From positions 110,738 through 174,737 of the forward strand of contig CAYTCJ010000002.1 of the NCBI GenBank assembly GCA_964436545.1: DNA of 64,000 nt, read 5' to 3'. This document shows, one piece after another, positions 1 through 64,000 of the stretch; positions within the stretch are counted from its first letter, which is position 1, and each line of letters begins with the position of its first letter. This DNA is from an uncultured Candidatus Saccharibacteria bacterium. GTDB taxonomy: Bacteria > Patescibacteriota > Doudnabacteria > UBA920. The notes beneath the pieces were generated by a model that was given only the letters and a program-made list of their open reading frames with translations, searched no databases and had not been told where the DNA came from. The position numbers and the translations under genes were made by a program.

Positions 1-86
1 GTGGTTTGGCCTTCGGACTGGGCGGACAGAGCACAGCTAAAAGATGGCTGGAAAACTTAGAAGAAGACTTAACAAAGAAAAACTAG
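1..86 (+). CDS. 3' fragment of an upstream gene (frame 3 open from the window edge to TAG at 84-86)
   Basis: Open frame from position 3 to the stop at 84-86. It is followed by an intrinsic terminator at 100-133. No similarity could be judged from 28 residues. Confidence 0.2.
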   Translation, partial: GLAFGLGGQSTAKRWLENLEEDLTKKN

Positions 87-99
87 CCTTATGAAAGAA

Positions 100-133
100 A
101 AACCCTCCCAAATACCTTTGGGAGGGTTTTTCT
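100..133 (+). terminator. Rho-independent terminator (AAACCCTCCCAAA-tacc-TTTGGGAGGGTTT followed by a T-run)
   Basis: Perfect 13-bp GC-containing stem, 4-nt loop, T-tract. Sits between the upstream fragment and mltG. Confidence 0.7.
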
Positions 134-141
134 GATATAAT
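133..141 (+). promoter_or_regulatory. Extended -10 element TGATATAAT 6 nt upstream of the mltG ATG (near-leaderless arrangement)
   Basis: TGnTATAAT consensus at 133-141, ATG at 148. No Shine-Dalgarno sequence. The same 15-nt string CTGATATAATAAAA recurs at 4872-4885. Confidence 0.4.
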
Positions 142-147
142 AAAATT

Positions 148-1029
148 ATGAAAAAACAGTTAATAATTGGTATGGTTTTGTTATTACTGGTTGGATTAAT
201 TGGGGGCGGATTTGTTTATTGGCAAAGAAAAGCTAGGTGGCAAGAGTACAAAAAAAATGTGGAAAACCAAAAAGCCGAAGAAATTACCATTCGCATTATT
301 GAAGGTTGGCCTAACCAAGAAATTGCGGAGTATTTGGAAAAACAGGGGATTGTAACCAAAGAAATTTTTTTAAAAACCGCTTCCAACTTTAATTCTTTAG
401 AATATCAAAGTCGGCTTCCCATGGAAGCGCAAAAAAATCTGCAAGGCTTTTTGTATCCCAATACTTACCGTTTATTTAAATCCATTACCAACCGTGTCAT
501 TACCCCAGATGCCGACGCTGCGCAAATTGTAATTAAAAAACTCTTAAACGAATTTTTTAACAAACTACCCACAGACGCGGAAAGCTTAGCCAAACAACAA
601 GGTTTGAGTTTATACCAAGCCATTACTTTAGCTTCCATTGTAGAAAAAGAAACCGGAAGGAATGCTCTAACCCCCAATGCCAAAAATCTTTTGGAAGAAG
701 AAAGAAAACTTGTGGCGGGAATTTTTTACAATCGCTTAAAAATTAAAATGGCTTTACAAAGCGATGCCACCATCAACTACATTACCGGTAAAAACGACCC
801 GTCGGCTACTTTAGCGGACTTAGAAATAGATTCCCCATATAATACCTACAAATATGCCGGCTTACCGCCCACACCCATTGCCAACCCTTCGCTATCTTCC
901 ATTTTGGCGGTTTTAAACCCTACCAAAACCGACTATTTATACTTTCTACACAAACAACCCACAGGAGAACCGGTATATGCCAAAACCTTTGACGAACATG
1001 TTAAAAATAAGGTAAGATACTTAAAATAA
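148..1029 (+). CDS. mltG: Endolytic murein transglycosylase MltG (YceG family)
   Basis: N-terminal transmembrane helix. YceG-like hallmarks including the GLPPTPI motif and 'YLYF..H' near the C-terminus. 293 aa is typical for the family. Confidence 0.85.
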   Translation: MKKQLIIGMVLLLLVGLIGGGFVYWQRKARWQEYKKNVENQKAEEITIRIIEGWPNQEIAEYLEKQGIVTKEIFLKTASNFNSLEYQSRLPMEAQKNLQGFLYPNTYRLFKSITNRVITPDADAAQIVIKKLLNEFFNKLPTDAESLAKQQGLSLYQAITLASIVEKETGRNALTPNAKNLLEEERKLVAGIFYNRLKIKMALQSDATINYITGKNDPSATLADLEIDSPYNTYKYAGLPPTPIANPSLSSILAVLNPTKTDYLYFLHKQPTGEPVYAKTFDEHVKNKVRYLK

Positions 1030-1042
1030 TAATAATACTAAT

Positions 1043-1480
1043 ATGAGTACATCAAATTCGGAAAACCAATTCTTACGAGAAAGAACAAAAAGAGAAGTTA
1101 GATTTTATATAATGTTCACCAGTCCTGAAGAAAGGAACAAAGCAAAAAATGTTCTAGACGCACTTTTAAAAGAAGATAGGGAACAAGGCATCTACCAAAT
1201 ACCAGCTGGTCCAGATTATCCTCTAACTCAAAAAAATATCCTCAATGCTGAATATAAAGAATCACATGATGATGAAAACCCAGAAAAAACTGATGTTGGT
1301 TTAGAAATTTCCTTTACTCATACACCTGATTATTTTAAAACACCTGAGGCGCTTGAATTATTCTTAATTAACGAATTAAAAAAGAGAAATTTACATATAA
1401 ATAAAAAAGATGGTCATGATGAGGTTTACGAAGTGGTAGGCAATGAACCTCAAGAATTCACACCACCCCAATCAAACTAA
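1043..1480 (+). CDS. Hypothetical acidic protein (145 aa)
   Basis: Clean ORF with no recognisable motif. Its 3' end overlaps convergent fmt by 9 nt. Confidence 0.45.
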   Translation: MSTSNSENQFLRERTKREVRFYIMFTSPEERNKAKNVLDALLKEDREQGIYQIPAGPDYPLTQKNILNAEYKESHDDENPEKTDVGLEISFTHTPDYFKTPEALELFLINELKKRNLHINKKDGHDEVYEVVGNEPQEFTPPQSN

Positions 1481-2401
1481 AACGCTCCCATTAAACTCTT
1501 TGTTTCCATGCAAAAAGTCTGAAATTTTTATGGCTTTTTTTCCCTCCACTTGGAGGGTTTTTATTTGCAGAAAAGTATTTTCCCCACAAGCGACTATCCC
1601 GCCATCTAAAACTTGTCCATATCTGTAGGCATCTGCCCCAAGGCTATGTTCTGTCGTGTGGCAATCTAAAATCTTAATTTTTTTACCATTCCAAGTTGTC
1701 CACACCCCCGGCCACGGGTAAAACGCCCGAAATCGGTTATAAATTTCTCTCGCGGTTTTTTGCCAATTAATTTGACCATCAGTTTTATTAATGTGTTTAG
1801 TAAAAGTCGCTTGAGTATGCTCTTGAGCTTGGGGTATAAGCTTACCTAAAGCATAATCGTTTAAAGTTGTTAAAATTAACTCAGCCGAAGCAAAAGCCAT
1901 CTTCTGGCTTAAGCTTAGGGCATTGTCGTCATTGTCAATCTTTAGGTTTAAATTAGCCAATATCGGCCCATGGTCAACTAATTCATCTAGAATAAATAAA
2001 CTGACGCCCGATTGCGTTTCCCCATTTAATAAGGCCGATTGGATAGGGGAAGGTCCTCGGTATTGGGGTAAAAGCGAAAAATGCACATTGATAGTTTTTA
2101 ATTTGGGTAAATTAATTAACTCTAAAGGTAAAATTTTACCGTATGATACCACCACAAAAACGTCCGCACTAAGCGCTGTAAGCTGATGGATTAACTCCAT
2201 ATTACCTTTAACTTTTTCCGGTTTAAATAAAGGTAAATTCATTTCCTTAGCCAATACCGAAACCGGGCTTTCGGTAAGCGTCTGGCTTCTACCCACTGGA
2301 GCATCGGGCGAAGTAACTACTGCAGAAATCTCAAATTTTCTAGATAAACTCTCTAGTATGGGCAAAGCAACATTCGATGTTCCAAAAAAAACAATTTTCA
2401 T
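1472..2401 (-). CDS. fmt: Methionyl-tRNA formyltransferase
   Basis: MKIVFFGTS start. Formyl_trans_N signature HFSLLPQYRGPSPIQ. About 309 aa. def lies nearby on the same strand. Confidence 0.85.
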   Translation of the reverse strand: MKIVFFGTSNVALPILESLSRKFEISAVVTSPDAPVGRSQTLTESPVSVLAKEMNLPLFKPEKVKGNMELIHQLTALSADVFVVVSYGKILPLELINLPKLKTINVHFSLLPQYRGPSPIQSALLNGETQSGVSLFILDELVDHGPILANLNLKIDNDDNALSLSQKMAFASAELILTTLNDYALGKLIPQAQEHTQATFTKHINKTDGQINWQKTAREIYNRFRAFYPWPGVWTTWNGKKIKILDCHTTEHSLGADAYRYGQVLDGGIVACGENTFLQIKTLQVEGKKAIKISDFLHGNKEFNGSVLV

Positions 2402-2513
2402 AATTTCTTTTCTGTCATCCCGATCCCTCTTCCAAATGGGAAAGGGAAATAACTAATACAAACTCTTTAAACTTTCTCTATAAGATTCTAATTTATCCGA
2501 AAAGCATAAAAAG

Positions 2514-3113
2514 CTATTTTAACATTTGCCTTAACACTTCTGCCTCAATTCTGCAATCGGTGAGCGCATCGTGCCTGGAACCTAAATTTTTAATGTTATA
2601 TTTTTTTACCAAATCTTCCAAACTGAATCCGGTAAATTTCTTTTTATTAGTCAACTGATTTTTACTAGCGAGCACAGCAAAAAAATAAGCCCAGAGATTA
2701 AAAAAATGATAATCAAATTGCCATTTAAGCTTATTCTCTCGGTAAGCCTTCCGTAAAAAATCCATATCCATCGGACCCCCATAATTACACAAAATCACTT
2801 TTTGGGGATTAAATTTTTTATTAAAGGCTTTTAAGACTACGCCTAAAGCCGGGGCATGCTTTACCCATTCGGCTTTAATACCGTTGATGCGCATAGATTC
2901 TCTATTGCGATTCTGCCACCGGACTGACTTGGCAAAAGCATTAAAACACGCTTTTTCTTTTAAAGTCTGCTTGTCTAAAAGCACGCCGGCAATTTGAATA
3001 ATTTCATGCTTATTCACGTCCAAACCAGTCATTTCCAAATCTATAAGTAATAAGTCTTTGTTAAAATGTCCCGCGAAGCGGGATCCCGCTTCGCGGGACA
3101 TATTTTTTTTCAT
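2514..3113 (-). CDS. DEDDh-family 3'-5' exonuclease (DnaQ / Pol III epsilon-like)
   Basis: Exo I motif LLIDLEMTGLD. C-terminal HDALTDCRIEAEVL resembles Exo III (H-x4-D). The listed start at 3155 is probably too far upstream. Likely starts are ATG 3111-3113 or the ATG inside the 36-bp palindrome (3099-3101). Confidence 0.7.
   Translation of the reverse strand: MKKNMSREAGSRFAGHFNKDLLLIDLEMTGLDVNKHEIIQIAGVLLDKQTLKEKACFNAFAKSVRWQNRNRESMRINGIKAEWVKHAPALGVVLKAFNKKFNPQKVILCNYGGPMDMDFLRKAYRENKLKWQFDYHFFNLWAYFFAVLASKNQLTNKKKFTGFSLEDLVKKYNIKNLGSRHDALTDCRIEAEVLRQMLK
3066..3101. repeat. 36-bp perfect GC-rich palindrome ATGTCCCGCGAAGCGGGA|TCCCGCTTCGCGGGACAT, followed by T8
   Basis: Read directly. Each half is itself a hairpin (TCCCGC-GAA-GCGGGA). 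A central GGATCC is present. It sits in frame in the 5' end of the exonuclease ORF and encodes MSREAGSRFAGH. A related stem GTCCCGC-cata-GCGGGAC occurs at 33248-33265. Confidence 0.85.
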
Positions 3114-3219
3114 ATTCCTAAAATTAATAATTTCAATCCTGGTGTCCAAATGCATCCAAATTGTGAACTAAGCGCGGTTTAGTGGCATTCGGATGTTAAT
3201 TCGTAGCATTTGGATCGGA

Positions 3220-3756
3220 TTATACTTGTTTAATAATTTTTCTAAACACTTCAGCTTCCAAACGCACTTTTTCCAAAGCATCGTAAGGATTTTTTTGTTT
3301 AAATTTAAAGTAATCAAAAAAAGTATTGGCCGTAGGCATTTTTTTTAAACCGAAATTTAAAGTAAAAATATAACCCAAAGTCCACAAATCCAAAACATGA
3401 GAATCGTAATCAAAGGCCACCAAAGCTTTTTTAAATGCCATTTTTAAAAATAACAAATTGGTTAAATTGTGGGTGGCCAATAAATACTGCTTGCCAAAAA
3501 CTTTATGAAATTGCTTAATGGCATCGTAAATTTTAGGACTTTTTTTTAAAGTTTCCGGAGGAATCCTTAAAAGTTTACTGTGTTCCCAAATTACATTATC
3601 CAAATAACTTACCCGCACATACGAATTAAAAAAACCTTTTTCCAAAAGATTATCTTTATCTAAAACAATGGCGGATAATTGTAAAATGTTATCCTTATCG
3701 GTATCGTTTCCGGTAGTAATTAATTCAAAAAATAAAATATCTTTAATAAATTTCAT
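3220..3756 (-). CDS. DnaQ-like exonuclease paralog with a degenerate catalytic motif I (FELITTGND instead of D-x-E)
   Basis: Same architecture and same C-terminal motif (YDALEKVRLEAEVF) as the neighbouring exonuclease. The Exo I acidic pair is replaced, so it may be catalytically inactive. Confidence 0.5.
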   Translation of the reverse strand: MKFIKDILFFELITTGNDTDKDNILQLSAIVLDKDNLLEKGFFNSYVRVSYLDNVIWEHSKLLRIPPETLKKSPKIYDAIKQFHKVFGKQYLLATHNLTNLLFLKMAFKKALVAFDYDSHVLDLWTLGYIFTLNFGLKKMPTANTFFDYFKFKQKNPYDALEKVRLEAEVFRKIIKQV

Positions 3757-3843
3757 ATTTCTAATCTACCAATTAAACAAATCTGGGATGTCAACAAATA
3801 AAATTTGTAGAGATTTGTATATTTGTTTCATTCGTATATTTGA

Positions 3844-4341
3844 TTATTTCCACGCCTTAACTTTTTCTTCCCCTTTCGTGTAATTTTTTATTAAATCAAT
3901 AATCAATACTCCATTGGTGTGGTCAATTTCGTGCTGAGCCACTCTGGCTATCCAACCATCATCGGTAATTTGAATTTTTTTCCCTTCTGCATCCTGCGCT
4001 TCAATGACTACTTGAATCGGTCTTTTTACCATACCATACACCCCAGGGATAGATAAACAACCTTCTTCAATTTCTCCCTTTTTCCAACTTTTTTTAACTA
4101 TCTTGGCATTATATAAAGGGAATAAACCTTCACCGCTTTTTTCCAAATTAATAATTATAAGTTTAACCGATTTTCCCACCTGTGGAGCAGCGAGACCAAT
4201 CCCGTCCGCATCGCGGACAGTTTCGATCATATTATTGGTCAGATCTATCAGGGCGGGGGATAACGGAAAAACCACCGGATCAGTCGGTTTTCTTAATATT
4301 TCATTAGGATAGGTTAAGATGGGTAAAATCATAAATTGCAT
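3844..4341 (-). CDS. def: Peptide deformylase
   Basis: Def motifs GLAAPQVG, EGCLSIPG and QHEIDH are all present. 165 aa. Confidence 0.9.
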   Translation of the reverse strand: MQFMILPILTYPNEILRKPTDPVVFPLSPALIDLTNNMIETVRDADGIGLAAPQVGKSVKLIIINLEKSGEGLFPLYNAKIVKKSWKKGEIEEGCLSIPGVYGMVKRPIQVVIEAQDAEGKKIQITDDGWIARVAQHEIDHTNGVLIIDLIKNYTKGEEKVKAWK

Positions 4342-4348
4342 CTTAAAA

Positions 4349-4630
4349 TTAATTTTTTTGCTCCTGATTGCGCTTTTTTACCAAATAAGAAAACAGTTTT
4401 CCCGGAGTTTGAATATTTTTATTTTCCAAAACTTCTCCCATAATTTTTCTTAAATAGTCGTGATGATATCTCGTAGCCATACCCAAATACAAACCAAAAT
4501 GCCGACGATCGTTAAATTTTACCGACAACTCTTCCGCAAGCAAATGCGCAGGGGAATGCAAATGCCGGTTAGGTTTGGTGCGAGTGCTGACTTTGGATAA
4601 TTTTTTTGTAATTTTACCAAGGGCTTCCAT
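4349..4630 (-). CDS. Hypothetical basic protein (93 aa)
   Basis: ORF immediately upstream of def on the same strand. Lys/Arg-rich. No family recognised. Confidence 0.4.
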   Translation of the reverse strand: MEALGKITKKLSKVSTRTKPNRHLHSPAHLLAEELSVKFNDRRHFGLYLGMATRYHHDYLRKIMGEVLENKNIQTPGKLFSYLVKKRNQEQKN

Positions 4631-4637
4631 TTCTCAA

Positions 4638-4880
4638 TTATATCAGGACTTACACACTGAGCCAAGTTCAACAAGAGCTTGATTTGGTCTGAGTTCGGGC
4701 TTAGCCCGAACTTTAAGACCAAATCATCACGATCCAGGCATTTTCTGAGGATTTTTGGAGACGTAGTCTGACTACGGCGACAAAAACCTTGAAGAAAATA
4801 ACGAAGAAATTGGCCGGAGCCACTTTAAGGGTCGGGCTTTGCCCGCCCTATAAAGTGGCGATGCGGAAGTCCTGATATAA
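4638..4880. ncRNA. Candidate structured RNA (riboswitch-like leader) or MITE-like element bounded by a 14-bp perfect inverted repeat
   Basis: TTATATCAGGACTT (4638-4651) is the exact reverse complement of AAGTCCTGATATAA (4867-4880). Three perfect nested hairpins lie inside (4683-4723, about 4762-4776, 4818-4860). GC content is well above the flanks. Only spurious ORFs overlap. It lies between divergent genes. Confidence 0.4.
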
Positions 4881-4921
4881 TAAAACTTCAAAAAAAGCTA
4901 TTAAACAAAGCATTTTTAGGC

Positions 4922-4927
4922 TATAAT
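4922..4927 (+). promoter_or_regulatory. -10 hexamer TATAAT 7 nt upstream of ATG 4935 (leaderless-type promoter)
   Basis: TATAAT at 4922-4927, ATG at 4935-4937, no Shine-Dalgarno sequence. A second extended -10 (TGATATAAT) at 4872-4880 overlaps the right arm of the inverted repeat. Confidence 0.35.
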
Positions 4928-4934
4928 ATAAGTT

Positions 4935-6269
4935 ATGCAACAAATTGACATTGCGGGCTTAAAACTTAATCAACTTAGCAAAACCGATTTGCTAACCAGG
5001 CTATTAAAAGAACTTCGGGCTAATCATTCCATTTGGCTTACCACCGTGTACTCGGAATTTTTATACGCTGGGCTCTGTGACCCAAAAATTATGGGGCTGT
5101 TAAACCAAGCTGATATTGCCATACCCGATGGCATAGCGATGTTTTGGGCAAAACGCTTTTTATACCTCCCGTTTACCGCCAAAACTTATTTGGGTAAAAT
5201 TTTTGAAGCTATTTGGCAAGCCGGCTATTCTTTATTGGCCATTATTTTTTACAAAAAATGGATCCTTTCCGCCTTGCCGGAAAAAATTGTGGGTGCAAAT
5301 TTAATTTGGGATTTAGCCAAACTGGCTAATGACAACCATTTATCCATTTACCTATTGGGTGGATTTGGCGACACTCCAGAACTTGTCAGAAAAAAACTTA
5401 CAACTTACAACTTAAAACTTAAAACTTATACCTCCAATAAACACCCAAGTGATACAACTATAATTAATGACATTAACCAAGCATCGCCCGACATTCTTCT
5501 GGTAGCTTATGGACCAATAAAACAAGAGCAGTGGATTTTAGAAAATCGTAATAAATTACCATCGGTTAAATTGGTGGTAGGGTTGGGTGGAACTTTTGAT
5601 TATCTGGCGGGCCGGCGCCTAAGTCCGCCTGAGTGGATAAGACGCGTAGGCCTAGAATGGCTTTTTCGGCTCATTACTCAACCCCACAGAATAACAAGAA
5701 TTTATAATGCCACGATAGGTTTAGTCAATTTATTAATTCATTATAAAGTTTTTACTTCACTACCCTTAAGACCCAATGTGGCAATTATTATTTTAAACAA
5801 TAAAAATCAAATCTTGCTTTGCGAACGAAATACCCATAACCACGAAGTGGATATTATCAGCACTCGCGAAGCCTTAACGCAAACCAACTATTGGCAATTA
5901 CCCCAAGGGGGGATTGATGCCCACGAAGACCTCGTTGGGGCTGCAAGACGGGAAGCCAGAGAAGAAACTTCACTTACTAATTTACAAGAGCTCTATATTT
6001 CTCCTCATACTCATACTTACTTTTGGAATAATGCTTTAAGAAATTTTAGGAAAAATAATCGCCACAAAAACCGCGGGCAAATTCAGAATCTGGTTTACTT
6101 GAAACATTTAGGACCAGACACGGAAGTTCAAATTGATAATCATGAATTTTCCAATTACCAATGGACGGACATAAATGCTTTAGACAAAACCATCCATCCG
6201 GAGCGAAAAACCCTTACAGCTATTGTGCTAAAAGATTTGAAAGAAATGCAAGAAAAAGGTATAATATAA
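4935..6269 (+). CDS. WecB/TagA/CpsF-family glycosyltransferase fused to a C-terminal NUDIX hydrolase domain
   Basis: The central region (VVGLGGTFDYLAGRRLSPPEWIRRVGLEWLFRL) matches the TagA/WecG fold family. The C-terminal part carries a NUDIX box (GGIDAHEDLVGAARREAREETSL). Confidence 0.7.
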   Translation: MQQIDIAGLKLNQLSKTDLLTRLLKELRANHSIWLTTVYSEFLYAGLCDPKIMGLLNQADIAIPDGIAMFWAKRFLYLPFTAKTYLGKIFEAIWQAGYSLLAIIFYKKWILSALPEKIVGANLIWDLAKLANDNHLSIYLLGGFGDTPELVRKKLTTYNLKLKTYTSNKHPSDTTIINDINQASPDILLVAYGPIKQEQWILENRNKLPSVKLVVGLGGTFDYLAGRRLSPPEWIRRVGLEWLFRLITQPHRITRIYNATIGLVNLLIHYKVFTSLPLRPNVAIIILNNKNQILLCERNTHNHEVDIISTREALTQTNYWQLPQGGIDAHEDLVGAARREAREETSLTNLQELYISPHTHTYFWNNALRNFRKNNRHKNRGQIQNLVYLKHLGPDTEVQIDNHEFSNYQWTDINALDKTIHPERKTLTAIVLKDLKEMQEKGII

Positions 6270-6291
6270 TAGCAAAATTTGCATCGGGTAT

Positions 6292-6465
6292 ATGTTAGGC
6301 CTACAAGCCTTTAAAAATATTTGGATAGTTACGGTAATTTCTGTTACTTCTATATTATTGACTGAACCTATATTAACTTACACAATCACTCACGAGTTTT
6401 CCACCAAGGGGGTCATTGCTGGTTTAATTTTAGGGTTTATAGGTTTAATATTAACTTTGATTTGA
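6292..6465 (+). CDS. Possible 57-aa small membrane protein (below the ORF-track cutoff)
   Basis: ATG at 6292 with a hydrophobic C-terminal half (GVIAGLILGFIGLILTLI). No other support. Confidence 0.2.
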   Translation: MLGLQAFKNIWIVTVISVTSILLTEPILTYTITHEFSTKGVIAGLILGFIGLILTLI

Positions 6466-6480
6466 GATTAAACAATAAAT

Positions 6481-6732
6481 ATGAGTGTTGAATTTTTAGG
6501 ATATATCGCAGGTAGTTTAGTGGCAATTTCAGTTTTACCACAAGTTATAAAATCTTGGAAAACTAAATCCACCAAAGACATTGCTCTTTCTTGGGCAACA
6601 ATAAACCTTGTAGGACAATTTTTATGGATAGTTTTTGGATTTTTAATTCATAGTAACTCTTTAGTCATTATGTCTGGAATTACCTCAATTTTTCAAATTT
6701 CTATGATATATTTAAAACTTAAACATGGATAA
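6481..6732 (+). CDS. SemiSWEET / PQ-loop family sugar transporter (3-TM unit)
   Basis: 83 aa with three predicted helices and the PQ motif (VLPQVIKSWKTKSTKDIAL) typical of MtN3/SemiSWEET proteins. Confidence 0.65.
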   Translation: MSVEFLGYIAGSLVAISVLPQVIKSWKTKSTKDIALSWATINLVGQFLWIVFGFLIHSNSLVIMSGITSIFQISMIYLKLKHG

Positions 6733-6759
6733 TTTCTCTAAATTCATAATTCATAATTC

Positions 6760-8265
6760 ATGATAAGAACTCGCTTTGCTCCCTCACCAACCGGCTTTGT
6801 TCATATTGGCTCCTTAAGAACGGCGCTGTTTTCTTTTTTGTTTGCCCGTCATCACCAAGGCACTTATGCCCTAAGAATTGAAGACACCGACCAAAACCGT
6901 TTTGTGGAAGGTTCGCTGGAAAATATGCTAAAAGTGTTTAGCCAAATGGGCATAAACTTTGATGAAGGCCCTTATCTGGAAAACGGCCACATTAAACAAA
7001 AAGGCGAGTTCGGCCCATATATTCAGTCGGAAAGAAAACACCAAGGTCTGTACCAAAAATATGCTAACGAGCTCCTTACTAACAAAAAAGCCTACTACTG
7101 TTTTTGCACCCCAGAACGTTTAGAGGAAATGCGCAAAGAGCAAACTGCCTTAAAAAAACCGCCTATGTACGACCGGCACTGTCGCCATTTACCCGAAGCT
7201 GAAATCCAACTCAAACTGCAAGAAATTCGCCAAGCAGGCAAAGAACCAGTAATCCGCTTTGCCATGCCCCTTACCGGCCAAACCGTCATTCACGATTTAA
7301 TTTACGGGGACATCACTTACGAAAATAAAATTTTAGATGACCAAGTGATTTTAAAATCCGACGGTTTTCCTACCTATCATTTAGCCGTGGTGGTAGATGA
7401 CCATCATATGCAAATTAGCCATGTTATTCGGGGCGAAGAATGGATCCCTTCCACACCCAAACATTTGCTAATTTATGAAGCATTAGGTTGGAAGCCCACT
7501 CAATTTGCACATTTGCCTTTAATTGTTAATGCCGACAAATCCAAGTTAAGCAAACGGCAAGGTGATGTCGCGGTAGAGGATTATATAAATAAAGGCTACT
7601 TGCCCGAAGCTTTAATTAATTTCATTGTCCTCTTGGGCTGGAATCCAAAAACCGAACAAGAACTCTTTTCCATTCAAGAATTAGTGGAACAATTCGACTT
7701 GGCCAAAATCAACAAATCGGGTGCGGTATTTGATTTAGTCAAACTTGATTGGATAAGCTCGCAATACTTACGTCGTTTAACCGGCCAAGACCTCGCTCAA
7801 AAACTTAAACCTTTCTGGCAACAAGCCGGAGTGGATGTAAGTAAATTTTCCGATGCCTACTTGGAAGCCATTGCCGAATTAGAAAAGGACCGGCTTAAAA
7901 AACTTTCCGAAATAGGGGAGAGGACACAATTTTTCTTTGCCCTACCCGAATACGAAGCCGAATTATTAGTCTGGAAAAAGGCCAATGCCCCCGACGCCAA
8001 AAATAAATTACTTGCCTTATGGGAATTATTTAAGCAAATGGATGAAAAATTATTGCCTACGCCCGCTAACGTTCAAACCGCTTTAGAAACTTTTATTACC
8101 CAAAATAATTTTGACAAGGGGAGTGTGCTATGGCCCTTAAGAGTGGCGTTAACCGGCAAAGAAAAATCTCCGCCACCTTTTGATGTGGCGAGTGTGTTAT
8201 CTTTGGGATTAGGAAAAACGGAAGTTTTAAACAGAATCCAAACAGCCATAAATAAGCTTAAATGA
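6760..8265 (+). CDS. gltX: Glutamyl-tRNA synthetase
   Basis: HIGH motif (APSPTGFVHIGSLRTALF), KLSKRQG (KMSKS), class I catalytic core. 501 aa. Confidence 0.9.
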   Translation: MIRTRFAPSPTGFVHIGSLRTALFSFLFARHHQGTYALRIEDTDQNRFVEGSLENMLKVFSQMGINFDEGPYLENGHIKQKGEFGPYIQSERKHQGLYQKYANELLTNKKAYYCFCTPERLEEMRKEQTALKKPPMYDRHCRHLPEAEIQLKLQEIRQAGKEPVIRFAMPLTGQTVIHDLIYGDITYENKILDDQVILKSDGFPTYHLAVVVDDHHMQISHVIRGEEWIPSTPKHLLIYEALGWKPTQFAHLPLIVNADKSKLSKRQGDVAVEDYINKGYLPEALINFIVLLGWNPKTEQELFSIQELVEQFDLAKINKSGAVFDLVKLDWISSQYLRRLTGQDLAQKLKPFWQQAGVDVSKFSDAYLEAIAELEKDRLKKLSEIGERTQFFFALPEYEAELLVWKKANAPDAKNKLLALWELFKQMDEKLLPTPANVQTALETFITQNNFDKGSVLWPLRVALTGKEKSPPPFDVASVLSLGLGKTEVLNRIQTAINKLK

Positions 8266-8270
8266 TCAAT

Positions 8271-8312
8271 AAAAATTTTACCCGGGAAAACCGGGTAAAA
8301 TTTTTATTTTTT
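8271..8312 (+). terminator. Rho-independent terminator after gltX (AAAATTTTACCCGG-gaaaa-CCGGGTAAAATTTT + T-run)
   Basis: Perfect 14-bp stem, 5-nt loop and a T-tract directly after the gltX stop. Confidence 0.7.
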
Positions 8313-8340
8313 GCCAAATTCTGGTATAATTTATACCATA

Positions 8341-9642
8341 ATGTTAACTTTAATTGAAACAAAAAAATTTAAAATTATTTGGATTACTTTGGTGAGTTTT
8401 TTGTTATGGTTAAGCCCAATTTTAACCTTTTCCCAAACCCCAAGCTCAGTTAACGACTTAACTGCCAGCAAAACAGACAAGCAAAAAAAATTAACCGAGA
8501 TTAACCGGCAAATTCAAAATTTAAGCAAACAAATTTCCGATACCCGTGCAAAGACCAATTCCTTAAAAAATGAACTCTTTATTTTTGACCGCGAAATTGC
8601 TTCCACCGAACTGCAAATTCAAGCGAAACAAACCCAGATTGAAGATACCAATTTACAAATTGAAGAAATAGAAAAACTAATTGAACAACGAATCAACGAC
8701 ATTAATGAAAACAAAAAAATTCTGGGCAGTTTAATTTACGAACTTAACCAATTTGATGATGTATACGGCTTACAAACTACCTTAGGGGCCGGCAACCTTT
8801 CGGATTTTTTGGACCAAATTCAGTATAATAATTCTTTACAAGAAAAAATTTACCAGTTACAGGAAAAAATCAAGGAAATTAAAGCCAAACTGGAAAAGCA
8901 ACAAAACGAACTAAAAATTCAACTGGCAAACTTGGAAGAACTTAAACACCAATTGGAAATTACCAAACAATCCATTACCGAACAAAGAAACCAAAGACAA
9001 ATTTTACTTAATCAAACCCGAGGCCTCGAAAGTAATTTTCAAAAACTACTCGCACAAAGTAAAAAAGAAGAATCGGATTTAGAAAAAGAAATTGACGAGT
9101 TAGATTCCGCCATTAGAGCTAAATTGGGCAACAGGACAATAAAAGTAAGTAAGGGTATTTTAGCTTGGCCCATGGACGGCATTCTTACCCAAAAATACGG
9201 CAATACCGGCTTTACCGCGTTAGGGTATGATTTTCATAACGGTATTGATATTGCTGCTCCGGCCGGACAACCCATTTACGCAGTCTACGATGGCGAAGTC
9301 TTGTATACCGATAATAGCGATGCCTCATATGGCAATTGGGTGGCTATAAAGCATAATTTAAGCATAAAAAACTCGGAAACTAAAATTATTACCCTGTATG
9401 CCCATATGCGCTCGTTTAAAGTTAAAGTGGGTGCCAAAGTTAAACAGGGAGACATAATTGGCTACGAAGGCAACACCGGCAATACCACAAAAAAACTTTA
9501 TGGGCCGGAAAGAGGCTATCATATTCATTTTGGCATTTACGATGCCGAAGGTTTTGGGGTGAAAGATGGTAAATACCAAAATATTTATGGACCTTATAAA
9601 ATTCCTTTTGGCTATACCTATAACCCTTTAGATTTTTTATAA
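8341..9642 (+). CDS. Secreted M23 (LytM) metallopeptidase with a long N-terminal coiled coil (EnvC-like architecture)
   Basis: Signal peptide. Heptad-rich Q/E/K region. C-terminal M23 motifs HNGIDIAAPAGQPIYA, GNWVAIKH, LYAHM. The ORF track starts at TTG 8311. ATG 8341 follows TATAAT at 8325-8330. Confidence 0.8.
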   Translation: MLTLIETKKFKIIWITLVSFLLWLSPILTFSQTPSSVNDLTASKTDKQKKLTEINRQIQNLSKQISDTRAKTNSLKNELFIFDREIASTELQIQAKQTQIEDTNLQIEEIEKLIEQRINDINENKKILGSLIYELNQFDDVYGLQTTLGAGNLSDFLDQIQYNNSLQEKIYQLQEKIKEIKAKLEKQQNELKIQLANLEELKHQLEITKQSITEQRNQRQILLNQTRGLESNFQKLLAQSKKEESDLEKEIDELDSAIRAKLGNRTIKVSKGILAWPMDGILTQKYGNTGFTALGYDFHNGIDIAAPAGQPIYAVYDGEVLYTDNSDASYGNWVAIKHNLSIKNSETKIITLYAHMRSFKVKVGAKVKQGDIIGYEGNTGNTTKKLYGPERGYHIHFGIYDAEGFGVKDGKYQNIYGPYKIPFGYTYNPLDFL

Positions 9643-9645
9643 TCT

Positions 9646-10560
9646 ATGACTCAAACCACATTTAAATTTATCTGCTTGGCGTTGTTATTTTTTTACAGTT
9701 TTACTCCGCCGGTCCTCGCCCAAACCCATGTGGGTAGCACGTATAGTGGCCCCGAAGCTCAAATTAAACAGTTTCTTTGCACCCCTTCGGATGCCAGCAC
9801 TAATGGCGGTAAAGCGAATAATGACTTATACAACTGTATTAATCGCATCTACCGCTTTGCCTTAGTCACAGCTGCTTTTTTTGCTGTCTTTATGATTGTC
9901 TTAGGTGGCTGGGTATATATGTCAGCCGAAGGCAACGAAGAATCGGTAACTAAAGCTAAAGATATTTTAGTTACCAGCATTGCTTCCATTGTAATTCTTT
10001 CCAGTGGCTATGTCCTCTTAAAATTTATCAATCCCGACTTAATTCAATTCCAACCCATTCAACCGCCCAGCGTGGTGGGGGTGGAGAGAGGGTATAGTTT
10101 TGCCAACTTAGTAAGCGGGGGACTAGGTAGCGGAGGTGGCAGTGGGGGTGGAAGTAGTGGTGGCAGGAGCGTTCAAAATTATATTTTAGCTGGTTATAAT
10201 ATTGGTCCATATGCCACCAGTCCTAATCATGAAATTGTCGTTTCTAATATTTATCGTAACTTAGGAAGTTACAATTTTTCCTCTGCCACCATAATCGATC
10301 AATACATGAAAAAAATCAGACCCAATACTCCACTTACTGGTCAAATGATTATAAATTCGGCAAGTAAATACTCCATAGATGCCAAATTATTAGTCGCTTT
10401 AATGCAAGCCGATAGCGCCTTAGGCACAGAGGGTTTAGGTAAAAATACCAATAACCCCGGCAATGTTGGAAATACTGATGACGGTAGTATTAGACGTTTT
10501 CCTGATTGGCAAAGTGGAGTTAACGCGGTGGCCGAATGGCTATCTAGACACCGAGCATAG
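9646..10560 (+). CDS. Secreted two-TM module protein with a Gly/Ser linker and a C-terminal GH73-like (glucosaminidase/lysozyme-like) domain
   Basis: Signal peptide, then a 129-aa module with two hydrophobic helices, then a GGLGSGGGSGGGSSGG linker. The C-terminus (LVALMQADSALGTEGLGKNTNNPGNVGN) resembles GH73/FlgJ-type muramidases. The assignment is by motif only. Confidence 0.55.
   Translation: MTQTTFKFICLALLFFYSFTPPVLAQTHVGSTYSGPEAQIKQFLCTPSDASTNGGKANNDLYNCINRIYRFALVTAAFFAVFMIVLGGWVYMSAEGNEESVTKAKDILVTSIASIVILSSGYVLLKFINPDLIQFQPIQPPSVVGVERGYSFANLVSGGLGSGGGSGGGSSGGRSVQNYILAGYNIGPYATSPNHEIVVSNIYRNLGSYNFSSATIIDQYMKKIRPNTPLTGQMIINSASKYSIDAKLLVALMQADSALGTEGLGKNTNNPGNVGNTDDGSIRRFPDWQSGVNAVAEWLSRHRA
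9710..10097 (+). repeat. Copy 1 of a 388-bp direct repeat, 100% identical to 11068-11455
   Basis: Nucleotide-for-nucleotide identity from GGTCCTCGCCCAAACCC through GGGTATAGTTTTG. It encodes an identical 129-aa module in two adjacent genes. Confidence 0.9.
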
Positions 10561-10599
10561 TTAAATTTTAGTTTGACTCTTCAATTATTTTAACCGCCT

Positions 10600-11010
10600 A
10601 TGAAAAAAATTATTGTGATTATAGTTATCTTACTGGTCTGCTTCCTGGTGGCCTTAGGGATTTTAGTAATTCTTAATCAAAAATCCACATCGCCCAATTC
10701 TAACAAACAAACTCAAAAAAAATCGTCTTATAAAATTTCTTTATACGTCGATAAGGACGGTTTTAAAGATGTCTTTCTAAATGACTCTAAAGTTCCATTA
10801 CCGGCAAAAGATATTGAGCAATATATTTCATTTTTTATCAATGGTCCGGGAGATTTAATTTGGGTAAATTGTAACGAAAATTACAAACTCAAAAGCTATT
10901 ATAGTAATACTGGAGAGAATATTATCTTTGATCCCAGCATTGGGTTAGGTTTAGAACTAGAAAAATATATTTATAAGCACATAAGCCTGAGTTGTGAAAA
11001 ATATGAATAA
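10600..11010 (+). CDS. Small membrane-anchored protein (136 aa) between the two hydrolase genes
   Basis: N-terminal transmembrane helix, Cys-containing C-terminus. Its stop overlaps the next gene's start. Confidence 0.45.
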   Translation: MKKIIVIIVILLVCFLVALGILVILNQKSTSPNSNKQTQKKSSYKISLYVDKDGFKDVFLNDSKVPLPAKDIEQYISFFINGPGDLIWVNCNENYKLKSYYSNTGENIIFDPSIGLGLELEKYIYKHISLSCEKYE

Positions 11011-12121
11011 AAATATTTGGATTTTAGCTCTGTCAATTTTACTCCTATTTAACTTTAACGTTTCATTGGTCCTCGCCCAAACCCATGTGGGTAGCACGTA
11101 TAGTGGCCCCGAAGCTCAAATTAAACAGTTTCTTTGCACCCCTTCGGATGCCAGCACTAATGGCGGTAAAGCGAATAATGACTTATACAACTGTATTAAT
11201 CGCATCTACCGCTTTGCCTTAGTCACAGCTGCTTTTTTTGCTGTCTTTATGATTGTCTTAGGTGGCTGGGTATATATGTCAGCCGAAGGCAACGAAGAAT
11301 CGGTAACTAAAGCTAAAGATATTTTAGTTACCAGCATTGCTTCCATTGTAATTCTTTCCAGTGGCTATGTCCTCTTAAAATTTATCAATCCCGACTTAAT
11401 TCAATTCCAACCCATTCAACCGCCCAGCGTGGTGGGGGTGGAGAGAGGGTATAGTTTTGATAAAATTGATCCAAAAATCTTTGGTGAATTTAAAAATTTA
11501 GATAAAGCAAATTCCACCCCTCAAAGTTTTGCAAAAACTGAAATTACCAATTGTAAATCAACCACAGGTAGAATTAATGGCTTTTATCAATTTTCACAGT
11601 GTAATGGAACTTGGGTAAATGATTTATATCCATCGAAAACTGAAACCTGTAAAGAATCTAATGGCAGTGCCAGCACTATTGGCACATCAGCTTGTGGCCC
11701 AAGTTCTATGGCGACCGTTTTAAAATATTACGAAACCAAGCAACAATTAAAACCAGAAGCTAGGGTAAAAAATATGGAAATTAATCCTCAAACCATTGCT
11801 GGTCTGACTGTCGAGCTTAACGAAAGAACTTGTGGACTTGGTACCAACGCTGGCATGTTCTTAAAAGTTGCTAAGTTATATGGTTTGAATGCAAGTACAA
11901 TTTCAGGGTGGACCAATATTACCAAAGAATTAAATAACGGTCATCCAGTGATTGCAGCTATGGGACCCGGCAAATTCACAAGCGGGGGGCACTTTATAGT
12001 ACTACACAAAATTGAGAATAATATTATTTATATAGCTGATTCAGGTCCAAGAGGGATAGATAAATCAGATATCGCTACTGTTCAAAAAGAATTAAAATAC
12101 GCAATATTAATTTCACCTTAG
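10994..12121 (+). CDS. Secreted two-TM module protein with a C-terminal papain-like (C39-like/CHAP-like) cysteine peptidase domain
   Basis: N-terminal module identical to the previous hydrolase. The C-terminus has a Cys nucleophile context (SACGPSSMATVLKYY) and a downstream GGHFIVLH...D, consistent with a C39-like peptidase. Confidence 0.55.
   Translation: MKNMNKNIWILALSILLLFNFNVSLVLAQTHVGSTYSGPEAQIKQFLCTPSDASTNGGKANNDLYNCINRIYRFALVTAAFFAVFMIVLGGWVYMSAEGNEESVTKAKDILVTSIASIVILSSGYVLLKFINPDLIQFQPIQPPSVVGVERGYSFDKIDPKIFGEFKNLDKANSTPQSFAKTEITNCKSTTGRINGFYQFSQCNGTWVNDLYPSKTETCKESNGSASTIGTSACGPSSMATVLKYYETKQQLKPEARVKNMEINPQTIAGLTVELNERTCGLGTNAGMFLKVAKLYGLNASTISGWTNITKELNNGHPVIAAMGPGKFTSGGHFIVLHKIENNIIYIADSGPRGIDKSDIATVQKELKYAILISP
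11068..11455 (+). repeat. Copy 2 of the 388-bp perfect direct repeat
   Basis: Identical to 9710-10097. Confidence 0.9.
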
Positions 12122-12180
12122 TCGCATAAGATACATTATGCGACGCTATGTGTCTTAAATTATCACTGCTTCCTAATAAA

Positions 12181-12211
12181 TATCCATGTGTATATAAACA
12201 CATGGATATTT
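12181..12211. repeat. Perfect 14-bp-arm palindrome AAATATCCATGTGT-ata-ACACATGGATATTT. A second palindrome, GTCGCATAA-gataca-TTATGCGAC, lies at 12122-12146
   Basis: Read directly in the convergent intergenic region. No T-run follows, so it may be an operator or a hairpin rather than an intrinsic terminator. Confidence 0.6.
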
Positions 12212-12419
12212 ATTTACCTATGAATTCTTCTCCCCTTTTTTTACTAACACCGATTTTAAAATTTGTATAAATGTTTATTTTTTCTTTCTACAAATATAAC
12301 TCCCCCCAACATAGTGTAAAAATTTAAACAAAAGTTAACGTTCGCATTAAATTAAAAGTATATTCTAAAAGTATATTCTGTTTTTACCTTATTAATTAAG
12401 CATAAAAAAACTGGCAGTA

Positions 12420-12765
12420 AAATTAAAAACTGCCAGTGGACTAAAAGAGGTTGGAAAGCAAAAAGCTCTCAGGGCCGGAGGAGACTGGCCCGTTTACAAT
12501 CCTCTTTTAGCCACTGGCAGTTACCAGGCACCAGCCTGGCAAAAAAAATCGATAGCGCAAACTTGGCTGTTTTAGCCAAACACCCACCCCTGAGTGCAAG
12601 ACTTCTATTCAAATAGCCTTTTGAGCTAATTGAAGATTCTTGGGTTTGCGCTAAGGCACTTAACTTTAGGAGCAAAGCGCTCAACTGAAAAGCTAAGCTA
12701 AACTAGACGCAAGGGAGAAGAAGCCTTGCTATTTAGGAAATCCCGCCCTTTGGGATTTTTATTTG
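12420..12765. ncRNA. GC-rich structured non-coding region of about 340 bp (candidate ncRNA, strand uncertain)
   Basis: A 20-bp imperfect long stem (12430-12450 / 12500-12520) is followed on the minus strand by a T-run. A plus-strand terminator lies at 12738-12761. There are many internal hairpins and only a spurious 71-aa antisense ORF. GC content is far above the flanks. Confidence 0.35.
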
Positions 12766-12795
12766 ATGTAATCATGTCAGATTTGGTAAAAAAAG

Positions 12796-13182
12796 TCAAC
12801 GACTGGATTTAGTAAACCCGGCTTGCTTAGCCTCGGTTTCTGTATTAAAACACCTTTCCGGTTTTGTATTTTTATAAAAAGCACCGGTAGGTAGATGGTA
12901 CGTCATTTTGCCGGTAGAGCTAATATTGCCCTTAATTTTGCAGGTTTCTAAGGTATTAGGGGTAGTACTACCCTCCCCTACCTCAGGCGGTGAATTTTGC
13001 TTAAAGGTGGAATTTTTAGTATAATTAATGAGTAATTCATGCCGTTTTTTTTCACTCAGGGTTTCGCTTTTATACTTGCCTAACCCAAACCCCGCCAAAA
13101 ACGTTAAAATAAAACATAAAGCAATTTGTAATTCCTTAGGGTGATCCTTAAACCAATTTTTTATTTCTGTATAATTTACCAT
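12796..13182 (-). CDS. Membrane-anchored protein with a small conserved Cys-containing C-terminal domain (CKIKGN...YHLPTGAFY...CFNTETEAKQAGF)
   Basis: N-terminal transmembrane helix. The C-terminal about 45 aa resemble a small 'C-x-IKGN...YH-P-G..Y...CF.tE.eA...GF' module seen in secreted bacterial proteins. Confidence 0.45.
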   Translation of the reverse strand: MVNYTEIKNWFKDHPKELQIALCFILTFLAGFGLGKYKSETLSEKKRHELLINYTKNSTFKQNSPPEVGEGSTTPNTLETCKIKGNISSTGKMTYHLPTGAFYKNTKPERCFNTETEAKQAGFTKSSR

Positions 13183-13207
13183 ACAAAAATTATACCATAA
13201 GTCTAAT

Positions 13208-14605
13208 TTGAAAGTTTGTACTTCTTATATGCAATACGCTTTTGTTTTAGGCAGAGTCTATACTCTCTCCATTGCGGAAATTTTGGCTGTACTGGAAAAA
13301 ACCGACCCGGCCTGTGGTTTGGTAGATAACCCGGTAAAAATTTTAGAAGCTTCTAAAGAAGTTTTAATTATTGAAACCCCTAAACCCCTCCTCTGCCTAC
13401 CTTTGCAAAAAAAATTAGGCGGGGTAATTAAAATTTTAAAAATTGTGGACGTAGTGGAAAAGCGAAAGCAAGAATCTTTAAATTTTGCTTTAAGAAATTA
13501 TTTTAAACCCAGTCTCCTTAAAAAAGAATTTTTTAAGGAGTATAAAGGCAAGAAACAATTTGGGATTAGTGTTTATGTGCTGGATGAGGAATTAATTACC
13601 AAAACCAACTTTAACCAAACTCCCCACTACCCGGCTCCCAAAAATTTCGCCGATCCATTAGCCAAAAACAAGCCCATTACGCAAACCGTGTGGGGCGAAC
13701 CTAACCGGATTGGCATGATGATTAAAAAAAGTTTAACCGAAAGTGGTTTAAGTGTAAGGGTTGCTTTGCCTGAAAAATTTTCTCTCTCGCTTTCCTCAGT
13801 CGTGGTGAGTAAAAATTTACTTTTGGAAAAAGGAGCGGAAATTTGTTTGGTGGCCGGCAAAGAAAAAGTCTATGTGGCAAAAACTTTAGTAGTGCAAGAT
13901 TTTGAAGATTACGGCCGAAGAGATTACCAAAGACCCATTAGAGACGAAGAACAAGGCATGATCCCCCCAAAAGTCGCTCAGATAATGTTAAATCTATCCG
14001 GGGCCAAACCTAATGAATTTGTGTTAGATCCGTTTTGTGGTATTGGCACTATGGTGCAGGAAGGTTTATTATTGGGTTTTAAAATGTTTGGCAGTGATAT
14101 TAATCCCCTAGCTATAAGAGGTAGCGAACAAAATTTGGAGTGGTTTAGAAACCGTTACCATGTACCGGCTGGAAAATACATTATTAACTGCTCAGATGCC
14201 ACAGCAGTAAGTGACTTAGTCAAACAATCCCCTATTTCCGCCATAGTTACCGAATGCACCTTAGGACCCATTTATGGCAAATTACCCAATCTTCAAGAAA
14301 TCCAAAGCAATTTCCAGACTTTAAGCCAGCTGTACCAGCAATGCTTTACAGATTTTGCCAAATTTTTAAAACCCAAAACCAAAGTGATAATGTGTTTACC
14401 GGCTTACAAAACCGGTAAAGACCAGTATATTATGACTCCGCCTCTTGACTGGGCTAAAAATTTAGGCTATAATATTTTGGAACTTATTCCCAAGAAAATT
14501 GCCAACCAAATGAAGTTTTTAAAACTCACAGATAGGAAAACGGCAATTTACGACCGCAAAGATCAAATTGTGGCTAGGGAAATAGTTATTTTTGAAAAGA
14601 ATTAA
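13208..14605 (+). CDS. SAM-dependent methyltransferase of the Trm11/RlmL (UPF0020) type, likely RNA N2-guanine or N6-adenine methylase
   Basis: Motif I VLDPFCGIGTMVQEG and a downstream DINP (NPPY-like) motif. The long N-terminal region could be a THUMP-like RNA-binding part. Confidence 0.6.
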   Translation: MKVCTSYMQYAFVLGRVYTLSIAEILAVLEKTDPACGLVDNPVKILEASKEVLIIETPKPLLCLPLQKKLGGVIKILKIVDVVEKRKQESLNFALRNYFKPSLLKKEFFKEYKGKKQFGISVYVLDEELITKTNFNQTPHYPAPKNFADPLAKNKPITQTVWGEPNRIGMMIKKSLTESGLSVRVALPEKFSLSLSSVVVSKNLLLEKGAEICLVAGKEKVYVAKTLVVQDFEDYGRRDYQRPIRDEEQGMIPPKVAQIMLNLSGAKPNEFVLDPFCGIGTMVQEGLLLGFKMFGSDINPLAIRGSEQNLEWFRNRYHVPAGKYIINCSDATAVSDLVKQSPISAIVTECTLGPIYGKLPNLQEIQSNFQTLSQLYQQCFTDFAKFLKPKTKVIMCLPAYKTGKDQYIMTPPLDWAKNLGYNILELIPKKIANQMKFLKLTDRKTAIYDRKDQIVAREIVIFEKN

Positions 14606-14695
14606 TTTATCTTATCCACTAATTCACGAATCAACACAAATTTCACTAAACCGATATTCGTGTCATTCGTGCTATTAGTGCATTAGTGGACAATT

Positions 14696-14980
14696 ATGGC
14701 ACATAAAAAAGCTGGTGGCTCAACCGCCTTAGGCCGAGATAGCGTTTCCAAACGACTCGGCGTGAAAATTTTTGGTAACCAACTGGTTAAAACCGGACAA
14801 GTTATTATTAGACAGCATGGGACAAAATTCCATCCTGGAAAAAATGTCCGCATGGGTGGCGACTCCACCTTATATGCCACTGTTAATGGCAAAGTTCATT
14901 TTCAAAAGAAAATGACTGCCAAATTCCACGGCAACCTTAGAAAAACCAGAATTGTTAACGTAGTTTCTGAAACTAAATAG
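14696..14980 (+). CDS. rpmA: Ribosomal protein L27
   Basis: [10 protein letters not shown]...[26 protein letters not shown] matches the L27 signature. It has a short C-terminal extension. Confidence 0.9.
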
Positions 14981-15002
14981 TACTTAAAAGTCAGTCTACT
15001 TT

Positions 15003-15040
15003 TAAAACACCGCTTCAATAAATATTGAAGCGGTGTTTTA
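15003..15040. terminator. Bidirectional intrinsic terminator between convergent rpmA and the 193-aa gene
   Basis: AAAACACCGCTTCAATA-aat-ATTGAAGCGGTGTTTT is a perfect stem with A/T runs on both sides. Confidence 0.7.
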
Positions 15041-15619
15041 CTTAAATGTTATATTAGGATCATTTGCCCATATGGCTTGAATTCTTTCGTCGTGGACAGT
15101 AATTTGAGTGGGGTTTTTTAAATCTAAGGCCAGATTTAATGTACCAGCTATAGTAGGTAAGCATGCACCCTCTAATTCACCCACAGCATCTGTGGCTACA
15201 TGTGAGTCAAAATCAAAGCCTCGCGCATTCACCAAACGCTTTAACTTCTCTACTAGATTGGGGTCTGCGAAAACGTTTTCTTGAAAATTATTTGACAGAA
15301 TAATTAAACGACGACCCAATCGCTCTTTCCATTTTTTTAAATTTATTAAGTATAATTTATTTTCCTCACGCAAACTTTCTTTAATTTCTCCTTTTTCTGC
15401 GTGCGTAATTGCAATTACCAATTCGTCGGGCTTAACCCTATTTAAAAATAAATCTTCTTCTTTGAATTTCATTAAAGCGGATAATTCAGCATCATCTACT
15501 GAGTTAGCCTCCCTTAACATAAACCCCGGGTGAATTAAAAAGTGAATCTTAGACACTTTGGTTAATTCGGTTTTATTTTCCGGCAATGGCTCTTCTCGAT
15601 ATTTTCTCATAAAACCCAA
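15038..15619 (-). CDS. Hypothetical protein (193 aa)
   Basis: Clean ORF. No family recognised. Confidence 0.45.
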   Translation of the reverse strand: MGFMRKYREEPLPENKTELTKVSKIHFLIHPGFMLREANSVDDAELSALMKFKEEDLFLNRVKPDELVIAITHAEKGEIKESLREENKLYLINLKKWKERLGRRLIILSNNFQENVFADPNLVEKLKRLVNARGFDFDSHVATDAVGELEGACLPTIAGTLNLALDLKNPTQITVHDERIQAIWANDPNITFK

Positions 15620-15621
15620 TT

Positions 15622-16344
15622 TTATTTTAATTCAAAACCGGTTCTTACAATGGCGGTGATTTCTTTTTCCACCGAAGATGTATCGTAGTAACCTTCGCCG
15701 GAAAGATCGGTTGAATTGGGTGCGGTAATTTGCATCACGCCCATGCTGGCAGATTTTAATTTGCCTAATTGGGCCTTGGAACTCCTTGCTATCATTTCCG
15801 CTCTAGTTTTGGCATCTTCTGTGGCTTTACCCAACATCTCCACCCTTAACTCAGACAATTTACTGTAATAGTATTCCACTCGGGAATTTGTCATGGTCAC
15901 ACCTTGGTTAATCATCTCCCCTACTAAATCGGAAAGTTGGGGCATTTTGCCTATTTCACTAGAAGTTAAAGTAATATCTCTAGAAAGCGTATAACCGGTC
16001 TGACTACTGCTCCCATCTTTATACGTATAGTCATTGGCAATATTTACCGCGGATAAATCTATACCCTGTTTTTCAAAGCCTAATTTTTTTAAATTATTTA
16101 ATACCACTTCGGTATCGTCCGTAAGGGCCAAATTTGCGGATTTTAAATTATACAAATCGGATTTACGACTAATGGTTGCAGACCACTTAGCCACATCTGA
16201 GGTAATGGTTTTTTTGGCCGAACCGGTCACTGCAATACTGTTATCTTTCTTAAAATTTACCAAACCCCTTCCCAAAATAACCATCCCCAAAAGAAAACCC
16301 ACAACTCCCAAAATTGTAATAGTAATTTGATTTTTATTAAACAT
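15622..16344 (-). CDS. SIMPL-domain protein (DUF541 / 26-kDa periplasmic immunogenic protein family)
   Basis: N-terminal transmembrane helix. About 240 aa. The C-terminal MGVMQITAPNS...EGYYD...VEKEITAIV pattern is typical of SIMPL proteins. Confidence 0.65.
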   Translation of the reverse strand: MFNKNQITITILGVVGFLLGMVILGRGLVNFKKDNSIAVTGSAKKTITSDVAKWSATISRKSDLYNLKSANLALTDDTEVVLNNLKKLGFEKQGIDLSAVNIANDYTYKDGSSSQTGYTLSRDITLTSSEIGKMPQLSDLVGEMINQGVTMTNSRVEYYYSKLSELRVEMLGKATEDAKTRAEMIARSSKAQLGKLKSASMGVMQITAPNSTDLSGEGYYDTSSVEKEITAIVRTGFELK

Positions 16345-16357
16345 AAATTTTGATAAA

Positions 16358-18070
16358 TTATTTCTTTACTTTCACCACGGCTTTCATAAACCCGGCAAAT
16401 AACGGATGCGGACTTAGCGGACGAGATTGGAATTCGGGATGAAACTGTGAGCCAATGAAAAAGGGGTGGTCTTTTAATTCAATAATTTCCACTAGTTTGC
16501 CGTCGGGCGTGGTGCCGGAAATAATTAAACCGGCGTTAACCAACTGTTCTCTAAATTCATTATTGAACTCATAGCGATGACGGTGCCTTTCGTTAATAAT
16601 CGGACTGCCGGTACTCTTTATAATCCCCGCTTCCAAGTAGGCCTTTTCCGTGTGTGTGCCTCTGGCAATTAAACACTCCCACCCACCTAAACGCATAGTC
16701 GCCCCATATTCACGTTTTAACAATTTCTTTTCTTGGTAAGGCATAATATGAATTACCGGAAAAGGAGTTTTGCCATCCACTTCCGTGGTGTTGGCATTTT
16801 TCAGTTTGGCCACATGCCTGGCAAACTCAATGGTAGCCATTTGCATACCATAACATAAACCCAAATAAGGAATGTTGTTTTCTCTGGCGTACTCAATTGT
16901 CTCTATCATACCTTCGGTTCCCCTACTCCCAAAACCACCGGGCACGACAATTCCATCGTAACTGTTTAAAACGGCTTTGGCACCTTTCTTCTCCACATCT
17001 AAACTGGAAATCCAGTGTAAATTGGCTTTTACATTATTTGCCCAAGCTCCATGTTTAATGGCTTCTACAACCGATATATACACATCGGAAAGTTTATAGG
17101 CGCCGGTTTCATAATATTTTCCCACTACGGCAATATTTACCGTATTGGTAGCCTCATTTAATTTAGTAATTTTATTGGCCAAATTTTCCCACTGCTTTAA
17201 ATCACGTTTTTTGGGTTTTAAATTGAATTTGGCTAAAATCTTATCGGTTAAACCTTGCTCGTCAAAACTTAAAGGCACTCGGTAAATACTGTCTACATTT
17301 GGAGCGGCAATAATATTTTCTGCCGGCACATTACAAGTCCAAGCCAAAGTTTCTTTTCGGCGGTCATCGATTTCATTTTCCGCTCGGGCAATTAAAAAAT
17401 CCGGTTGAATTCCGCTCCCAATTAATAGTCGAACCGAGGTTTGAGCCGGCTTGCTCTTCATTTCACCAATTGACGGCGGGGTGGGTAAATAAGCCACATG
17501 GATATGCACCACTTCACGACCGTCTCGGTATTTCATAATCCGGTTGGCTTCCATAAACAAAATATTTTGATACTCGCCCACCGTTCCCCCGATTTCCGCA
17601 ATCACAAAATCAGCTTGTCTTTCTTCCCCCGCCTTCTCCAGCCGAGCAATAATCTCCTCCGGCACATGCAAGGCCACTTCTACATCTTCGCCGTCATATT
17701 CAAAATTTCTTTCTTTCTGAATAATTTTTTGGTAAATTTGTCCATTGGTAACGTAATTAGAAGCGGATAAATCGGTATTCATAAACCGTTCATAATTGCC
17801 CACGTCTTGGTCGGTTTCCATCCCATCTTTGGTCACAAACACTTCCCCGTGTTCTTGGGGACGAATGGTACCGGCATCGACATTTAAGTAAGCGTCCATT
17901 TTTACCGGCGCCACCGTAAAACCGCGGGATTCCAGCAGGGTAGCCAAAGAGGCTGTAGTCACGCCTTTACCCACAGACGAAATTACTCCTCCGGAAATAA
18001 AAATAAATTTGGTGGCTAATTTTTTGGCTTTACGAGGCTGAATATGATAGGACATATAAACAATTTTCAA
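16358..18070 (-). CDS. pyrG: CTP synthase
   Basis: ISGGVISSVGKGVTTASLA P-loop region. Glutamine amidotransferase triad region (GLCYGMQ). The ORF track uses a TTG start. The ATG at 18053-18055 (MSYHIQ...) is more likely. Confidence 0.9.
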   Translation of the reverse strand: MKIVYMSYHIQPRKAKKLATKFIFISGGVISSVGKGVTTASLATLLESRGFTVAPVKMDAYLNVDAGTIRPQEHGEVFVTKDGMETDQDVGNYERFMNTDLSASNYVTNGQIYQKIIQKERNFEYDGEDVEVALHVPEEIIARLEKAGEERQADFVIAEIGGTVGEYQNILFMEANRIMKYRDGREVVHIHVAYLPTPPSIGEMKSKPAQTSVRLLIGSGIQPDFLIARAENEIDDRRKETLAWTCNVPAENIIAAPNVDSIYRVPLSFDEQGLTDKILAKFNLKPKKRDLKQWENLANKITKLNEATNTVNIAVVGKYYETGAYKLSDVYISVVEAIKHGAWANNVKANLHWISSLDVEKKGAKAVLNSYDGIVVPGGFGSRGTEGMIETIEYARENNIPYLGLCYGMQMATIEFARHVAKLKNANTTEVDGKTPFPVIHIMPYQEKKLLKREYGATMRLGGWECLIARGTHTEKAYLEAGIIKSTGSPIINERHRHRYEFNNEFREQLVNAGLIISGTTPDGKLVEIIELKDHPFFIGSQFHPEFQSRPLSPHPLFAGFMKAVVKVKK

Positions 18071-18073
18071 TAA

Positions 18074-18295
18074 TTAATTTTCAATTTTCAATAAATTAGT
18101 TTGAACTTTGTGTTTTTCCGGTAGAATAATTTCTACTTGATTTTCATTCAACTCTCTTTGCTCAGTTTCATAATTGCGAATTTGGACTAATACTGCCAAC
18201 GCTATTCCACTGGCCACCAAAACAAAAATTAAAATTAACAACAAACTTCTAATACGTTGGTTGGCTTGCAAGTAATTATCAAGATCGGTTGGCAT
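18074..18295 (-). CDS. Small single-TM protein (73 aa)
   Basis: One hydrophobic helix (LLLILIFVLVASGIALAVLV). It lies between pyrG and rplI on the same strand. Confidence 0.35.
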   Translation of the reverse strand: MPTDLDNYLQANQRIRSLLLILIFVLVASGIALAVLVQIRNYETEQRELNENQVEIILPEKHKVQTNLLKIEN

Positions 18296-18745
18296 TTATT
18301 CGGCTGGTTTAATTAATAATTTTAAAGTAGCGGTTATTTGCGTTCCAAAATTAACTTTACAACTATACTCACCTAAAGCTTTAATGGGCTGAGAAAAACG
18401 AATTTGAGACTTTTCCACTACCACTCCCAAATCTTTACTTAAACTTTCCGCCACATCTTTTTCTCTTAGACTGCCAAAAATTTGCCCTTTCTCCCCCACC
18501 TTAACTTTTAAAGTTAAGGTGCGCTTTTCCGTTTCAGTTTTTAATTTTTGGAGTAAATGAAGATGTTTTTCTAATTTTTGCTTAGCTTCTTGTTGTTCTT
18601 TTTCCACTTTAGCCATAAGGGGCGCCGTTGCCACCACGGCAAAGCCTTTGGCAATTAAAAAATTTTGTGCGTAACCGTCGGCCACTTCTTTTATTTCCCC
18701 GACTTTTCCGCCTCCGGGTTGATTTTTAACAAATAATACTTTCAT
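18296..18745 (-). CDS. rplI: Ribosomal protein L9
   Basis: [36 protein letters not shown] is the L9 N-domain signature. 149 aa. Confidence 0.85.
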
Positions 18746-18756
18746 AAAAAATAAAA

Positions 18757-18797
18757 AACTCTCTTTCGCTAGTTAGCAGATTAAGAGAGTCCTTTTG
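18757..18797 (-). terminator. Intrinsic terminator downstream of ftsX (minus strand)
   Basis: On the minus strand: AAAAGGACTCTCTT-loop-AAGAGAGTTTTTT. Confidence 0.5.
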
Positions 18798-18903
18798 ACA
18801 TTTAGGCAATTCCTATTTTGGGCTCTTTATTAGTATAGTCTAAAATTTATTTTTGTCAAATATATAACCTGCGCTGTGCGTAAGCCCTAAAATAACAAAT
18901 TCT

Positions 18904-19815
18904 TTAAATAAGTAAATATTTTCTAATAGCTAAAAAGGTGGAAACCACCGATAAAACCAAAGCAATAATAAACAATAAACCTACCAATAGCCAAAAATTA
19001 ATTAAACCCGACTCATTCGCACTTACAGAAATAAAATTCATTAAACCCGACAAGGGCTTAGAATAAATGGGGGCTAATAAACCCGCGGTAAACAGCGTGG
19101 CAGTTAAACTATATAATCCGCTTTCCACAATAAACGGGGTGCGAATATACCAATTGGTAGCTCCTACCAAACGCATAATTTCAACTTCTTCTTTACGGTT
19201 AAAAATCGTCAGACGGATGGTATTAAACATAACCAAAATCGCAATGGAAGAAAAAACCAAAACCAAACCCAAGCCAAAACTCACCACAAATTGCAAAATT
19301 TTGGTTAACCGTTCAATAATTTCTTTATTGTCGTTATAATTAATTTTGTCTATAAAACCCGAAAAACTTCCGGCTTTAATTTTTTCCGCCAAAATGGGAA
19401 AATCGCCCAAATTATTGGCTTTTATTCGCAAAGTAGCTAACAACGGATTTTCGTCCACCTCGCTTAGAGCCGATAAAATTTGCGTATTATTGGCGTGCCT
19501 AGCCTTAAATGTCTCCAAAGCGGTTTGAGCCGAAACATAAGTTACTTCTTTAACCAAAACCTCTTCCTCAATACTTTTTTTTATATCTAAAATTCTCTCC
19601 TCAGCCAATCCCTTTTTTAAATAAACACTAATATCCACCCTTTGCTTAATGGCAGAAACACTCATACTGGCTAAACTAAAAATTAGAATCAATAAAGCGA
19701 AAGTCAGTAAGGTTACCGTCATCACCAAGCTCGCCGAAACCGATAAAATCCAATTCCGAGTAAAATTACTTACTCCACTTTTTAGGATTCTGATTAAAGA
19801 AATTCTGTTTAGCAT
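18904..19815 (-). CDS. ftsX: Cell-division ABC transporter permease FtsX
   Basis: FtsX topology (TM1, large periplasmic loop, three C-terminal TMs). Immediately downstream of ftsE. Confidence 0.8.
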   Translation of the reverse strand: MLNRISLIRILKSGVSNFTRNWILSVSASLVMTVTLLTFALLILIFSLASMSVSAIKQRVDISVYLKKGLAEERILDIKKSIEEEVLVKEVTYVSAQTALETFKARHANNTQILSALSEVDENPLLATLRIKANNLGDFPILAEKIKAGSFSGFIDKINYNDNKEIIERLTKILQFVVSFGLGLVLVFSSIAILVMFNTIRLTIFNRKEEVEIMRLVGATNWYIRTPFIVESGLYSLTATLFTAGLLAPIYSKPLSGLMNFISVSANESGLINFWLLVGLLFIIALVLSVVSTFLAIRKYLLI

Positions 19816-19918
19816 AAAAACAACAGGAGTTAAAAAAAATTAATAAATTACAAAAGTGAATTTTACAAATTTGTCATCTTACCCAATTTACTGATTGCTG
19901 ATTAGCTGATTGCTATTC

Positions 19919-20596
19919 TTACAATTTATACTTTCCCTTTTCTTGCTCCATGGTGATTTTACCATTTTCTAAAGTAATTACCCGTCTCTGAATTTTATTA
20001 ACCAAATCCGCAGCATGAGTGGCTAATAACACGGTAGTGCCTAACCGATTGATTTTTAAAAGTAATTCCAAAATTTCATTCGCATTGACTTCATCTAAAT
20101 TTCCCGTAGGTTCATCGGCCAACAATAACACCGGTCTATGAGCCAAAGCGCGGGCAATGGCCACGCGTTGTTTTTCTCCACCCGACATTTCATTGGGAAA
20201 ATTATTGCGCTTATGCACCAAACCCACCAAATCTAAAATTTTAGGCACATCTTGCTGAATTTTTTCATTCTCATAGCCACACACTTCCATAGCAAAGGCA
20301 ATGTTTTCAAAAGCCGTTCTCCTAGGTAGGAGTTTAATGTCTTGAAACACAAACCCGATTTTCCTGCGTAAAAAAGGAATATCACTTTCTTCCACGGTCT
20401 TTAAATCGATTCCGTCAATTAATATTTTACCTTCATCGGCTTTTTCTTCGCCAATAATTAACTTTAAAAAAGTGGATTTACCCGCCCCCGAAAGCCCAAC
20501 CATGGAAATAAATTCACCTTGGTTAATTTCCATATTTAACTTATCTAAAGCTTTGGTGGGACCGTAGTATTTAGTGACATTAATAAATTTAATCAT
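19919..20596 (-). CDS. ftsE: Cell-division ABC transporter ATPase FtsE
   Basis: Walker A GLSGAGKST, ABC signature LSGGEKQRVAIARAL, Walker B LLLADEPTGNLD. 225 aa. Confidence 0.85.
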   Translation of the reverse strand: MIKFINVTKYYGPTKALDKLNMEINQGEFISMVGLSGAGKSTFLKLIIGEEKADEGKILIDGIDLKTVEESDIPFLRRKIGFVFQDIKLLPRRTAFENIAFAMEVCGYENEKIQQDVPKILDLVGLVHKRNNFPNEMSGGEKQRVAIARALAHRPVLLLADEPTGNLDEVNANEILELLLKINRLGTTVLLATHAADLVNKIQRRVITLENGKITMEQEKGKYKL

Positions 20597-20720
20597 AAAT
20601 CACAGATTCACCGATTAGCACTGATTACACAGATGTAAAACATTAATCTTTAACCAAATAAATTATACCAGATTTAAATACTTAATAACAGAAAAAAGTA
20701 TTTTTTGATAAATATATGTG

Positions 20721-21821
20721 TTATCTGTTTATATTCTGTGAATCTGTGGTCATCTCTAAATATTTTTCCACAAATTCCCCTAACTCACCGTCTAAAACAG
20801 CATCGGGATTGGTAGATTCAAATTCAGTGCGATGATCTTTAACCAACTTATACGGATGAATCACATAACTTCGAATTTGATTGCCCCATTCCGCACTTTT
20901 AAACTCCCCGCGTAATTCTTGTTTTTCTTTTTGCAATTTTTCCTCTTCCAAAGCTTTGAGCTTAGCCATTAAAATTTTCATTGCCACTTGACGATTTTGG
21001 TGTTGACTTCTTTCGTTTTGAATGGAAACCTTAATACCGGTAGGGATATGCGTAATCCGAATGGCACTATAAGTGGTATTTACGCTTTGTCCCCCATGAC
21101 CGCTGGCAGTATTGGCTTCAATTTTTAAATCTTTTTCGTCAATTTTTAATTCTTCCTTTTCTTCTAAAAGGGGGAGTAATTCTAACAGCGCAAAACTGGT
21201 TTCGCGAGTATGCGCCGGATTAAAGGGACTTAAACGCACCAAACGGTGCACTCCGGCTTCGCTTTTAAACAAGCCGTAAGCATACGGGCCTTTTACCTCT
21301 ACCACCGCGGTTTTTACTCCGCCTTGCTCGCCCTTAGCCAATTCCAAAATTTCCGTACTAAAACCTTGTTTTTCCGCATACCTTAAAAACATTCTAAGGA
21401 GCATGCTGGCCCAATCCTGCGCATCCACTCCCCCGGCTCCGCTGTGAATGGAAAATATGGCGTTATGATCATCGTATTTTTTACTCAAGAGTGCCACAAA
21501 CCGATTTTTTTTGTATCTTGCTTCTAATTCATCAATTTGCTGTTTTATGTAATCCAAATCCGTGTGCTCAGATCCGCGTAGCAAATCCGCAACCAGATCC
21601 GCCTCACTCTCAAGCGCGATCCAGAAATCATAAAATTTTTTCAACTGATTATACTCCTGACTCACTTTTTGCGCGTGCTGATTATCTTGCCAAAAATCCG
21701 CCGATTGCATCGCATCTTCCAATTCTAAAAGCCGTTGCTCTTTTTGGGGCAAATTTAAGTGAGATTTCAAATTTAAAATTTCAGATTTAAGCTTGTCTAA
21801 ACGTTTGATTAATTCGTTCAC
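20721..21821 (-). CDS. prfB: Peptide chain release factor 2, encoded in a single frame (no programmed +1 frameshift)
   Basis: SPF motif (RLSPFN) and GGQ motif (GHGGQSVNTT). 366 aa continuous. Confidence 0.85.
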   Translation of the reverse strand: MNELIKRLDKLKSEILNLKSHLNLPQKEQRLLELEDAMQSADFWQDNQHAQKVSQEYNQLKKFYDFWIALESEADLVADLLRGSEHTDLDYIKQQIDELEARYKKNRFVALLSKKYDDHNAIFSIHSGAGGVDAQDWASMLLRMFLRYAEKQGFSTEILELAKGEQGGVKTAVVEVKGPYAYGLFKSEAGVHRLVRLSPFNPAHTRETSFALLELLPLLEEKEELKIDEKDLKIEANTASGHGGQSVNTTYSAIRITHIPTGIKVSIQNERSQHQNRQVAMKILMAKLKALEEEKLQKEKQELRGEFKSAEWGNQIRSYVIHPYKLVKDHRTEFESTNPDAVLDGELGEFVEKYLEMTTDSQNINR

Positions 21822-21989
21822 AAAACAGTGTTAATTGGTCTTAACAATTCTCATTATAGCAAAAATTTAAAAACGGGTATTTTACTACAAAAATAAAAAT
21901 TTGTCAATCCTGCCATTTTTTAAGAGCCTTGTCTTTTTGGTCAGGTATGAAAAAATTATTATAGCAGGGCAAACTATACCCAAACCCTG

Positions 21990-22292
21990 CTACCAGCCCC
22001 AAGGAGGGCAAAATGAAATTTTGGATTTTTTGTATCGGGGTAGAAGTTTTTGGTCTGGCGCTTCGCGCCATGGCCTACGACTTCGGAGCGGAGGGTTGGA
22101 ACACCTTCCGCACCAACGGGGCGGTGGCAAACCACGTGGTTTGCAACTTTTTCCTCGCCCCAGCCGGCCTCTGGGCCGGCGCCATGTTGTGGATGGTCCG
22201 CCGACACTGGCGGTGACCACCACAAACGGCCGAATACAAAAACTCGGCCGTACCTTTAAGCATTATTTCCGCCTGAGAGCGGGTTTTTTATT
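21990..22292 (+). other. GC-rich island of about 300 bp made of consecutive perfect hairpins and ending in an intrinsic terminator (22269-22290)
   Basis: At least seven perfect stems (GGCGC-ttc-GCGCC, GCAAAC-CACGTG-GTTTGC, GCCGGCC-tctg-GGCCGGC, ACGGCCGA-n10-TCGGCCGT and others). All six frames are open. GC content is much higher than the genome. Confidence 0.5.
22013..22216 (+). CDS. Candidate 67-aa two-TM small protein with a strong Shine-Dalgarno sequence (AAGGAGGG, 5-nt spacer). Alternatively part of a structured RNA
   Basis: Strong RBS plus ATG. Two hydrophobic segments. A terminator lies downstream. It sits inside the hairpin-rich GC island. Confidence 0.3.
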   Translation: MKFWIFCIGVEVFGLALRAMAYDFGAEGWNTFRTNGAVANHVVCNFFLAPAGLWAGAMLWMVRRHWR

Positions 22293-22833
22293 TAACTACC
22301 CACAAAGCGCCGGAAAGAAACACATAAATACCTAAAGTATTCAGACAAAAAACTAAAAATAAAAACCGATACTTGGGCATATTACCAATACCCATAAGCC
22401 CAATACCAATTTCATCCGGCAACGGCAAAATAATAAAGATGGCACCTATAATGGGCATTAACCACCGCATCGCCCGAATTTTAAAAATTTTTCCCATTTC
22501 CAATTTAAAAAATTTTCCCGCCAACAACCGCCATTCTGCCCATAATCCGTGCTTTAAAAATCTTAAAATGTAATAATCGCTCACCATGGCCCCCAGCCCG
22601 CCAAAAACACTTAGAGAGAGCAAACTAAACATGTCGGTCATTTCATACAACATAAAAAATCCGGCCGGAGCGGTAAAGAAAGAAGCGGTAAACATACCGG
22701 AGACAAATATCCCCCCTACCCTTAATTCACCCGCCAACCTTGCCAAGGCATGAAAAACACCATAAGCTTCGCCTAAAATGCCCACTCCCAGCAACAGTAA
22801 AAATAATAAAGTATTGGGATAAGTTTTAATCAT
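22288..22833 (-). CDS. Integral membrane protein (181 aa, about 5 TM)
   Basis: Hydrophobic throughout. No family recognised. Overlaps the ATPase gene start by 8 nt. Confidence 0.5.
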   Translation of the reverse strand: MIKTYPNTLLFLLLLGVGILGEAYGVFHALARLAGELRVGGIFVSGMFTASFFTAPAGFFMLYEMTDMFSLLSLSVFGGLGAMVSDYYILRFLKHGLWAEWRLLAGKFFKLEMGKIFKIRAMRWLMPIIGAIFIILPLPDEIGIGLMGIGNMPKYRFLFLVFCLNTLGIYVFLSGALWVVK

Positions 22834-25525
22834 GCAATAATTTTTGGTTTAAGATTTTTTTGGTAATTTCCAAAATGGGAATAATTGTAGAGGAAATTAA
22901 AACCAACCCCATCCAAGTCTGGCCCTCTAAGCGGGTGGTGGAAAAAATCGTCTGAAAACCGCTTAAGTGCGTAAGGCTCCATAAAAACGGCAACTGCACA
23001 AGAATAGACAAGTTTAACCACTGATTATTGAAAACTCCTTGAAAAAATCCCTCTCGGTCATTTTTTAAAGCCAAAGCTTTAAATAGTTGAATAAGAATTA
23101 AAGACACAAACGTGGCTGTGCCCGCATACTCTAAATTGTCGGTAAATTTCCAAAAATATAAAAAGATAAAAATATTTAACACCGTGGTCCACACGGCAGC
23201 AACCAACATATAAACTAAAGCGCGAGTGTTAAAAATGCCGGCCTGAGGATTTCTGGGTTTTTCCGACATAACACTCAAACTGCCCTTTTCCGCAGACAAA
23301 GCCAAAGCCGGCGGACCGTCGGAAGCCAAATTCACAAATAAAATTTGCACCGAAGTTAAAGGTAAAGGCCAACCCAATACCACAGCCAAAGCAATTAACA
23401 CCACTTCACCCACATGGGCGGATAACAAATAAGTTAAATATTTACGAATATTGCCAAAAATTATTCGCCCCTGCTCCACGGCGGAAACAATGGTGGCAAA
23501 ATTGTCATCTAGTAAAGTAATCGCTGCCGATTCTTTAGAGACATCTGTCCCTTTTATGCCCATAGCCACTCCAATATCCGCTTGTTTTAAGGCGGGCGCA
23601 TCATTTACCCCATCGCCGGTCATAGCCACCACTTCTCCCTGTTTTTGCAACACGCTGACAATTTTCAATTTATCTTCCGGTGAAACCCGAGCAAAAATAT
23701 TGGTACGTTTTAAAACCACTTCCAATTCTTTTGCCGGCATATGCATTAATTCTTTACCGCTTACAACCGTGTCGGTTTCTGTAATAATCCCTAATTCCAA
23801 ACCAATGGCTTTGGCAGTTTGCGGATGGTCGCCGGTAATCATAATTACCCGAATACCGGCATTTTTACACACCGCCACCGCTGTCTTGGCTTCGGGTCTT
23901 AAAGTATCCGCCATAGCCACCAAACCTAAAAATTCCAAATTATGGGGCGTGGCTTTTAAATCTTTTAAAGTATGATTTTTAGCCAAAGCAATCACTCGCC
24001 TGCCGGCTTGAGCGGATTTTTCAGTTGCCTGCAAAAATTCTTGTTTGTGCTGATCGGAAAACTTTATTGGTGAGCCCTGACTGTTATAAATATAATCGCA
24101 CATTTCCAAAACCGCCTCTACCGCGCCTTTCACATAGACGGTTTGGCCTTGAGCTGAAGCATGCAAAGTCGCCATATATTTTTTTTCCGAGGTAAAGGGA
24201 ATTTCTTCCAAACGAGGAAATTGACTAACTAAATCTTCCTTACTGATTTTTGCTTTTCGGCCGGCAACAATAATGGCCCCTTCTGTGGCATCCCCCATTA
24301 CCTGCCATTGGTTATCCGCAAAAACCAAATCGGCATCGGCACACAAACAACCAGCCACTAACAATTGGGTTAAATCGTCGGGTAAAATTGTGACAACATT
24401 TTTATGATAAAAAATTTCACCTTCCGGACTAAAGCCGGCTCCGGCAAACACATACTCCCCTTGGGGGGTTATTACACTTTTAACTGTCATTTCGTCTTTG
24501 GTTAGGGTGCCGGTTTTATCGGTGCAAATTACCGAAGTACAACCCAAAGTTTCCACCACAGGCAAACTTTTGGTTAAAGCGTGTTTTTTGGCAATCTTCG
24601 CCGCTCCTAAAGCTAAAGATACGCTCACGACCGCCACCAAAGCCTCGGGTACCACTGCTACGGCCAAAGAGAGCCCAAACAAAAACATTTGCGTTAAAGA
24701 TTGCTCGTGCCAGACACCCAACAACACAATTAGACTTACCACCACCAGAGCCAAAATCCCAAGTTTCTTACCTAAACTGTCTAAATTTTTTTGCAAAGGC
24801 GTTTTTTCCGGATTCACCCTCTTTAGCATACCGGCAATTTTGCCAATTTCCGTATTCATGCCTGTGGCCACCACCAAACCCACCCCCCGACCATATATAG
24901 CCAAAGTCCCGGCAAAAACTAAATTAGTTCTGTCTGCCAAAGGAGTTTCGGGACTATGCACTCTGCCTGCATTTTTTTCTGCCGGCACCGACTCCCCGGT
25001 AAGCATGGCCTCCTCCACCTGCAAATTATAACTTTCTACTAAACGACAATCGGCATTTAACCGATTCCCCGCGGTAATTATCAATAAATCACCCGGAACA
25101 ATTTGGGTAGATAAAATTTCTTCGGTCCTCCCCTCGCGGATCACTAAACTTTTCGGCACAGCAAATTTTTTTAAGCCCGCTAAAGATTTTTCGGCTTTAT
25201 ATTCTTGAATCAAACCTAAAACCGCGGAAGCCAAAACAATCGTCATAATAGCGCCCATTTCCACCCAATGCCCCAACACCCCCGACAAAATACTTGCCAA
25301 AATTAAAATAATCACCAAAATATTTTTAAATTGCTGAAAAAATATTTTAGCCAAGCTTATGGGTTTTTTCGCTTCAATTTCATTGGGTCCCCATTTTAGC
25401 CATCGCTCACAAGCCACGGTCTTACTTAAGCCCGAACTTTTATGGGAAGCCAAAGCTTTTACAGCTTCCTCAACCGATAAATTATGCCAGAATTCATTCT
25501 TCATACTACTGATTATTTTAGCCAT
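22826..25525 (-). CDS. P-type cation-transporting ATPase (type IIA Ca2+/Mg2+-like)
   Basis: DKTGTLT phosphorylation motif, TGDGVNDAPAL hinge, N-terminal cation-ATPase domain. 899 aa with 10 predicted TMs. Confidence 0.9.
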   Translation of the reverse strand: MAKIISSMKNEFWHNLSVEEAVKALASHKSSGLSKTVACERWLKWGPNEIEAKKPISLAKIFFQQFKNILVIILILASILSGVLGHWVEMGAIMTIVLASAVLGLIQEYKAEKSLAGLKKFAVPKSLVIREGRTEEILSTQIVPGDLLIITAGNRLNADCRLVESYNLQVEEAMLTGESVPAEKNAGRVHSPETPLADRTNLVFAGTLAIYGRGVGLVVATGMNTEIGKIAGMLKRVNPEKTPLQKNLDSLGKKLGILALVVVSLIVLLGVWHEQSLTQMFLFGLSLAVAVVPEALVAVVSVSLALGAAKIAKKHALTKSLPVVETLGCTSVICTDKTGTLTKDEMTVKSVITPQGEYVFAGAGFSPEGEIFYHKNVVTILPDDLTQLLVAGCLCADADLVFADNQWQVMGDATEGAIIVAGRKAKISKEDLVSQFPRLEEIPFTSEKKYMATLHASAQGQTVYVKGAVEAVLEMCDYIYNSQGSPIKFSDQHKQEFLQATEKSAQAGRRVIALAKNHTLKDLKATPHNLEFLGLVAMADTLRPEAKTAVAVCKNAGIRVIMITGDHPQTAKAIGLELGIITETDTVVSGKELMHMPAKELEVVLKRTNIFARVSPEDKLKIVSVLQKQGEVVAMTGDGVNDAPALKQADIGVAMGIKGTDVSKESAAITLLDDNFATIVSAVEQGRIIFGNIRKYLTYLLSAHVGEVVLIALAVVLGWPLPLTSVQILFVNLASDGPPALALSAEKGSLSVMSEKPRNPQAGIFNTRALVYMLVAAVWTTVLNIFIFLYFWKFTDNLEYAGTATFVSLILIQLFKALALKNDREGFFQGVFNNQWLNLSILVQLPFLWSLTHLSGFQTIFSTTRLEGQTWMGLVLISSTIIPILEITKKILNQKLLHD

Positions 25526-26259
25526 AAATCTTTAAGCGCAATCCTTCTAACCAATTCCCAAATTTGGTTATGCACCAAATCTACCGGTAAAAGATTTTTA
25601 TCTTCCATACACTCCACAATTTTGGTATTGGGAAAAAGCTCGGCGATTTGCAAATAAACATTTTGGGCTAACCGTAAATGAGTTAAATTTTTTTCGTGAA
25701 CGCTATCTATCCAATTCTCTTCCGATTTACGACTTTGGATTAATTTATGGGCCGACATATAAGGCATATTTAAAATAATATTCAAATCGGGTTTGGGCAT
25801 GCCAAAAATCGTGTATTCCAAATTATCCAACCATTTAAAAAATTTTAAACGCTCGGCTTCCTCGGTAATTTTACAACCTTGGTGTCCGGCATTGGCCGTA
25901 ACATACCTATCGGATAAAACAATTTTTCCTTCCAAAAGCCATTTTTTTATTTGGGCCGAGGCATCAAATCTGTCTACCGCATAAAAAATAGAAGCTGCAT
26001 AAGCATTCACTTCACCATATTTCCCTTTTAAATATTCATCAACCAAAAACGCGGTAGGCTGGCCATGACGAGGAAAATGAATACTTTCGGTTTTAAACCC
26101 ATTCAGTTCCAATTCTTGCTGTAACAATTTCCTTTGAGTAGATTTGCCACTGCCATCGATGCCATCGATGACAATTAACTTACCCAAAGGTTTGGATGGT
26201 TTTTTGCCAAATGGGGATCTTTTTAAGATTGTCATAAAATAAATGCACCAAAATGACAA
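25513..26259 (-). CDS. tmk: Thymidylate kinase
   Basis: P-loop IVIDGIDGSGKSTQ and DRY...AGHQG lid/NMP motifs. The true start is probably downstream of the listed one (the N-terminus is over-extended). Confidence 0.7.
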   Translation of the reverse strand: MSFWCIYFMTILKRSPFGKKPSKPLGKLIVIDGIDGSGKSTQRKLLQQELELNGFKTESIHFPRHGQPTAFLVDEYLKGKYGEVNAYAASIFYAVDRFDASAQIKKWLLEGKIVLSDRYVTANAGHQGCKITEEAERLKFFKWLDNLEYTIFGMPKPDLNIILNMPYMSAHKLIQSRKSEENWIDSVHEKNLTHLRLAQNVYLQIAELFPNTKIVECMEDKNLLPVDLVHNQIWELVRRIALKDLWLK

Positions 26260-26339
26260 AATTAAGCCTAAATGACAAAAACTTTCCCAATTTAATTCTT
26301 GTCATTTATTTAACTTGTGTCAATTAAAAACGAGCCTAC

Positions 26340-26891
26340 TTAAGTTAATGCTTTGAGTAACCTTTCTATTTTTCCATACAGCTCTTCCAAGCTCCCCACA
26401 TTCTCAATTTTATAATCCGCCCTAGCACCCAAAATCGGAATATCCTTTTCCGTTAATTCTTCCTTATCCTGCCGAGCAAAAGCCTCAAAACTCAATTTAC
26501 CATCATCAACTTTTTCATGCCTAGCCAAATATCTTTTATACCTTACTTCCACCGGCGCAGTAATATAAAAAGTTTTGGCTTGTAAATCCGTTACCACTTT
26601 TTCAAACTCATCCATTCTTACTCCATTAATAACAATCAACCGATTATTCAAAGGCTCAATCCGTTGTTTTAACGCATTAAATAATACTTGGTTGCCAAAA
26701 ATATTTCTTAAACCCAAACCTAAATCAATTTCGTTTCTTCGAGTTTTAGGCAAGGCCAAGACGGTTAAAATTTCATCCAACAAGTGACTAAATTTTATGT
26801 GGAAACCTTGGTATTTGTCCACCAAATACTTAGCCACTTCATCTTTCCCCGCTAATTTTTCTCCAATCAAAGCAATTACTAATTTTGTCAT
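26340..26891 (-). CDS. P-loop kinase-like protein (possible (d)NMP/dephospho-CoA-kinase-like) with a degenerate Walker A (GEKLAGKD)
   Basis: N-terminal IALIGEKLAGKDEV resembles a P-loop but is not canonical. 183 aa. Confidence 0.35.
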   Translation of the reverse strand: MTKLVIALIGEKLAGKDEVAKYLVDKYQGFHIKFSHLLDEILTVLALPKTRRNEIDLGLGLRNIFGNQVLFNALKQRIEPLNNRLIVINGVRMDEFEKVVTDLQAKTFYITAPVEVRYKRYLARHEKVDDGKLSFEAFARQDKEELTEKDIPILGARADYKIENVGSLEELYGKIERLLKALT

Positions 26892-27035
26892 ATTTGTCCC
26901 TATAAATAAACCATATCCTTAAACCACATAGAACTCCTTTTTGTCCTTACTATGTCATTGTAATCCAATTATACCATAAATTGACTAACATTAAATATCC
27001 AGTTATGATGAATTTATGAGAATTATCATGAATTT

Positions 27036-27641
27036 ATGAAAAAAAATAGAGACTTGGAATTACTATATGAACTGGGTGCTTTACGGTTTATTCCACGAGC
27101 TTGGAAGCAGTTTTTTAATGCGGATTTTGAAAATTTAGCCGAACATCATTTCCGGGTGGCGTGGCTGGGAATGCTCTTGGCCAAAATGGAAAAACGAGGC
27201 GATGCCGGCAAAATTGTCCAAATGGCTTTAGTTCACGACATTGCGGAAAGTCGCACCGGCGATGCTCATGCCATTTCTCGGCAATACGTTAAACGTAACG
27301 AGCACTTGGGTGCCATGGATATGTTAAAAGACACACTTTTAGAACAAGATATGCTAAACCTGTGGCAAGAATACGAAGATCGCCACACTATTGAAGCCAA
27401 AATTGTTAAAGACGCCGATTGGTTAGATGTCGATTTGGAAATTAAAGAACAGTTAGCCAGAGGCCATGCGTCTTTAAGAGTGTGGATGCCCCAAAGAAAA
27501 TTGGTTTACGACAAATTTAATACCGCCTCAGCCAAAAAGCTCTTTAAGCTTATCCACCAATCCGACCCGTTTGATTGGCTCCTTCATGCCCGTTCGCGCT
27601 TTACCGAAGGCGATATGAAACCAAAACCAAACAAGAATTAA
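27036..27641 (+). CDS. HD-domain phosphohydrolase (YfbR-like 5'-deoxynucleotidase candidate)
   Basis: HD motif region HHFRVAWLGMLLA ... VHDIAESRTGD. 201 aa. Confidence 0.65.
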   Translation: MKKNRDLELLYELGALRFIPRAWKQFFNADFENLAEHHFRVAWLGMLLAKMEKRGDAGKIVQMALVHDIAESRTGDAHAISRQYVKRNEHLGAMDMLKDTLLEQDMLNLWQEYEDRHTIEAKIVKDADWLDVDLEIKEQLARGHASLRVWMPQRKLVYDKFNTASAKKLFKLIHQSDPFDWLLHARSRFTEGDMKPKPNKN

Positions 27642-27669
27642 GAAGTATGAATTAAGCATTAAGATAAAT

Positions 27670-28362
27670 ATGACACATCAATACGAAATTGAAATTAAAT
27701 CTTTACTAGGCTCTAAAGACAATGCCGACGCTTTGGTAGAAAAAATGAAGGCTTCGGATTCTGACTTTAAAATTTTAGGTTCCCATAAGCAACTCAACCA
27801 TTATTTTGTCGGGGGAAACTTAACCTCTTTATCCGATAAACTTCATCACCTGTTAAACGACGAGTTAAAAACTAAATTAACTGACTTGGTAAAACGAGCA
27901 AAAAATTTTTCCGTACGCACTCGCGAAGCCGACGGCCGAGTGATTTTAGTCGTTAAAGCCACAGTCGATGACACCACCAGCGAAAACGGCACCGCGCGTT
28001 TGGAATTTGAAGCAAAACTTGATAACTTAAACTTGGAAGAGCTGGATAACCTTATCCTTAATGCGGGTTTTACCTACCAAGCCAAGTGGTCCAGAGAAAG
28101 ACAAGAATTTTTATTTCACTCCGGTAAAAGAGAACTCGCGGTGAGTATAGACAAAAACGCCGGCTATGGCTTTTTGGCAGAATTGGAAGTAGTGGTTAAT
28201 GATGCCGGTAAAGCCGAAGAAGTTAAAGCTTTTATAAGGGAAACCATGTCAAAACTGGCTATAGAAGAACTCCCACAAGATAGACTCCAAAGAATGTTTG
28301 ATTTTTATAACCAAAATTGGCAAGATTATTACGGCACAGAAAAAGTATTTACAATTAACTGA
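27670..28362 (+). CDS. CYTH-like domain protein (triphosphate tunnel metalloenzyme candidate)
   Basis: N-terminal EIEIK motif (the ExExK hallmark of CYTH) and alternating acidic beta-strand pattern. Weak call. Confidence 0.4.
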   Translation: MTHQYEIEIKSLLGSKDNADALVEKMKASDSDFKILGSHKQLNHYFVGGNLTSLSDKLHHLLNDELKTKLTDLVKRAKNFSVRTREADGRVILVVKATVDDTTSENGTARLEFEAKLDNLNLEELDNLILNAGFTYQAKWSRERQEFLFHSGKRELAVSIDKNAGYGFLAELEVVVNDAGKAEEVKAFIRETMSKLAIEELPQDRLQRMFDFYNQNWQDYYGTEKVFTIN

Positions 28363-28419
28363 TTTTTATTTGTATTATTTGCATCATTCGCATTAATTAG
28401 CATATTAGCATCGAGTATT

Positions 28420-29370
28420 ATGCATCCGGAACATCAATACCTAAATTTATTAAAAGACATTTTGGAAAACGGCGATCGCAAAGTTGACCGTGGCACACAC
28501 GATGCGTCTTTTAGCGTGTTTGGCAGACAAATCCGGTTTGATTTATCTACAGGCGACTTTCCCCTCCTCACCACGAAAAAAGTCTATTGGAAAGGTGTCT
28601 TACACGAGCTTTACTGGTTTTTTTCCGGCCAAAGCAACATTAAATACTTAGTGGATAATGGCGTGCATATTTGGGACGATTACCCCTTAAGAATCTATAA
28701 CGAGGCTGTAAAAGCCGGCCAAATGCCCAAACTTACCAAAGATGACTTTATAAAAAAAATTGCTGAGGATGCGGAATTTGCCAAACAGTGGGGTGAATTA
28801 CCTAAAATTTACGGTGAACTGTGGCGACGTTGGCCAACCAGAAGCCAGAGGACCATTGACCAGCTCCAATGGGTGGTAGACGAACTTTCCGAAGACCCCA
28901 ATGCCCACAACGCCATAGTTAACTCTTGGAATCCGGAATATTTATATACCATGGCCACCAGAGAAGACGCTTCCCGCTTCCCCATTTGTCACAATATGTA
29001 TCAGGTCAATATTATTAAAGACAAAGTTTGCCTACAGCTTTACCAAAGAAGCGCGGATATTTTTTTAGGTGTGCCTTTTAATATTGCTTCTTATGCGCTC
29101 CTAACTTTAGTGCTTGCTAAAATTTTAAACCGTGAGCCCGGAGAGTTTGTTCACACTTTTGGTGATGTGCATATATATGAAAATCATCTGGAGCAAGTCA
29201 AGGAACAACTCAAACGAGAACCCTTGCCGTTTCCCAAAATTATTTTAAACGATGAAATAAAAACTTTAAACGATTTTACTCCCGACAAAGTTCGCTTGGA
29301 AAACTACCAAGCCCACCCTCCGTTAAAAGCCGAACTCTCCGTGTCGGGTGGATTGTTTGAACACAGCTAA
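28420..29370 (+). CDS. thyA: Thymidylate synthase (long, Lactobacillus-type ThyA with an insert)
   Basis: Complete ThyA signature, including the catalytic Cys context PICHNMYQ and the motif EL.WFL.G. 316 aa. Confidence 0.9.
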   Translation: MHPEHQYLNLLKDILENGDRKVDRGTHDASFSVFGRQIRFDLSTGDFPLLTTKKVYWKGVLHELYWFFSGQSNIKYLVDNGVHIWDDYPLRIYNEAVKAGQMPKLTKDDFIKKIAEDAEFAKQWGELPKIYGELWRRWPTRSQRTIDQLQWVVDELSEDPNAHNAIVNSWNPEYLYTMATREDASRFPICHNMYQVNIIKDKVCLQLYQRSADIFLGVPFNIASYALLTLVLAKILNREPGEFVHTFGDVHIYENHLEQVKEQLKREPLPFPKIILNDEIKTLNDFTPDKVRLENYQAHPPLKAELSVSGGLFEHS

Positions 29371-29734
29371 CTTTATGAATATATATTTAAGCCATTCCAA
29401 AAATTTTGACTACCAAAATCAATTTTATTTACCTGTAAAAAATTCACCTATAAGCCAAAATCACCACATCTTATATCCCCACCAAAACAGCCAAAAACCC
29501 TTTCCAGTAAAAAACTTATTGGCCAAACACCAAATCCAATTAATTATTGCCGAAATCACTTACCCTTCCACCGGTCAGGGCATTGAGCTTGGCTGGGCCA
29601 ATGCTTGCCGGATTCCCATTATTGGTATTCACCGTTTTGGCGCTAAAATTTCTTCCTCCCTTAAATTAATTACCCGCAAAATTATCCCTTACCGAAAAAT
29701 TGACTCTATACTACCCAAGCTCATTATAAAATAA
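29348..29734 (+). CDS. Nucleoside 2-deoxyribosyltransferase-like protein (candidate)
   Basis: The GQGIELGWANACRIPIIG motif resembles the Nuc_deoxyrib_tr family active-site region. The start may be at 29378 (MNIYLSH). Confidence 0.35.
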   Translation: MDCLNTANFMNIYLSHSKNFDYQNQFYLPVKNSPISQNHHILYPHQNSQKPFPVKNLLAKHQIQLIIAEITYPSTGQGIELGWANACRIPIIGIHRFGAKISSSLKLITRKIIPYRKIDSILPKLIIK

Positions 29735-29781
29735 GTTTATTAATTTTTCCCTGTCAGTTCCCTTAGTCCCATTCGTCATAT

Positions 29782-30255
29782 ATGATTTCTCTCATCGCAT
29801 GCATAAATAAAAACCGTGGACTCGGATACCAAAATAAACTCCTCTACCAACTCCCCGAGGATATGAAGTTTTTTCGGGAAACCACCAAAAATAGTGTGGT
29901 AATTATGGGCAAAAATACGTTTTTATCCATTGGCCGGCCTTTGCCTAACCGCACTAATATTGTAATCACGCGAGATAAAAATTTTAAAGCCGAGGGGTGT
30001 GAGGTAAAATATAGTGTTGATGATGCTTTAGAGGTAAGGACGACCACTACTCGCCCAATCTTCGTAATCGGCGGAGCGCAAATTTACGAACAAACCATTC
30101 CACAAGCCAACACGCTCTATTTAACCATAGTAAATGATGACAAAACACCAGCCGATACCTTTTTCCCCACATATGATAATTTTAAACATCAAGAATTAAT
30201 TTCTGAAGGCGTTTCCCAAGGATACCAATATCAAATCCTAAAATTTACAAAATAA
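29782..30255 (+). CDS. folA: Dihydrofolate reductase
   Basis: ISLIACINKNRGLG...MGKNTFLSIGRPLPNR...VIGG matches DHFR motifs. 157 aa. Adjacent to thyA. Confidence 0.85.
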   Translation: MISLIACINKNRGLGYQNKLLYQLPEDMKFFRETTKNSVVIMGKNTFLSIGRPLPNRTNIVITRDKNFKAEGCEVKYSVDDALEVRTTTTRPIFVIGGAQIYEQTIPQANTLYLTIVNDDKTPADTFFPTYDNFKHQELISEGVSQGYQYQILKFTK

Positions 30256-30407
30256 AACTATCAATCACAAAGTGTCATTTCCGACGAGTGCATCTAAGAT
30301 CCGGGATCCAGATTTATAACTAAATCCTCAATATTACTTAGAGCATTCATAATTTTCTAATAATCTTTACGACGGTATAACAAATTTTATTTAAAACCAA
30401 CACCAAT

Positions 30408-31322
30408 ATGCCCATCTTAGAAATTGTCCTGCCTATCTTTTTAGTGATTATTGCCGGATTCTTGGCAGGAAAAAATAAACTTATCAATCCCGAGCACTTA
30501 GACGCTCTCAATAATTTTGCTTATTTTATTGCTTTACCCGCTTTAATAATTATCAGCTTTTGGTCAATTAATTTTTCCAGTCCGAGTTTGTTAAAAATTT
30601 TAGGTTTCAATGTATTAGTCTTGGGCTTGTTTGCTTTTCTAATTTTATTTGGTTTAAATTTTACCCCTTTTAAAAACTCCACTAAAGCCGGAATTTTTTT
30701 AAGCGCACTGGTAGGTAATGCCATTTATATTGGTTTTCCCATGGGCAAAGAAGCTTTTGGCTTACATAACTTCACCTACATTGCCGGAATCGGCTCCGTG
30801 CATTTAGTGTTAGGCACTTTTTTAGGCATTATGTCTGCCATTTACTGGAGCAAACAACACCATAACTTAAAGTTGTATTTATGGGAATTCGCCAAAAACC
30901 CCCTAATTCTTTCTATGGGTTTGGGAATCCTCCTTAGCTTTGCACCCCCTTTTGGCACCGCAGAAATTATTTTAAATAAAACTCTTAATCTGCTCGCGGT
31001 TACCGCTTCGCCGATTGCGCTCTTTGCATTAGGCAGTTTTTTATCTCTCCGTCAACATCAACTCTCCACCGGACTCTTAATTCTACCGGTGATTTTAAAA
31101 ATTATGGTTTTTCCCCTCTTTGTCTTTGGGCTATTAACTTTATTTCAGTTACCTTTGGAACAAATAAAAATGTCAGCTTTTTTAAGCACCATGCCAACTG
31201 CCATTACCACCTTTGTTATTGCGGAAAAATTTAAATTAGACGAAACCTTAATTGCCAGCGCTTTGCTAATTACCACCGCGCTATCTGTTATCACCATCTT
31301 TTTGTATTTAAGTTTAATTTAA
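30408..31322 (+). CDS. AEC-family (auxin efflux carrier-like) transporter
   Basis: MPILEIVLPIFLVIIAGF start. 10 predicted TMs. 304 aa, typical of the AEC family. Confidence 0.7.
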   Translation: MPILEIVLPIFLVIIAGFLAGKNKLINPEHLDALNNFAYFIALPALIIISFWSINFSSPSLLKILGFNVLVLGLFAFLILFGLNFTPFKNSTKAGIFLSALVGNAIYIGFPMGKEAFGLHNFTYIAGIGSVHLVLGTFLGIMSAIYWSKQHHNLKLYLWEFAKNPLILSMGLGILLSFAPPFGTAEIILNKTLNLLAVTASPIALFALGSFLSLRQHQLSTGLLILPVILKIMVFPLFVFGLLTLFQLPLEQIKMSAFLSTMPTAITTFVIAEKFKLDETLIASALLITTALSVITIFLYLSLI

Positions 31323-31353
31323 AAAACTCCCAATTTTAAGCGGGAGTTTTTTT
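31321..31353. terminator. Bidirectional intrinsic terminator between the AEC transporter and dcd
   Basis: AAAAACTCCC-aattttaagc-GGGAGTTTTTTT. Confidence 0.7.
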
Positions 31354-31366
31354 ATTTTTCTAATAT

Positions 31367-31945
31367 CTATTTCTTTCTAACTTCGTTGGTAAGTTTAGAA
31401 GCCAAAGGCGACTGCTGGCCTGCATACTTATTGCCCAGTTTTTTTCTGTAAGGCACTTCTACCGGAGAGGAAACTTCCTCAAACGTAAACGCACAAATGC
31501 GCATACCGGGGTAAAGGGCCACGGGCATTACGCCTAAGTTCCCCAGTTCCATAGTGGGCTTACCCACCCACCCGGGATCAAAAATACTGGCAGTGCCGTG
31601 CACAATAATACCTAAACGGCCGAGCGATGAACGACCTTCAATTCGGCCCAATAAATCGTCAGCCAATTCCAAATTTTCCACAGTGGTAACTAAAGCAAAA
31701 TCTCCCGGTTGCATTACAAACGCTTCCCCCTTTTTTACCACAATTTCCTTCATTAGTTTGTCGGTATCCACCTTACCTTTTAAATCTATATAAGGATGGC
31801 TGGAATGTTTAAACACCCGAAAATTATTGCCTAAATGCAAATCTATAGAACACGAACCCAGTTGCTCCTTAAAATTCGGCTTAGGCGTAATTTTTATTCT
31901 ACCCTCTAACAGGGCTTTTTTTATATGCGTATCAGATAATATCAT
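31367..31945 (-). CDS. dcd: dCTP deaminase
   Basis: MILSDTHIKKALLEGRIKITP ... GSCSIDLHLG is the Dcd/dUTPase-fold signature. 192 aa. Confidence 0.85.
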   Translation of the reverse strand: MILSDTHIKKALLEGRIKITPKPNFKEQLGSCSIDLHLGNNFRVFKHSSHPYIDLKGKVDTDKLMKEIVVKKGEAFVMQPGDFALVTTVENLELADDLLGRIEGRSSLGRLGIIVHGTASIFDPGWVGKPTMELGNLGVMPVALYPGMRICAFTFEEVSSPVEVPYRKKLGNKYAGQQSPLASKLTNEVRKK

Positions 31946-32168
31946 AATTTTTTAATCCCCCCTCTTAGGGTAAGAGGGGGCTAGGGGGTGATATTGTTTA
32001 ATTCCAACCCTAAAATAATACACGAAAAAACCTTTCTTGACAAAATTTTCTCTGTGGATTAAAATAACCTAAATTATGAAATTCCAAAACCTTTCCAGCA
32101 TTATTAGCATTATTATTCCTCGCTTCAGGCAGTGGAAGAGTTTTTAATGCTTTAAATTAAATTCTCTG

Positions 32169-32200
32169 AAATCCCTGCCGTTAGGCAGGGATTTTTATTT
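32169..32200 (+). terminator. Intrinsic terminator (AAATCCCTGCC-gtta-GGCAGGGATTTTTATTT)
   Basis: Perfect stem plus T-tract inside a 1.7-kb region with no coding sequence. Confidence 0.6.
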
Positions 32201-32289
32201 TTATGGCTATATCATAAAAAAACAATCCATTAGTCCTATTGGTCATATAAATCTTATAAGACCTATATGACTTATATGACACAAACAAC

Positions 32290-32811
32290 CTTTAGACCGC
32301 CACCCCTTGCCCCCGAAGACTCGGGCGCAGAGAACATCGGCCTAAAAGGCCACTAAAAGGAGGATTTATGTTGGTGTTTCTGAAGATGGATGGGTACGTG
32401 AGTACCCAGGCGGGCCTCAATGCCCTCCAGGCCCAAGGGCTCCGGCCTGCGGGTCGCCAAGAAATCAGCGTCGCCCTAGACATGGGCGACAATGAAAAAA
32501 ACACTTATATGGTTTTTGCCAGACAGAAGGACTGGCAAACATCCTGCCCAGAGGCGTCAATCCGCCAATGGGAACCTACGCCGATCACAACGTGCCCGGT
32601 ATTGTACCGGGTTTGGATGGGAAATCCAGAGCCCCGAGAAATCCGGGAAATGTCGGTGGTGGGCGTGTGGCACGACCCCATATTTGTTGGGGTCAAGGAT
32701 GACTAACCGCGCGGGGAGGGGTGCAGAAAGATTTTGTATTTATAGGCCTTAAAACAGCCAACTAAAGCAAATTCTCTCTGCCCCCTCCCCGCAGAAAATT
32801 CTTTTTTTATC
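32290..32811 (+). other. GC-rich island of about 520 bp. Candidate structured RNA and/or foreign small gene
   Basis: GC content far above the flanks. Three or more frames are open on both strands. Multiple perfect hairpins. A 15-bp long-range stem GCGGGGAGGGGTGCAG / CTGCCCCCTCCCCGC (32710-32793) is followed by a T-run. Confidence 0.4.
32368..32706 (+). CDS. Candidate 112-aa ORF with a strong Shine-Dalgarno sequence (AAAGGAGGA, 4-nt spacer). May be spurious within a structured RNA
   Basis: Strong RBS plus ATG. GC-rich codons unlike the host genome. No recognisable domain. Confidence 0.25.
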   Translation: MLVFLKMDGYVSTQAGLNALQAQGLRPAGRQEISVALDMGDNEKNTYMVFARQKDWQTSCPEASIRQWEPTPITTCPVLYRVWMGNPEPREIREMSVVGVWHDPIFVGVKDD

Positions 32812-33012
32812 TTCTACCTTTTGACTCTAATTTTGCAGATATTATCCAACTATGGTATGGTATGAATACCTTAAACTTAGCATTCGGATTTGATTATTAC
32901 TTTTACTAATTAAATCCGAGTGCTAAGGGACCTAGCACTATTCAGCGAAGCCACAGGGTTTCCGGTTAGCCACTCTCCTCCAGCTAACCTGCTTAATAGC
33001 CCCCTGTGTGCC

Positions 33013-33042
33013 AAAAAAAATGGGGCGCTTACCGGTGCCCCA
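33013..33042 (-). terminator. Minus-strand intrinsic terminator (TGGGGCACCGGTAAGCGCCCCA + T8)
   Basis: Stem TGGGGC/GCCCCA with a 10-nt loop, followed on the minus strand by TTTTTTTT. Confidence 0.5.
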
Positions 33043-33184
33043 CTCTCAACTTTTGACAAAATTATTAAAATCCTATAAACTTTTTCTATGAAGCGATTAC
33101 AAACCAACTTAAGCCTTAACCTCCTTACCCTTACATACTTAAGGCGTAATTTGGTTTAGTTTTCAGTTAATACTTCTCTTTACC

Positions 33185-33216
33185 AAACCCCCGCCTTAAG
33201 GCGGGGGTTTTTTTAT
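33185..33216 (+). terminator. Plus-strand intrinsic terminator (AAACCCCCGCCTTAAGGCGGGGGTTTTTTT)
   Basis: Perfect 8-bp GC stem plus T7. The upstream ACUUAAGGCG (33139-33148) can pair with the 5' arm, giving an antiterminator-like alternative. Confidence 0.65.
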
Positions 33217-33425
33217 TTTACTGTAAACAGTAAAATAACCCTTCGTAGTCCCGCCATAGCGGGACGAAGTAGGGTAAATGATTTACCAAAGGAGGAAAAG
33301 TTAGTTGGTGGTCAGATTTTAGATTTTTAATTAAAAATGTTGGCTTTAAAATCAAATTTTAGGTTCTCCACAGAGTCGAACACTAAAATGATAAAAGTCT
33401 AAAATATGACCACCCAACAACAACC

Positions 33426-33460
33426 CAAAAAAATTTCTTCGGGCTTTAAGCCCGAAGACG
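33426..33460 (-). terminator. Minus-strand intrinsic terminator (CTTCGGGCTTAAAGCCCGAAG + T7)
   Basis: Perfect 8-bp stem followed on the minus strand by AAATTTTTTT. A second terminator about 115 nt downstream of the rplA terminator, delimiting a short GC-rich transcript candidate. Confidence 0.5.
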
Positions 33461-33521
33461 TATACATTCCCCGACAGGGGGATCCAGGTGTCCCCTGGCC
33501 AACCCTGTGGAACCGCCCTGT

Positions 33522-33547
33522 CCGGCGAGCCCCCGCTCGCCGGTTTT
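33522..33547 (+). terminator. Plus-strand hairpin plus T-run (CCGGCGAGC-cccc-GCTCGCCGG-TTTTT)
   Basis: Perfect 9-bp stem plus T5. Confidence 0.5.
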
Positions 33548-33573
33548 TCTTTTTATTAAAATGCCAAAAACAT

Positions 33574-33612
33574 GAAGACGGACTTCTGGGATTTTCCCAG
33601 AGGTCCGTCTTC
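33574..33612 (-). terminator. Terminator hairpin immediately downstream of rplA
   Basis: GAAGACGGACCTCTGGG-aaaat-CCCAGAAGTCCGTCTTC on the minus strand, followed by a U-rich tract. Confidence 0.55.
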
Positions 33613-33620
33613 AGATGGAC

Positions 33621-34325
33621 TTAGTAGATTTTCACTTTTATCCCCGGGCCCATAGAAGCATTCATGCTCATAGATACAATATATTGTCCTTTTAAAGATG
33701 CCGGCTTGGCCGATACAATCGCTTCGTGTAAGACTTTAAAATTTTCTTCCAAAGCCTTAGCTTTAAAATTGGTTTTGCCAATAATTTGGTGAATATTACC
33801 GCTATCATCATTTTTAAAATTTACCTTACCGCCGGCAATAGCCTTCACCATTTCCCCAATATTGGGTCCCACGGTACCGGTTTTGGGGTTAGGCATTACT
33901 CCTTTTGGCCCTAAAATTTTGGCAATCAGGGCTAATTTGGGCATTAAAGCCGGTTCAGCAATGGCAATATCAAACTCCACTTTCTCGGTTTCTTTAATTT
34001 TTTTAATTAAATCTTCCCCGCCTACCAAAACCGCACCAGCGTCTTTGGCTTCTTTTTCCTTACTTTCCGTAACAAAAGCCACCACGCGTTTTAATTTACC
34101 GGTGCCATGGGGTAAACTGGCCGTTCCGCGCACCGCTTGGTCTGTCTGCTTGGGGTCAATCCCCACTCTTACATGCACTTCCACCGAACCAACAAACTTG
34201 GTGTTTGCAGTTTGCTTGGCTAAGGCGACTGCTTCACTTAACGAATAAACTTTATTACTATCTACCAAACTGTTGTTGGCTTTGACTCTTTTGGCTAACT
34301 TAGACATTGTTTCCTTCCTCATCAC
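33621..34325 (-). CDS. rplA: Ribosomal protein L1
   Basis: L1 signature throughout. The likely true start is ATG 34305-34307 (MSKLAKR), preceded by GAGGAAGGAAACA, one of the few clear Shine-Dalgarno sequences in the window. Confidence 0.9.
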   Translation of the reverse strand: MMRKETMSKLAKRVKANNSLVDSNKVYSLSEAVALAKQTANTKFVGSVEVHVRVGIDPKQTDQAVRGTASLPHGTGKLKRVVAFVTESKEKEAKDAGAVLVGGEDLIKKIKETEKVEFDIAIAEPALMPKLALIAKILGPKGVMPNPKTGTVGPNIGEMVKAIAGGKVNFKNDDSGNIHQIIGKTNFKAKALEENFKVLHEAIVSAKPASLKGQYIVSMSMNASMGPGIKVKIY

Positions 34326-34475
34326 CCACTTGTCATTCCGGACTTGATCCGGAATCTATTTTATGGACTCTGAAATAAATTCAGAGTGACAAAGGAGACT
34401 TAGTGGTTTACGATCTTAATGATCTCCCACAAATTAATTAATAAAATTTTAAACTAAAAAAATTTACAAACTCTT

Positions 34476-34850
34476 TTAGACTTCCTTTTTAGCCATACGC
34501 CAGTGGAAAAACCAAACCGGTGTAGCAACAATTAACATAGACAAAGCTGTTGGCAAATCTCTTAATTCATATCCGCCGTGATTAAAATCTGTTAATATTA
34601 AAGACTTTAACCCAAAATTCAATAAGATAATAGAACCAATCACCGCAATAACCAAAGCAACAAAAGAAACCAAATATAAATAAACTTTTTTCAAATTCAT
34701 AGGTAAGTTATTTTCTTTGGCTTCCTTGCTTGAGGCAAATAAGAAAACCAAACTAATTATTAACAATGGGATAAACCCAACTCCAAAAATAGAAAATATA
34801 ATCATATTTTTTAAACTTCCTTTTTGGCCAGACGCCAGTGACCCCACCAA
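34476..34850 (-). CDS. Small 2-TM membrane protein, paralog A (C-terminal PVWFFHWRMAKKEV)
   Basis: Two hydrophobic helices. The C-terminal motif is shared with the upstream paralog. The true start is probably internal (MNLKKVYLYLVS). Confidence 0.45.
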   Translation of the reverse strand: MVGSLASGQKGSLKNMIIFSIFGVGFIPLLIISLVFLFASSKEAKENNLPMNLKKVYLYLVSFVALVIAVIGSIILLNFGLKSLILTDFNHGGYELRDLPTALSMLIVATPVWFFHWRMAKKEV

Positions 34851-35200
34851 ACCGGACCGGCAACCAATAGCATAGCCAAGGCTTGCGAGGCATCGCGTTG
34901 TTTTTGAGCAGTCCGATTGTCTTCATTTTGCTTTTTTTGCAACGCTTCTTCTTCGGGAGAACACTTGGGCATTTCTCCGTTTGGCAAAGCTGGTTTAGAT
35001 GAATAACAGACTGACATATAATAATCTCTATCGGCTTTGGTAAACACCCAGGTTTTAAGGGCTAAATTTAAAAGCATAATCGCCCCCACTACCACAATAA
35101 TTAGCGAAATAACCGAAACCAAATAAAGATAGGCCTTTTTTAAACTCATAGAATTATTGAGCAAAATTGACAAAAACGACGAAAATGACAAAATTATCAC
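34811..35200 (-). CDS. Small 2-TM membrane protein, paralog B (C-terminal PVWWGHWRLAKKEV)
   Basis: Same architecture and motif as paralog A. The pair is inserted between rplK and rplA. Confidence 0.45.
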   Translation of the reverse strand: MIILSFSSFLSILLNNSMSLKKAYLYLVSVISLIIVVVGAIMLLNLALKTWVFTKADRDYYMSVCYSSKPALPNGEMPKCSPEEEALQKKQNEDNRTAQKQRDASQALAMLLVAGPVWWGHWRLAKKEV

Positions 35201-35247
35201 TGCATTTCATTTTTGTCATTCTTGTTCATTTTTTTGATTTTTGTCAT

Positions 35248-35670
35248 TTAATTAACTACCTCTACTCCCATACTTCTGGCGGTACCCGCCACAATTCTTT
35301 CCGCAGCCGAAATATCATTGGCGTTTAAATCAGGCATTTTCTTTTCGGCAATTTCCGTAATTTGCTTTTTGGTAATCTTGCCCACTTTATTGGCTAAAGG
35401 GTTAGCGCTCCCTTTGGGTATGCCAATAGCCTTCATAATTAAATTCGCCACTGGCGGAGTTTTTAAAATAAAACTAAAAGACCTGTCTTCGTAAATGGTC
35501 ATTTCCACCGGAGTAAGCATATCCCCGCCTTGAGTCTTATCGTTAAATTCCTTAACAAATTGTGCAATGTTCACACCGTGGGGCCCAAGGGCGGTACCCA
35601 CTGGTGGGGCTGGAGTTGCTTTACCGGCCGGAAGCTGTAATTTTAATACTGTCTTAATTTTCTTTGCCAT
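35248..35670 (-). CDS. rplK: Ribosomal protein L11
   Basis: [35 protein letters not shown] is the L11 signature. 140 aa. Confidence 0.9.
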
Positions 35671-35869
35671 AAATTTCCTTAAATTCGAAATTCTAAACCC
35701 GAAATTCGAAACAATACTAATAATTAAAATCTAAATTTCATAATTTTAGAAGCGAAATTATGAAATTAACTTACACTAATCACTAATTGGCACTAATACA
35801 CAGATTATCTTACTCAGTTGGGTGTTAAGAAAATCATCTGTGTATTGGTGGTATCTGTGTTCTGTGAAA
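35671..35869 (-). promoter_or_regulatory. rplK 5' leader region containing CACAGAT/ATCTGTG inverted heptamers and GAAATTCGAAA tandem units
   Basis: On the gene strand: CACAGAACACAGATACCACCAATACACAGAT...ATCTGTGTATTAGTGCCAATTAGTGATTAGTG...AATTTCGGGTTTAGAATTTCGAATTT. A possible L1/L11 autoregulatory leader. Function not established. Confidence 0.35.
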
Positions 35870-36415
35870 TTAAACTTTCTTTACTTGCAAAAAATCCAAT
35901 TCTACCGGAGTTTCTCTACCAAAAATGGTCACCATAACTTTTACCTTACCGTGAGTTTCATCCACTTCACCGATTTTACCTTCGTAATCTTTAAACGGAC
36001 CATCGGTAATTTTGACCAAATCTTCCACTTTAAATTCCACTTTAAACTTAGGTTCATCGGCGCCCATTCGCTTTTGCAAAAACTGCCATTCCTCGGTGGA
36101 AACCGGCGTGGGCACAGTCCCACTGCCCACAAAACCGGTAACATTGGGGGTATTCCGAACCACATACCAAGAGTCATCGGTTACTATCATATCTACCAAA
36201 ACATACCCTGGAAAAATTTTTTCTTCTACCGTGGTTCTTTTGCCTTCTTTAATTTTAATTTTCTTTTCTTTAGGCACTATGGCGTCAAAAATTTTATCTT
36301 GCATACCCATAGATTCAATTCTCTGCTTCACGTTTAAAGCCACGCTATCTTCGTAGCCTGAATAAGTATGCAAAACATACCACTGCCTTTGACCGGTAAC
36401 TTGTTGTCTGGACAT
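35870..36415 (-). CDS. nusG: Transcription antitermination factor NusG
   Basis: NGN domain (WYVLHTYSGYE) and C-terminal KOW (VKITDGPFKDYEGKIGEVD). 181 aa. Confidence 0.85.
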   Translation of the reverse strand: MSRQQVTGQRQWYVLHTYSGYEDSVALNVKQRIESMGMQDKIFDAIVPKEKKIKIKEGKRTTVEEKIFPGYVLVDMIVTDDSWYVVRNTPNVTGFVGSGTVPTPVSTEEWQFLQKRMGADEPKFKVEFKVEDLVKITDGPFKDYEGKIGEVDETHGKVKVMVTIFGRETPVELDFLQVKKV

Positions 36416-36424
36416 AAAATAAAA

Positions 36425-36607
36425 TTATTTGGTTACTACCTTTTCAAAAAAAGTTAAAATGCCTAAATCGGCCAAACCTAGCAATAAAGATACCACAACG
36501 CTAAAAATTATTACGGTTAAAGTATACCGTAAGGTTTCTTGTTTGGTAGGCCAAACCACTTTGGAGAGTTCGGTTTTAACCTCAACTAAAAAATTGAAAA
36601 TATTCAT
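36425..36607 (-). CDS. secE: Preprotein translocase subunit SecE
   Basis: 60 aa with a single TM. The KVVWPTKQET motif is typical of SecE. Sits in the canonical secE-nusG-rplK order. Confidence 0.75.
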   Translation of the reverse strand: MNIFNFLVEVKTELSKVVWPTKQETLRYTLTVIIFSVVVSLLLGLADLGILTFFEKVVTK

Positions 36608-36766
36608 ACTTTTTTAAAAGGCCTTCTTTTGGGCCTTTATACCCCATATAATAATGGATTTATTAATGTTTGTCAATATTGTCAGCTATACCCATTTAGA
36701 ATCCCCGTACCCAAGCGGAAAAACTACAGCCCTAGTCATGGGAAGTTAAATATACCGTCCCCAATC

Positions 36767-37147
36767 TTACTCTAACAACTTTTTTACTTTGCTAAAAACT
36801 TCTTCCATATCGGTTTGAGCTTTAACAAAATACTCGTCAATTTTTAAACTTTTTACCCTTAAAATATCTTTATCTGTCCATAAATTACTTAGCACCATTA
36901 CCCGAGTATTGGCAATTTCCGCATCGGGATATTCTCGAATTTTCTGTAACACTGTAAAACCATCCACTTTCGGAATCAGTAAATCCAACAAAACCAAATT
37001 AGGCTTTTTGTCTAAAATTAAATCTATGGCTTCCTGACCGTCTTCAGCCTGGTACACATCGTACCCTAAAGTCTTTAGCTTGTCCGACATAACTTTACGC
37101 AATAAGCCGTCATCTTCCACCACAATAATTTTTTTGGGATTCGTCAT
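36767..37147 (-). CDS. Stand-alone response-regulator receiver domain (CheY-like)
   Basis: KKIIVVEDD ... LLDLLIPKVDGF ... K: phospho-acceptor Asp and conserved Lys are present. 126 aa, no output domain. Confidence 0.75.
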   Translation of the reverse strand: MTNPKKIIVVEDDGLLRKVMSDKLKTLGYDVYQAEDGQEAIDLILDKKPNLVLLDLLIPKVDGFTVLQKIREYPDAEIANTRVMVLSNLWTDKDILRVKSLKIDEYFVKAQTDMEEVFSKVKKLLE

Positions 37148-37161
37148 AATATAATTATACC

Positions 37162-38091
37162 CTATAAACCTTGAATTTCAAAATTGGCGGTTAATACTCC
37201 GCTTTTTCCAATTCTTACCGGCATCGCTCCAATCAAATTACCCTTATCCACATCAAAAGCTTGTAAAAGATACTTCCCCGGATTGGCCCGCAAAAAATAT
37301 TTTCCTTCTTCCTGAGTTACCGCCATGCCAAAACGAATGTTCGGAAAGGTCGGACGGGTTAACAACAAACTAATCCGAGATATGGGTAAAGAAGTTTTAG
37401 CCTGAACCACTCTGCCCCAAAGTCGACTTTCCGGAACTAAACTGGCCCCCACAAATACCAACATATAAACTAAAGCCCAAGGAATAACCCACCAGGAATT
37501 AAACTGATGTTTATAAGCATAAATGACTAACCCTAACAAACCTAACCAAAAAATCATGGAGACTATAAAATTCAACAACCATTGTTTGTAATAAGGCTTT
37601 TTTATGATTTTTTGTTTCGCAATTTGATTCCAATCTTCTTTGACAGGATCCATGGGAATATTGGGAGCGATTACATCCGATTCACCTTTAATTTCAAAAA
37701 ATTCGCCCCGATAAATATTGTAATAAATTAAATCATTGCTACGATTCACAATTTTCGATGGAAAAGCATAGTTGCTTTTTTGAGGAAAAATCTTAAACTT
37801 TCCAGGTCTGGCTAGAAAACCATATCTCCCTCCCAAATCTGTTATGCACTCGCCTTCCACCTTACCGGTATCTTCGTAAACCAAAATTACCTTCACCGGA
37901 TCCAAAGGTTGTTTGGAAATACTATCGTAAATTATTCCCCAAAATTCTTTGGGTCTTTTTAATTGGATAAAAACCAAAAACCGATTAAACAGACTAATAA
38001 ACTTTAATACCAAATTACTCAACACCGGCTTAGTAAAAATGATTTTTTTCTCAATTTTCATAAATTTTTGTTTGCGCCACTTGTAATACAT
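37162..38091 (-). CDS. Membrane protein with carboxypeptidase-regulatory-like (prealbumin-fold) domains flanking two TM helices
   Basis: GKVEGECITDLGGRYGF and GKYLLQAFDVDKGNLIGAMPV resemble CarboxypepD_reg-like beta-sandwich repeats. There is a central double TM. The listed start overlaps the folD stop, so the true start is probably MKIEKK. Confidence 0.45.
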   Translation of the reverse strand: MYYKWRKQKFMKIEKKIIFTKPVLSNLVLKFISLFNRFLVFIQLKRPKEFWGIIYDSISKQPLDPVKVILVYEDTGKVEGECITDLGGRYGFLARPGKFKIFPQKSNYAFPSKIVNRSNDLIYYNIYRGEFFEIKGESDVIAPNIPMDPVKEDWNQIAKQKIIKKPYYKQWLLNFIVSMIFWLGLLGLVIYAYKHQFNSWWVIPWALVYMLVFVGASLVPESRLWGRVVQAKTSLPISRISLLLTRPTFPNIRFGMAVTQEEGKYFLRANPGKYLLQAFDVDKGNLIGAMPVRIGKSGVLTANFEIQGL

Positions 38092-38887
38092 TACCTAATA
38101 ATTTGGCCACCGTAACCGGACCCACTCCCCCCGGTACCGGTGAAACAGCTTTGGCAATTTTAACCACTTCCGCGAAATTTACATCGCCCACTATGGTACC
38201 ATAATCCTCGGAAGTTCCGGCATCAATAATTATGGCATTCGGCTTAATGGCTTCCGCGGTAATTAAGTTGGGTTTACCTACCGCGGAAATTATCACCTCG
38301 GCTTGTTTTAATAATTCCGCAGTATTTGTGGTTTCCCGATTAGCCGTATTTACCCTTATACCTTGTCGGTTTAATAAATAAGTTAAAGGTTTTCCAACTA
38401 ATTTACCTTGACCCAAAACCAACACATTACAACTTTTCAAATCGACTTTTAATGTTTGTAAAATTTCCAAAATCGCTCCGGCTGTGGGTGGAATCATGCT
38501 TATATCTCCGGCGTAAAACCGATTGATGCGTTGCTTACTTAAACCTTCCACATCTACATTATAACTCACTTCGTCTAAAACCTGCTGAGTATCAATATGC
38601 GCCGGCAAAGGTAATTGTAAAATCAAACCGCATAAATTCTTGGTGGTGTTTAAGTTTCGGATGGCTTGCATTAAAGCTTCGGTTGTGATGGTCGAGGGGA
38701 AATCGGCTCTTAAAAATTTCATCCCGCACTCTTCGGCTTTCTTGGCTTTCATTTCCACATATTGTCTGGAGGCCAAATCTTCTCCCACTAACACATCACA
38801 AAAAACCGGCTGGAAACTTAAACCCGCCACGGCTTGTTTAATTTCGGCTAACAATTTATTCGCAATAATTTTTCCATCAATTATCAT
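38051..38887 (-). CDS. folD: Bifunctional methylenetetrahydrofolate dehydrogenase/cyclohydrolase
   Basis: FolD signatures: GKPNLIT, PVPGGVGPVTVAKLLGN, NADP-binding GxGxxVG. 278 aa. Confidence 0.85.
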   Translation of the reverse strand: MIIDGKIIANKLLAEIKQAVAGLSFQPVFCDVLVGEDLASRQYVEMKAKKAEECGMKFLRADFPSTITTEALMQAIRNLNTTKNLCGLILQLPLPAHIDTQQVLDEVSYNVDVEGLSKQRINRFYAGDISMIPPTAGAILEILQTLKVDLKSCNVLVLGQGKLVGKPLTYLLNRQGIRVNTANRETTNTAELLKQAEVIISAVGKPNLITAEAIKPNAIIIDAGTSEDYGTIVGDVNFAEVVKIAKAVSPVPGGVGPVTVAKLLGNVLQVAQTKIYEN

Positions 38888-38926
38888 TAAAATACTACTT
38901 TATCCGCTTAATATTTTTTAGATGAT

Positions 38927-40876
38927 TTATCGATTTTTTGCCCACCAATTCAAAACCTCTTTAACAATGGGCACGGAAACACTGGAACCTTCCCCCCCGG
39001 CTTCCACTAACACCGTAATGGCAATTTGCGGATCTTCATACGGGGCATAGGCTGTAAACCAAGCATGAGTTTTTTTAGGATCACTGCCGTCAAATTGTGA
39101 TGTTCCGGTCTTGCCCGCAGAAGTAATGGGTAAAGTATTCAATAACCTACCCGATCCGCTGAGTACAGTTTCCCGCATACCTTCCTGAACCAGCTTAAGA
39201 TGTTTATAGTCCACAAATTTAGAAATTTTTACTTTGGGGGTTTGTTCAAAAATTATTTGTTGTTGCTCCTCATCTATTATACTCTTTAATACCTGTGGTT
39301 GCATACCCACCCCTCGATTAGCTATCGTGGCAGTCCATAGCAAAACTTGAAGTGGCGTGGTTAATAAATCACCCTGACCAATCCCCACATGGTAGGTATC
39401 ACCCAAATACCATTTACTTAAAATGGGGTCATGTTTAAAATATTCCGCTTTCCATTGCACATCAGGCACCAAACCCGGTTTTTCACCGGGCAAATCCACG
39501 CCTGTCATTTGACCTAAACCGAATTTTCTATAATAAGCCGACAATTTATCTATCCCAAGTCCGGGCAAATTAGCTTTAGGATAACCCCCGGCAACAATAT
39601 AAAAAAAGATATCGGAACTTTTAGCAATGGCCAATTTTACATCCACCATACCCAACCCGTCTCGTTTCCAACCATAAAAATTATAATTAATCATAGGATT
39701 GTATTGATTGGGAATCACCAACACGCCATTATCTTTGTACTCGGTCTTTTCTGAAATTACCCCTTCTTCCAAAGCCATTAAAGCCACCATTGGCTTAACC
39801 GTGGAACCCGGCGGATAAGTGCCTTGAATTACCCGATTAAACAAAGGCAGCCTTTTGTCGGCAAGAATATTTTGATATTCGGTTTGCGTCAAACCCTTGG
39901 CAAACCTAGAGCCATCCAGACCCGGAAGACTCAATAAACTCAAGACTTCTCCGGTTTCTGGTTTCATGGCCACCACTGCCACTTTCCCGCTGGGCAGAAG
40001 ACGTTTAACAATCTTATAAATTTCTTCTTGGAGTTGTTTGTCAATATTTAAATTTAATGTCAGTCCGCCCCGAGGCTCTTTAGTGCCTAATTTGGAAAGC
40101 AAATTACCCTTGGCGTCAACTTCAATTTGCGTATAACCGTTTTCACCTTTTAAATATTTTTCATAATTTTGCTCGATTCCCGATTTTCCAATAAAATCCA
40201 AATTGTCATACCCTTCGGCCTTCAAACCCTTTAATTCCTGAGCATTAATAAACCCGGGGTAGCCCAATAAATGAAAATACACTTCCGGAAAATCGTATTC
40301 GCGCACCGGAATTTTTTGTAAAGAAAAACCTACAAATTGACTGGATTGAGTATCAAACAGGATACTTTCCTGCTCAGAGATATTCTGGGCAATTAATATG
40401 GGGTCTAAGGAACTTTGTCCCGCGGAAATAATTTTATTTTGCGCCACCTTAACCTCAAATTTCACAATTTTTGATAAGGCTTCCAAATAAGGTAACAAAT
40501 CGTTTTTGGGCAAATCAAAAGGCACGGCAACTAAATTAAAGCTGGCGGTATTTTTGGCTAAAACTTTGCCAAACCGGTCTTTAATGATGCCTCGGGGCGC
40601 CAAAATAACTTGTCGTCTAAGACGATTTTGATCGGCAAAATTATTATAATAGTGTCCTTTTAAAACTTGTAAATAAAATAACCTGAACGTCACTCCTAAA
40701 AACACTGCGAATAAAGCCAAGGTTAAATAAAAAAAGTGATTTTTTACCGTTCTTTCCGAAAAACCTTCTACCGAACTTAAGCCATCAATAGCTGATTCTT
40801 CCCAATCTAAAGGCTTTAAGAGCCTCGACTGTCTCCTGTCATCAGAAAAATCTAAATTAAACGGATTTCTTTTCAT
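38927..40876 (-). CDS. mrdA: Penicillin-binding protein 2 (elongasome transpeptidase)
   Basis: N-terminal TM plus dimerisation domain. Transpeptidase motifs STVKP (SxxK), SSD(SxN)-like, KTGT. Immediately downstream of mreBCD. Confidence 0.85.
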   Translation of the reverse strand: MKRNPFNLDFSDDRRQSRLLKPLDWEESAIDGLSSVEGFSERTVKNHFFYLTLALFAVFLGVTFRLFYLQVLKGHYYNNFADQNRLRRQVILAPRGIIKDRFGKVLAKNTASFNLVAVPFDLPKNDLLPYLEALSKIVKFEVKVAQNKIISAGQSSLDPILIAQNISEQESILFDTQSSQFVGFSLQKIPVREYDFPEVYFHLLGYPGFINAQELKGLKAEGYDNLDFIGKSGIEQNYEKYLKGENGYTQIEVDAKGNLLSKLGTKEPRGGLTLNLNIDKQLQEEIYKIVKRLLPSGKVAVVAMKPETGEVLSLLSLPGLDGSRFAKGLTQTEYQNILADKRLPLFNRVIQGTYPPGSTVKPMVALMALEEGVISEKTEYKDNGVLVIPNQYNPMINYNFYGWKRDGLGMVDVKLAIAKSSDIFFYIVAGGYPKANLPGLGIDKLSAYYRKFGLGQMTGVDLPGEKPGLVPDVQWKAEYFKHDPILSKWYLGDTYHVGIGQGDLLTTPLQVLLWTATIANRGVGMQPQVLKSIIDEEQQQIIFEQTPKVKISKFVDYKHLKLVQEGMRETVLSGSGRLLNTLPITSAGKTGTSQFDGSDPKKTHAWFTAYAPYEDPQIAITVLVEAGGEGSSVSVPIVKEVLNWWAKNR

Positions 40877-40880
40877 ACCT

Positions 40881-41411
40881 TTAGCTTATGGCTTGAATAT
40901 CCAACTTTTTAACCACCCAAGTCACTTTTTGCCACAAAAAATACATGGGTATGGAGAATAATAAATAGACCAGTACTCCAATTAACTGATACACCAAAAT
41001 ATAAACTAAGCCCAAATTATTATGATATATCCCGTTATTAAAATTAAAGAGCATGCCACACACCCACAAAAGTCCCTCACTTAAAACATAAGAAAAGCAC
41101 AATAAAAGAATAGAAACTTTAATATTGATTTCGTAGACTAAAAAATTTCTTACTACCCAATTTACTATCCACACCACCAATAAAAAACTGAAACTAAAAC
41201 TCCCAAAACTTTGGGGACTATAAATATCCAAAATCAATCCGGAAGCCATGGCAAAAAATAAAAAATCATAATGCCTTTTTTCCATTGCCGACAAGGTACA
41301 CAGAATTAACAACAAATTAACATGAAAAAACGCTTCCGCAAATAATCCCGTTATTTCTAAGTTGACAGCCAAAGTAAATAAAATTAATCCGGTATATAAA
41401 AAATATTTCAT
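40881..41411 (-). CDS. mreD: Rod shape-determining protein MreD (candidate)
   Basis: 176-aa polytopic membrane protein in the mreB-mreC-X-mrdA position. Confidence 0.55.
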   Translation of the reverse strand: MKYFLYTGLILFTLAVNLEITGLFAEAFFHVNLLLILCTLSAMEKRHYDFLFFAMASGLILDIYSPQSFGSFSFSFLLVVWIVNWVVRNFLVYEINIKVSILLLCFSYVLSEGLLWVCGMLFNFNNGIYHNNLGLVYILVYQLIGVLVYLLFSIPMYFLWQKVTWVVKKLDIQAIS

Positions 41412-41415
41412 ACGC

Positions 41416-42213
41416 TTACTTCACCACAAACACAAAATTTAAAGCTCCAAAATCCACCGGACTGATTAAAGTGGCTTTTTTAAATAATTCATTTTGTCCG
41501 GTAATTACCTCCCCCACTTCCCCAATGGCTAAATTTTTTGGAATTTTTTCATTTACTCCGGCGGTGATAATTAATTGACCTTTGCTCAGTTCCTCTTGCT
41601 GAGAAATTTGGTCAATTATCAATCCGGAGTTAAAAGAACCCCTAACTACTCCCAAATGACCGGTTTGACTCACCTTGGCATCGGTGGAAAAATTAGTGTT
41701 GGTAATTAATTGTACTGCGGAAAAACCCTCGTTGACATAGGTAATTCTACCCACTAAAAAACCCAACGCCGACACAGCTAAACCCGCCTCGGCTCCCTCT
41801 TGGGTGCCACAATCAATCACTACCGAATCAATTATGCCGGTAGGGTTTTTACCAATTACCGAGCATGGAATCAGTTCGTGCTTTTCAGTCTTTACAAACT
41901 TCAATTCTTTTTTTAGTTGTTCATTCTCCAGTTTTAGCTGATCAAAATTCACTTGCTGATTTTGCAGGGTATAAATTTTCTGTTTTAAAGTCTGATTTTC
42001 TTTGACAATTTGCCTTAAGTCATAAATGGTGTAAAAAAACTTTTTGACAGGACTTACGGTTTTGTTTACGACAAAATTTATGGGTCTGGGAATGTAAATA
42101 ATCGCCCGTTCTAGAATCCCCAGCCAGCCATAATAATGAGAAACGGTCATTATGGCGACCACGCATAAACTAATAAAAAAAATTGCGAAACCTTTTGAAT
42201 AAATAAACCTCAT
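41416..42213 (-). CDS. mreC: Rod shape-determining protein MreC
   Basis: N-terminal TM, coiled coil (LKLENEQLKKELKF), C-terminal beta-rich domain. 265 aa. Confidence 0.75.
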   Translation of the reverse strand: MRFIYSKGFAIFFISLCVVAIMTVSHYYGWLGILERAIIYIPRPINFVVNKTVSPVKKFFYTIYDLRQIVKENQTLKQKIYTLQNQQVNFDQLKLENEQLKKELKFVKTEKHELIPCSVIGKNPTGIIDSVVIDCGTQEGAEAGLAVSALGFLVGRITYVNEGFSAVQLITNTNFSTDAKVSQTGHLGVVRGSFNSGLIIDQISQQEELSKGQLIITAGVNEKIPKNLAIGEVGEVITGQNELFKKATLISPVDFGALNFVFVVK

Positions 42214-42272
42214 AGACTTATTCGCTAAGGACTGAGAGCTTCAATCAAGATGAGACAAAAGTCCTACCTCTA

Positions 42273-43334
42273 TTAATTTTGACGAGGAATCCGGCCAAAA
42301 TCCAACGGAATCAAAATATCCTTTAAATTTTCCAAGTCTTCCACCACCACCCCTGCGCCTCTGGCCACGGAAGTTAAAGGATCTTCGGCAATAATTACCG
42401 GCATGGCTGTGGCTTCAGAAACTAAAGTATCTATACCTCTTAGCAAACTCCCCCCACCGGCAAAAACAATTCCCCGTTTTAACACGTCAGAGGTTAATTC
42501 CGGTGGAATTTCTTCCACTACCGCTTTCACTCCATTAACAATGGCCCTTAAGGCCGGTAAAAGCGCATTGCGAATATCAGTATCGGAAACCGTAATTTCT
42601 TTCGGCAAGCCGGTTAATAAATCTCTGCCTCGAATTTGTGTATACAGTGGCTCCTTAAGCCCATAAGCTGAACCAATTTGAATTTTAGCTTCTTCGGCAC
42701 TTCTTTCTCCAATCAGTAAATTAAAATTTTCTCTCACATACTGCATAATATTCTCGTTCATTTCATCGCCTGCCACGCGCAAAGATTTAGACAAAACAAT
42801 GCCCCCTAAAGAAATTAAGGCGATTTCCGTAGTACCACCCCCAATATCTACCACCATAGAGCCGGTTGGATCTTGCACGGGCAAACGCGCTCCAATGGCT
42901 GCCGCCATAGGTTCCTCAATTAAAAACGCCTTGGTGGCGCCGGCATTAATTGCCGCGTCCACCACAGCTCGTTTTTCCACTTCGGTTACTCCGGAAGGGA
43001 TTCCAATCACCACTCTCGGTCTGCGCAAAAAACTTAAAGTCTGACTGTGAACTTTATCTATAAAATACCGAAGCATCGCTTCGGTTACCTCAAAATCGGA
43101 AATCACGCCATCTACCAACGGCCTCGTGGCCACAATATGCTGAGGCGTTCTGCCCACCATTTTTTTTGCCTCCACCCCAATCGCCAAAATTTGCTTGGTC
43201 CGCTGATTAATAGCCACCACGCTGGGCTCATTAATAACAATCCCTTTACCTTTCACATATACTAAAGTATTGGCCGTGCCCAAATCGATCCCAATATCTT
43301 TGCTGAATTTTTGATAGATTTTATCAAATAGCAT
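42273..43334 (-). CDS. mreB: Rod shape-determining protein MreB (actin homolog)
   Basis: DIGIDLGTANTLVYV phosphate-1, DIGGGTTEIA phosphate-2, adenosine motif GIVFAGGGSLL. 353 aa. Confidence 0.9.
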   Translation of the reverse strand: MLFDKIYQKFSKDIGIDLGTANTLVYVKGKGIVINEPSVVAINQRTKQILAIGVEAKKMVGRTPQHIVATRPLVDGVISDFEVTEAMLRYFIDKVHSQTLSFLRRPRVVIGIPSGVTEVEKRAVVDAAINAGATKAFLIEEPMAAAIGARLPVQDPTGSMVVDIGGGTTEIALISLGGIVLSKSLRVAGDEMNENIMQYVRENFNLLIGERSAEEAKIQIGSAYGLKEPLYTQIRGRDLLTGLPKEITVSDTDIRNALLPALRAIVNGVKAVVEEIPPELTSDVLKRGIVFAGGGSLLRGIDTLVSEATAMPVIIAEDPLTSVARGAGVVVEDLENLKDILIPLDFGRIPRQN

Positions 43335-43451
43335 TTAAGAAAAATTAAAATGTAAAACTCAAAGTATAAACTGACAAATAAAAATTCAAAATGATTATTG
43401 CAATTTTTACTTTTGCAGTGTCATTTTGATTTTTGATTTTTAAATTTTGAT

Positions 43452-45134
43452 TTATTGAAGAAAACTTATTAACTCATTTATTTTTATAAGTTGAGTTTCA
43501 CTTAATGCTCTTTTCTTTACCTCCACACTCTCCTTCTCTAAGGTTTTTGAGCTTACCACGATTCTGTAAGGAATACCAATTAAATCACTGTCGGCAAATT
43601 TTACTCCGGCGCTTAATTCCCGGTCATCATATAATACCTCAATTCCGTCTCTAAGCAAAGTCTCATACAAATTTTCCGCCACCTGTTCTGTGCCTTTTAA
43701 GGCAATTAAATGCACGGTAAACGGCGCAACCGCCGGTGGCCAAATTATCCCTTTGGCATCGTGAAATTTTTCCACCACCGCTGCCATAGTCCTACCCACG
43801 CCAATGCCATAACAACCCATATAAAAGGGCTTAGCTTCGCCATCTTCGTCTCTAAAATTTGCCCCTTTCATTAATTGGGTATAATGGTAGCCAAGTTGAA
43901 AAATATTCCCTACCTCAATCCCGCGCTTTTCTTCCAAAGGTTTATTATTAACCGAAATAAACCCCGCTTTCACTAAAGCAATATCGCCAATTATATCCGG
44001 CTCATAATCTCTGTGAAGATTAACATTTAACAAATCACAATGTTGTTTATTGGCCCCGCCATACATATTTTTAACAGTTGCCAAAGAATCATCAGCCACA
44101 ATAATTAAATCTGGATGCTTAATTTTTACGGGTGATAAGAATCCGGGCTCAGAGTTTAAGTTTTGCCTGATTTCTTCATCTGTGGCATGTCTTAACTCAA
44201 CAGATTTTATTAGACTTTTTAACTTTACTTCATTAACCTCAAAATCCCCCCGAATAATTGCCAAAATAAACCGTTTTTTTTCATCTACATACAAAACATC
44301 TTTAATTTGTCGCCACAAAGGCAACTTATGAAACTTAACGCCGTCCTCCATAGTCTTACCTCTTACTGCCTCCACTTCCACCAATGCTTGTTCGGGTTCA
44401 TTTAAATTCATATCGGCTTTTATAAATTTTGCCACGTCTTCGTGAGCGCTGTAAACACCGTCGGTAAAAAATTTGGTTTCGCCAATGGGCGATTCCACTA
44501 CAAACTCATGACAATATTCCCCGCCAATATAACCATTATCGCTTTCCACCACTAAAGTCTCCAAGCCCAAGCGCTGAAAAATTCGAGTATAAACCTGTTT
44601 AAGTTTTTCGTATTCCAGTTTAAAATCCTCTTCGTTTTTATGAAAAGAATAACCATCTTTCATAATAAACTCCCTTACCCTTAAAAGTCCGCCTCTGGCC
44701 CGAAGTTCGTCTCTAAATTTAGTGGAGAATTGATACAAATGAAAAGGCAAATCTTTATAACTGAGTTGATATTTACGCACTAAATCCACAAACATTTCTT
44801 CCGCTGTCCCGCCTAAGGCAAACTCACTCTCCCTGCGGTCTTTAACTTTCATTAACTCAAAACCCGTAGTGCTGGTCCGGTTGGTTTCTTGCCACAATTC
44901 CAAAGGATGCAAAATTGGGGCCGACATTTCTTGGGCTCCGGCCCTATCCATTTCTTCCTTAATAATTGCCATAATTTTTTGCTGAACTCTATAGCCGACA
45001 GGTAAAAAATAATACCTGCCCGCTACCGACTCGGCAATGAACCCCGCCTGCTTTAAAAGCTTGGAAGAAATAATTTTTAAATCTTCCTCGGAAAAGGTTT
45101 TACTGGTTTTCAAAAAATATTTACTTTGTCTCAT
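43452..45134 (-). CDS. proS: Prolyl-tRNA synthetase (class II)
   Basis: Class II motifs and ProRS anticodon-binding C-terminal region. 560 aa. Confidence 0.85.
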   Translation of the reverse strand: MRQSKYFLKTSKTFSEEDLKIISSKLLKQAGFIAESVAGRYYFLPVGYRVQQKIMAIIKEEMDRAGAQEMSAPILHPLELWQETNRTSTTGFELMKVKDRRESEFALGGTAEEMFVDLVRKYQLSYKDLPFHLYQFSTKFRDELRARGGLLRVREFIMKDGYSFHKNEEDFKLEYEKLKQVYTRIFQRLGLETLVVESDNGYIGGEYCHEFVVESPIGETKFFTDGVYSAHEDVAKFIKADMNLNEPEQALVEVEAVRGKTMEDGVKFHKLPLWRQIKDVLYVDEKKRFILAIIRGDFEVNEVKLKSLIKSVELRHATDEEIRQNLNSEPGFLSPVKIKHPDLIIVADDSLATVKNMYGGANKQHCDLLNVNLHRDYEPDIIGDIALVKAGFISVNNKPLEEKRGIEVGNIFQLGYHYTQLMKGANFRDEDGEAKPFYMGCYGIGVGRTMAAVVEKFHDAKGIIWPPAVAPFTVHLIALKGTEQVAENLYETLLRDGIEVLYDDRELSAGVKFADSDLIGIPYRIVVSSKTLEKESVEVKKRALSETQLIKINELISFLQ

Positions 45135-45208
45135 AAATCACAGATTAATGCACTGATTACGCAGATAACACAGACATATTATTGATAATCCTTTTAATTA
45201 AAACTTTT

Positions 45209-45538
45209 TTACTTTGTCTCAAACCGGTCTAAAATTGTATAAATTTCTGAAAGTTTTTGATTTAACACTCTACTTATTTCTGAGTTTGGTATAAAATCTT
45301 GCTCAAGTATATCACCCGCTTGTTTTTTATAAGCATCTATAGACGTAGCCTTCTCGATTTTACTTTTACCACCGGCAATTTTCATCATCCCCTTAAAATC
45401 TTCCACAGATACTTTTAACTGTTCCAAAATTGCGATATTTCTGGCACCTGCGAATCCTGCATGATAAGTCCTAGGCCGAAACGCTCTTAATTGAGCTAAT
45501 CTCGCTCCCTCACTTAATTCACCGGTTTCTAATGACAT
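45209..45538 (-). CDS. Hypothetical protein (109 aa)
   Basis: Clean ORF. No family recognised. Confidence 0.4.
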   Translation of the reverse strand: MSLETGELSEGARLAQLRAFRPRTYHAGFAGARNIAILEQLKVSVEDFKGMMKIAGGKSKIEKATSIDAYKKQAGDILEQDFIPNSEISRVLNQKLSEIYTILDRFETK

Positions 45539-45600
45539 AAAAAATCTTTAAATAATAAATTATTATTATTGCTATCTGCACTCATCTGTGTATCTGTGAA

Positions 45601-46752
45601 TCAAAATCCTTTCACATCTTTAATTGTCACCAAGACCATCAATAAGAGTAAAAAAGCAAAACCAAAAGCATTAAAGGCTTGCTCCCATTTTTGATTATTT
45701 CTTTTACCTCTAATTTTTTCAATTAATAAAAAGAAAACTCTTCCGCCATCTAAAGCCGGAAAAGGCAAAATATTTAACACGGCCAAATTTAAAGACAAAA
45801 AAGCGGTAAATTGTAATAAATAAATCATACCCTTATCTGCCACTTGTCCGGTAATCTGCGCAATCTTTACCGGTCCGCCTAAAGCACCTAAACCGATTTT
45901 AGCGCTTATTAAGCCATACAACCCGACTACAATATTATGCAGTTGGCCATACGTGGCATTGGCCCCTTGCCACCAAGCAGTCAAAAAAGTAAATCGCAAA
46001 TTACCCACATTGGCTAAAGCAATGCCGGTAGGACCCTCCCCGGACTTAAAAATCTGTTGGGAATTGACTGCTAAATTTAAAACTTGTTGGTTACGATGAA
46101 CTGTAAAACTTAAAGTTTGTCCGGAGTTTTGTAAAATAAATTCCCTAATTTCCTCAATGCTAACAAAATTTTTCCCGTTAATGGCAACAATATTATCTCC
46201 GGCTTTTAAACCGGCCATTTCAGCCGGGCTGTTAGGCAACACTTCCACAATAGCCAATTGTTGATGGGTAAATTGCGCCTTTGGGGGCAAATCTGAAAGT
46301 TGGTTTACCGCTGTAGGCATCCCCACCATAAAACCGACACTCAGCAAACCCCAAGCTAAGATTACATTCATTATTACCCCAGCCACAAGCGTTAACAACC
46401 TTGCCCAAAAGGGCCGGTTAATAAAAGACTGCGGATCGTGCTCGTGTTCATTATTTTCTCCTAAAATTCTCACGAACCCACCTAAAGGAATTAAATTAAT
46501 GGAATAAATAGTAGACTCATCCGGGGTTGAATCTTTTTGGTCTAATGGTTGATTTGATTGCTTTCTCGGATGCCCTAAAATGACTTTCCAACCACTTAAG
46601 GTTTTTTGAAAGCCGACTAAACGAGGCGGGAAACCAAACCCAAATTCCAAAACCCGCATTCCGCTTTTTTTAGCAACAATAAAATGCCCAAACTCGTGCA
46701 CAAACACGAGCAAGCCAAGGATGATGATAAAAATAATGATTGTGGTCAACAT
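45601..46752 (-). CDS. rseP: RIP metalloprotease RseP (site-2 protease, M50) with a PDZ domain
   Basis: HEFGHFIVAKK (HExxH) in TM1, a central PDZ (GLKAGDNIVAINGKN), and the C-terminal LDGG motif. 383 aa. Confidence 0.8.
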   Translation of the reverse strand: MLTTIIIFIIILGLLVFVHEFGHFIVAKKSGMRVLEFGFGFPPRLVGFQKTLSGWKVILGHPRKQSNQPLDQKDSTPDESTIYSINLIPLGGFVRILGENNEHEHDPQSFINRPFWARLLTLVAGVIMNVILAWGLLSVGFMVGMPTAVNQLSDLPPKAQFTHQQLAIVEVLPNSPAEMAGLKAGDNIVAINGKNFVSIEEIREFILQNSGQTLSFTVHRNQQVLNLAVNSQQIFKSGEGPTGIALANVGNLRFTFLTAWWQGANATYGQLHNIVVGLYGLISAKIGLGALGGPVKIAQITGQVADKGMIYLLQFTAFLSLNLAVLNILPFPALDGGRVFFLLIEKIRGKRNNQKWEQAFNAFGFAFLLLLMVLVTIKDVKGF

Positions 46753-46831
46753 AAATTTAACAAATACTCACTCTTGCAAATTCCTAATTACTAATTAGTC
46801 TAATTTCTAAACAATACCCAAATCCTAATTC

Positions 46832-47188
46832 TTAATTTTTTGACTTTTTATATATTGCATTAAAAATAAGATTTAATGCTTTTGCTTCCAACCACAGTTT
46901 TCTAGCCTTGTCTGCCATTTCCGTGACAGCAATAGCTGACATTCTCAAAAAGTGCTTACATTCCCTAGATTCTTTTTTACAAATACCAATTTTGTGGTAA
47001 AAATCTTTTCTACTTTCAGCATCATCGGCTTCGCAATAATTTGCCCCAACACTTGTGCCACATTTTATTAATTGATTAATAATTGGTCTCGTTATTTCAT
47101 TTTTAGGCAAATCTTTACAAAATTTTATTATCTCCTCGCCAAATTTAGCTGTTCTTTCTTCCAAATCAAATTTTAAGTCTTTCGGCAT
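46832..47188 (-). CDS. Four-helix-bundle protein of the 23S rRNA intervening-sequence (IVS) protein family, free-standing
   Basis: 118 aa. INQLIKCGTSVGANYCEA and CKHFLRMSAIAVTEM match the S23-IVS/four-helix-bundle family pattern. Motif-level call. Confidence 0.5.
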   Translation of the reverse strand: MPKDLKFDLEERTAKFGEEIIKFCKDLPKNEITRPIINQLIKCGTSVGANYCEADDAESRKDFYHKIGICKKESRECKHFLRMSAIAVTEMADKARKLWLEAKALNLIFNAIYKKSKN

Positions 47189-47234
47189 TAGAACTTATTT
47201 AGGTCAATTAGAAATTAAAATAATTAGGTCAATT

Positions 47235-47792
47235 CTAAACCGTCATTACTTCTTTTTCTTTGCTTTCCGCGTGTTGTTTAATTTCTGCATTATACTTATC
47301 TACAATTTCTTGAAGTTGTTTTTGGCCGGCGGTTAAATCATCTTTGGAAATTTTTCCTTCACTTTCCGCATTCTTCATGGCCTTAATCACGCTTTCCCTA
47401 ACATTCCGTATGCTAATTTTACCCTTTTCCGATATTTGGCCGATTAACTTAACCATTTCTTTTCTTCTCTCTTCACTTAGAGCCGGTAAAGAAATTCTAA
47501 TTACTACGCCATCGTTAGACGGATTAAAACCCAAATTCGCCATTTGAATCCCTTTTTCAATTGCCTGTAATTGACCTTTATCCCAAGGACTAATTACCAA
47601 GGTTTTGGCATCACTTACACTTACCGAAGCCACGTGTTCCAAAGGCATTTTACTGCCATAACTTTCCACCACTACAGTATTCAGCAAAGCCGGATTAGCC
47701 CGACCGGTTCTCACACTGGCTAATTCGTGTAAATAATGCTCAATGGCTTTTTCAAATTCCGGTTTATGTTGATTTAAGATTTGATTTACCAT
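47235..47792 (-). CDS. frr: Ribosome recycling factor
   Basis: VRTGRANPALLNTVVVESYGSKMPL and the C-terminal coiled coil are typical of RRF. 185 aa. Confidence 0.9.
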   Translation of the reverse strand: MVNQILNQHKPEFEKAIEHYLHELASVRTGRANPALLNTVVVESYGSKMPLEHVASVSVSDAKTLVISPWDKGQLQAIEKGIQMANLGFNPSNDGVVIRISLPALSEERRKEMVKLIGQISEKGKISIRNVRESVIKAMKNAESEGKISKDDLTAGQKQLQEIVDKYNAEIKQHAESKEKEVMTV

Positions 47793-47945
47793 AACAATAT
47801 GATACTAATCTACAAATTATTACTAATAATGCAAATAATACTAATTTTGATCTTTTAAAATTCTCTATGCAGACCAATAAGCTCTTGTTTCGCGAGGTAT
47901 TCGTATAATTTGCATCATTCGCATGCATTAGTATATTAGTATCGC

Positions 47946-49001
47946 TTATTGATTTACATAATTCCCCGCATAGACTATTTGAGGCAATTGAGGATCAATC
48001 AATAAATAATTTACAAATCCCGAAGTGTTTACTTCTTGCGTTTGCCAAGTTTTTGCCCCATCGGTGGATTTATACACCACTTTACCTACACTTAACATTA
48101 CAATATTGCTCGTGGTTTTGGCCACGGTAACGGCTCTAGCCGGCAATTCCGAACTTTGTTTGCCGGGCAAGCTCAGCTTTTCCCAAGTTTTACCCTCATT
48201 GGTGGTTTTAAACACCCCCTTGCCTGCAGTTAAATATATCAGAAGCGGGCTGGTTTTGTCTATATAAACCTGATTAAAAGTCTGCTCGTTTAAACCGGAA
48301 AAATTTTCCAAAAATCCGCTTTGGTTAGTTAAATTTGCGGTCAAGTTTTCAAACTCGCCTTTTTCCAAATTGGTTAACTTATAAAGTCCCTTGGTTTTCA
48401 GTAATACATACATCGATTGATTTTGCCACAAGATTTTATTTATCCGATCATCAAAATTTTTAATTAATTTCCAATTTCTGCCTCCATCGGCGCTATAGAT
48501 TAAACTACCGGCACTATTGCCCAGAACAACTTGGTTGGGCGCTTGCGGATTTAAAGCCACCGTCCTTACCGAAACCACGCTTACGGCTTCACTATATATT
48601 TCTTCCCAACTTTTACCTCCGTCTTCAGTTTTTACCACTCTGCCCTTGTCCGCAAAATATCCACCGGCGTAAAGGATTTGAGTGTTAAACGGATGAATGG
48701 CAAAATCATAAGTAAAAATTTTACTTAAAATTCTTGTCCAAGTGGCCCCACTATCCTCAGATTTATACAACCCATCGTTAAAGCCGGACACATAAACAAT
48801 TTCTCGATTTTTGGGATCCAAGTCCATTTTGGCAACATTCAATCCGGCTAAAGTAGCACTGTTATCTTTAACCACATTGATGCCGGCCCAGTCCACTCCG
48901 CCATTGGTAGTTTTAGCCACCCCGGCAACCACCGGTGTCTTAAAAGGATTACATGATGCCGATATCAATAACAAGCCAATTACAAGTATTTTGTTTTTCA
49001 T
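47946..49001 (-). CDS. Secreted lipoprotein with BNR/Asp-box repeats (beta-propeller, Ycf48/sortilin-like)
   Basis: Lipobox LLISASC. Five or more S-x-D-x-G-x-T-W repeats (SEDSGATW, TEDGGKSW, SADGGRNW, TNEGKTW, STDGAKTW). Confidence 0.65.
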   Translation of the reverse strand: MKNKILVIGLLLISASCNPFKTPVVAGVAKTTNGGVDWAGINVVKDNSATLAGLNVAKMDLDPKNREIVYVSGFNDGLYKSEDSGATWTRILSKIFTYDFAIHPFNTQILYAGGYFADKGRVVKTEDGGKSWEEIYSEAVSVVSVRTVALNPQAPNQVVLGNSAGSLIYSADGGRNWKLIKNFDDRINKILWQNQSMYVLLKTKGLYKLTNLEKGEFENLTANLTNQSGFLENFSGLNEQTFNQVYIDKTSPLLIYLTAGKGVFKTTNEGKTWEKLSLPGKQSSELPARAVTVAKTTSNIVMLSVGKVVYKSTDGAKTWQTQEVNTSGFVNYLLIDPQLPQIVYAGNYVNQ

Positions 49002-49085
49002 AAATTTTCAATTTTCGAATAAAACAAATCTACAAAATTTTTTATTCGTTGTTATTTGTAAATTCGTTCCATGGGTTGATTTAAA

Positions 49086-49832
49086 TTAAATTTTTAGCAT
49101 TACTCCCTGCATAATAAATTTTTTATTTTTATTGGTATTAAACTCTTCCAAAGCTTTCAGCCCCACTCCCAACAATCCATACTGTTCGGGCAATTGCGCC
49201 AACCTTTCCGACACCAGATATACAAAATTTTCTAACGTTAATAAAAATTCGTTATCCTCCAACTCGGCAAACACATTAACAGCGTTAAGTCTTTCCGCTA
49301 AACTTTTGCCCAAAAAACTCATTACCGATGGCAGACGAGTGGTCGTGTCTGCCGGATAAACGGATTTAGGCGAATTAAAATTAAAAATCTGGCATCGGGA
49401 CATAATAGTTGGCAAAAGCTTTCGGGTATGCGCAGTTAAAAAAATACACGTATCCGGCGCGGGTTCTTCCACCACTTTAAGCAAAGCGTTTGAGCTGTAC
49501 CAATTCAATTGGTCCAAATGGGGTATAAAAACAATCTTACTTTTGGCCACCATTGGTTTTAAAAACATTTTTTCTGTAAACTGCCTAATCTGCTGTGCCT
49601 CTTTCTCATTTTCAGGATCTACTTTAAACTCTAAAAAATCCGGGTGGGTGAAGGGTGTATGAGCGGTATCTGTCCGGCTCTTCAGGGATAAAATATTTTT
49701 TGCAAATTCATACACCACGTTTTCCATATTGGCACCTTTGGGGCCTAAAAATAAATAGGCGTGCGCCAACCGATGATTTTGGGCTTGAATTAACAAAATC
49801 TCTAAAATTTTTTGAGCTGAGGGCAAGAGCAT
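49086..49832 (-). CDS. holB: DNA polymerase III delta-prime subunit
   Basis: AHAYLFLGPKG degenerate P-loop, SRC region, HPDFLEF. 248 aa. Confidence 0.6.
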   Translation of the reverse strand: MLLPSAQKILEILLIQAQNHRLAHAYLFLGPKGANMENVVYEFAKNILSLKSRTDTAHTPFTHPDFLEFKVDPENEKEAQQIRQFTEKMFLKPMVAKSKIVFIPHLDQLNWYSSNALLKVVEEPAPDTCIFLTAHTRKLLPTIMSRCQIFNFNSPKSVYPADTTTRLPSVMSFLGKSLAERLNAVNVFAELEDNEFLLTLENFVYLVSERLAQLPEQYGLLGVGLKALEEFNTNKNKKFIMQGVMLKI

Positions 49833-49863
49833 AAAAATAATTGAACTACAAATTACTGAGAAT

Positions 49864-50400
49864 CTATTTGACTATAATTACCCCTTGCATCTGAGAATTT
49901 AAATGATTATGATACGGCCATTCTCCGGATTTTTTAAATTCAAATTGCCATTTACCCCCAGCCTGTATGGCTTGTTTAGGGTCAAACTCCGAATAAAGAC
50001 TGTGGGTAGGGTGCGGGTTGCTCGCCGGCCACATGGGCGATTTGGAATTATTTTTAAAAATTACAAAATCCCCGACTTTTAAATTTACAGTGGCGGGGGA
50101 AAATTTTTCTCCGTCAAAATCCACTTGCACTACTAAAATATCGGGAGCTAAAGGCTCAGCCTCGGCTCCTTCAGAAAGCTTCTTTTCCGGCAAAGCCGGA
50201 GCCACAGCCGGAGTATCTTTTATACTGTTTTGGGGGTTAGTTGGGGTTTGGGTAGTGGGCTTTACACCCAGAGCCAAGTCGCTCTTTAAAGTAGTTTGAT
50301 CTTCTGCTGAATTTGGGACTGTGGGTTGCCGGTTAATTAAATAATTAAACAGCCCGGCCACTGCTAACATAAAAATAATAAAATATAAAAATTTACGCAT
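49864..50400 (-). CDS. Secreted protein with a Pro/Thr-rich linker and a cupredoxin-like C-terminal beta domain (no Cys ligand)
   Basis: Signal peptide. The PTTQTPTNPQ linker. The C-terminal HPTHSLYSEFD...YHNHLNSQMQGVIIV resembles EfeO/cupredoxin-like folds. Low-confidence call. Confidence 0.35.
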   Translation of the reverse strand: MRKFLYFIIFMLAVAGLFNYLINRQPTVPNSAEDQTTLKSDLALGVKPTTQTPTNPQNSIKDTPAVAPALPEKKLSEGAEAEPLAPDILVVQVDFDGEKFSPATVNLKVGDFVIFKNNSKSPMWPASNPHPTHSLYSEFDPKQAIQAGGKWQFEFKKSGEWPYHNHLNSQMQGVIIVK

Positions 50401-50636
50401 AAATTTTAAAACTTTATGTTATATCCTCCTTTGCTGTATTAATTCCCAGCTACGGAGGATGATTCTGAATTTATTTAATAATTTGTTATAATTATAACAT
50501 AATTTAAAAAATATGAGAAAAAAAATTTTAGATGACTTTATTAGCAAAGCCAAAAAGCGAGAAATTAAAAAACGACCTCGAATGAAAGTTTATGGCAAGG
50601 GCTTAATCCTTAGCCAAACCCACGCAGGTAAAAAAC

Positions 50637-51647
50637 TTGCCAAACATTAACTCTCACGCCATGCTTAACCACCCGCCAAAAATTTTGGTACTTGTAGGGC
50701 CGACTTCGTCCGGAAAATCGGCATTGGCGGTTAAATTGGCAAAAAAATTTAAGGGTGAAATTATCTCCTGCGATAGCCGACAGATATATAAAAAAATGGA
50801 TTTAGGCACTGGTAAAGTGACTGGCCACTGGCAAACTGTGCCAGTGACCAGTCATCTTAAACGAGGTGGGAAATCTAAACGCAAATTTAAAAAAGTCTAT
50901 TTTTATAAATCCATTCCTCATCACTTGATTGATTTTCAAAATCCCAAAAAACAATATTCAGTGGTTCATTTTCAAAAGTCGGCCCAAAAACTCATTGCAC
51001 AAATTACTCACAAACAAAAACTCCCAATCTTATGCGGAGGCACCGGTCATTGGATAGATGCGGTAGTCTTTAACCAAAGCCTGCCTCAAGTTAAACCCAA
51101 CCTCAAACTCCGAAAAAATTTAGAAAAACTTGAAGCCAACGAACTATTTGCAAAATTGAAAAACTTAGACCCCCAGCGCGCTCAAACCATTGACAGATTT
51201 AACAAACGTCGCCTTATTCGGGCTTTGGAAATTATTTTCACCACCGGCCAACCTGTCCCGGTTTTATCTAAAAACTATAAACAACTCTCAAAAAACCATA
51301 GTGCATTATGGCTGGGTTTAAAACTGCCCAAAAATCTTTTGTATAAAAAAATTAAAACTCGCTTACAGCAAAGACTTAAAGCCGGTATGATTAAAGAAGT
51401 CCAGCGACTAAAAAAACAAGGCCTGTCGTGGCAAAAACTGGAATCCTTTGGTTTGGAATACCGGTATATAAGCCGATATTTAAGAGGTAAGATAAACTAT
51501 GAGGAAATGTTTAACCAGCTGTTATTGGCCATTCAGCACTATGCCAAACGGCAACTTACTTGGTGGAAAAAAAATCCTGCCATTCATTGGTTAAAACCCC
51601 CTACTCCCAACACTGACAAACTTATTTTAAAATTTTTAAAATCTTAA
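50637..51647 (+). CDS. miaA: tRNA dimethylallyltransferase
   Basis: P-loop GPTSSGKSALAV, SCDSRQIYKKMDLGTGK. 336 aa. The true start is possibly ATG 50661 (MLNHPP). Confidence 0.85.
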   Translation: MPNINSHAMLNHPPKILVLVGPTSSGKSALAVKLAKKFKGEIISCDSRQIYKKMDLGTGKVTGHWQTVPVTSHLKRGGKSKRKFKKVYFYKSIPHHLIDFQNPKKQYSVVHFQKSAQKLIAQITHKQKLPILCGGTGHWIDAVVFNQSLPQVKPNLKLRKNLEKLEANELFAKLKNLDPQRAQTIDRFNKRRLIRALEIIFTTGQPVPVLSKNYKQLSKNHSALWLGLKLPKNLLYKKIKTRLQQRLKAGMIKEVQRLKKQGLSWQKLESFGLEYRYISRYLRGKINYEEMFNQLLLAIQHYAKRQLTWWKKNPAIHWLKPPTPNTDKLILKFLKS

Positions 51648-51655
51648 TTTAATAA

Positions 51656-52501
51656 TTAAGCCAAAGCTTTAACAATCAAATTTTTATTTAATTTTAAAGC
51701 TTGGTTAGTGTCATAATGTACCATATTAACCCCTACGGTATTTAACCTCGAAATAACCGTATGTATCAATCGGTGACGCATTTCACCATAAATACCCTCG
51801 CCATTCGCTAAGCAAGCTTCGTTATAATCAAACACCTCTTTATACATATGCCTAACATTTTCCAATTCGGCACCAAACCTTTTAATAAATTGCTTTTCCA
51901 AACTTTCCACTGTATTATCGCCTTTCGCTTGCGCCCTGAGTAGTTCACTCATAGCTTGAACAAACGGGTGTTGCATATTAATATTAAAAAGCCATATACC
52001 CGAATTATCTACTACTCCGTGCACCAACGCCTCGTGAGAAACCCCTTGCACTTGCAATTGAACTCTCTGTAAAACTGAATAAGCAATATCACCTCGTTGT
52101 CCATGTATGGTAAACGCATTCTCATTAGGGGGTGAAATGAGCTTAGGTCTTTTAGGATAATGAGAAAGCTTATGCAATTTCTTTAAGGTTTTTACCGGAT
52201 GAATGTGAACATCTGCCACCCAAAACCCTTGAGCTAATTTACCTTCTAAATACCTAATCTGCCCTGTCATATTTACGCCATTGGCAGTGCCTATTTTTAG
52301 ATTATCTAAAGACGATTCACCGGTTGATGAATGCAAAAATACTTCGGCGATTTCTTGATTATTCTCTTGAGCTGATCTTAACCACTTAGCCACTCCAGCT
52401 TGCCAAACCGGATCTGGTTCTTTTTCTTTTTCTGCTTTCTTTTTCGCCTCTAAAGTTAAACCGGCGACAAGACCTAAAAATTCACGTCTGGGTAAGTTCA
52501 T
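51656..52501 (-). CDS. Hypothetical protein with a twin-arginine-like N-terminus (RREFLGLVAGL)
   Basis: 281 aa. The N-terminus resembles a Tat signal. No enzymatic motif recognised. Confidence 0.4.
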   Translation of the reverse strand: MNLPRREFLGLVAGLTLEAKKKAEKEKEPDPVWQAGVAKWLRSAQENNQEIAEVFLHSSTGESSLDNLKIGTANGVNMTGQIRYLEGKLAQGFWVADVHIHPVKTLKKLHKLSHYPKRPKLISPPNENAFTIHGQRGDIAYSVLQRVQLQVQGVSHEALVHGVVDNSGIWLFNINMQHPFVQAMSELLRAQAKGDNTVESLEKQFIKRFGAELENVRHMYKEVFDYNEACLANGEGIYGEMRHRLIHTVISRLNTVGVNMVHYDTNQALKLNKNLIVKALA

Positions 52502-52594
52502 ACCTTTATGGTATTTTTTTTAACGATAATTCATTCATTTCTTTTCAAACAACATTTTAAATACTGTGTAGTATTGAAATGTTGTAAAAAATCT

Positions 52595-54133
52595 TTAGGC
52601 TAATTTTTGTTTCAACAGTTCATTAATTTTCTGCGGATTCCCCTTCCCTTTCAGCTCCTTCATAGTTTGTCCCACCAAAAACCCAAAACTTTTTTGCTCT
52701 CCGCCTTTATAATCCGAAACGGCTTTTGGATTATCTGTCATTACCTTATCAATTGCCAATGCAATCACTGCATCATCACTTACTTGTTTTAAACCCAAAT
52801 CCTCCACAATGTTGGAAGGATCGCCACCTTTTTCAAACATTACTTTAAACACTTGTTTGCCGGCAGAACCGGAGATTTCACCGGTTTGAATCATTTTTAA
52901 AAGTTCGGCAAAATTTTCCGCATCCACTCGTGAATCCGCCGGGTTTAAAAGCTGTTGATTTAACAAAGCGCTAAATTCCCCCAAACACCAATTCACGGCT
53001 TGTTTGATAATTGCCTGTCTGCCTGTAGGGGAAGCCATTGGCTTCCCGTTTTCTGGGCGGGCAATGCCCGCCCCTACATCTACATTCATCCATTCATCAA
53101 CCTCACTCACTACATTTTCAAAAAAAGTTGCCATTTCTTTCCAAGCAATTAAATTTTCCACATCGGCCTTAGGCAAACCGTATTCATTTAAAAATCTCTG
53201 TCTTTTTTGTGCGGGCAACTCCGGCATTTTACTTTTAAGCTCGCCTAAATACTCTTGAGTAAAATGTAAAATCGGCAAGTCAGGATCCGGAAAATACCGG
53301 TAGTCATTTGCCTCTTCTTTGGTTCTTTGTTCTACGGTACAACCTTGTTTTTCATCCCACCCCATAGTTACTTGCTTAGGCATGCCACCGGACTTTAAAA
53401 TTTCTATTTGGCGGGCAATTTCGTAATCGATGGCATTTTGCGCAAACCGAAAAGAATTAATATTTTTTACTTCCACTTTATATTTAGGCAAAGTGGTTTC
53501 TCCGGGTTTTCTCACGGAAATACTGGGTTCACAGCGCATAATGCCTTTTTCCATATCACAAGACGAGGCACCTAAATACTTTACAATATTTTTTATTTCC
53601 GATAAAAACGCGTAAGCTTCCTCTCCACTACTTATTTCCGGCTCCGTAACAATTTCGAGTAGCGGAGTGCCGGCACGATTATAATCTACCAAAGAATACG
53701 GCAAACCTTCGGGGTGAATATTCTTTCCCGCATCTTCTTCCAAATGAGCACGGGTAATATTTACTCTTTTTACTTTCCCGTTGACTTCAATATCTAAAAA
53801 ACCACTCCTAGCAATTGGTTTATCAAATTGGGAAATTTGGTAGCCTTTAGGAAGGTCGGGATAAAAATAGTGCTTACGGTCAAACTTGCTCCACTCGTCT
53901 ATTTGGCAATTTAAAGCCAACCCCACCATAGCGCTAAGCCTGATGGCCTCTTTATTAGCCACAGGCAAAGTACCAGGCTGACCTGTGTTGACCTCGTCAA
54001 TATCTACATTCGGATCTGCTTGGTCCGGATTATTTGGCGCTATGCCAAACATCTTAGATTTTGTCGCAAGCTGAATGTGGATTTCAAAGCCAATAACTGG
54101 CTCATACTCGGTTGATGCTGGATATGTTTTCAT
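52595..54133 (-). CDS. gatB: Glu-tRNA(Gln)/Asp-tRNA(Asn) amidotransferase subunit B
   Basis: GatB N-terminal catalytic region (PVIGFEIHIQL) and C-terminal YqeY-like tail. 512 aa. Confidence 0.9.
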   Translation of the reverse strand: MKTYPASTEYEPVIGFEIHIQLATKSKMFGIAPNNPDQADPNVDIDEVNTGQPGTLPVANKEAIRLSAMVGLALNCQIDEWSKFDRKHYFYPDLPKGYQISQFDKPIARSGFLDIEVNGKVKRVNITRAHLEEDAGKNIHPEGLPYSLVDYNRAGTPLLEIVTEPEISSGEEAYAFLSEIKNIVKYLGASSCDMEKGIMRCEPSISVRKPGETTLPKYKVEVKNINSFRFAQNAIDYEIARQIEILKSGGMPKQVTMGWDEKQGCTVEQRTKEEANDYRYFPDPDLPILHFTQEYLGELKSKMPELPAQKRQRFLNEYGLPKADVENLIAWKEMATFFENVVSEVDEWMNVDVGAGIARPENGKPMASPTGRQAIIKQAVNWCLGEFSALLNQQLLNPADSRVDAENFAELLKMIQTGEISGSAGKQVFKVMFEKGGDPSNIVEDLGLKQVSDDAVIALAIDKVMTDNPKAVSDYKGGEQKSFGFLVGQTMKELKGKGNPQKINELLKQKLA

Positions 54134-54152
54134 AATTCATTATTCATACTTC

Positions 54153-55634
54153 TTAATTCATCTCCGGATGCTTTTTATGCCACGCGGTGACTTGCTGGTA
54201 AGCATAACCTAAATTAAATATGGTTTGCTCGCCCCACTGGGGGCCAATAATTTGGAGACCCACGGGCAATTCTATTTCTGCGCCATCGCTAGGTTTACCC
54301 ATTCCGCAAGGCACGGACACAGCCGGAAGTCCGGCTAAAGAAGAAGGAATATTTAATTGATCGGCAATATACCCAAACAAAGGATTATTTTTAGCATTCC
54401 CAATTTTTACCGCAACATTTGGACTAGCGGGACATACCAAAGCATCAACCTGTTTAAAGACTTCTGCAAATTCATTTACAATTAAGCGTCGCACTTTTTG
54501 TGCCCGTTTATAATACGCATCATAATAACCCGCGGACAATACGTACGTACCGGTAAGAATTCGGCGTTTAGCTTCGTCCCCAAAACCTTCGGCACGGCTT
54601 TTGGCATAAACTTCATAAAGATTTTTGGCTTCACGAGAGGAATGCCCATAACGAATCCCATCGTACCGCATTAAATTAGAAGAAACTTCACTGGGACAAA
54701 TTATGGCATAAACCAAAGAACCGTATTTCGTGTTAGGCAAACTCACTTCTGAAACTTTAGCGCCTAATTTTTCTAATTCCTTAACCGCGGTTAAGACTGC
54801 ATTTTTTACCCCCGGCTCCATACCTTCCACAAAATATTCTTTGGGAATTCCTAGTCTCAAACCTTGAATATCTGCTGTTAAATTTTGAGTATAAGTTGGC
54901 ACCGGCACATCACCGGTAGTAGAATCGTGAGTATCTTTGCCGGAAATAATTTCAGCTAATTTTGCCAAATCTTCCACCGAATAAGCCACAGCGCCCGGAC
55001 AATCCAAAGAACTACCCATGGCAATAATGCCGTTTCTGGACACCCGACCATAGGTAGGCTTCCAGCCACTAATCCCACAAAGTGAAGAAGGTTGCCTAAT
55101 GCTTCCACCGGTTTCGGTAGCGGTTGCCCAAGGTGCCAAACCTCCTGCCACAGCCGATGTAGAACCACCACTACTACCACCCGGAATTCTGCTAATATCC
55201 CACGGATTTTTGGAAGCTCCAAAAGCGGAAGTTTCCGTACTGCTCCCATGAGCAAATTCATCTAAATTGGTTTTACCCAATAACACGGCTTTTTGCTCTC
55301 TTATTTTTTTTGTAACTTGACCTTCATAAGGAGGTAAATAATTTTCTAAAATTTTACTGGCAGCTGTGGTTTTTACTCCTTTGGTTAAAAACAAATCTTT
55401 GGAAGCATAAGGGATTCCGCACAAAAAAGGGTTTTCTCCCCCGCTGGCCATATATTCATCGGCTTCTGTAGCCTGTTTTAAAGCTTCTGCTTCACAAACC
55501 GTAATAAAGGAATTCAACTCGGTATCGTATTTTCTCACGCGCGCTAAAAAATACTTCGTCAATTCCACAGAAGAAACTTTTTTCTCATCTAATAACTTTC
55601 GCAGTTCAGTGAGTGATAAATATTCAAAATTCAT
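54153..55634 (-). CDS. gatA: Glu-tRNA(Gln) amidotransferase subunit A (amidase signature)
   Basis: Amidase signature GGSSGGSTSAVAGG and Ser-cisSer-Lys triad context. 493 aa. Confidence 0.9.
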   Translation of the reverse strand: MNFEYLSLTELRKLLDEKKVSSVELTKYFLARVRKYDTELNSFITVCEAEALKQATEADEYMASGGENPFLCGIPYASKDLFLTKGVKTTAASKILENYLPPYEGQVTKKIREQKAVLLGKTNLDEFAHGSSTETSAFGASKNPWDISRIPGGSSGGSTSAVAGGLAPWATATETGGSIRQPSSLCGISGWKPTYGRVSRNGIIAMGSSLDCPGAVAYSVEDLAKLAEIISGKDTHDSTTGDVPVPTYTQNLTADIQGLRLGIPKEYFVEGMEPGVKNAVLTAVKELEKLGAKVSEVSLPNTKYGSLVYAIICPSEVSSNLMRYDGIRYGHSSREAKNLYEVYAKSRAEGFGDEAKRRILTGTYVLSAGYYDAYYKRAQKVRRLIVNEFAEVFKQVDALVCPASPNVAVKIGNAKNNPLFGYIADQLNIPSSLAGLPAVSVPCGMGKPSDGAEIELPVGLQIIGPQWGEQTIFNLGYAYQQVTAWHKKHPEMN

Positions 55635-55697
55635 AATTAGCGTTTAGCGTTTAGCGTTTAGCGTTTAGGCTAAATCCTAATCGCTACCGACTAAAAG

Positions 55698-55979
55698 CTA
55701 GAGTATTGTTTTAACCTTAAAGTATCTGTCTTTCATTTCCGGCGCTTGGGAAAAAATATCTTGATGAATATCCGATACAACCGGCACATCTGCTCTTTGC
55801 ACGTTCACGAGACCCGTAACCTGCGACACCTCTTCCAAACCCTCCACATTCACCGCTTTAAGCTCTTCCACATATTCCAAAACCTTAGACAAGTCTTTTT
55901 GGAACTTGTCCACCTGAGCGTCAGTAAGTTCAATTCTGGCTAAAAATGCAATTTTTCTTACTTCTTCAATAGTTAACAT
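55698..55979 (-). CDS. gatC: Glu-tRNA(Gln) amidotransferase subunit C
   Basis: 93 aa. LTIEEVRKIAFLARIELTDAQ is typical of GatC. Located upstream of gatA-gatB. Confidence 0.8.
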   Translation of the reverse strand: MLTIEEVRKIAFLARIELTDAQVDKFQKDLSKVLEYVEELKAVNVEGLEEVSQVTGLVNVQRADVPVVSDIHQDIFSQAPEMKDRYFKVKTIL

Positions 55980-56021
55980 AAAAAAATTATACTCAAATCA
56001 AGCCCTGCGGTCAAACCCGTT

Positions 56022-58427
56022 TTAACTCTTGGGATTTTGATTAATCCGGGCAAACACCGTGCGTAAAAATTGACGCTGGATTTCCACGCCCATATGCTCA
56101 AATAATTTTCGACTTTCCAAAATATAGTCAATTAACGGATCTTCGGAAGCATAAGAAAATAGTCCGGCTTCTTCTTTTAAAATATCCATTAATTCCAAAT
56201 GCCCGCTCCAATTCTGGTCTATAATTTGCAAAACCAAATTTTGACAAGCCGAATAAACTTCCGGATTGGTTTTTAACCTTTCCATTTGGCCGGTTAATTC
56301 CCGAACAATCCCATTCACCGCTGTCTGAAACCGAAACGGCCTTTGGGAAACAAACACCGGATTAAACCATTCGTTTAAATTCTCCCCCCAAGTTTTTTTA
56401 GCATTTAATTCGGCTAAACCACTTCCGGTAATTTTTAACCCAAAAATCGCATTTAATTCTTGAGTGATTAACTCGGGGACTTGAAGCGCTAAAATATGCT
56501 CTACGGTTTCCGTAATGGCATTTTGCACAAAAGCTTCAAAACCTGTGGGGTTTTCTAACAAGCTGTCTCTTAATTTATAAACCTCAAACCGTTGATAGTT
56601 AGTTACGCTATCATACTTATATAAATAGATGCGACCATCAAAATTCTTACTTTCCACAAAATCTTGCGCTTTTTTAAAAGCCAAATCCAAACTCGGCGCG
56701 CTAATGTATTCATCTTCCGGAATATCAAACTCTTCCATGGCGTCAATAATGCTTTCACTGCCAAACAACCGCATAATTTCATCTTCCATGGAAATTAAAA
56801 ATTGCGATTCTCCCGCATCACCTTGCCTGCCACTTCTCCCAACTAATTGATTATCGATCCGGCGTGACTCGTGCCGTTCTGTGCCCAGCACAAACAGACC
56901 ACCCACATCGGCCACCCCTTGGCCCAATAAAATATCTGTGCCTCTCCCGGCCATATTCGTAGCCACGGTAATCATGCCTCTTTGTCCGGCTTTGGCGATT
57001 TTTTCACTTTCCGCCTTGTGGTCTTTAGCGGTCAAGAGTTGATAGGGTAAATTTTGTTCATCTAAAATTTCCGAAATTAAATGAGCGATCTCCACATTTC
57101 TGGCGCCAATTAAAATGGGCTGACCTTTACTATTAATATGCTTAATTTTTTTTATTAATCCGGCAAATTTGCCTTTTTCAGTTTTAAAAAACAAATCATT
57201 ATGGTCAATTCTGGCTAACGGCCGATTGGTGGGGATTTGCACTACATCTAACTTATAGACTCGGTTAAATTCCTCCCTTGCAGACATCACCGTGCCACTC
57301 ATGCCCGAAAGTTTTTCGTACATGGGAAAAAAATTCTGAAAAGTAATACTGGCAGCGGTCCGGTCGGCTTCTTTCACTTTAACCTTTTCTTTGGCCTCAA
57401 TGGCTTGGTGCACGCCATCGGTAAACCTTCTCCCCGGCAATACCCGGCCGGTAAACTCATCTACAATTTCTACACCTTCCGGTGAAATAATGTAATCCCT
57501 ATCTCGCTCAAATAACACTCTGGCTCTTAAGCACACGTCTAAATAAAAAGCGAACATGGGTTTGTCTTTGGAAAAAATCGTTTCCCCCAATAATTTTTCC
57601 ACTCGATTCAAACCACTATCTGTCATGCTCACGGCCTTATTTTTATAATCCACTTTAAAATCTTCCTCTTCCACCAGCCTCGCACATAGCTCGGTGAATT
57701 GAGTATAATAATTTCTTTCTTCCTTCAAAGGCTCGGCAATAATTAATGGCGTGCGAGATTCATCTATTAAAATCGAATCAATTTCATCTACAATGCCAAA
57801 ATGCAACGGATGCTTGAGCCTTAACACTCGGTCGGATTTTGCATACACCAAATTATCCCGTAAATAATCAAAACCCACTTCTTGATTGGTTACGTAAGTT
57901 ACATCACTCAAGTAAGCTTTGCGCCTTTGCTCGCTTTTCATGGTAGAAGTCACATAACCTACGCTCATTCCCAAAGCTTCATACAGCTTACCGTTTAATT
58001 TAGCGTCTCGTTCTGCCAAATAATCATTGGTGGTAATAATGTGCACACCTTGTCCGGTAAGCGCATTTAAATATACCGGCATGGTTTCGGTTAAAGTTTT
58101 ACCTTCGCCCGCTTTCATTTCCGCCACTCGGCCTTGGTGAATAACCATACCCGCTAAAATTTGCACATCAAAAGGCACCCGATTTAATACCCGCCGTGCT
58201 GTCTCGCCCACCACTGCGAAAGCGGGAATTAACAGCCTGTCTAAAGCTTTGCCTTTTTGCAAATCGTCTTTAAACGCCGAACCCGCGAGCTTTAATTCCT
58301 TATCGCTCCAGGTTTTTAACTCCTCTCTTTCCTTAACAATTAACTTAACCTTATCTTCCAAACGGCTAATATAATTTCTGTCCAAAAAGTCGTTAAATTT
58401 TTGTTTTAGATTTTGTGTAAATTGCAT
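56022..58427 (-). CDS. secA: Preprotein translocase ATPase SecA
   Basis: DEAD-like motor (MKAGEGKTLT Walker A, the VDEIDSILIDESRTPLII Walker B (DEID)/helicase motif II region), PPXD, HSD. 801 aa, lacking the C-terminal Zn finger. Confidence 0.9.
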   Translation of the reverse strand: MQFTQNLKQKFNDFLDRNYISRLEDKVKLIVKEREELKTWSDKELKLAGSAFKDDLQKGKALDRLLIPAFAVVGETARRVLNRVPFDVQILAGMVIHQGRVAEMKAGEGKTLTETMPVYLNALTGQGVHIITTNDYLAERDAKLNGKLYEALGMSVGYVTSTMKSEQRRKAYLSDVTYVTNQEVGFDYLRDNLVYAKSDRVLRLKHPLHFGIVDEIDSILIDESRTPLIIAEPLKEERNYYTQFTELCARLVEEEDFKVDYKNKAVSMTDSGLNRVEKLLGETIFSKDKPMFAFYLDVCLRARVLFERDRDYIISPEGVEIVDEFTGRVLPGRRFTDGVHQAIEAKEKVKVKEADRTAASITFQNFFPMYEKLSGMSGTVMSAREEFNRVYKLDVVQIPTNRPLARIDHNDLFFKTEKGKFAGLIKKIKHINSKGQPILIGARNVEIAHLISEILDEQNLPYQLLTAKDHKAESEKIAKAGQRGMITVATNMAGRGTDILLGQGVADVGGLFVLGTERHESRRIDNQLVGRSGRQGDAGESQFLISMEDEIMRLFGSESIIDAMEEFDIPEDEYISAPSLDLAFKKAQDFVESKNFDGRIYLYKYDSVTNYQRFEVYKLRDSLLENPTGFEAFVQNAITETVEHILALQVPELITQELNAIFGLKITGSGLAELNAKKTWGENLNEWFNPVFVSQRPFRFQTAVNGIVRELTGQMERLKTNPEVYSACQNLVLQIIDQNWSGHLELMDILKEEAGLFSYASEDPLIDYILESRKLFEHMGVEIQRQFLRTVFARINQNPKS

Positions 58428-58455
58428 TTTTTCCGATTAGGACATGAACCTTAAT

Positions 58456-59180
58456 TCTTTTTTTTTGAGGAGGAGGGCTAGAGCTTGCCCCGTACTTGAT
58501 ACGGGGGGTGAGCTATCTATCTTTTCCCCTCTTTTCCAAAGAGGGGTTAGGGGAGTTAATTACTTCTAGCATTCTCTGATAAACTCCTTCTATATTTTTT
58601 ATCACATCAATATTCTGAAACCTAATAACTTTAATACCAATCAATTTCAAATATTCAGTTCTTTGTTTATCGGCTTTAATCAGACTTTCCTCAAAATGAT
58701 GTCCTCCATCTAACTCCACAGCTAACTTTTTTTCTGGACAATAAAAATCTAAAATATAATTGCCTATACCAAACTGCCTAAAAAATTTACAACCTTTAAT
58801 TTGTCTATTCCTTACAATATTCCAAATTTTCCGTTCTGGTTCTGTTAAATTTTTCCGCAACTTTCTTCTTAAATCTTTATTTTTAGCAATATTACTTATC
58901 AACATAACTCCCTCCAAATAACTCCCTCCAACTCCCTCTTTGGAAAAGAGGGAGGGTAAGACAATGTATTTTGTAGATCCTCTCTTTTCCAAAGAAGGTG
59001 GTTAGGAGATTCCTGTTCCCTCTCTTTTCCAAAGAGAGGGTTAGGGTGAGTTAGCTGTCTTCTTCCCCACTTTTCCAAAGCATGCCCTGAGCTTGCCGAA
59101 CGGGAGAGGGCTAAAGCTTAACCTGTACCTGATGCGGTTTGCATTCCATACCTAGTGGGCTTGCCCTGAGATAATTGATT
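58456..59180. repeat. Hairpin-repeat array surrounding the DUF559 gene, with five or more copies of an about 30-bp unit CCCTCT(C)TTTCCAAAGAG(A)GGGTTAGGG(G)GAG in both orientations, plus GAGCTTGCC x3
   Basis: Copies at about 58529-58562, 58933-58972 (inverted), 58976-59008, 59015-59050 and 59063-59085. About 35-bp direct repeats GTGAG(C/T)TA(T/G)CT...TTCCCC(T/A)CTTTTCCAAAG lie at 58500-58545 and 59046-59082. GC content is elevated. Confidence 0.75.
58513..58992 (-). CDS. DUF559 endonuclease-domain protein (Vsr/restriction-endonuclease-like fold). Both ORF ends are encoded by flanking hairpin repeats
   Basis: The core (LDFYCPEKKLAVELDGGHHF...D...VIRF) matches DUF559. The N-terminal MEKRGS...LFSKEGVGG and the C-terminal EKRGKDR are translations of CCAAAGAGGGG repeat units. 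The likely real start is MLISNIAK. Confidence 0.65.
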   Translation of the reverse strand: MEKRGSTKYIVLPSLFSKEGVGGSYLEGVMLISNIAKNKDLRRKLRKNLTEPERKIWNIVRNRQIKGCKFFRQFGIGNYILDFYCPEKKLAVELDGGHHFEESLIKADKQRTEYLKLIGIKVIRFQNIDVIKNIEGVYQRMLEVINSPNPSLEKRGKDR

Positions 59181-59286
59181 TTGTTTCAAATTTCCTTATT
59201 TGCATTAAAATTATACCATAAAAAGTTAAACCGGCGAAACGCAGTAATGCGCTCCGCCGGTTGTTGCGTTTTCCTTCCTCCCCTTC

Positions 59287-59691
59287 CTAATGATCCTCCC
59301 TCTGCCACCAGTCCTGCATTTCTTCACTGCAAAGCTCGCAACGCAAAGTTACTTCAGTAACCCCGTACTGCTTGAGCTGTGTATCATCGATGTTAATGAC
59401 TCTCCACTGATGATCGCATTTGATCTTCTTGGGGAAATACGGAATGATAGTTTCATCTGGATGCACATGAGCGTACATACTTTCCTCTTTCTGATTGAAT
59501 TTTATTTTTTTGGCAACCCCGACGACCTTAGTGCCGGAGTAAAAACAAAAAACCCTTCCTCGCAAGGAAGGGGCTAAATTCATCTGCATCCTAAACTTGT
59601 TTACCCCGTAGCGAACCAAAGGTTCTGCTATTGGAGTTTCAGGATTTATTTTAGATGCTGAAATTAATTCAGCATGACAAGAAAAAATCAA
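59287..59691 (-). CDS. Hypothetical 134-aa protein with Cys pairs (CDHQW...CELCSEE), possible zinc ribbon
   Basis: Overlaps the upstream YerC-like gene by 4 nt (ATGA), implying co-translation. No family recognised. Confidence 0.4.
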   Translation of the reverse strand: MIFSCHAELISASKINPETPIAEPLVRYGVNKFRMQMNLAPSLRGRVFCFYSGTKVVGVAKKIKFNQKEESMYAHVHPDETIIPYFPKKIKCDHQWRVINIDDTQLKQYGVTEVTLRCELCSEEMQDWWQREDH

Positions 59692-60005
59692 AGTAACCCT
59701 TTCCCAACGAAGGAAAGGTTATGGTGCACGCCATTTCTTTTTAACATCAACTTATACCCACCCTTGCCATTCTTAAGCCACTTGGAAATCCGAGCAATGG
59801 TCCGGCTGGAAAGCCGAGTCTGTTTTTGAATAAGGTTATATGACACTTTGGCATTCAGCATTTGCACGGCGAGCCAACGGTTGCCGAATTCGTCCAGTTC
59901 ATCTGGGGTAAGCAAATCGCGAAAAAAAGCCTTAGCTTCTTTTATATTCTTTAAAGCCAAGATTGCTTGGAGCAACTGTTCAGTTTTAAGATTATCCCAT
60001 TTCAT
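59688..60005 (-). CDS. YerC/YecD-like TrpR-family DNA-binding protein
   Basis: 105 aa. LLTPDELDEFGNRWLAVQML...QTRLSSRTIARISKWLKNGKGGYK matches the TrpR-related YerC/YecD pattern. Confidence 0.55.
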   Translation of the reverse strand: MKWDNLKTEQLLQAILALKNIKEAKAFFRDLLTPDELDEFGNRWLAVQMLNAKVSYNLIQKQTRLSSRTIARISKWLKNGKGGYKLMLKRNGVHHNLSFVGKGLL

Positions 60006-60201
60006 ATCAATTCAATATTAGAAATTAGAAATTCTGAATATCACTTTACTTAAGTAAAGTATATCATATCCCCAAAATCTGTCAAGAAACTTTCACTAAA
60101 ATGTGCTATAATGTAAATAATGTGGTTAATTAATTATTAATTGTCATAGACAATACTTATTGCATCAGTGTAATCTGTGTTATCTGTGTATCTGTGAATA
60201 T

Positions 60202-60753
60202 ATGATGATATTTTGGATAATTTTAGGAGTTTTGGTATTAGGAGCCATAGGTATTTACAATGGGCTTATTCGTTCTAAAAACCGCGTAGACGAAGCTTGG
60301 AGCGACATTGAAGTCCAGTTAAAAAGAAGGTATGACCTTGTCCCTAATTTGGTGGAAACCGTGAAAGGTTTTGCCAAACAAGAAGCCGGTGTGTTAGAAA
60401 ATGTTACCAAGGCCAGAAATTTGGCCATGGGCGCCGGAGCGGATATGAAAGAAAAACTTAAAGACGAAAATCTGCTTTCCGGAGCTTTAAAGTCACTCTT
60501 TGCGGTGAGCGAAGCTTACCCTGACTTAAAAAGCAACACTAACTTTTTGCAAATGCAAAAAGACTTAGCCGATACTGAAGATAAAATTCAAGCAGCCAGA
60601 AGATTCTACAATGGCAATGTTCGAGACTTTAACACTAAATTGGAAGTCTTCCCTTCTAACCTGTTTGCTTCTATGTTTGGCTTTACCAAACGAGAATTTT
60701 TTGACATCGACGAAAAAGGTGTTGAAGGCCAACCAGTGAAAGTTAGCTTTTAG
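60202..60753 (+). CDS. lemA: LemA-family membrane protein
   Basis: N-terminal TM. YNGLIRSKNRVDEAWSDIEVQLKRRYDLVPNLVETVKG is the LemA signature. The ORF-track start (60160) lies inside the ATCTGTG repeat leader, so ATG 60202 is more likely. Confidence 0.8.
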   Translation: MMIFWIILGVLVLGAIGIYNGLIRSKNRVDEAWSDIEVQLKRRYDLVPNLVETVKGFAKQEAGVLENVTKARNLAMGAGADMKEKLKDENLLSGALKSLFAVSEAYPDLKSNTNFLQMQKDLADTEDKIQAARRFYNGNVRDFNTKLEVFPSNLFASMFGFTKREFFDIDEKGVEGQPVKVSF

Positions 60754-60810
60754 TTAGTAGTGGGTAGCATTTAGCTAAACGCTAATCGCTAAACCCTAAA
60801 CGCTTTTACC

Positions 60811-61722
60811 ATGCTCACCTACGATCATATAAATAAAAATAAAAGGGAAAGCTGGATACTCATATTCAGCTTTTTGGTAATTATCTCCGTATTAGGTTTT
60901 GTGTTTAGCCAAGCATACAACGCGCCGGAAATTTTATTTTTTGCAGTGGGTTTTTCGATTTTTTCTTCGCTAATTTCGTATTATTTTTCCGACTCCATCA
61001 CTCTTGCCCTCTCGCACGCACAAGCAGTGGACAAACAATCCAACCCGGAGCTGTATCGCCTTGTAGAAAACCTCTGTATAACCGCCGGCCTGCCTACCCC
61101 TAAAATTTATATAATTGACGATACGGCGCCTAACGCTTTTGCCACAGGCAGAGACCCTAAGCATGCAGTGGTGTGTTTTACCACCGGGATTTTAGCCAAA
61201 TTAGAAAAAACCGAATTGGAAGGCGTAGTAGCGCACGAACTTTCCCACATTGGCAATTATGATATTCGCGTAATGACTTTGGTAGTTGTTTTAGTCGGCA
61301 CAGTCACACTACTTGCTGACTGGATGCTAAGAGCTTCCATTTTTGGCGGACGCAAAAAATCCAACAGCGAAGGCGGTGGACAACTCCAAGCTATTCTAAT
61401 TATTGTGGGTTTAATTTTAGCCATCCTCTCCCCCATAATTGCCACGCTCATAAAATTAGCCGTTTCCCGCAAAAGAGAATTTCTAGCCGATGCCAGCGGT
61501 GCCCTGCTTACCCGCTACCCGGAAGGCTTAGCTAGGGCTTTGGAAAAAATTAGTGCTGATACTGAACCTCTGGAAGTAGCCAACAAAGCTACCGCCCATA
61601 TGTATATTGTGAATCCTTTAAAAGCAGACGAGCAAGGGAAAGTCGGATGGTTAGCTTCGCTTTTTAACACCCACCCGCCAATAGAAGAAAGAATTGCCAA
61701 ACTTAGAAATATGAACTTATGA
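60811..61722 (+). CDS. htpX: Zinc metalloprotease HtpX (M48)
   Basis: HELSHIGNYD (HExxH) between TM helices. 303 aa. The canonical lemA-htpX pair. Confidence 0.85.
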   Translation: MLTYDHINKNKRESWILIFSFLVIISVLGFVFSQAYNAPEILFFAVGFSIFSSLISYYFSDSITLALSHAQAVDKQSNPELYRLVENLCITAGLPTPKIYIIDDTAPNAFATGRDPKHAVVCFTTGILAKLEKTELEGVVAHELSHIGNYDIRVMTLVVVLVGTVTLLADWMLRASIFGGRKKSNSEGGGQLQAILIIVGLILAILSPIIATLIKLAVSRKREFLADASGALLTRYPEGLARALEKISADTEPLEVANKATAHMYIVNPLKADEQGKVGWLASLFNTHPPIEERIAKLRNMNL

Positions 61723-61803
61723 AGAAAAATTATTTATCCGCTGTAGCTTTAGCGAAGGCGTAAGAGAAATGAACCTATAAAATTTAAAGCTAAAAAATCA
61801 AAA

Positions 61804-62319
61804 TTAAAAAACCAATCTTGCCACAACTTCTCCCCGAAAACCTTTAGTTTTTAACTTTTGTGCGATTTTTTGCTTAACCTGATTTTCCACCTCGTTAAAA
61901 TTACTATAATGAGGTTCTAAATTTGTTTCGGATTTCACAACTATCCCGACTTTTTTTAAAAACTTTTTGGCAATTTTTATTTCCTCTGCCAAGGTAAGTC
62001 CTTCCGCTAAAACTTTCTCAATGATTTTTGGGGGCAATTTTTTTTCCATCAATTTTTTCTTAATGCCATAATACCCAAAATTTTTATACTGCTTTAAATT
62101 TTCCACATAAACTTCCGCAAACTTTTGATCATCCAAATAGTTTTGAGCCGTAAGTCTTTGAATTACAGCATCGGCAATACTTAAGTCGTAATGCCTGATT
62201 TTCAGCTTTTCCCTTATTTCGCCTTCGGTGCGCAACCGCAAAGTTAACAAAAACATCGCGTACTCGTAAGCTTGTTCCGCATTCCTCGGCTCTTGGGTTT
62301 TAGTTGGTTTTTTATACAT
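61804..62319 (-). CDS. recX: RecX-family regulatory protein
   Basis: Three-helix repeats. AEQAYEYAMFLLTLRLRTEGEIREKL...YLDDQKFAEVY is typical of RecX. 171 aa. Confidence 0.6.
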   Translation of the reverse strand: MYKKPTKTQEPRNAEQAYEYAMFLLTLRLRTEGEIREKLKIRHYDLSIADAVIQRLTAQNYLDDQKFAEVYVENLKQYKNFGYYGIKKKLMEKKLPPKIIEKVLAEGLTLAEEIKIAKKFLKKVGIVVKSETNLEPHYSNFNEVENQVKQKIAQKLKTKGFRGEVVARLVF

Positions 62320-62528
62320 AAAAAGTCAAATCAACAAATTGGACAAATCTACCAATGTCTACAAATATGTTTATAATTATTTGCGGATTCGTTTGTTTGT
62401 AAATTTAAATTTATTAGCAGTCTATTGACTAGAGTGATAATTTGGTTATAATATAGTTATCTGACATAATTAAGTTTAGCAGATTATCTTATCTGTGTAA
62501 TCTGCATTAATCTGTGCATCTGTGAACT

Positions 62529-64000
62529 ATGAACAGCAATAACTTCTCTTACATTTTAGAACGACTCTCTTCCAGAGCTAAAAATGCGCTCATTGCCGCC
62601 CAAATGGCCAGTGAGGAACTTAAACATGACCATATTGGCACCGAGCATTTACTGTTTGGCATAATTTCCGAAAAATCCAGTTTTGCTTCGGAAATTTTAA
62701 ATAAAACCAAACTCAGTCCGGAAATAGTTAAACAAGAAGTAATGCTGGTTAACAGCAATAACCAAGTCGCCAGTTGGAAACCCGTATTGTCGGAAAATTT
62801 AAAATCCGCCATAGAAAAATCCGCCATTATGGCGAGCCAATTTGGTTACCAATTCATTGGCACCGAACATTTTTTGTATGGCCTATTGGCTATGCAACAA
62901 AACAAAGCCCGAGTAATTCTCTCCAAACTGGGCGTGGATTTATACGAACTGGAACAAAACTTGTTAAACGTATTTGAAAACATTTCTAAATTTCCGGAAA
63001 TTCCCGAAAACGATAACAAAGCGCAATCCCCCCAAAATCCCCTTAACCAAAATCAGAAAAAACCCTCTGCGCTGGATTACTTTACTACCGATTTAGGCAA
63101 AAAGGCGTCCCAAGGCTTAGTGGATCCGGTGGTAGGCAGAAAGACGGAAATTGAAAGAGTGATTTCCATACTCAATCGCCGAACCAAAAATAATCCTTTA
63201 CTCATTGGGGAAGCCGGAGTGGGCAAAACCGCCATTGTGGAAGGTTTGGCTTTAGCCATTGCCAAAAAAGAAGTGCCCGATTCCCTTTTGGACAAAAAAA
63301 TTCTCTCTTTGGATTTAGCTTTAATTGTGGCTGGCAGTATGTTTAGGGGTGAATTTGAAAATCGCTTAAAACAAATTATTGAGGAAGTAAAAAATAACCC
63401 GAATATTATTTTATTTATAGATGAACTGCATACCATGGTGGGGGCAGGTGCCACAAGTGGCAGTTTAGATGCGGCCAATATTTTAAAACCCGCTCTCGCA
63501 CGAGGCGAACTACGGGCCATTGGCGCCACCACTTTAGCCGAATACAAAAAACATATCGAACCCGACTCCGCTTTGGAAAGAAGATTCCAATCGGTGTTAG
63601 TGGAAGAGCCCACTAAAGAAGAAGCGGTGAATATTTTAACCGGTTTGAAGCCTAATTATGAAAAGCACCATAATGTAATTATTACCGACGATGCCATTAA
63701 ATCTGCAGTGGAACTTTCGGCTCGCTACATTAATGACCGCTATTTACCCGACAAGGCCGTAGACTTAATCGACGAAACCGCCGCTTTTTTAAGAAGCATA
63801 ACTTCCCCCAGCAAGCTTTTTCGGCTTACCAAAAAATTAGAAAACGATTTACAAAGTTTGGAAGCGGAAAAAACCAAAGCCGTTTTAGCTCAAGATTTTA
63901 CCACCGCCTTGCATTTAAGAACTCAGGAAGAAAAACTACTCAAACAAAAAGCCGAGCTGAGTAAAACCTTACTCAGCGAGAACCAAACCCCAAAACACAC
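62529..64000 (+). CDS. clpC: ClpC/ClpB-family AAA+ chaperone ATPase, 5' partial (runs off the window)
   Basis: Two Clp_N repeats, then the Walker A region GEAGVGKTAIVEGLA. Absent from the ORF track because there is no stop in the window. The antisense ORFs 62549-62827 and 63077-63613 are spurious. Confidence 0.8.
   Translation, partial: MNSNNFSYILERLSSRAKNALIAAQMASEELKHDHIGTEHLLFGIISEKSSFASEILNKTKLSPEIVKQEVMLVNSNNQVASWKPVLSENLKSAIEKSAIMASQFGYQFIGTEHFLYGLLAMQQNKARVILSKLGVDLYELEQNLLNVFENISKFPEIPENDNKAQSPQNPLNQNQKKPSALDYFTTDLGKKASQGLVDPVVGRKTEIERVISILNRRTKNNPLLIGEAGVGKTAIVEGLALAIAKKEVPDSLLDKKILSLDLALIVAGSMFRGEFENRLKQIIEEVKNNPNIILFIDELHTMVGAGATSGSLDAANILKPALARGELRAIGATTLAEYKKHIEPDSALERRFQSVLVEEPTKEEAVNILTGLKPNYEKHHNVIITDDAIKSAVELSARYINDRYLPDKAVDLIDETAAFLRSITSPSKLFRLTKKLENDLQSLEAEKTKAVLAQDFTTALHLRTQEEKLLKQKAELSKTLLSENQTPKH

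Follow-up and report, generated by a model that had tools for sequence, protein, structure and literature searches.

Between two divergent genes of an uncultured bacterium lies a GC-rich segment filled with hairpins and closed by an inverted repeat, and the question is whether it is an RNA that serves one of its neighbours or the product of a mobile element. The window, meaning the whole 64,000-nucleotide stretch of DNA that was analysed, has relatives whose sequences place the organism in Candidatus Doudnabacteria / Patescibacteria. The first-pass annotation had offered both readings, and had correctly set the segment between a def-containing operon on the minus strand and a TagA-NUDIX gene on the plus strand. 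The neighbouring genes are as follows.

3844-4341, minus strand: def
4349-4630, minus strand: 93-aa protein without a Pfam family, first gene of the def-containing operon
4935-6269, plus strand: WecG/TagA glycosyltransferase fused to NUDIX (Pfam E-values 3.9e-39 and 2.5e-17)

On the minus strand the 93-aa ORF is followed by def and then by two RNase T-type exonuclease genes, while on the plus strand WecG/TagA-NUDIX is followed by a PQ-loop protein and then by GluRS. The 93-aa protein has 39 homologues at an E-value of 1e-5 or below and is always directly upstream of def in Doudnabacteria-like genomes. The pair formed by the 93-aa ORF and the divergent TagA-NUDIX gene is syntenic in many relatives.

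The closing repeat had been described as a perfect inverted repeat of 14 bp, and TTATATCAGGACTT (4638-4651) is indeed the exact reverse complement of AAGTCCTGATATAA (4867-4880). The perfect repeat is really 15 nt long (ATTATATCAGGACTT, 4637-4651, and AAGTCCTGATATAAT, 4867-4881) and extends at 90% over 20 nt. By itself, a perfect inverted repeat of 14 nt would not be unusual in the AT-rich DNA of the window; one at 50-500 nt spacing arose in 20 of 60 first-order Markov simulations of it. The significance of the repeat comes from the folding score of the segment and from its position exactly at insertion ends that are defined independently by relatives. Three perfect hairpins had also been reported, nested within the repeat. 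All three are present, but they stand side by side within the closing repeat, together with a smaller one.

4663-4681: small fourth hairpin between the arms
4680-4726: hairpin 1, TGATTTGGTCT-ga-GTTCGGGC-tta-GCCCGAAC-ttta-AGACCAAATCA
4741-4797: hairpin 2, a central imperfect palindrome with the core GTAGTC-t-GACTAC and 28-nt arms that are 71% complementary; also in the MFE structures
4819-4859: hairpin 3, GCCACTTTAAGGGTCGGGC-ttt-GCCCGCCCTATAAAGTGGC

Hairpins 1 and 3 have a common core, CGGGC-ttn-GCCCG, in the same orientation (4696-4708 and 4833-4845). Folding gave an MFE of -115.5 kcal/mol (z = -11.5) for the plus strand and -113.2 kcal/mol (z = -11.2) for the minus strand, and the native folding energy was matched by none of 200 shuffles. 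Pairing is almost purely Watson-Crick (85 of 89 pairs on the plus strand, 85 of 91 on the minus strand), and therefore both strands fold equally well. The loops of the main hairpins are 3 nt long, and from the sequence such pairing and loops appear to fit DNA palindromes better than a selected RNA. A foldback of the whole element was considered and rejected, as beyond the terminal 14 nt the left half matches the reverse complement of the right half no better than shuffles do. The description of the element as GC-rich holds (47.6% GC against 38.6% in the window), as does the lack of a credible ORF: none with a start codon lies inside the element, and the longest stop-free frames, of 64 and 52 codons, have no real homologue.

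Relatives with the same gene pair show where the element begins and ends. In four of them, from Candidatus Doudnabacteria and similar (L003, L004, L013 and L025), about 68 nt separate the two start codons in one compact layout: ATG, 6 nt, ATTATA, about 40 nt that include a GCTAttAAAc box, G(C/G)TATAAT, 6-7 nt, and ATG. Once 4643-4877 (233 bp and one TA) are taken out, the window aligns to all four without a gap at the junction. The sole gap lies further downstream, where the distance from the tagA TATAAT box to the ATG differs by 1 nt in the relatives. The gap-free junction thus identifies the element as an insertion specific to this lineage. That it was gained here and not lost elsewhere rests on parsimony, and on these four more distant relatives because the site in the nearest outgroup (L001) is rearranged. 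The parts of the insertion and the sites compared are listed here.

4641-4642: left copy of the duplicated TA target (basis: single TA in empty sites)
4643-4875: inserted element proper, 233 bp, non-coding (basis: deletion alignment)
4643-4656, plus strand: left terminal inverted repeat, TCAGGACTTACACA, 9 nt perfect and 12/14 overall
4862-4875, minus strand: right terminal inverted repeat, which reads TCAGGACTTCCGCA on the minus strand
4876-4877: right copy of the duplicated TA target (basis: single TA in empty sites)
Filled site, window: ATTA-TA-[ TCAGGACTT...AAGTCCTGA ]-TA-TAAT
Empty site, L004: ATTA-TA-TAAT
Empty site, L025 and L013: ATTA-TA-CAAT

Both terminal inverted repeats, with the consensus TCAGGACTT(A/C)C(A/G)CA, begin exactly at the insertion boundaries that the empty sites set. 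The target is the palindrome ATTATATAAT, entered at its central TA, and TA now stands on both sides of the element. In the relatives this palindrome is the place where the -10 box of the 93-aa/def operon, on the minus strand, overlaps a plus-strand TATAAT. The 15-nt perfect repeat is made up of 9 nt of the element and 6 nt of the duplicated TA and palindromic target.

We conclude that the element is probably a non-autonomous, transposon-derived, MITE-like insertion, placed by cut-and-paste in the manner of IS630/Tc1-mariner elements. Bacterial MITEs typically have inverted repeats and TA at their termini and duplicated target sites, and some carry promoters directed outward (PMC2229807). For IS630/Tc1-mariner transposases, as described for ISY100, TA is almost the only site of insertion and becomes duplicated, and their mini-elements require only the terminal repeats (PMC2170065). 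The element is short and non-coding (233 bp), has terminal inverted repeats at the ends of the unit, and shows a duplicated TA when filled and empty sites are compared. The earlier suggestion of an IS630/Tc1-like MITE therefore stands for the repeats at the boundaries, the TA duplication and the precise empty sites, and is not borne out, in the sequence searched, for the multi-copy property. The other genomic copies by which that suggestion was to be judged did not appear, with one copy in the 64-kb window and none in 30 fetched loci. Searches of the window and all loci with the repeat arm (two or fewer mismatches) and by blastn at word size 7 returned only self-matches and same-species contigs. 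Among JGI metagenome contigs, a pattern with both 11-nt ends intact (TATCAGGACTT-N{200,230}-AAGTCCTGATA) found no genuine second copy; its two matches both lie in unrelated coding DNA and are about what chance would give. The same end pattern found none in viral contigs, and BLASTN at a distant setting found none in plasmids and phages. No copies annotated as spurious ORFs were recovered when the two longest frames were searched against sets of 5.8 billion and 1.84 billion proteins, the one chance match having E = 3e-4 and 26% identity. No transposase or recombinase was found among the 25 window ORFs that were Pfam-scanned, a set that takes in every large ORF up to about 8 kb from the element. 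We know of no autonomous element with matching repeats.

Two properties of the element itself speak against a MITE: its GC content is above that of the host and, at 233 bp, it exceeds the typical length, bacterial MITEs being typically shorter than 200 bp and AT-rich (PMC2229807). Membership in a MITE family is unproven because neither a second copy nor a partner transposase was found in the 64 kb of genome searched. We therefore describe the element as a MITE-like solo insertion, with no named family, since its size, repeats and TA duplication agree with that class and its single copy in the sequence searched does not. A literature search on MITE-like elements in the candidate phyla radiation (Patescibacteria) found essentially nothing. 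If the reading is correct, the locus is a clean filled-versus-empty-site example of a TA-duplicating MITE-like element in a genome of this group. It is an ordinary kind of feature and opens no major questions.

The distribution of the element is narrow. It is seen only within the same species, in L009, where it is identical, and in L012, whose neighbouring protein shares 97% amino-acid identity with that of the window. It is absent at the orthologous locus from the relative with 85% identity and from every more distant relative, where the flanking genes are conserved. Between the window and L012 the element is 96.9% identical, and the neighbouring genes 88.8-94.0%. The three differences within the element are the loop substitution A4670G, a change of TTA to TAA in the hairpin 1 loop, and one of GA to TAAA in the hairpin 1 stem, which in L012 is perfect over 23 bp; in this single strain comparison none of the three is compensatory. 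Divergence from L012 at third codon positions decreases steadily in the direction of the element, from 30% in an exonuclease gene through 14.5% in def to 9.7% in the 93-aa ORF, and the element itself differs by about 2%. High identity between strains was considered as a sign of element function and rejected, as the low-divergence tract also spans the adjacent 215 nt of coding DNA (4416-4630), which hold 2 differences; all but two of the 17 differences in the 93-aa ORF lie at or below position 4415. Over the sequence compared (3215-4792) the pattern appears to be that of a recent recombination tract that ends near or in the element, and it would fit a young insertion spread by recombination. 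The element is likely to be recent, given its presence in one species-level lineage and the very low divergence of the tract between two strains.

A search among TagA homologues for the right half of the element in the second strain turned up none with an identity of about 97%. Short-read contigs that belong to the same species break inside the element, L009 ending at 4765, L012 ending at about 4792 and L026 starting at 4861, so that 4793-4860 are spanned by the window's own assembly only. Candidate causes of these breaks are low coverage at GC-rich hairpins, population heterogeneity and a repeated sub-module.

A different origin for the same insertion has also to be weighed. The element could be a foreign or locally generated palindromic fragment, joined by illegitimate recombination at TA microhomology or by break repair in an AT-rich palindrome, in which case the palindromic target would itself account for part of the terminal repeat. 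In favour of such an origin, only one copy is present in all sequence searched, 6 of the 15 perfectly repeated bases derive from the target palindrome ATTATATAAT, the GC of the element is 9 points above the host, and the low-divergence tract around it in the window and L012 points to recent recombination. We nevertheless consider this origin unlikely, given that a 9-nt perfect (12/14) repeat lies exactly at both boundaries, with a chance of about 4^-9 for the 9 nt alone, and that a clean 2-bp TA duplication is the signature of staggered transposase cleavage (PMC2170065).

The TGnTATAAT noticed earlier in the right arm is present as TGaTATAAT at 4873-4881 on the plus strand, and its mirror image lies in the left arm (4645-4637, minus strand). 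The promoter-like features of the region are these.

4637-4665, minus strand: promoter-like site of the 93-aa ORF/def operon (promoter scan, 10/12 matches and TG)
4873-4881, plus strand: outward extended -10, TGaTATAAT, in which TG is the repeat end, TA the duplication and TAAT the flank
4920-4927, plus strand: resident TagA-NUDIX promoter box, GCTATAAT, 7 nt before the ATG at 4935; outside the element and untouched

The def-operon site takes its -35, TTGGCT (4665-4660), from inside the element and its TG from the repeat end, with a 17-nt spacer. Its -10, TATAAT (4642-4637), consists of flank and duplicated TA and is followed by the ATG 6 nt downstream. This arrangement, TTGGCT-17-TG-n-TATAAT, was the best promoter-like site of the region in the promoter scan. 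The right-side TGaTATAAT was left unreported by the scan because its -35 is poor. In the four relatives with the compact layout, the ATTATA box 6 nt from the ATG of the 93-aa ORF is conserved, and so is the TagA box, as G(C/G)TATAAT 6-7 nt before its ATG; the TagA box is conserved in L001 and L002 too. A TATAAT 6-7 nt ahead of the start codon is conserved at each of the two divergent genes, neither of which has a Shine-Dalgarno sequence, in the window (4628-4642 and 4920-4937) as in L003, L004, L013 and L025. This suggests leaderless mRNAs for the def operon and TagA-NUDIX in these Doudnabacteria; that of the def operon is probably leaderless because its ATG is only 6 nt from the -10. In a genome of the P0005 lineage (L019, 2828-2945), the TagA promoter box is separated from the ATG by about 100 nt of additional sequence, which holds two hairpins (CCCGCCAAAATTTTGCGGG and TGTCCAACCATACTTGGACA) and is a true 5' leader for TagA, unlike the arrangement in the window.

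A riboswitch, leader or stable small RNA closed by a P1 stem had been the other proposal for the element. The two arms that would form this P1 stem are -10 boxes facing outward, so that transcripts from them start outside the element, which would, as judged from predicted promoters only, lie upstream of the transcription starts and not in a leader. Rfam gave no match at the gathering threshold in the whole window and nothing credible at the locus at an E-value of 10 or below, the best sub-threshold match being SpF25 (29.9 bits against a gathering score of 48). No tRNA or tmRNA was found. The conservation and compensatory changes that an RNA should show in relatives are likewise missing, as the element is absent from the orthologous intergenic region outside the species and none of the changes in the strain pair is compensatory. 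The riboswitch or leader reading thus fails because there is no Rfam match, the pairing is strand-symmetric, the loops are of 3 nt and the promoters face outward, and the absence from relatives also counts against a stable small RNA.

In a more general form, the element would be transcribed as a structured RNA, either a leader of about 240 nt for the def operon or an independent small RNA, with the hairpins as functional RNA helices. This form gains from the very high predicted stability (z about -11) and from a minus-strand promoter-like site that reads into the element, the weak TTAATA-16-TATTAT at 4904-4877, which would serve as the leader promoter. A transcript starting near 4870 would, on the other hand, lose most of the 5' arm of the closing stem, and the fold is the same on both strands. 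No terminator was found by scan after any main hairpin, the one terminator-like match being the small stem at 4663-4681 near the left end. The identity of 96.9% between strains, against 89-94% for neighbouring genes, could be read as selection on an RNA, but it is not specific to the element and reflects the recombination tract; the strain differences amount to two loop substitutions and one uncompensated stem change. With no Rfam match and with the element missing outside the species although the flanking genes are conserved, we regard a structured RNA as improbable. Readings as a retron, omega-RNA, integron attC or 6S, SRP or RNase P RNA were set aside, given the lack of an Rfam match, the absence of the element in relatives, and the lack of a reverse transcriptase, TnpB/IscB or integrase among the scanned neighbours.

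More exotic roles have a very small probability, namely that the element is a mobile promoter cassette or switch, either flipped or forming a cruciform bound by a host factor, or that its interior is a new mobile structured RNA. Were the switch real, one strong -35/extended -10 would shift between the leaderless def and TagA-NUDIX operons, in a reduced genome with few regulators. Hardly credible is an inverton in the strict sense, in which a site-specific recombinase flips the 233-bp segment. The flip would carry TTGGCT, the one good -35, over from the def operon to TagA-NUDIX and toggle expression between these divergent operons. In its favour, the segment is short and lies between inverted repeats and divergent genes, an outward TGnTATAAT stands in each arm with a -35 at 17 nt on the left end only, and three independent short-read contigs end inside the element. 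Yet all three assemblies that cover the left half show one orientation and continue beyond the repeat for 115-140 nt with no branch, and the contig ends (4765, about 4792 and 4861) are not at the inner edges of the repeats, where inversion heterogeneity would break a de Bruijn graph. A recombinase gene was found neither within about 8 kb nor among the other ORFs scanned, and the comparison with empty sites accounts for the repeat as transposon ends and palindromic target.

The MITE-like insertion can be set beside several known systems. RUP of S. pneumoniae, which depends on IS630-Spn1, and the mini-elements of ISY100 are likewise small and non-coding with terminal inverted repeats, and IS630/Tc1-mariner MITEs share with it the duplicated TA, the AT-rich and roughly palindromic target and the intergenic location (PMC2229807, PMC2170065). 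RUP differs in its length of 107 bp, its approximately 108 copies and its repeats, which match the resident IS630 (PMC2229807), whereas the element here has 233 bp, a GC content above that of the host, three internal hairpins, one copy and no known partner IS. Correia/NEMIS elements of Neisseria are also flanked by TA, bounded by inverted repeats and found in promoter regions, and have putative divergent outward promoters and an RNA that folds into long hairpins (PMC2229807); at its two ends, the element here also restores or creates promoters that face outward. Correia elements differ in their length (105-155 bp), 26-bp repeats, IHF site and hundreds of copies, and have no sequence similarity to the element. 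By analogy, the element may be described as RUP/IS630-Spn1-like in its movement and Correia-like in its remodelling of promoters. Invertons of the fimS type resemble it as short segments between inverted repeats with promoter parts beside regulated genes; here, by comparison, no recombinase is nearby, a second orientation was not seen, and the repeats are the boundaries of a target-duplicating insertion. IS200/IS605-derived PATEs and REP-like repeats have similar subterminal hairpins in the same orientation near both ends, as the element does. To our knowledge PATEs and REP-like hairpin repeats have neither terminal inverted repeats nor a target duplication, whereas the element has both.

For the MITE-like insertion we propose that the TA in the middle of ATTATATAAT was entered by the segment with the help of a transposase acting in trans, from an element not seen in this sequence. 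The duplication of the TA leaves a complete TATAAT on either side, and the last bases of the element (TCA / TGA) give each TATAAT the TG of an extended -10. The left interior may now supply the -35 (TTGGCT, 17-nt spacer) of the def-operon promoter, which would thereby be rewired and probably kept or strengthened, not destroyed. Preservation of the promoters could account for the tolerance of an insertion at this site. With the donated TG and -35 and an untouched TagA box, the insertion is probably neutral or mildly activating for the def operon. The locus would thus illustrate how two divergent promoters whose -10 boxes overlap can both survive an insertion there through a duplicated TA. The internal hairpins appear to be palindromes at the level of DNA; rather than an RNA fold under selection, they may represent modules of the parent element that bind protein or allow its ends to be recognised. 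The practical lesson is mostly one for annotation: in these genomes, an intergenic island rich in hairpins and with an extreme folding z-score calls for comparative support before a riboswitch or small RNA is named.

The intergenic site has received a different insertion in relatives. A second inverted-repeat-bounded element, of the 'GACAAAA' family, occupies the same site in L001, L024 and L027-L029, the next lineage (85% and 78% identity), and in L002, and the window has a copy of this family elsewhere.

35166-35248, window: 'GACAAAA' family copy
2780-2935, L002: 'GACAAAA' family copy
about 2870-2945, L001: 'GACAAAA' family copy
about 225-310, L024: 'GACAAAA' family copy
L027-L029: 'GACAAAA' family copies

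From the different element at the same site and the copy in the window it follows that small palindromic insertions move in these genomes, and the site between the 93-aa ORF and TagA appears from these sequences to be a repeated target for them. The 'GACAAAA' family is built of repeated (A/T)TGACAAAA motifs, and may represent either a further MITE family or clustered operator sites. The window and L002, a distant relative, share a 25-mer of the family, TGACAAAAACGACGAAAATGACAAA, without a difference, and the L002 copy holds a nested GC-rich hairpin module.

Palindromes also occur at two other places in the window. A DUF559 endonuclease-domain ORF (58513-58992, minus strand; Pfam E = 5e-32) lies amid several copies of the palindrome CCCTCTTTTCCAAAGAGGG and related GGGTTAGGG(G/T)GAG motifs (58470-59130), the only other site in the window with inverted repeats of at least 14 nt at 50-500 nt spacing. 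Two neighbouring perfect hairpins, GGGAAGCC-att-GGCTTCCC and GGGCGGGC-aat-GCCCGCCC, each with a stem of 8 bp and a loop of 3 nt, occur at 53028-53075 within gatB (52595-54133, minus strand), where the sequence encodes the linker of the two GatB domains. The pair may be an in-frame palindromic insertion. The second gatB hairpin and hairpins 1 and 3 of the element have a common core, CGGGCnnnGCCCG, found three times in the window against 0.04 expected.

Follow-up and report, generated by a model that had tools for sequence, protein, structure and literature searches.

Predicted peptidoglycan hydrolases carried on a VirB2 pilin-like domain in a four-gene locus of a Patescibacteria genome

Two genes of the analysed DNA (a stretch of 64 kb, hereafter the window), g2 and g4, encode hydrolase-fold domains of different families behind one and the same N-terminal domain, named here the handle. 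As judged from profile matches, this handle is homologous to the Pfam family T4SS_pilin (PF18895, VirB2-like). The interpretation that we favour, and to which we give an even chance, is that g2 and g4 are membrane-tethered hydrolases linked to a type IV secretion system (T4SS), which would open a cell wall, be it the wall of the cell itself, that of a host or both. No description of pilin-hydrolase fusions was found in the searched literature. One handle with exchangeable enzymes in ultra-small Patescibacteria gives a hint of the means by which they breach cell walls.

Organization of the locus and structure of the handle

The four genes are co-directional on the + strand at 8341-12121, where the earlier note had placed them (Table 1). 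The intergenic gaps are of 3 nt (g1/g2) and 39 nt (g2/g3), and g3 and g4 overlap; for g4, the ATG is the likely start, in preference to the GTG. Apparently, g1 is the first gene of an operon shared with the fusion genes. Of the 23 related genomes, 21 show the locus in synteny, and in all 21 the fusion genes are found directly 3' of a gene for a coiled-coil M23 protein. The neighbours within about 10 kb of these 21 loci are exclusively housekeeping genes (GltX, WecG/NUDIX, Def, Fmt, L27, CTP synthase and FtsEX). In the window, FtsX is encoded at 18904-19815, and the adjoining ORF (19919-20596) was taken as FtsE by its position alone.

The handle is encoded by a direct repeat of 392 nt, the two copies of which are 100 % identical and correspond to 130 identical residues (V23-F152 of g2 and V26-F155 of g4). 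The sequences flanking the two copies are unrelated (38/60 and 47/60 mismatches), and chance cannot account for a perfect repeat with such flanks. The edges are sharp, with the signal-peptidase site at one end and the linker at the other. The earlier note had described an identical module of 129 aa, which its heading gave to three hydrolases and its text to two genes; the identity is borne out, with a length of 130 residues, and the module is carried by g2 and g4, while the M23 protein g1 is without it. No further copy is present in the 64-kb window. The Cys-containing segment (C45 and C64 of g2), the two hydrophobic helices and the linker, which is of the Gly/Ser kind in g2, are all present as described. 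The signal peptides, which had been included in the identical block, differ in sequence: the identical stretch sets in 3 codons upstream of the point where cleavage is predicted.

The N-terminal segment of the handle, with its Cys pair, is disulfide-capable. The two TM helices are joined by the short and charged loop SAEGNEESVTKAKD. In the AF2 models of both g2 and g4, a helical hairpin (H54-93/H98-127) is predicted with pLDDT values of 80-90. The signal peptide is cleavable. With two helices joined by this loop, both ends of the hairpin are outside the cell, so that linker and enzyme face the wall.

Table 1. Coordinates of the genes and features of the locus in the window
Feature	Position	Strand	Basis or remark
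g1	8341-9642	+	ORF listing; ATG start; TTG upstream at 8311
g1 M23 motif HNGID (HxxxD)	9235-9249	+	Motif read from sequence
g1 M23 motif HIH (HxH)	9520-9528	+	Motif read from sequence
g2	9646-10560	+	ORF listing; T4SS_pilin and Glucosaminidase matches
g2 signal peptide	aa 1-25	+	Predicted cleavage VLA|QT
Repeat copy 1 (handle in g2)	9711-10102	+	100 % identical to 11068-11459 over 392 nt
Handle Cys pair C45, C64 (g2 numbering)	within 9711-10102	+	Sequence
Handle TM1	9856-9921	+	g2 aa 71-92
Handle TM2	9964-10029	+	g2 aa 107-128
Conserved NPDLIQFQPIQPPS directly after TM2	10030-10071	+	Sequence
g2 Gly/Ser linker	10117-10164	+	Sequence
g2 GH73-fold glycosidase domain	aa 174-304, 10165-10557	+	Pfam Glucosaminidase, fold
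g3	10600-11010	+	ORF listing; no Pfam family
g4	10994 (GTG) or 11003 (ATG) to 12121	+	T4SS_pilin and Peptidase_C39_2 matches
Repeat copy 2 (handle in g4)	11068-11459	+	100 % identical to 9711-10102 over 392 nt
g4 catalytic Cys234	11693-11695	+	Conserved in subfamily alignment
g4 catalytic His333	11990-11992	+	Conserved in subfamily alignment
g4 catalytic Asp349	12038-12040	+	Conserved in subfamily alignment

Against PF18895, the handles of the window obtain 26.2 bits over aa 61-120, i.e. 0.4 bit under the cut-off of 26.6. Several relatives from the orthologous locus exceed this cut-off (L003, 34.7; L007, 31.1; P0051, 30.6; L002, 27.9; L011, 27.8; L004, 26.8). Among the closest relatives, 121 of 131 match PF18895 at E<1e-3; matches to the TrbC/VirB2 family PF04956 were obtained in addition for 10. 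The stand-alone pilin P0005 comes to its end where the linker of the fusions begins. The handle moreover has the layout of a VirB2 pilin: a cleavable signal peptide, two TM helices, a short loop and both ends outside. The resemblance to TrbC/VirB2-type pilins, at first put forward from size, is thus backed by homology to both families. In the PDB, the predicted hairpin matches generic helical hairpins only; the predicted fold therefore cannot tell a pilin from an anchor.

The three predicted hydrolases and the small gene g3

The protein g1 matches Pfam Peptidase_M23 with 90.3 bits and, weakly, coiled-coil families; its NCBIfam matches, all partial, are to DipM, MepM, NlpD and EnvC. It is predicted to be a secreted EnvC-like protein in which a signal peptide and a long coiled coil precede an M23 (LytM) metallopeptidase domain with intact active-site motifs.

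The C-terminal domain of g2 has the lysozyme-like fold of GH73, which implies a predicted glycan-cutting activity. With PF01832 (Glucosaminidase), the score is of 26.1-28.6 bits (cut-off 30.2), over profile positions 2-81 of 123 only. After circular permutation in silico it reached 32.7 bits over positions 2-118; the two shuffled controls gave 31.0 and 31.5 bits and extended only to positions 81 and 87. The motif YATxPxHE is located in the N-terminal part of the domain (aa 189-196), a position that suggests a permuted GH73 domain. The catalytic Glu of GH73 (the LES motif) was aligned by eye to D256 of g2 (MQADS); at this position an Asp is found in g2 and in most relatives, while a small number, P0090 among them, have a Glu. 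The Foldseek matches of the g2 model include the T6SS effector Tge2 (4kt3_A), a GH73-like protein, with a probability of 0.94 but an E value of 0.56.

The product of g3 has one TM helix (aa 4-25), and the domain that it places outside, some 100 aa long, has the conserved residues C91, C132, Y44, Y75 and S102. A homologue of 128-162 aa is present directly 3' of the GH73-type fusion in the window and in L001, L004, L005, L009, L010 and L029, and in these 7 loci it tracks the GH73-type fusion irrespective of gene order. No g3-like ORF was found after the C39, LAS or SLT types. From its distribution, g3 is the putative partner gene of the GH73-type enzyme.

The protein g4 obtains 54.2 bits with PF13529 Peptidase_C39_2 (cut-off 24) and 29.4 bits with PF03412 C39 (cut-off 22). 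Its AF2 model has a pLDDT of about 90 or more, and Foldseek relates it, on one hand, to the ComA peptidase (2.5e-5), PCAT1 and 3erv (E values from 2.5e-5 to 1e-4) and, on the other hand, to PeiR and to CDI and papain-like toxins. The g4 protein is composed of a signal peptide, the handle, a linker and a papain-fold cysteine peptidase with a Cys/His/Asp set. Bona fide C39 peptidases are N-terminal in an ABC exporter and cleave double-glycine leaders. The context of g4 does not fit this description: no ABC transporter adjoins the gene, and the peptidase domain is found at the C-terminus, on the extracytoplasmic side, behind a pilin-like hairpin. The domain is thus called C39-like because of its fold; the cell wall is proposed as its substrate by association only.

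Diversity of the enzymes and evolution of the handle

The C-termini were counted in 203 relatives, all of which carry the N-terminal module. At least eight families are found on the handle: GH73-like, SLT, three LAS/M15-like clusters, M15_4, C39-like and CHAP. There are also unassigned clusters, and the Pfam scan of the relatives adds Amidase_2. All the assignable families are peptidoglycan hydrolases. The possibility, considered in the earlier note, of an ordinary anchor on unrelated proteins is not in agreement with this count, and the hydrolase nature proposed for the C-termini is upheld by g4, which is above the C39_2 cut-off with its Cys/His/Asp residues and C39 structural matches, and by the intact M23 motifs of g1. 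Relatives exchange the enzyme cassette at the handle/linker junction, and the enzyme type differs between close relatives at one locus. In the close relative L025, homology to the window ends at 10102 (3' end of the handle) and is back at 12107, with flanks 83-90 % identical, which is a clean cassette replacement.

The two handle copies differ by 0/392 nt in the window and by 4/392 nt in L001. Between the window and L001, 47-48/392 nt differ, only 7 of them amino-acid changing. In 7 of 9 genomes, handles pair with those of the same genome and not with those that bear the same type of warhead, and near-identical yet non-identical pairs are found in L002, L004, L005, L010 and L029. These comparisons indicate that the handles within a genome are kept nearly identical by gene conversion (concerted evolution).

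Link with type IV secretion and alternative interpretations

The protein P0046, homologous to g2 over 82 % of its length including the handle and the GH73 domain (E 1.6e-37), is encoded in locus L028, where its gene follows, at a distance of three genes, those for a VirB4-like ATPase with an intein and for a PrgI/VirB3-like protein; dnaA adjoins. In the Uhrbacteria locus L024, five tandem fusions lie between radA, recG and comF, the surroundings reported for ABY1 T4SS loci (PMC12102498). The T4SS cluster of cultured S. epibionticum comprises SEML1_0006 (GH73+lysozyme+Cys-peptidase) and SEML1_0007 (M15B-like), which are enzymes of the same kinds, together with six PF18895 pilins, SEML1_0014-0019 (PMC10633639). 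Epibiotic growth requires PF18895 pilins and the T4SS, which are essential in cultured relatives. Against such a link, neither a VirB4-sized ORF nor T4SS family genes were found in the window or the 21 syntenic loci (about 10 kb), and no further pilin gene in the 64-kb window. According to the literature, about 40 % of the VirB4-positive assemblies with pilin genes are devoid of any pilin gene near virB4, and at least one genome of the Doudnabacteria class is VirB4-positive (PMC12102498 Table S1).

In the favoured interpretation, g2 and g4 are extracytoplasmic peptidoglycan hydrolases, and each has an entire VirB2-type (PF18895) pilin domain as its base. Through the common handle both would dock to a single partner, namely the machinery for type IV secretion/pilus assembly that Patescibacteria use for VirB2-like pilins, and the glycan and peptide cuts would be confined to the sites where the T4SS apparatus must cross a wall. 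The role of the VirB1/TraG/PrgK/CwlT-type hydrolases in monoderm T4SSs would here fall to separate genes with the pilin as address, and the GH73 enzyme would have in g3 its cognate regulator or protector.

A less probable alternative is that the fusions are housekeeping autolysins, the hairpin being a mere membrane anchor that holds the glycosidase and the peptidase close to the wall of the cell itself: with the co-transcribed EnvC-like M23 protein and FtsEX they would serve wall growth and daughter-cell separation, and g3 would restrain the glycosidase. The operon is indeed in a syntenic block of core genes, where it invariably comes next to and 3' of the gene for the coiled-coil M23 protein, with FtsX/FtsE 7-8 kb off in the same block; T4SS genes are absent within about 10 kb and the hairpin fold is generic. 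However, the homology of the handle is to a pilin family and not to a generic anchor, and P0046 is inside a T4SS cluster. Enzyme swaps between close relatives, as in the cassette with flanks of 83-90 %, are unusual for core division enzymes, and a handle identity kept by conversion suggests a shared specific partner.

We consider it unlikely that the fusions are polymorphic contact-dependent effectors, with the handle polymerised into a T4SS pilus or onto its tip, enzymes exposed on the outside and digesting the wall of a host or competitor, g3 as immunity gene and warheads swapped to match the target wall chemistry. A constant N-terminus, a C-terminus that varies, breakpoints that coincide with the junction of the domains (10102 and 12107 with L025), the number of warhead families on one handle, a small cognate gene tied to the GH73 warhead only, structural neighbours such as Tge2 and the CDI/papain-like toxins, and epibiotic cultured relatives with essential pilin arrays all speak for it. 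Conversely, an immunity-like gene is absent after the C39, LAS and SLT types, a domain of 130-220 aa per subunit is hard to fit into a VirB2-type pilus, the searched literature reports no observed pilus of Patescibacterial VirB2-like pilins, and the locus, a chromosomal one, is present in single copy and shares its operon with an M23 gene of the division type.

Doubtful as well is an armed VirB2 pilus, in which some or all subunits bear wall enzymes and drill through the peptidoglycan of a host bacterium. If this were true, the exchangeable glycosidases, amidase and LAS, M23, CHAP and C39 peptidases would tune the host range to the wall chemotype, gene conversion would ensure that all the handles in a cell fit a single filament, and g3 would be a self-protection against the glycosidase.

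Finally, a faulty assembly, in which the repeat was collapsed or chimeric and the two genes do not truly share the module, would fit a perfect 392-nt identity in metagenome-type sequence, but is highly improbable given an independent JGI contig with the same arrangement, whose copies are 4/392 apart and 47-48/392 from the window, and the five near-identical, non-identical pairs listed above.

Comparison with known systems

EnvC, PcsB, CwlO and RipC, which are controlled by FtsEX, are like g1 secreted proteins in which a coiled coil precedes a hydrolase domain, and FtsX and the presumed FtsE are also encoded in the window. The M23 site of E. coli EnvC is degenerate, whereas g1 keeps both metal-ligand motifs.

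The pilins PilB and PilC of Streptococcus sanguinis are modular type IV pilins with an adhesive module grafted at the C-terminus and displayed by the filament. They share with g2 and g4 a functional module on the C-terminus of a pilin; they are T4P pilins, whereas the handle is of the unrelated VirB2/T4SS kind, its modules are enzymes and their display by a filament is only hypothetical.

CdiA-CT of CDI systems, Rhs, the LXG proteins of T7SS and Tge2-Tgi2 also consist of a constant N-terminal delivery part and an exchangeable C-terminal enzyme, with a recombination breakpoint at the junction and a small cognate gene, which in the window locus follows one warhead type. Here, in contrast, delivery would be through a membrane hairpin with homology to a T4SS pilin, most warheads have no adjacent partner gene, and toxicity to other cells is hypothetical.

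The PF18895 pilins of Patescibacteria, as described in PMC12102498 and PMC10633639 (SEML1_0014-0019), share with the fusions the domain family, the signal peptide with a two-helix hairpin and the phylum. Their genes also occur in groups of two to five, in tandem or with one non-pilin gene between. The described pilins are small and stand-alone, whereas the fusions each bear an enzyme of 130-220 aa. The described arrays are divergent (mean identity 25 %, maximum 54 %), whereas the handles are 90-100 % identical within a genome through gene conversion. The window locus is away from virB4.

TraG (pIP501), PrgK (pCF10), CwlT (ICEBs1) and SEML1_0006/0007 combine, as here, an N-terminal membrane anchor with a glycosidase and a Cys- or metallo-peptidase: PrgK joins LytM, SLT and CHAP domains, and the operon of the window joins M23, GH73 and C39-like domains. 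Hydrolases of the VirB1 type are expected inside a T4SS cluster, for the function of which they are needed; the window locus is outside such a cluster, whereas the g2 homologue P0046 is inside one. Unlike in the VirB1-type hydrolases, each activity of the window has a polypeptide of its own, a whole pilin domain takes the place of a single TM helix as anchor, and relatives differ in the type of warhead.

Organization and genomic context of the apparent operon

The four co-directional ORFs g1 to g4, which an earlier note had described as consecutive genes on the same strand, look like one operon, since they are separated by 3 nt and 39 nt and finally overlap. The operon is surrounded by genes of core functions, encoding YceG, Fmt, two RNase T-like proteins, Def, a WecG-NUDIX fusion, GltX and an N6/N4 methyltransferase-like protein. 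The window also contains the genes of CTP synthase, L9, FtsX, a release factor (RF), PBP2, ProRS, GatB and SecA; the ORF adjoining FtsX is taken as FtsE from its position, and the L27 gene was assigned from the ORF sequence and the annotation of relatives. In the 64-kb window, searches for tRNAs, Rfam RNAs and additional genes of pilins or T4SS found none, there is no VirB4-sized ORF, and the promoter/terminator scan gave a signal no higher than the shuffled expectation.

Coordinates of the features in the window
Feature	Position	Strand	Remark
g1	8341-9642	+	alternative upstream TTG at 8311
g2	9646-10560	+	
g2 catalytic domain	10165-10557		aa 174-304
g3	10600-11010	+	
g4	10994/11003-12121	+	two possible starts
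Handle repeat, copy 1 (in g2)	9711-10102		
Handle repeat, copy 2 (in g4)	11068-11459		
WecG/TagA-type glycosyltransferase + NUDIX hydrolase	4935-6269	+	one ORF, kept in 20 related loci
Interval downstream of g4	12122-12795		675 nt; no convincing ORF, no Rfam match
Sunset-domain protein	12796-13182	-	position conserved in 18 related loci

Synteny with the window extends over about 20 kb in 21 of the 23 loci fetched from reference genomes. The relatives bear the label Candidatus Doudnabacteria or "Patescibacteria group". In all 21 syntenic loci, gltX is followed by a coiled-coil M23 gene and directly by one or two fusion genes, in which a pilin-like two-helix N-terminal part (the handle) carries a C-terminal enzyme domain (the warhead). 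Two additional metagenome contigs display the same arrangement. Downstream of the operon, the small sunset-domain protein has a transmembrane helix in its N-terminal part and matches the "sunset domain" (NCBIfam NF051437, 59 bits) in its C-terminal part. At the equivalent of the preceding 675-nt interval, 19 relatives have a minus-strand gene of a class-V aminotransferase (cysteine desulfurase-like), which is absent from the window and from the related locus L001.

The handle corresponds to a whole VirB2-like pilin by sequence homology

The handle is encoded by a perfect direct repeat of 392 nt, corresponding to 130 identical residues, whose flanks are unrelated (38/60 and 47/60 mismatches on the two sides). 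The identity starts three codons ahead of the predicted signal-peptidase site (VLA-QT) and stops at ERGYSF, immediately ahead of the linkers; the signal peptides of g2 and g4 therefore differ and only the mature handle is common. Thus, of the identical 129-residue module with signal peptide previously proposed, the module itself stands but the shared signal peptide does not. Neither a third copy nor another pilin-like ORF was found in the 64-kb window.

Both g2 and g4 match the Pfam family PF18895 (T4SS_pilin) with 26.2 bits, just below the cut-off of 26.6, and several proteins of the orthologous loci exceed this cut-off. PF18895 was matched by 121 of the 131 scanned relatives, and TrbC/VirB2 also by 10, which supports the resemblance to TrbC/VirB2-type pilins that the earlier note had advanced as speculation. 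The exhaustive profile search with the module recovered 49,127 cluster representatives at a threshold of E<=1e-3, of which 107 reached E<=1e-30; among the 150 top matches, almost all are proteins of 280-400 aa with the module at the N-terminus. The stand-alone family member P0005 (146 aa) terminates at ...INPDLVDLSITIQPLY, exactly where the linkers of g2 and g4 start, so that the handle corresponds to an entire pilin domain rather than to a fragment.

In the AF2 models of both proteins, the signal helix is followed by a second, short helix, a long hairpin of the helices H54-93 and H98-127/128 (pLDDT about 80-90), a disordered linker and a confident catalytic domain. In the PDB, the sequence search with the module profile gave only noise and the structure searches with the hairpin only generic helical hairpins (ATP synthase c subunit, designed bundles). 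Since the fold cannot separate a pilin from an anchor, the pilin assignment rests on sequence homology and context. Residues 63-128 of g2 also show a weak NCBIfam match (15.6 bits, cut-off 40) to the Mbov_0395 family pilin-like conjugal transfer protein of Mycoplasma ICEs, which hints at similar hairpin "pilins" in other monoderm conjugation systems. Some proteins (P0129, P0162, P0165 and others) carry 3-8 tandem T4SS_pilin hairpins per polypeptide (e.g. 820 aa with 8 matched stretches), a polytopic architecture in which the pilin unit is repeated.

Enzyme domains and the small partner gene

The EnvC-like M23 peptidase previously recognized in g1 was confirmed: Peptidase_M23 is matched with 90.3 bits (cut-off 28.7) and the motifs HxxxD and HxH are intact, downstream of a long coiled coil. 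The catalytic domain of g4 matches both Peptidase_C39_2 (54.2 bits, cut-off 24) and Peptidase_C39 (29.4 bits, cut-off 22) and displays the conserved catalytic set Cys234/His333/Asp349. Its structural matches are the C39 peptidase domains of ComA and PCAT1, a C39-like protein secreted by B. anthracis, PeiR (a pseudomurein endoisopeptidase) and CDI toxins of the papain-like type. Its substrate is presumed to be the wall, solely from the associated genes. The idea that this domain acts like a double-glycine peptidase on g2, cutting its Gly-rich linker, found no supporting evidence.

The domain of g2 was modelled with a pLDDT of 95-98 and matches Glucosaminidase (GH73) with 26.1 bits, below the cut-off of 30.2. 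Foldseek returned the T6SS effector Tge2 among its matches with a non-significant E of 0.56, and PDB sequence searches with both catalytic domains gave non-significant or weak matches. At the position which we take to be that of the catalytic Glu of GH73, the matching acid, aligned by eye, is Asp in most members of the g2 family and Glu in a few. The motif YATxPxHE (aa 189-196 in g2) is located N-terminal, and not C-terminal, of the helix bearing this acid (MQADS, aa 253-257), which is followed by NPGNVGN (aa 270-276). When the YATxPxHE segment was shifted in silico to the C-terminus, the Pfam alignment, which had ended at profile position 81, reached 118-122 for four of the five proteins, and the scores increased from 28.6 to 32.7 bits (g2), 28.5 to 35.5 (P0010) and 32.4 to 40.5 (P0084). 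The scores of the shuffled controls were 31.0 and 31.5 bits, with no extension of the alignment. These sequence comparisons suggest, short of proof, that the GH73-fold domain of g2 is circularly permuted. A GH73-like domain also occurs without the pilin handle in P0069, P0074, P0076, P0082, P0084 and P0090, preceded by a short helical N-terminus and followed by long tails rich in Pro, Thr and Ser; the proteins may be of phage origin or located at the surface.

The protein g3 has one transmembrane helix and matches no Pfam family. A homologue of 128-162 aa lies directly 3' of the GH73-type fusion in the window and in L001, L004, L005, L009, L010 and L029, whether the GH73 gene is the first or the second of the pair, and no g3-like gene follows the C39, LAS or SLT types; g3 is thus a partner specific to the GH73 warhead. 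All homologues have an N-terminal transmembrane helix, and two Cys as well as certain Tyr and Ser positions are invariant among them. Candidate roles are those of an inhibitor or immunity protein, or of a cofactor.

Exchange of warheads and homogenization of handles

The C-termini of 203 proteins with a single N-terminal handle were clustered with a coverage filter; this superseded a single-linkage clustering that had merged unrelated domains via leftover handle and linker sequence. The clusters comprise GH73-like domains with the NPGNV motif (30 members), LAS/M15-like zinc peptidases with HxxGxAxD and HxH (three clusters of 28, 25 and 23), SLT (21), C39-like domains (13) and two groups without assigned family (17 and 14), besides small groups of M15_4, CHAP and singletons. 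Other Pfam partners of the handle are Amidase_2, VanX, SLT_3 and GDSL esterase. At the orthologous locus, the combinations are GH73+C39 (window, L001, L009), LAS+GH73 (L004, L005), GH73+LAS (L029), LAS+SLT (L002), CHAP alone (L003) and SLT alone (L013, L014, L017, L019). The orthologous locus of L022 encodes a triple fusion of pilin, M23 and C39_2 (8335-10206, 623 aa), and that of L026 (10001-11530) a handle protein whose C-terminal part is a Gln/Asn/Gly-rich tail alone; the next, separate ORF has 229 aa and is possibly a split warhead.

The clearest case is the locus L025 of a close relative, which has 83% nucleotide identity to the window and 90% to L001 and contains one handle+M15_4 gene in place of the two fusions. 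Its homology with the window is lost after 10102, where the repeat has its final base, and is regained at 12107, which lies 15 nt ahead of the g4 stop; as judged from this alignment, the cassette was replaced cleanly at the junction of handle and linker. We consider it secure that the handle is a recombination-prone constant part with exchangeable wall-hydrolase warheads.

Equally secure is the homogenization of handles within genomes. Over the 392 nt, the two copies show no difference in the window and 4 in L001, whereas 47-48 separate the window from L001, only 7 of them amino-acid changing. Because these between-genome substitutions, mostly synonymous, are common to both paralogues, they cannot be due to selection, whereas gene conversion can account for them. 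Between paralogues, the nucleotide identities are 96% (L002), 90% (L004), 98.4% (L005) and 97.7% (L010), and the N-terminal ~205 aa of the two L029 paralogues are identical. In seven of nine two-copy genomes the nearest relative of a handle is its own-genome paralogue, whatever the warhead; in the distant lineages L021, L022 and L024 the copies have diverged (33-58%). An assembly artefact is excluded by the independent assemblies and the near-identical pairs.

Relation to type IV secretion systems

It is secure that g2 and g4 are predicted exported, membrane-tethered enzymes on a VirB2-family handle, with a GH73 fold and a C39-like Cys peptidase domain, respectively. VirB2-like PF18895 pilins are widespread in Patescibacteria, often in arrays of 2-11 genes, and together with the T4SS are essential for the epibiotic growth of S. 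epibionticum (PMC12102498, PMC12857230, PMC10633639). The fusions are tied to T4SS by the gene cluster of P0046, an array in L024 and the enzyme kinds of the S. epibionticum cluster. P0046 is homologous to g2 over 82% of its length, in the handle as well as in the GH73 domain (37% identity, E 1.6e-37), and its gene follows those of a PrgI/VirB3-like protein, an intein-containing VirB4-like ATPase and two unknown proteins, ahead of YidC-RnpA-L34-DnaA. The cluster belongs to the locus L028 of a related Patescibacterium, and the intein that interrupts its VirB4-like T4SS ATPase (4670-8464) contains a LAGLIDADG homing endonuclease domain. L024 (Uhrbacteria) has five tandem fusions between radA, recG and comF, the reported neighbourhood of ABY1 T4SS loci (PMC12102498).

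The handle would address the enzymes to the T4SS/pilus machinery, where they would act as VirB1-type wall openers, a reading to which we give an even chance. Against the T4SS link, no T4SS gene was found near the window locus or within about 10 kb in the 21 syntenic loci, where the neighbours are housekeeping genes; the fusion genes are operonic with a division-type M23 gene and FtsEX (FtsE by position) is in the same block. That the proteins are plain housekeeping autolysins, as these neighbours would have it, is rather unlikely; in that case the finding would still define the main wall-remodelling operon of the clade. Effectors displayed on a pilus and acting on the host wall are improbable.

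How ultra-small epibiotic bacteria cross the host wall, and what role their essential pilin-bearing T4SS has, are open questions, and a protein class joining a T4SS pilin domain to peptidoglycan hydrolases is a concrete, testable link between them. The swappable warheads are candidate host-range determinants, the handles a clear natural case of concerted evolution maintaining a common targeting domain, and g2 possibly a GH73 glycosidase in circularly permuted form that has a small partner protein of its own. In the literature covered by the search, pilin-hydrolase fusions were not described; domain-architecture databases, outside this search, probably list them. A counterpart in a cultured relative is the T4SS cluster of S. 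epibionticum, which encodes a GH73+lysozyme+Cys-peptidase protein and an M15B-like protein, enzymes of the same kinds as those of the fusions but not fused to a pilin (PMC10633639).

Follow-up and report, generated by a model that had tools for sequence, protein, structure and literature searches.

Recurrent gene conversion as the probable origin of an exactly repeated pilin-like module in two tandem genes for predicted peptidoglycan hydrolases

Paralogous genes of one bacterial genome can evolve in concert through gene conversion, as in tufA/tufB and the rRNA operons. Module shuffling is familiar from wall hydrolases that share an anchor, such as the pneumococcal choline-binding proteins LytA, LytB and LytC and phage endolysins, and displacement of C-terminal cassettes is a hallmark of the polymorphic toxin loci of the Rhs and CDI type. 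Conversion of only part of a gene has been described for mtrA, which is duplicated within one operon (PMC4632066). In Patescibacteria, VirB2-like pilins are encoded in arrays of small stand-alone genes near virB4, with a mean within-array identity of 25% and a maximum of 54%, and type IV secretion systems (T4SS) of monoderms include VirB1-type hydrolases, for example PrgK/TraG with SLT and CHAP domains (PMC12102498). A pilin array is essential in Ca. Southlakia epibionticum (PMC10633639). Here we describe a 64-kb stretch of DNA (the window) in which two tandem genes for predicted peptidoglycan hydrolases, referred to as gene A and gene B, share a pilin-like module that is identical at every nucleotide.

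Self-comparison of the window revealed a direct repeat of 392 bp, identical letter for letter and with a spacing of 1,357 bp (Table 1); an earlier note on this DNA had correctly called the identity exact, at a length of 388 bp. No other repeat in the 64 kb exceeds 53 nt, and tblastn found no third copy of the module. Identity stops abruptly on both sides: over 100 flanking nucleotides, ungapped comparison yielded 36% (5′) and 28% (3′), which is the random level and agrees with the earlier description of the signal peptides and 3′ halves as unrelated. The tract begins at the third base of codon 22 in both 25-residue signal peptides (..VLA/QTH), taking in only the last 10 nt of that of gene A, and ends one base past Phe152 (..ERGYSF), after which gene A continues into its Gly/Ser linker and gene B into 'DKIDPK..'. 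Profile matches predict a peptidoglycan hydrolase in each case, where the earlier note had spoken of hydrolases, and the two genes are not strictly adjacent, being separated by an open reading frame (ORF) for a small membrane protein.

Table 1. Features of the array, in coordinates of the window
Feature	Coordinates	Strand	Basis
M23 gene, coiled coil and Peptidase_M23 (LytM-type), first in cluster	8311..9642	+	PF01551 90.3 bits
Gene A, 304 aa: signal peptide, pilin-like module, Gly/Ser linker, GH73-like glycosidase head	9646..10560	+	profile matches, AlphaFold, Foldseek
Gene A signal peptide, 25 aa (..PPVLA/QTH)	9646..9720	+	sequence inspection; cleavage site inferred, not computed
Repeat copy 1: module with Cys loop (C45..C64) and hydrophobic helices at ~aa 57-93 and 98-128	9711..10102	+	exact identity
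Gene A Gly/Ser-rich disordered linker	10103..10170	+	sequence; pLDDT <50, residues 132-174
Gene A GH73/lysozyme-like catalytic head	10171..10560	+	PF01832 26.1 bits (cut-off 30.2); pLDDT 81-95; LytB structural matches
Small ORF, 136 aa, N-terminal transmembrane helix	10600..11010	+	follows GH73-like gene; 8-nt overlap with gene B start (ATG 11003)
Gene B, 372 aa from ATG 11003 (ORF opens at GTG 10994): signal peptide, module, Cys-containing linker, Peptidase_C39_2 head	11003..12121	+	profile match, sequence
Repeat copy 2	11068..11459	+	identical to copy 1
Gene B Peptidase_C39_2 (papain-like Cys/His) catalytic head	11681..12043	+	PF13529 54.2 bits (cut-off 24); PF03412 29.4 bits (cut-off 22)
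24-nt hairpin GTCGCATAAGATACATTATGCGAC, downstream edge of array	12121..12146	+	conserved

The array opens with the M23 gene, whose true start is probably an ATG about 30 nt downstream of the one given, and which lies directly upstream of the module genes in around 35 related loci (individual loci of relatives carry L numbers below). By tblastn, the small ORF has homologues at the equivalent place in L036 (80% identity), L008 and L010, and a 145-aa ORF with an N-terminal transmembrane helix stands there in L037, matched by position alone; profile search of the window ORF gave no family match. The gene B orthologue P0003 is likewise 372 aa long. At the downstream edge, the hairpin GTCGCATAAGATACATTATGCGAC was found in 13 loci, with pair changes among UG, UA and CG and from UA to AU. 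Searches for exact matches to gene A and gene B, with both start choices, came back empty; the promoter and terminator scan stayed at chance level; Rfam gave nothing at gathering thresholds, with chance-level matches only in the downstream spacer; and relatives have an aminotransferase gene downstream of which no pseudogene remnant was found.

The two catalytic heads belong to different folds. That of gene A matches the Glucosaminidase/GH73 profile below the Pfam cut-off (Table 1), carries conserved YAT..HE and MQxDSxLGT motifs, and has as its top three Foldseek matches in the PDB the catalytic domain of pneumococcal LytB, all at probability 1.0 (7pj3 and 7pj4, E = 9e-3; 4q2w, E = 0.19). Gene A is therefore predicted, partly from a modelled structure, to encode a GH73-like peptidoglycan hydrolase. 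Gene B scores above the cut-offs of both peptidase profiles and contains 'SACGPSS' and 'GGHFIV', which would supply the Cys and His of a papain-like cysteine peptidase, pointing to a C39-like enzyme that is likewise a predicted peptidoglycan hydrolase. A PDB sequence search returned only noise from linker composition, and we infer the enzymatic activities of both heads from the matches above. Orthologues of the GH73-like head are present in L036, L008, L006, L010, L004, L009, L023 and L037, and those of the C39 head in L036 and L010.

The repeat encodes a module of about 125–130 aa, in which the tail of the signal peptide is followed by a Cys loop and by two hydrophobic helices modelled as a hairpin. 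Where the earlier note had seen a shared N-terminal half, the segment is indeed shared, but it resembles a VirB2/TrbC-like two-helix membrane hairpin and not a generic N-terminus. The window module scores 26.2 bits (E = 8e-6) against PF18895 (T4SS_pilin, VirB2/TrbC-like), 0.4 bits under the cut-off of 26.6, and its relatives in L005 (34.5 bits), L012 (30.6), L001 (28.2) and L003 (27.9) exceed it; matches to TrbC (PF04956) are weak. AlphaFold models a helical hairpin at residues 57-93 and 98-128 (pLDDT 76–82), and the order of an AxA-type signal peptide followed by two hydrophobic helices is that of VirB2-type pilins. Unlike a small stand-alone pilin subunit, the window proteins are 304 and 372 aa long and end in catalytic domains. 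Foldseek against the PDB found no pilin among the significant matches, a helical hairpin being a poor search object. No T4SS genes were found in the 64-kb window, where ORFs of at least 560 aa were inspected, or in the gene tables of relatives' flanks; those large ORFs are all housekeeping genes (CTP synthase, P-type ATPase, PBP2, ProRS and SecA).

This module is widespread. A first word-indexed search with the module alone as query gave only 2 matches, and a scan of metagenome contigs only 2 distant loci, with L041 holding a single module copy; the module search, however, returned 7,992 cluster representatives at E ≤ 1e-3, of which the best 150 are nearly all 280–680 aa long with the module at the N-terminus. 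PF18895 was detected (E ≤ 1e-3) in 110 of 122 family representatives scanned, alongside heads of the types SLT (13), C39_2 (6), SLT_3 (5), M15 (4) and M15_4 (4) and, more rarely, M23 (3), Amidase_2 (2), VanY (2) and CHAP (1). The VirB2-like pilin hairpin thus appears as the N-terminal anchor of many peptidoglycan hydrolases in Patescibacteria, in a family of thousands of cluster representatives, which affects how 'T4SS pilin' matches in their genomes should be read.

The earlier note had proposed examining orthologous loci for copy number and divergence. Around 35 species-level loci (Doudnabacteria-like) carry one to three module genes in the same chromosomal slot, in the order WecG-NUDIX, GluRS, M23, module genes, sunset-domain gene, methyltransferase, L27. 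Between species the module proteins are 40–68% identical; within genomes, exact runs of 148–485 nt occur in 10 of the 19 multi-copy loci. The runs measure 485 nt in L009, 431 in L023, 429 in L001, 422 in L006, 409 in L037, 392 in the window, 386 in L003, 259 in L004, 251 in L036 (one mismatch in 388 nt) and 148 in L010. Distinguishable copies share 96.6% identity in L003, 90.8% in L004, 87% in L008 and 84% in L010. The clade of L029 and L032 (also L028, L033 and L034) has two copies that are 70–80% identical, show no conversion and keep their positional orthology. Heads vary as well: the window and L036 combine GH73 with C39, and their nearest module relatives, L001 and L003, combine an M15/VanY-like head with SLT.

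L036 represents a sister species, with the gene order of the window and a locus 84% identical to it. Its module differs from that of the window at 47 of 392 sites; of the affected codons, 36 differ synonymously and 7 non-synonymously (dN 0.033, dS 0.64, dN/dS ~0.05), and the differences are all common to both copies within each genome. The window's two copies show no synonymous difference, and those of L036 a single differing position; 0–1 within-genome differences are likewise seen in L001, L006, L009, L023 and L037, and in a neighbor-joining tree the module copies group by genome. The GH73-like head, the intervening ORF and the C39 head keep their order and positional orthology across the window, L036 and L010, the last a distant relative. 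Since this arrangement is common to all three, and the heads (47% identity for gene A and 43% for gene B between the window and L010) have diverged about as far as the module (~52%), the pair predates these splits.

A second sister pair, L004 and L009, has positionally orthologous C-terminal heads and exposes the process in finer grain. The L004 copies are mosaic, at 100% over the 259-nt run, ~50% in the Cys loop and with different signal peptides, while the L009 copies are fully identical and join a signal peptide of the L004 copy-2 type to a loop of the copy-1 type, a mixture for which several conversion events are needed. The extent of the tract also varies, including the signal peptide in L009 and L023 and only the helical hairpin in L004 and L010. 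The boundaries at module borders that the earlier note had described simply mark where homology ends.

We interpret the 392-bp identity as the footprint of recurrent intrachromosomal gene conversion, and hence concerted evolution, between two tandem paralogues, and assign this reading a probability of about 0.85. The earlier preference for recent gene conversion or cassette shuffling is borne out by the loci of relatives, in their exact runs, their homogenised synonymous sites and the probable head exchange in L043 described below. Conversion is retained from the earlier note and its single very recent event is not, the process being recurrent and ongoing in many related species; concerted evolution in relatives, which had been listed as a refutation, is indeed seen in many of them and is the same mechanism acting repeatedly.

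Both proteins, predicted to be secreted, follow one plan: behind a Sec signal peptide comes the PF18895-type module of ~125 aa, which resembles VirB2/TrbC, then a flexible linker and last the catalytic head. The two hydrophobic helices should form a membrane hairpin that would place the C-terminus outside the cell. The module copies are direct repeats 1.36 kb apart, and homologous recombination, presumably through RecA-type machinery, would repeatedly copy one onto the other; since tracts can reach no further than alignable sequence, they would give out where the signal peptides have diverged and where linkers without homology begin. The same homology would provide a crossover point for unequal exchange, by which catalytic cassettes may be deleted, duplicated or replaced, and such exchange at the module would explain why related species have one to three genes with different heads in the same slot. 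GC-biased gene conversion was considered as a separate candidate and rejected, the GC3 excess of module over head being +0.03 in converting genomes versus +0.06 in single-copy and +0.10 in non-converting genomes.

Conversion might be joined by selection for identity, a possibility that modifies the preferred reading without excluding it and that we regard as a minority view. Here the modules would be interchangeable, co-assembling as a VirB2-like polymer or oligomer or docking with one partner, and the array would present exchangeable hydrolase heads on one anchor. Homology to PF18895/TrbC pilins, the high frequency of exact tracts among multi-copy loci, the standing of the hairpin as the most consistently homogenised part (L004, L010) and the essential VirB2-like pilin arrays of Patescibacteria (PMC10633639, PMC12102498) all lean this way; yet the copies of the L029/L032 clade diverge without conversion, so identity is not required, T4SS genes are missing from the window and from relatives' flanks, and published pilin arrays are highly divergent (PMC12102498). 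A bolder proposal, which we consider doubtful, takes the module for a working VirB2-type pilin, with hydrolase-bearing subunits that join ordinary pilins, or substitute for them, in a T4SS-related filament or envelope conduit. Selection would then keep the modules identical at the DNA level because every subunit has to match a common lattice or partner, and the small ORF would act as a self-protection factor. If it were true, the locus would encode an episymbiont pilus or anchor with exchangeable peptidoglycan-cutting heads for breaching the host wall.

It is improbable that the module was duplicated very recently and independently in each lineage, with new catalytic domains captured each time and no conversion between old paralogues. 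Cassette turnover does occur, as heads differ among close relatives (the window and L036 versus L001 and L003; M15_4 in L043), but the arrangement of GH73, small ORF and C39 is older than the splits among the window, L036 and L010, the synonymous divergence between the window and L036 modules contrasts with the 0–1 differences within each genome, and the mosaic tracts of L004 and L009 need conversion.

The earlier note had also raised assembly collapse or chimerism, and we consider an artefact highly improbable, whether by duplication of one module, by merging of two diverged modules into one consensus or by a chimeric join through the repeat. In its favour, the DNA evidently stems from a metagenome-assembled Patescibacteria genome, the module repeat is a place where related short-read assemblies break or loop, and bubble popping may erase small differences between copies. 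Against this, the two-gene order with its unique flanks recurs in independent assemblies, with copies that are distinguishable in L036 (by the one mismatch), L003, L004, L008 and L010; L036 and L010 have orthologues of gene A, of the small ORF and of gene B, arranged as in the window; and a single exact run of 386–485 nt is present in seven loci, six of them from assemblies other than that of the window. The copy structure of the window is supported only by synteny with independent assemblies, and a figure of 100% in short-read metagenome-assembled genomes (MAGs) could hide a few real differences, owing to bubble popping by metagenome de Bruijn assemblers. Least credible of all is the view that purifying selection, acting on the protein or on some overlapping nucleic-acid signal, keeps the copies identical with no recombination involved: selection on the module is strong (dN/dS as above), but a dS of 0.64 between species and none within the window genome rejects it as the cause, and no Rfam family or other-strand ORF accounts for constraint at the nucleotide level.

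Several contigs illustrate how the repeat behaves in assembly. The 1,391-nt contig L039, whose ends overlap by 55 nt, contains exactly one repeat unit and could represent a collapsed repeat, a circle or a tandem duplication; L040 ends 48 nt into the second module, and L002 just past the module. Such short-read breaks are as expected of a true identical repeat. P0153 (signal peptide B, module, GH73 head) was considered as a recombinant protein and rejected, since its source is a contig of 1,391 nt with a 55-nt terminal overlap, that is, a de Bruijn loop. In some single-copy loci the assembler could have skipped a loop, so that no gene need have been deleted. L043 runs from M23 through signal peptide A, module and 'DKI' to a Peptidase_M15_4 head, beyond which the final 15 nt of gene B and the flank downstream of that gene resume; it probably records replacement of a C39 by an M15_4 cassette at the module border, although an assembler-skipped loop could also account for it. 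As the locus breaks, loops or collapses in short-read MAGs, copy numbers and chimeric gene calls such as P0153 need care. On the preferred reading, a conserved slot with one to three hydrolase cassettes that turn over by recombination at the module would amount to natural domain swapping.

Set beside the described systems, the locus shares with Patescibacteria pilin arrays the PF18895/TrbC-like family, the phylum-level group and a tandem layout sometimes interrupted by a non-pilin gene, but here the module forms the N-terminal third of 300–370-aa enzymes, its copies are 100% identical, and the neighbourhood is one of housekeeping genes, with no T4SS gene in 64 kb, instead of virB4. Like PrgK/TraG and other membrane-tethered hydrolases of the SLT, CHAP and LytM types, the module family includes SLT, CHAP, M23, M15 and GH73-like heads; those, however, are single multi-domain proteins with a plain transmembrane anchor in T4SS clusters, whereas here each gene has one head on a pilin-like hairpin and no T4SS linkage.

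As in LytA, LytB, LytC and the endolysins, one targeting or anchoring module goes with varied heads (glycosidase, amidase, peptidase) and modules are exchanged, but a membrane hairpin of two helices, probably of pilin ancestry, takes the place of a wall-binding repeat as anchor; the genes also stand in tandem, with anchor sequences that do not differ in a single nucleotide. The parallel with Rhs/CDI loci lies in a conserved N-terminal region that offers homology for swapping variable C-terminal domains, with a small gene after one cassette. The locus differs in that no orphan cassette fragments and no dedicated secretion apparatus were seen, the small ORF follows only the GH73-like gene and most heads lack an immunity gene, and the heads belong to ordinary wall hydrolases, not to demonstrated toxins.

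The locus also resembles tufA/tufB, the rRNA operons and mtrA, in which copies within a genome are likewise identical or nearly so while orthologues have diverged, synonymous sites are homogenised, tracts are confined to the homologous segment and the copies lie close together on one chromosome. In contrast to those cases, homogenisation here is confined to an N-terminal anchor module, while the rest of the two genes is non-homologous and encodes different catalytic folds. Cassette turnover also proceeds through the shared homology, and the host is a Patescibacterium with a reduced genome. A fusion of pilin hairpin and hydrolase was not found described in the searchable literature on PF18895 or in the Southlakia paper. 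Segmental gene conversion between tandem paralogues is a textbook mechanism; its substrate here is new.

The sequence shared by genes A and B, the two predicted secreted peptidoglycan hydrolase genes of the window, is an exact direct repeat of 392 bp at a spacing of 1357 bp; the 388 bp given in the earlier note was essentially right, if slightly short. Outside the repeat the two genes are divergent, as that note had also described, with 100-nt flanks that are 36% and 28% identical, the random level. The 5′ edge falls at the third base of codon 22 in both 25-aa signal peptides (..VLA/QTH), and the 3′ edge lies one base past Phe152 (..ERGYSF). Neither another repeat longer than 53 nt within the 64-kb window nor a third module copy at the protein level was found there. 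One 53-nt intergenic sequence (TATTTGTATTATTTGCATCATTCGCAT..) occurs twice, 19.5 kb apart and at 85% identity, and may be a shared regulatory element.

Genes A and B form, with the M23 peptidase gene and a small ORF, a set of four tightly packed genes in the same orientation, in which the start of gene B overlaps the stop of the small ORF by 8 nt. Past the repeat, a Gly/Ser linker in gene A leads to a GH73-like C-terminal catalytic domain, or head, which scores 26.1 bits against PF01832, under the 30.2 cut-off, and is modelled by AlphaFold at pLDDT 81-95. The top three Foldseek matches of gene A were pneumococcal LytB catalytic-domain entries (prob 1.0 each; E values of 9e-3 for the best two and 0.19 for the third). 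In gene B the repeat is followed by a linker that contains Cys and then by a Peptidase_C39_2 head (54.2 bits; cut-off 24). The small ORF had no family match; tblastn located homologues in the related loci L036 (a sister species), L008 and L010, and L037 carries a similar small transmembrane ORF at the matching position. It could encode a regulator or self-protection factor for the GH73-like enzyme.

Positions of the features discussed, in the window and in related loci from other assemblies (L numbers)
Feature	Sequence	Position	Remark
WecG/TagA-type glycosyltransferase fused to NUDIX domain	window	4935-6269 (+)	
Coiled-coil + M23 (LytM) peptidase gene	window	8311-9642	
Gene A	window	9646-10560	304 aa
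Direct repeat, copy 1	window	9711-10102	
Small ORF	window	10600-11010	136 aa, N-terminal transmembrane helix
Gene B	window	11003 (ATG)-12121	372 aa
Direct repeat, copy 2	window	11068-11459	
24-nt hairpin	window	12121-12146	
24-nt hairpin	L001	7250-7273	
24-nt hairpin	L003	7355-7378	
24-nt hairpin	L004	9091-9114	
24-nt hairpin	L006	7267-7290	
24-nt hairpin	L008	8477-8500	
24-nt hairpin	L036	5268-5291	
24-nt hairpin	L043	2756-2779	
24-nt hairpin	L014, L019, L024, L025, L029		
Spacer after gene B	window	12122-12795	674 nt; folded part 12400-12770 (+)
Sunset-domain gene	window	12796-13182 (-)	
53-nt intergenic pair	window	28367-28419; 47898-47950	
Cassette region	L043	1648-2756	JGI 3300045379; one module gene only after M23 on contig

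The module encoded by the repeat has a variable loop flanked by Cys residues, and two long hydrophobic helices that AlphaFold models as a hairpin (residues 57-93 and 98-128, pLDDT 76-82). The window module matches PF18895 (T4SS_pilin) at E 8e-6 and 26.2 bits, 0.4 bits short of the cut-off, which orthologous modules of relatives exceed (27.9-34.5 bits); TrbC/VirB2 and a mycoplasma pilin-like conjugal transfer family were matched weakly. When 1.84 billion cluster representatives were scanned in full by HMMER with the module as query, 7992 matched at E<=1e-3, the best 150 of which are nearly all 280-680 aa long with the module at residues ~30-170. Among 122 representatives scanned, 110 matched PF18895, and C-terminal heads matched SLT (13), Peptidase_C39_2 (6), SLT_3 (5), M15 (4), M15_4 (4), M23 (3), Amidase_2 (2), VanY (2), GDSL (2), CHAP (1) and Glucosaminidase (1); together with the 7992 representatives, these matches therefore define the pilin-like hairpin plus peptidoglycan hydrolase head as a large family. 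In some family members (P0085, P0092 and P0123), 6-8 PF18895-like stretches stand in tandem within 550-820 aa, so that pilin-like hairpins are concatenated. If the topology is like that of VirB2, a two-helix hairpin behind a cleaved signal peptide should place the enzyme at the C-terminus outside the membrane. It seems to us quite improbable that the modules work as pilin subunits, presenting exchangeable hydrolase heads and kept identical by selection for co-assembly, because diverged copies persist in some relatives and no T4SS genes were found among the tested large ORFs of the window or in the gene tables of related loci.

A contig scan and homologue look-ups yielded ~40 loci for comparison, mostly from distinct Patescibacteria species and labelled, where the label is specific, as Candidatus Doudnabacteria and otherwise as generic 'Saccharibacteria' MAGs. 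Essentially all share the order WecG-NUDIX, GluRS, M23 and 1-3 module-bearing genes, followed 3′ by the sunset-domain gene on the minus strand, a methyltransferase and L27, and the window agrees; the array is thus in a fixed slot amid housekeeping genes. A homologue of the WecG-NUDIX protein occupies the equivalent position in nearly all related loci, with both domains on one product in the gene tables of L001, L037 and L038 and WecG alone in the L002 product. The sunset-domain gene (NCBIfam NF051437, E 3e-16), a typical Patescibacteria marker, keeps its syntenic position in nearly all of them, and the protein is ArfC-like in relatives by precomputed Pfam matches.

Just 3′ of the array we observed a 24-nt hairpin, GTCGCATAAGATACATT(A/G)TGCGAC, retained nearly base for base across 13 species with only ~50% protein identity. 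The stem, of 9-10 bp, closes a GAUACA loop; one of its pairs occurs as UG, UA or CG, and at another UA is swapped to AU. In most loci a -10-like box stands just 5′ and a YTCCCCT motif ~25 nt 3′, beyond which some carry a terminator-like hairpin. The element had no Rfam match and could be where a small RNA begins or where a protein binds. The spacer after gene B folds strongly (MFE -136 kcal/mol, z = -6.3 versus shuffled controls) and is 87% identical in L043, exceeding neighbouring coding DNA; it likewise matched no Rfam family. Several relatives (e.g. L001, L037, L010) have an Aminotran_5 gene in this slot, no remnant of which was found in the window spacer.

An assembly artefact was the alternative raised in the earlier note, and short-read assemblies do falter at the repeat: the L040 contig stops 48 nt inside the second module, L002 stops just past the module, and the 1391-nt contig L039 (JGI 3300045379), whose ends overlap exactly over 55 nt, contains a single unit of module, GH73 head, small ORF and signal peptide B. 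L039 is most likely a de Bruijn loop arising from two identical direct repeats, rather than an excised circle or tandem duplication, and its product P0153 was accordingly rejected as a true chimera of signal peptide B and GH73, being only apparently one. Such breaks and loops are the symptoms expected from a real identical repeat, and the two-gene structure is confirmed in assemblies where the copies can be told apart (L036, L003, L004, L008 and L010), which speaks against an artefact, although bubble popping could raise ~99% identity to 100% in some MAGs.

Comparison among the related loci supports the main reading of the earlier note, gene conversion or recombination-based cassette shuffling. 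Long exact runs between module copies recur in 10 of the 19 loci with two or more copies: 485 nt in L009, 431 in L023, 429 in L001, 422 in L006, 409 in L037 (on a 1.21-Mb contig), 392 in the window, 386 in L003, 259 in L004, 251 in L036 (one mismatch in 388) and 148 in L010. Copies in L008 and L030 are ~87% identical without long runs, those of a second clade (L027-L034) are 70-86% identical, and between species the module retains only 40-68% protein identity. In a neighbour-joining tree, module copies of the first clade cluster by genome, and those of L029/L032 by position. A recent duplication in each lineage does not fit, because the heads are orthologous by position and L010 shares the arrangement of the window, including a small-ORF homologue between the two genes. 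For the GH73-like head of the window, identity is 57-59% with L006 and L008 and 47% with L010; the C39 head is 43% identical to that of L010, whose module copies are 84% identical to each other. Judged from these sequences, the duplication is old.

The sharpest case of concerted evolution is L036, an independent JGI assembly with the gene order of the window (GluRS, M23, GH73-like gene, small ORF, C39 gene) and 84% identity across the locus. Its module differs from that of the window at 47 of 392 positions (36 synonymous and 7 non-synonymous codon changes; dS 0.64, dN 0.033), as against one position between copies within L036 and none within the window. Purifying selection is excluded as the cause, because the species-specific, mostly silent substitutions stand in both copies of each genome. 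Given 0 of 392 nt differing (upper bound roughly 0.8%) versus 12% between species, the last conversion in the window lineage probably dates to the final few percent of the interval since its split from L036. The data support ordinary segmental gene conversion plus unequal recombination; partial-gene conversion inside an operon has a precedent in mtrA (PMC4632066).

Conversion tracts vary between species. Copies in L004 are 100% identical over the hairpin and ~50% in the Cys loop, with differing signal peptides; in its sister L009 the identity begins 6 nt before the start codon and runs through the module end, and the sequence combines an L004-copy-2-type signal peptide with an L004-copy-1-type loop. 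Because of this mosaic, the pair would have needed several events, with differing tracts and directions. The tract 3′ end is always the module/linker junction, because nothing is alignable beyond it, and the 5′ end lies within the signal peptide (window, L036, L001, L006), at or upstream of the start codon (L009, L023) or past the Cys loop (L004, L010). The earlier note stressed that the edges coincide with module borders. These borders reflect where homology stops and give no evidence of a dedicated mechanism.

Heads turn over on the same scaffold. By module, the window and L036 are closest to L001 and L003 (82% core identity), whose heads differ from the window's, being M15/VanY-like and SLT. 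GH73 comes first in the window, L008, L010 and L023, and an M15-like head in L004, L006, L009 and L037. L043, 90% identical to L036 in its upstream part, runs from M23 through signal peptide A and module to 8 nt of gene-B-type junction ('DKI'), then a 629-nt Peptidase_M15_4 cassette, the last 15 nt of gene B and the gene B downstream flank. The cassette thus replaces the C39 head at the module border; L043 may also lack the gene A loop, through a true deletion between the repeats or an assembler skip.

Collectively, pilin-anchored wall hydrolases form a family on which conversion and unequal recombination act within a conserved slot. This family, visible in databases, appears previously undescribed within the literature searchable, and neither pilin-hydrolase fusions nor homogenised modules are described in PMC12102498 or PMC10633639. 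The former surveyed T4SS in Patescibacteria and counted 441 arrays of 2-11 VirB2-like pilin genes, often near virB4, whose members share a mean of 25% and a maximum of 54% within-array identity (PMC12102498); epibiotic growth of Ca. Southlakia epibionticum requires its pilin array (PMC10633639).
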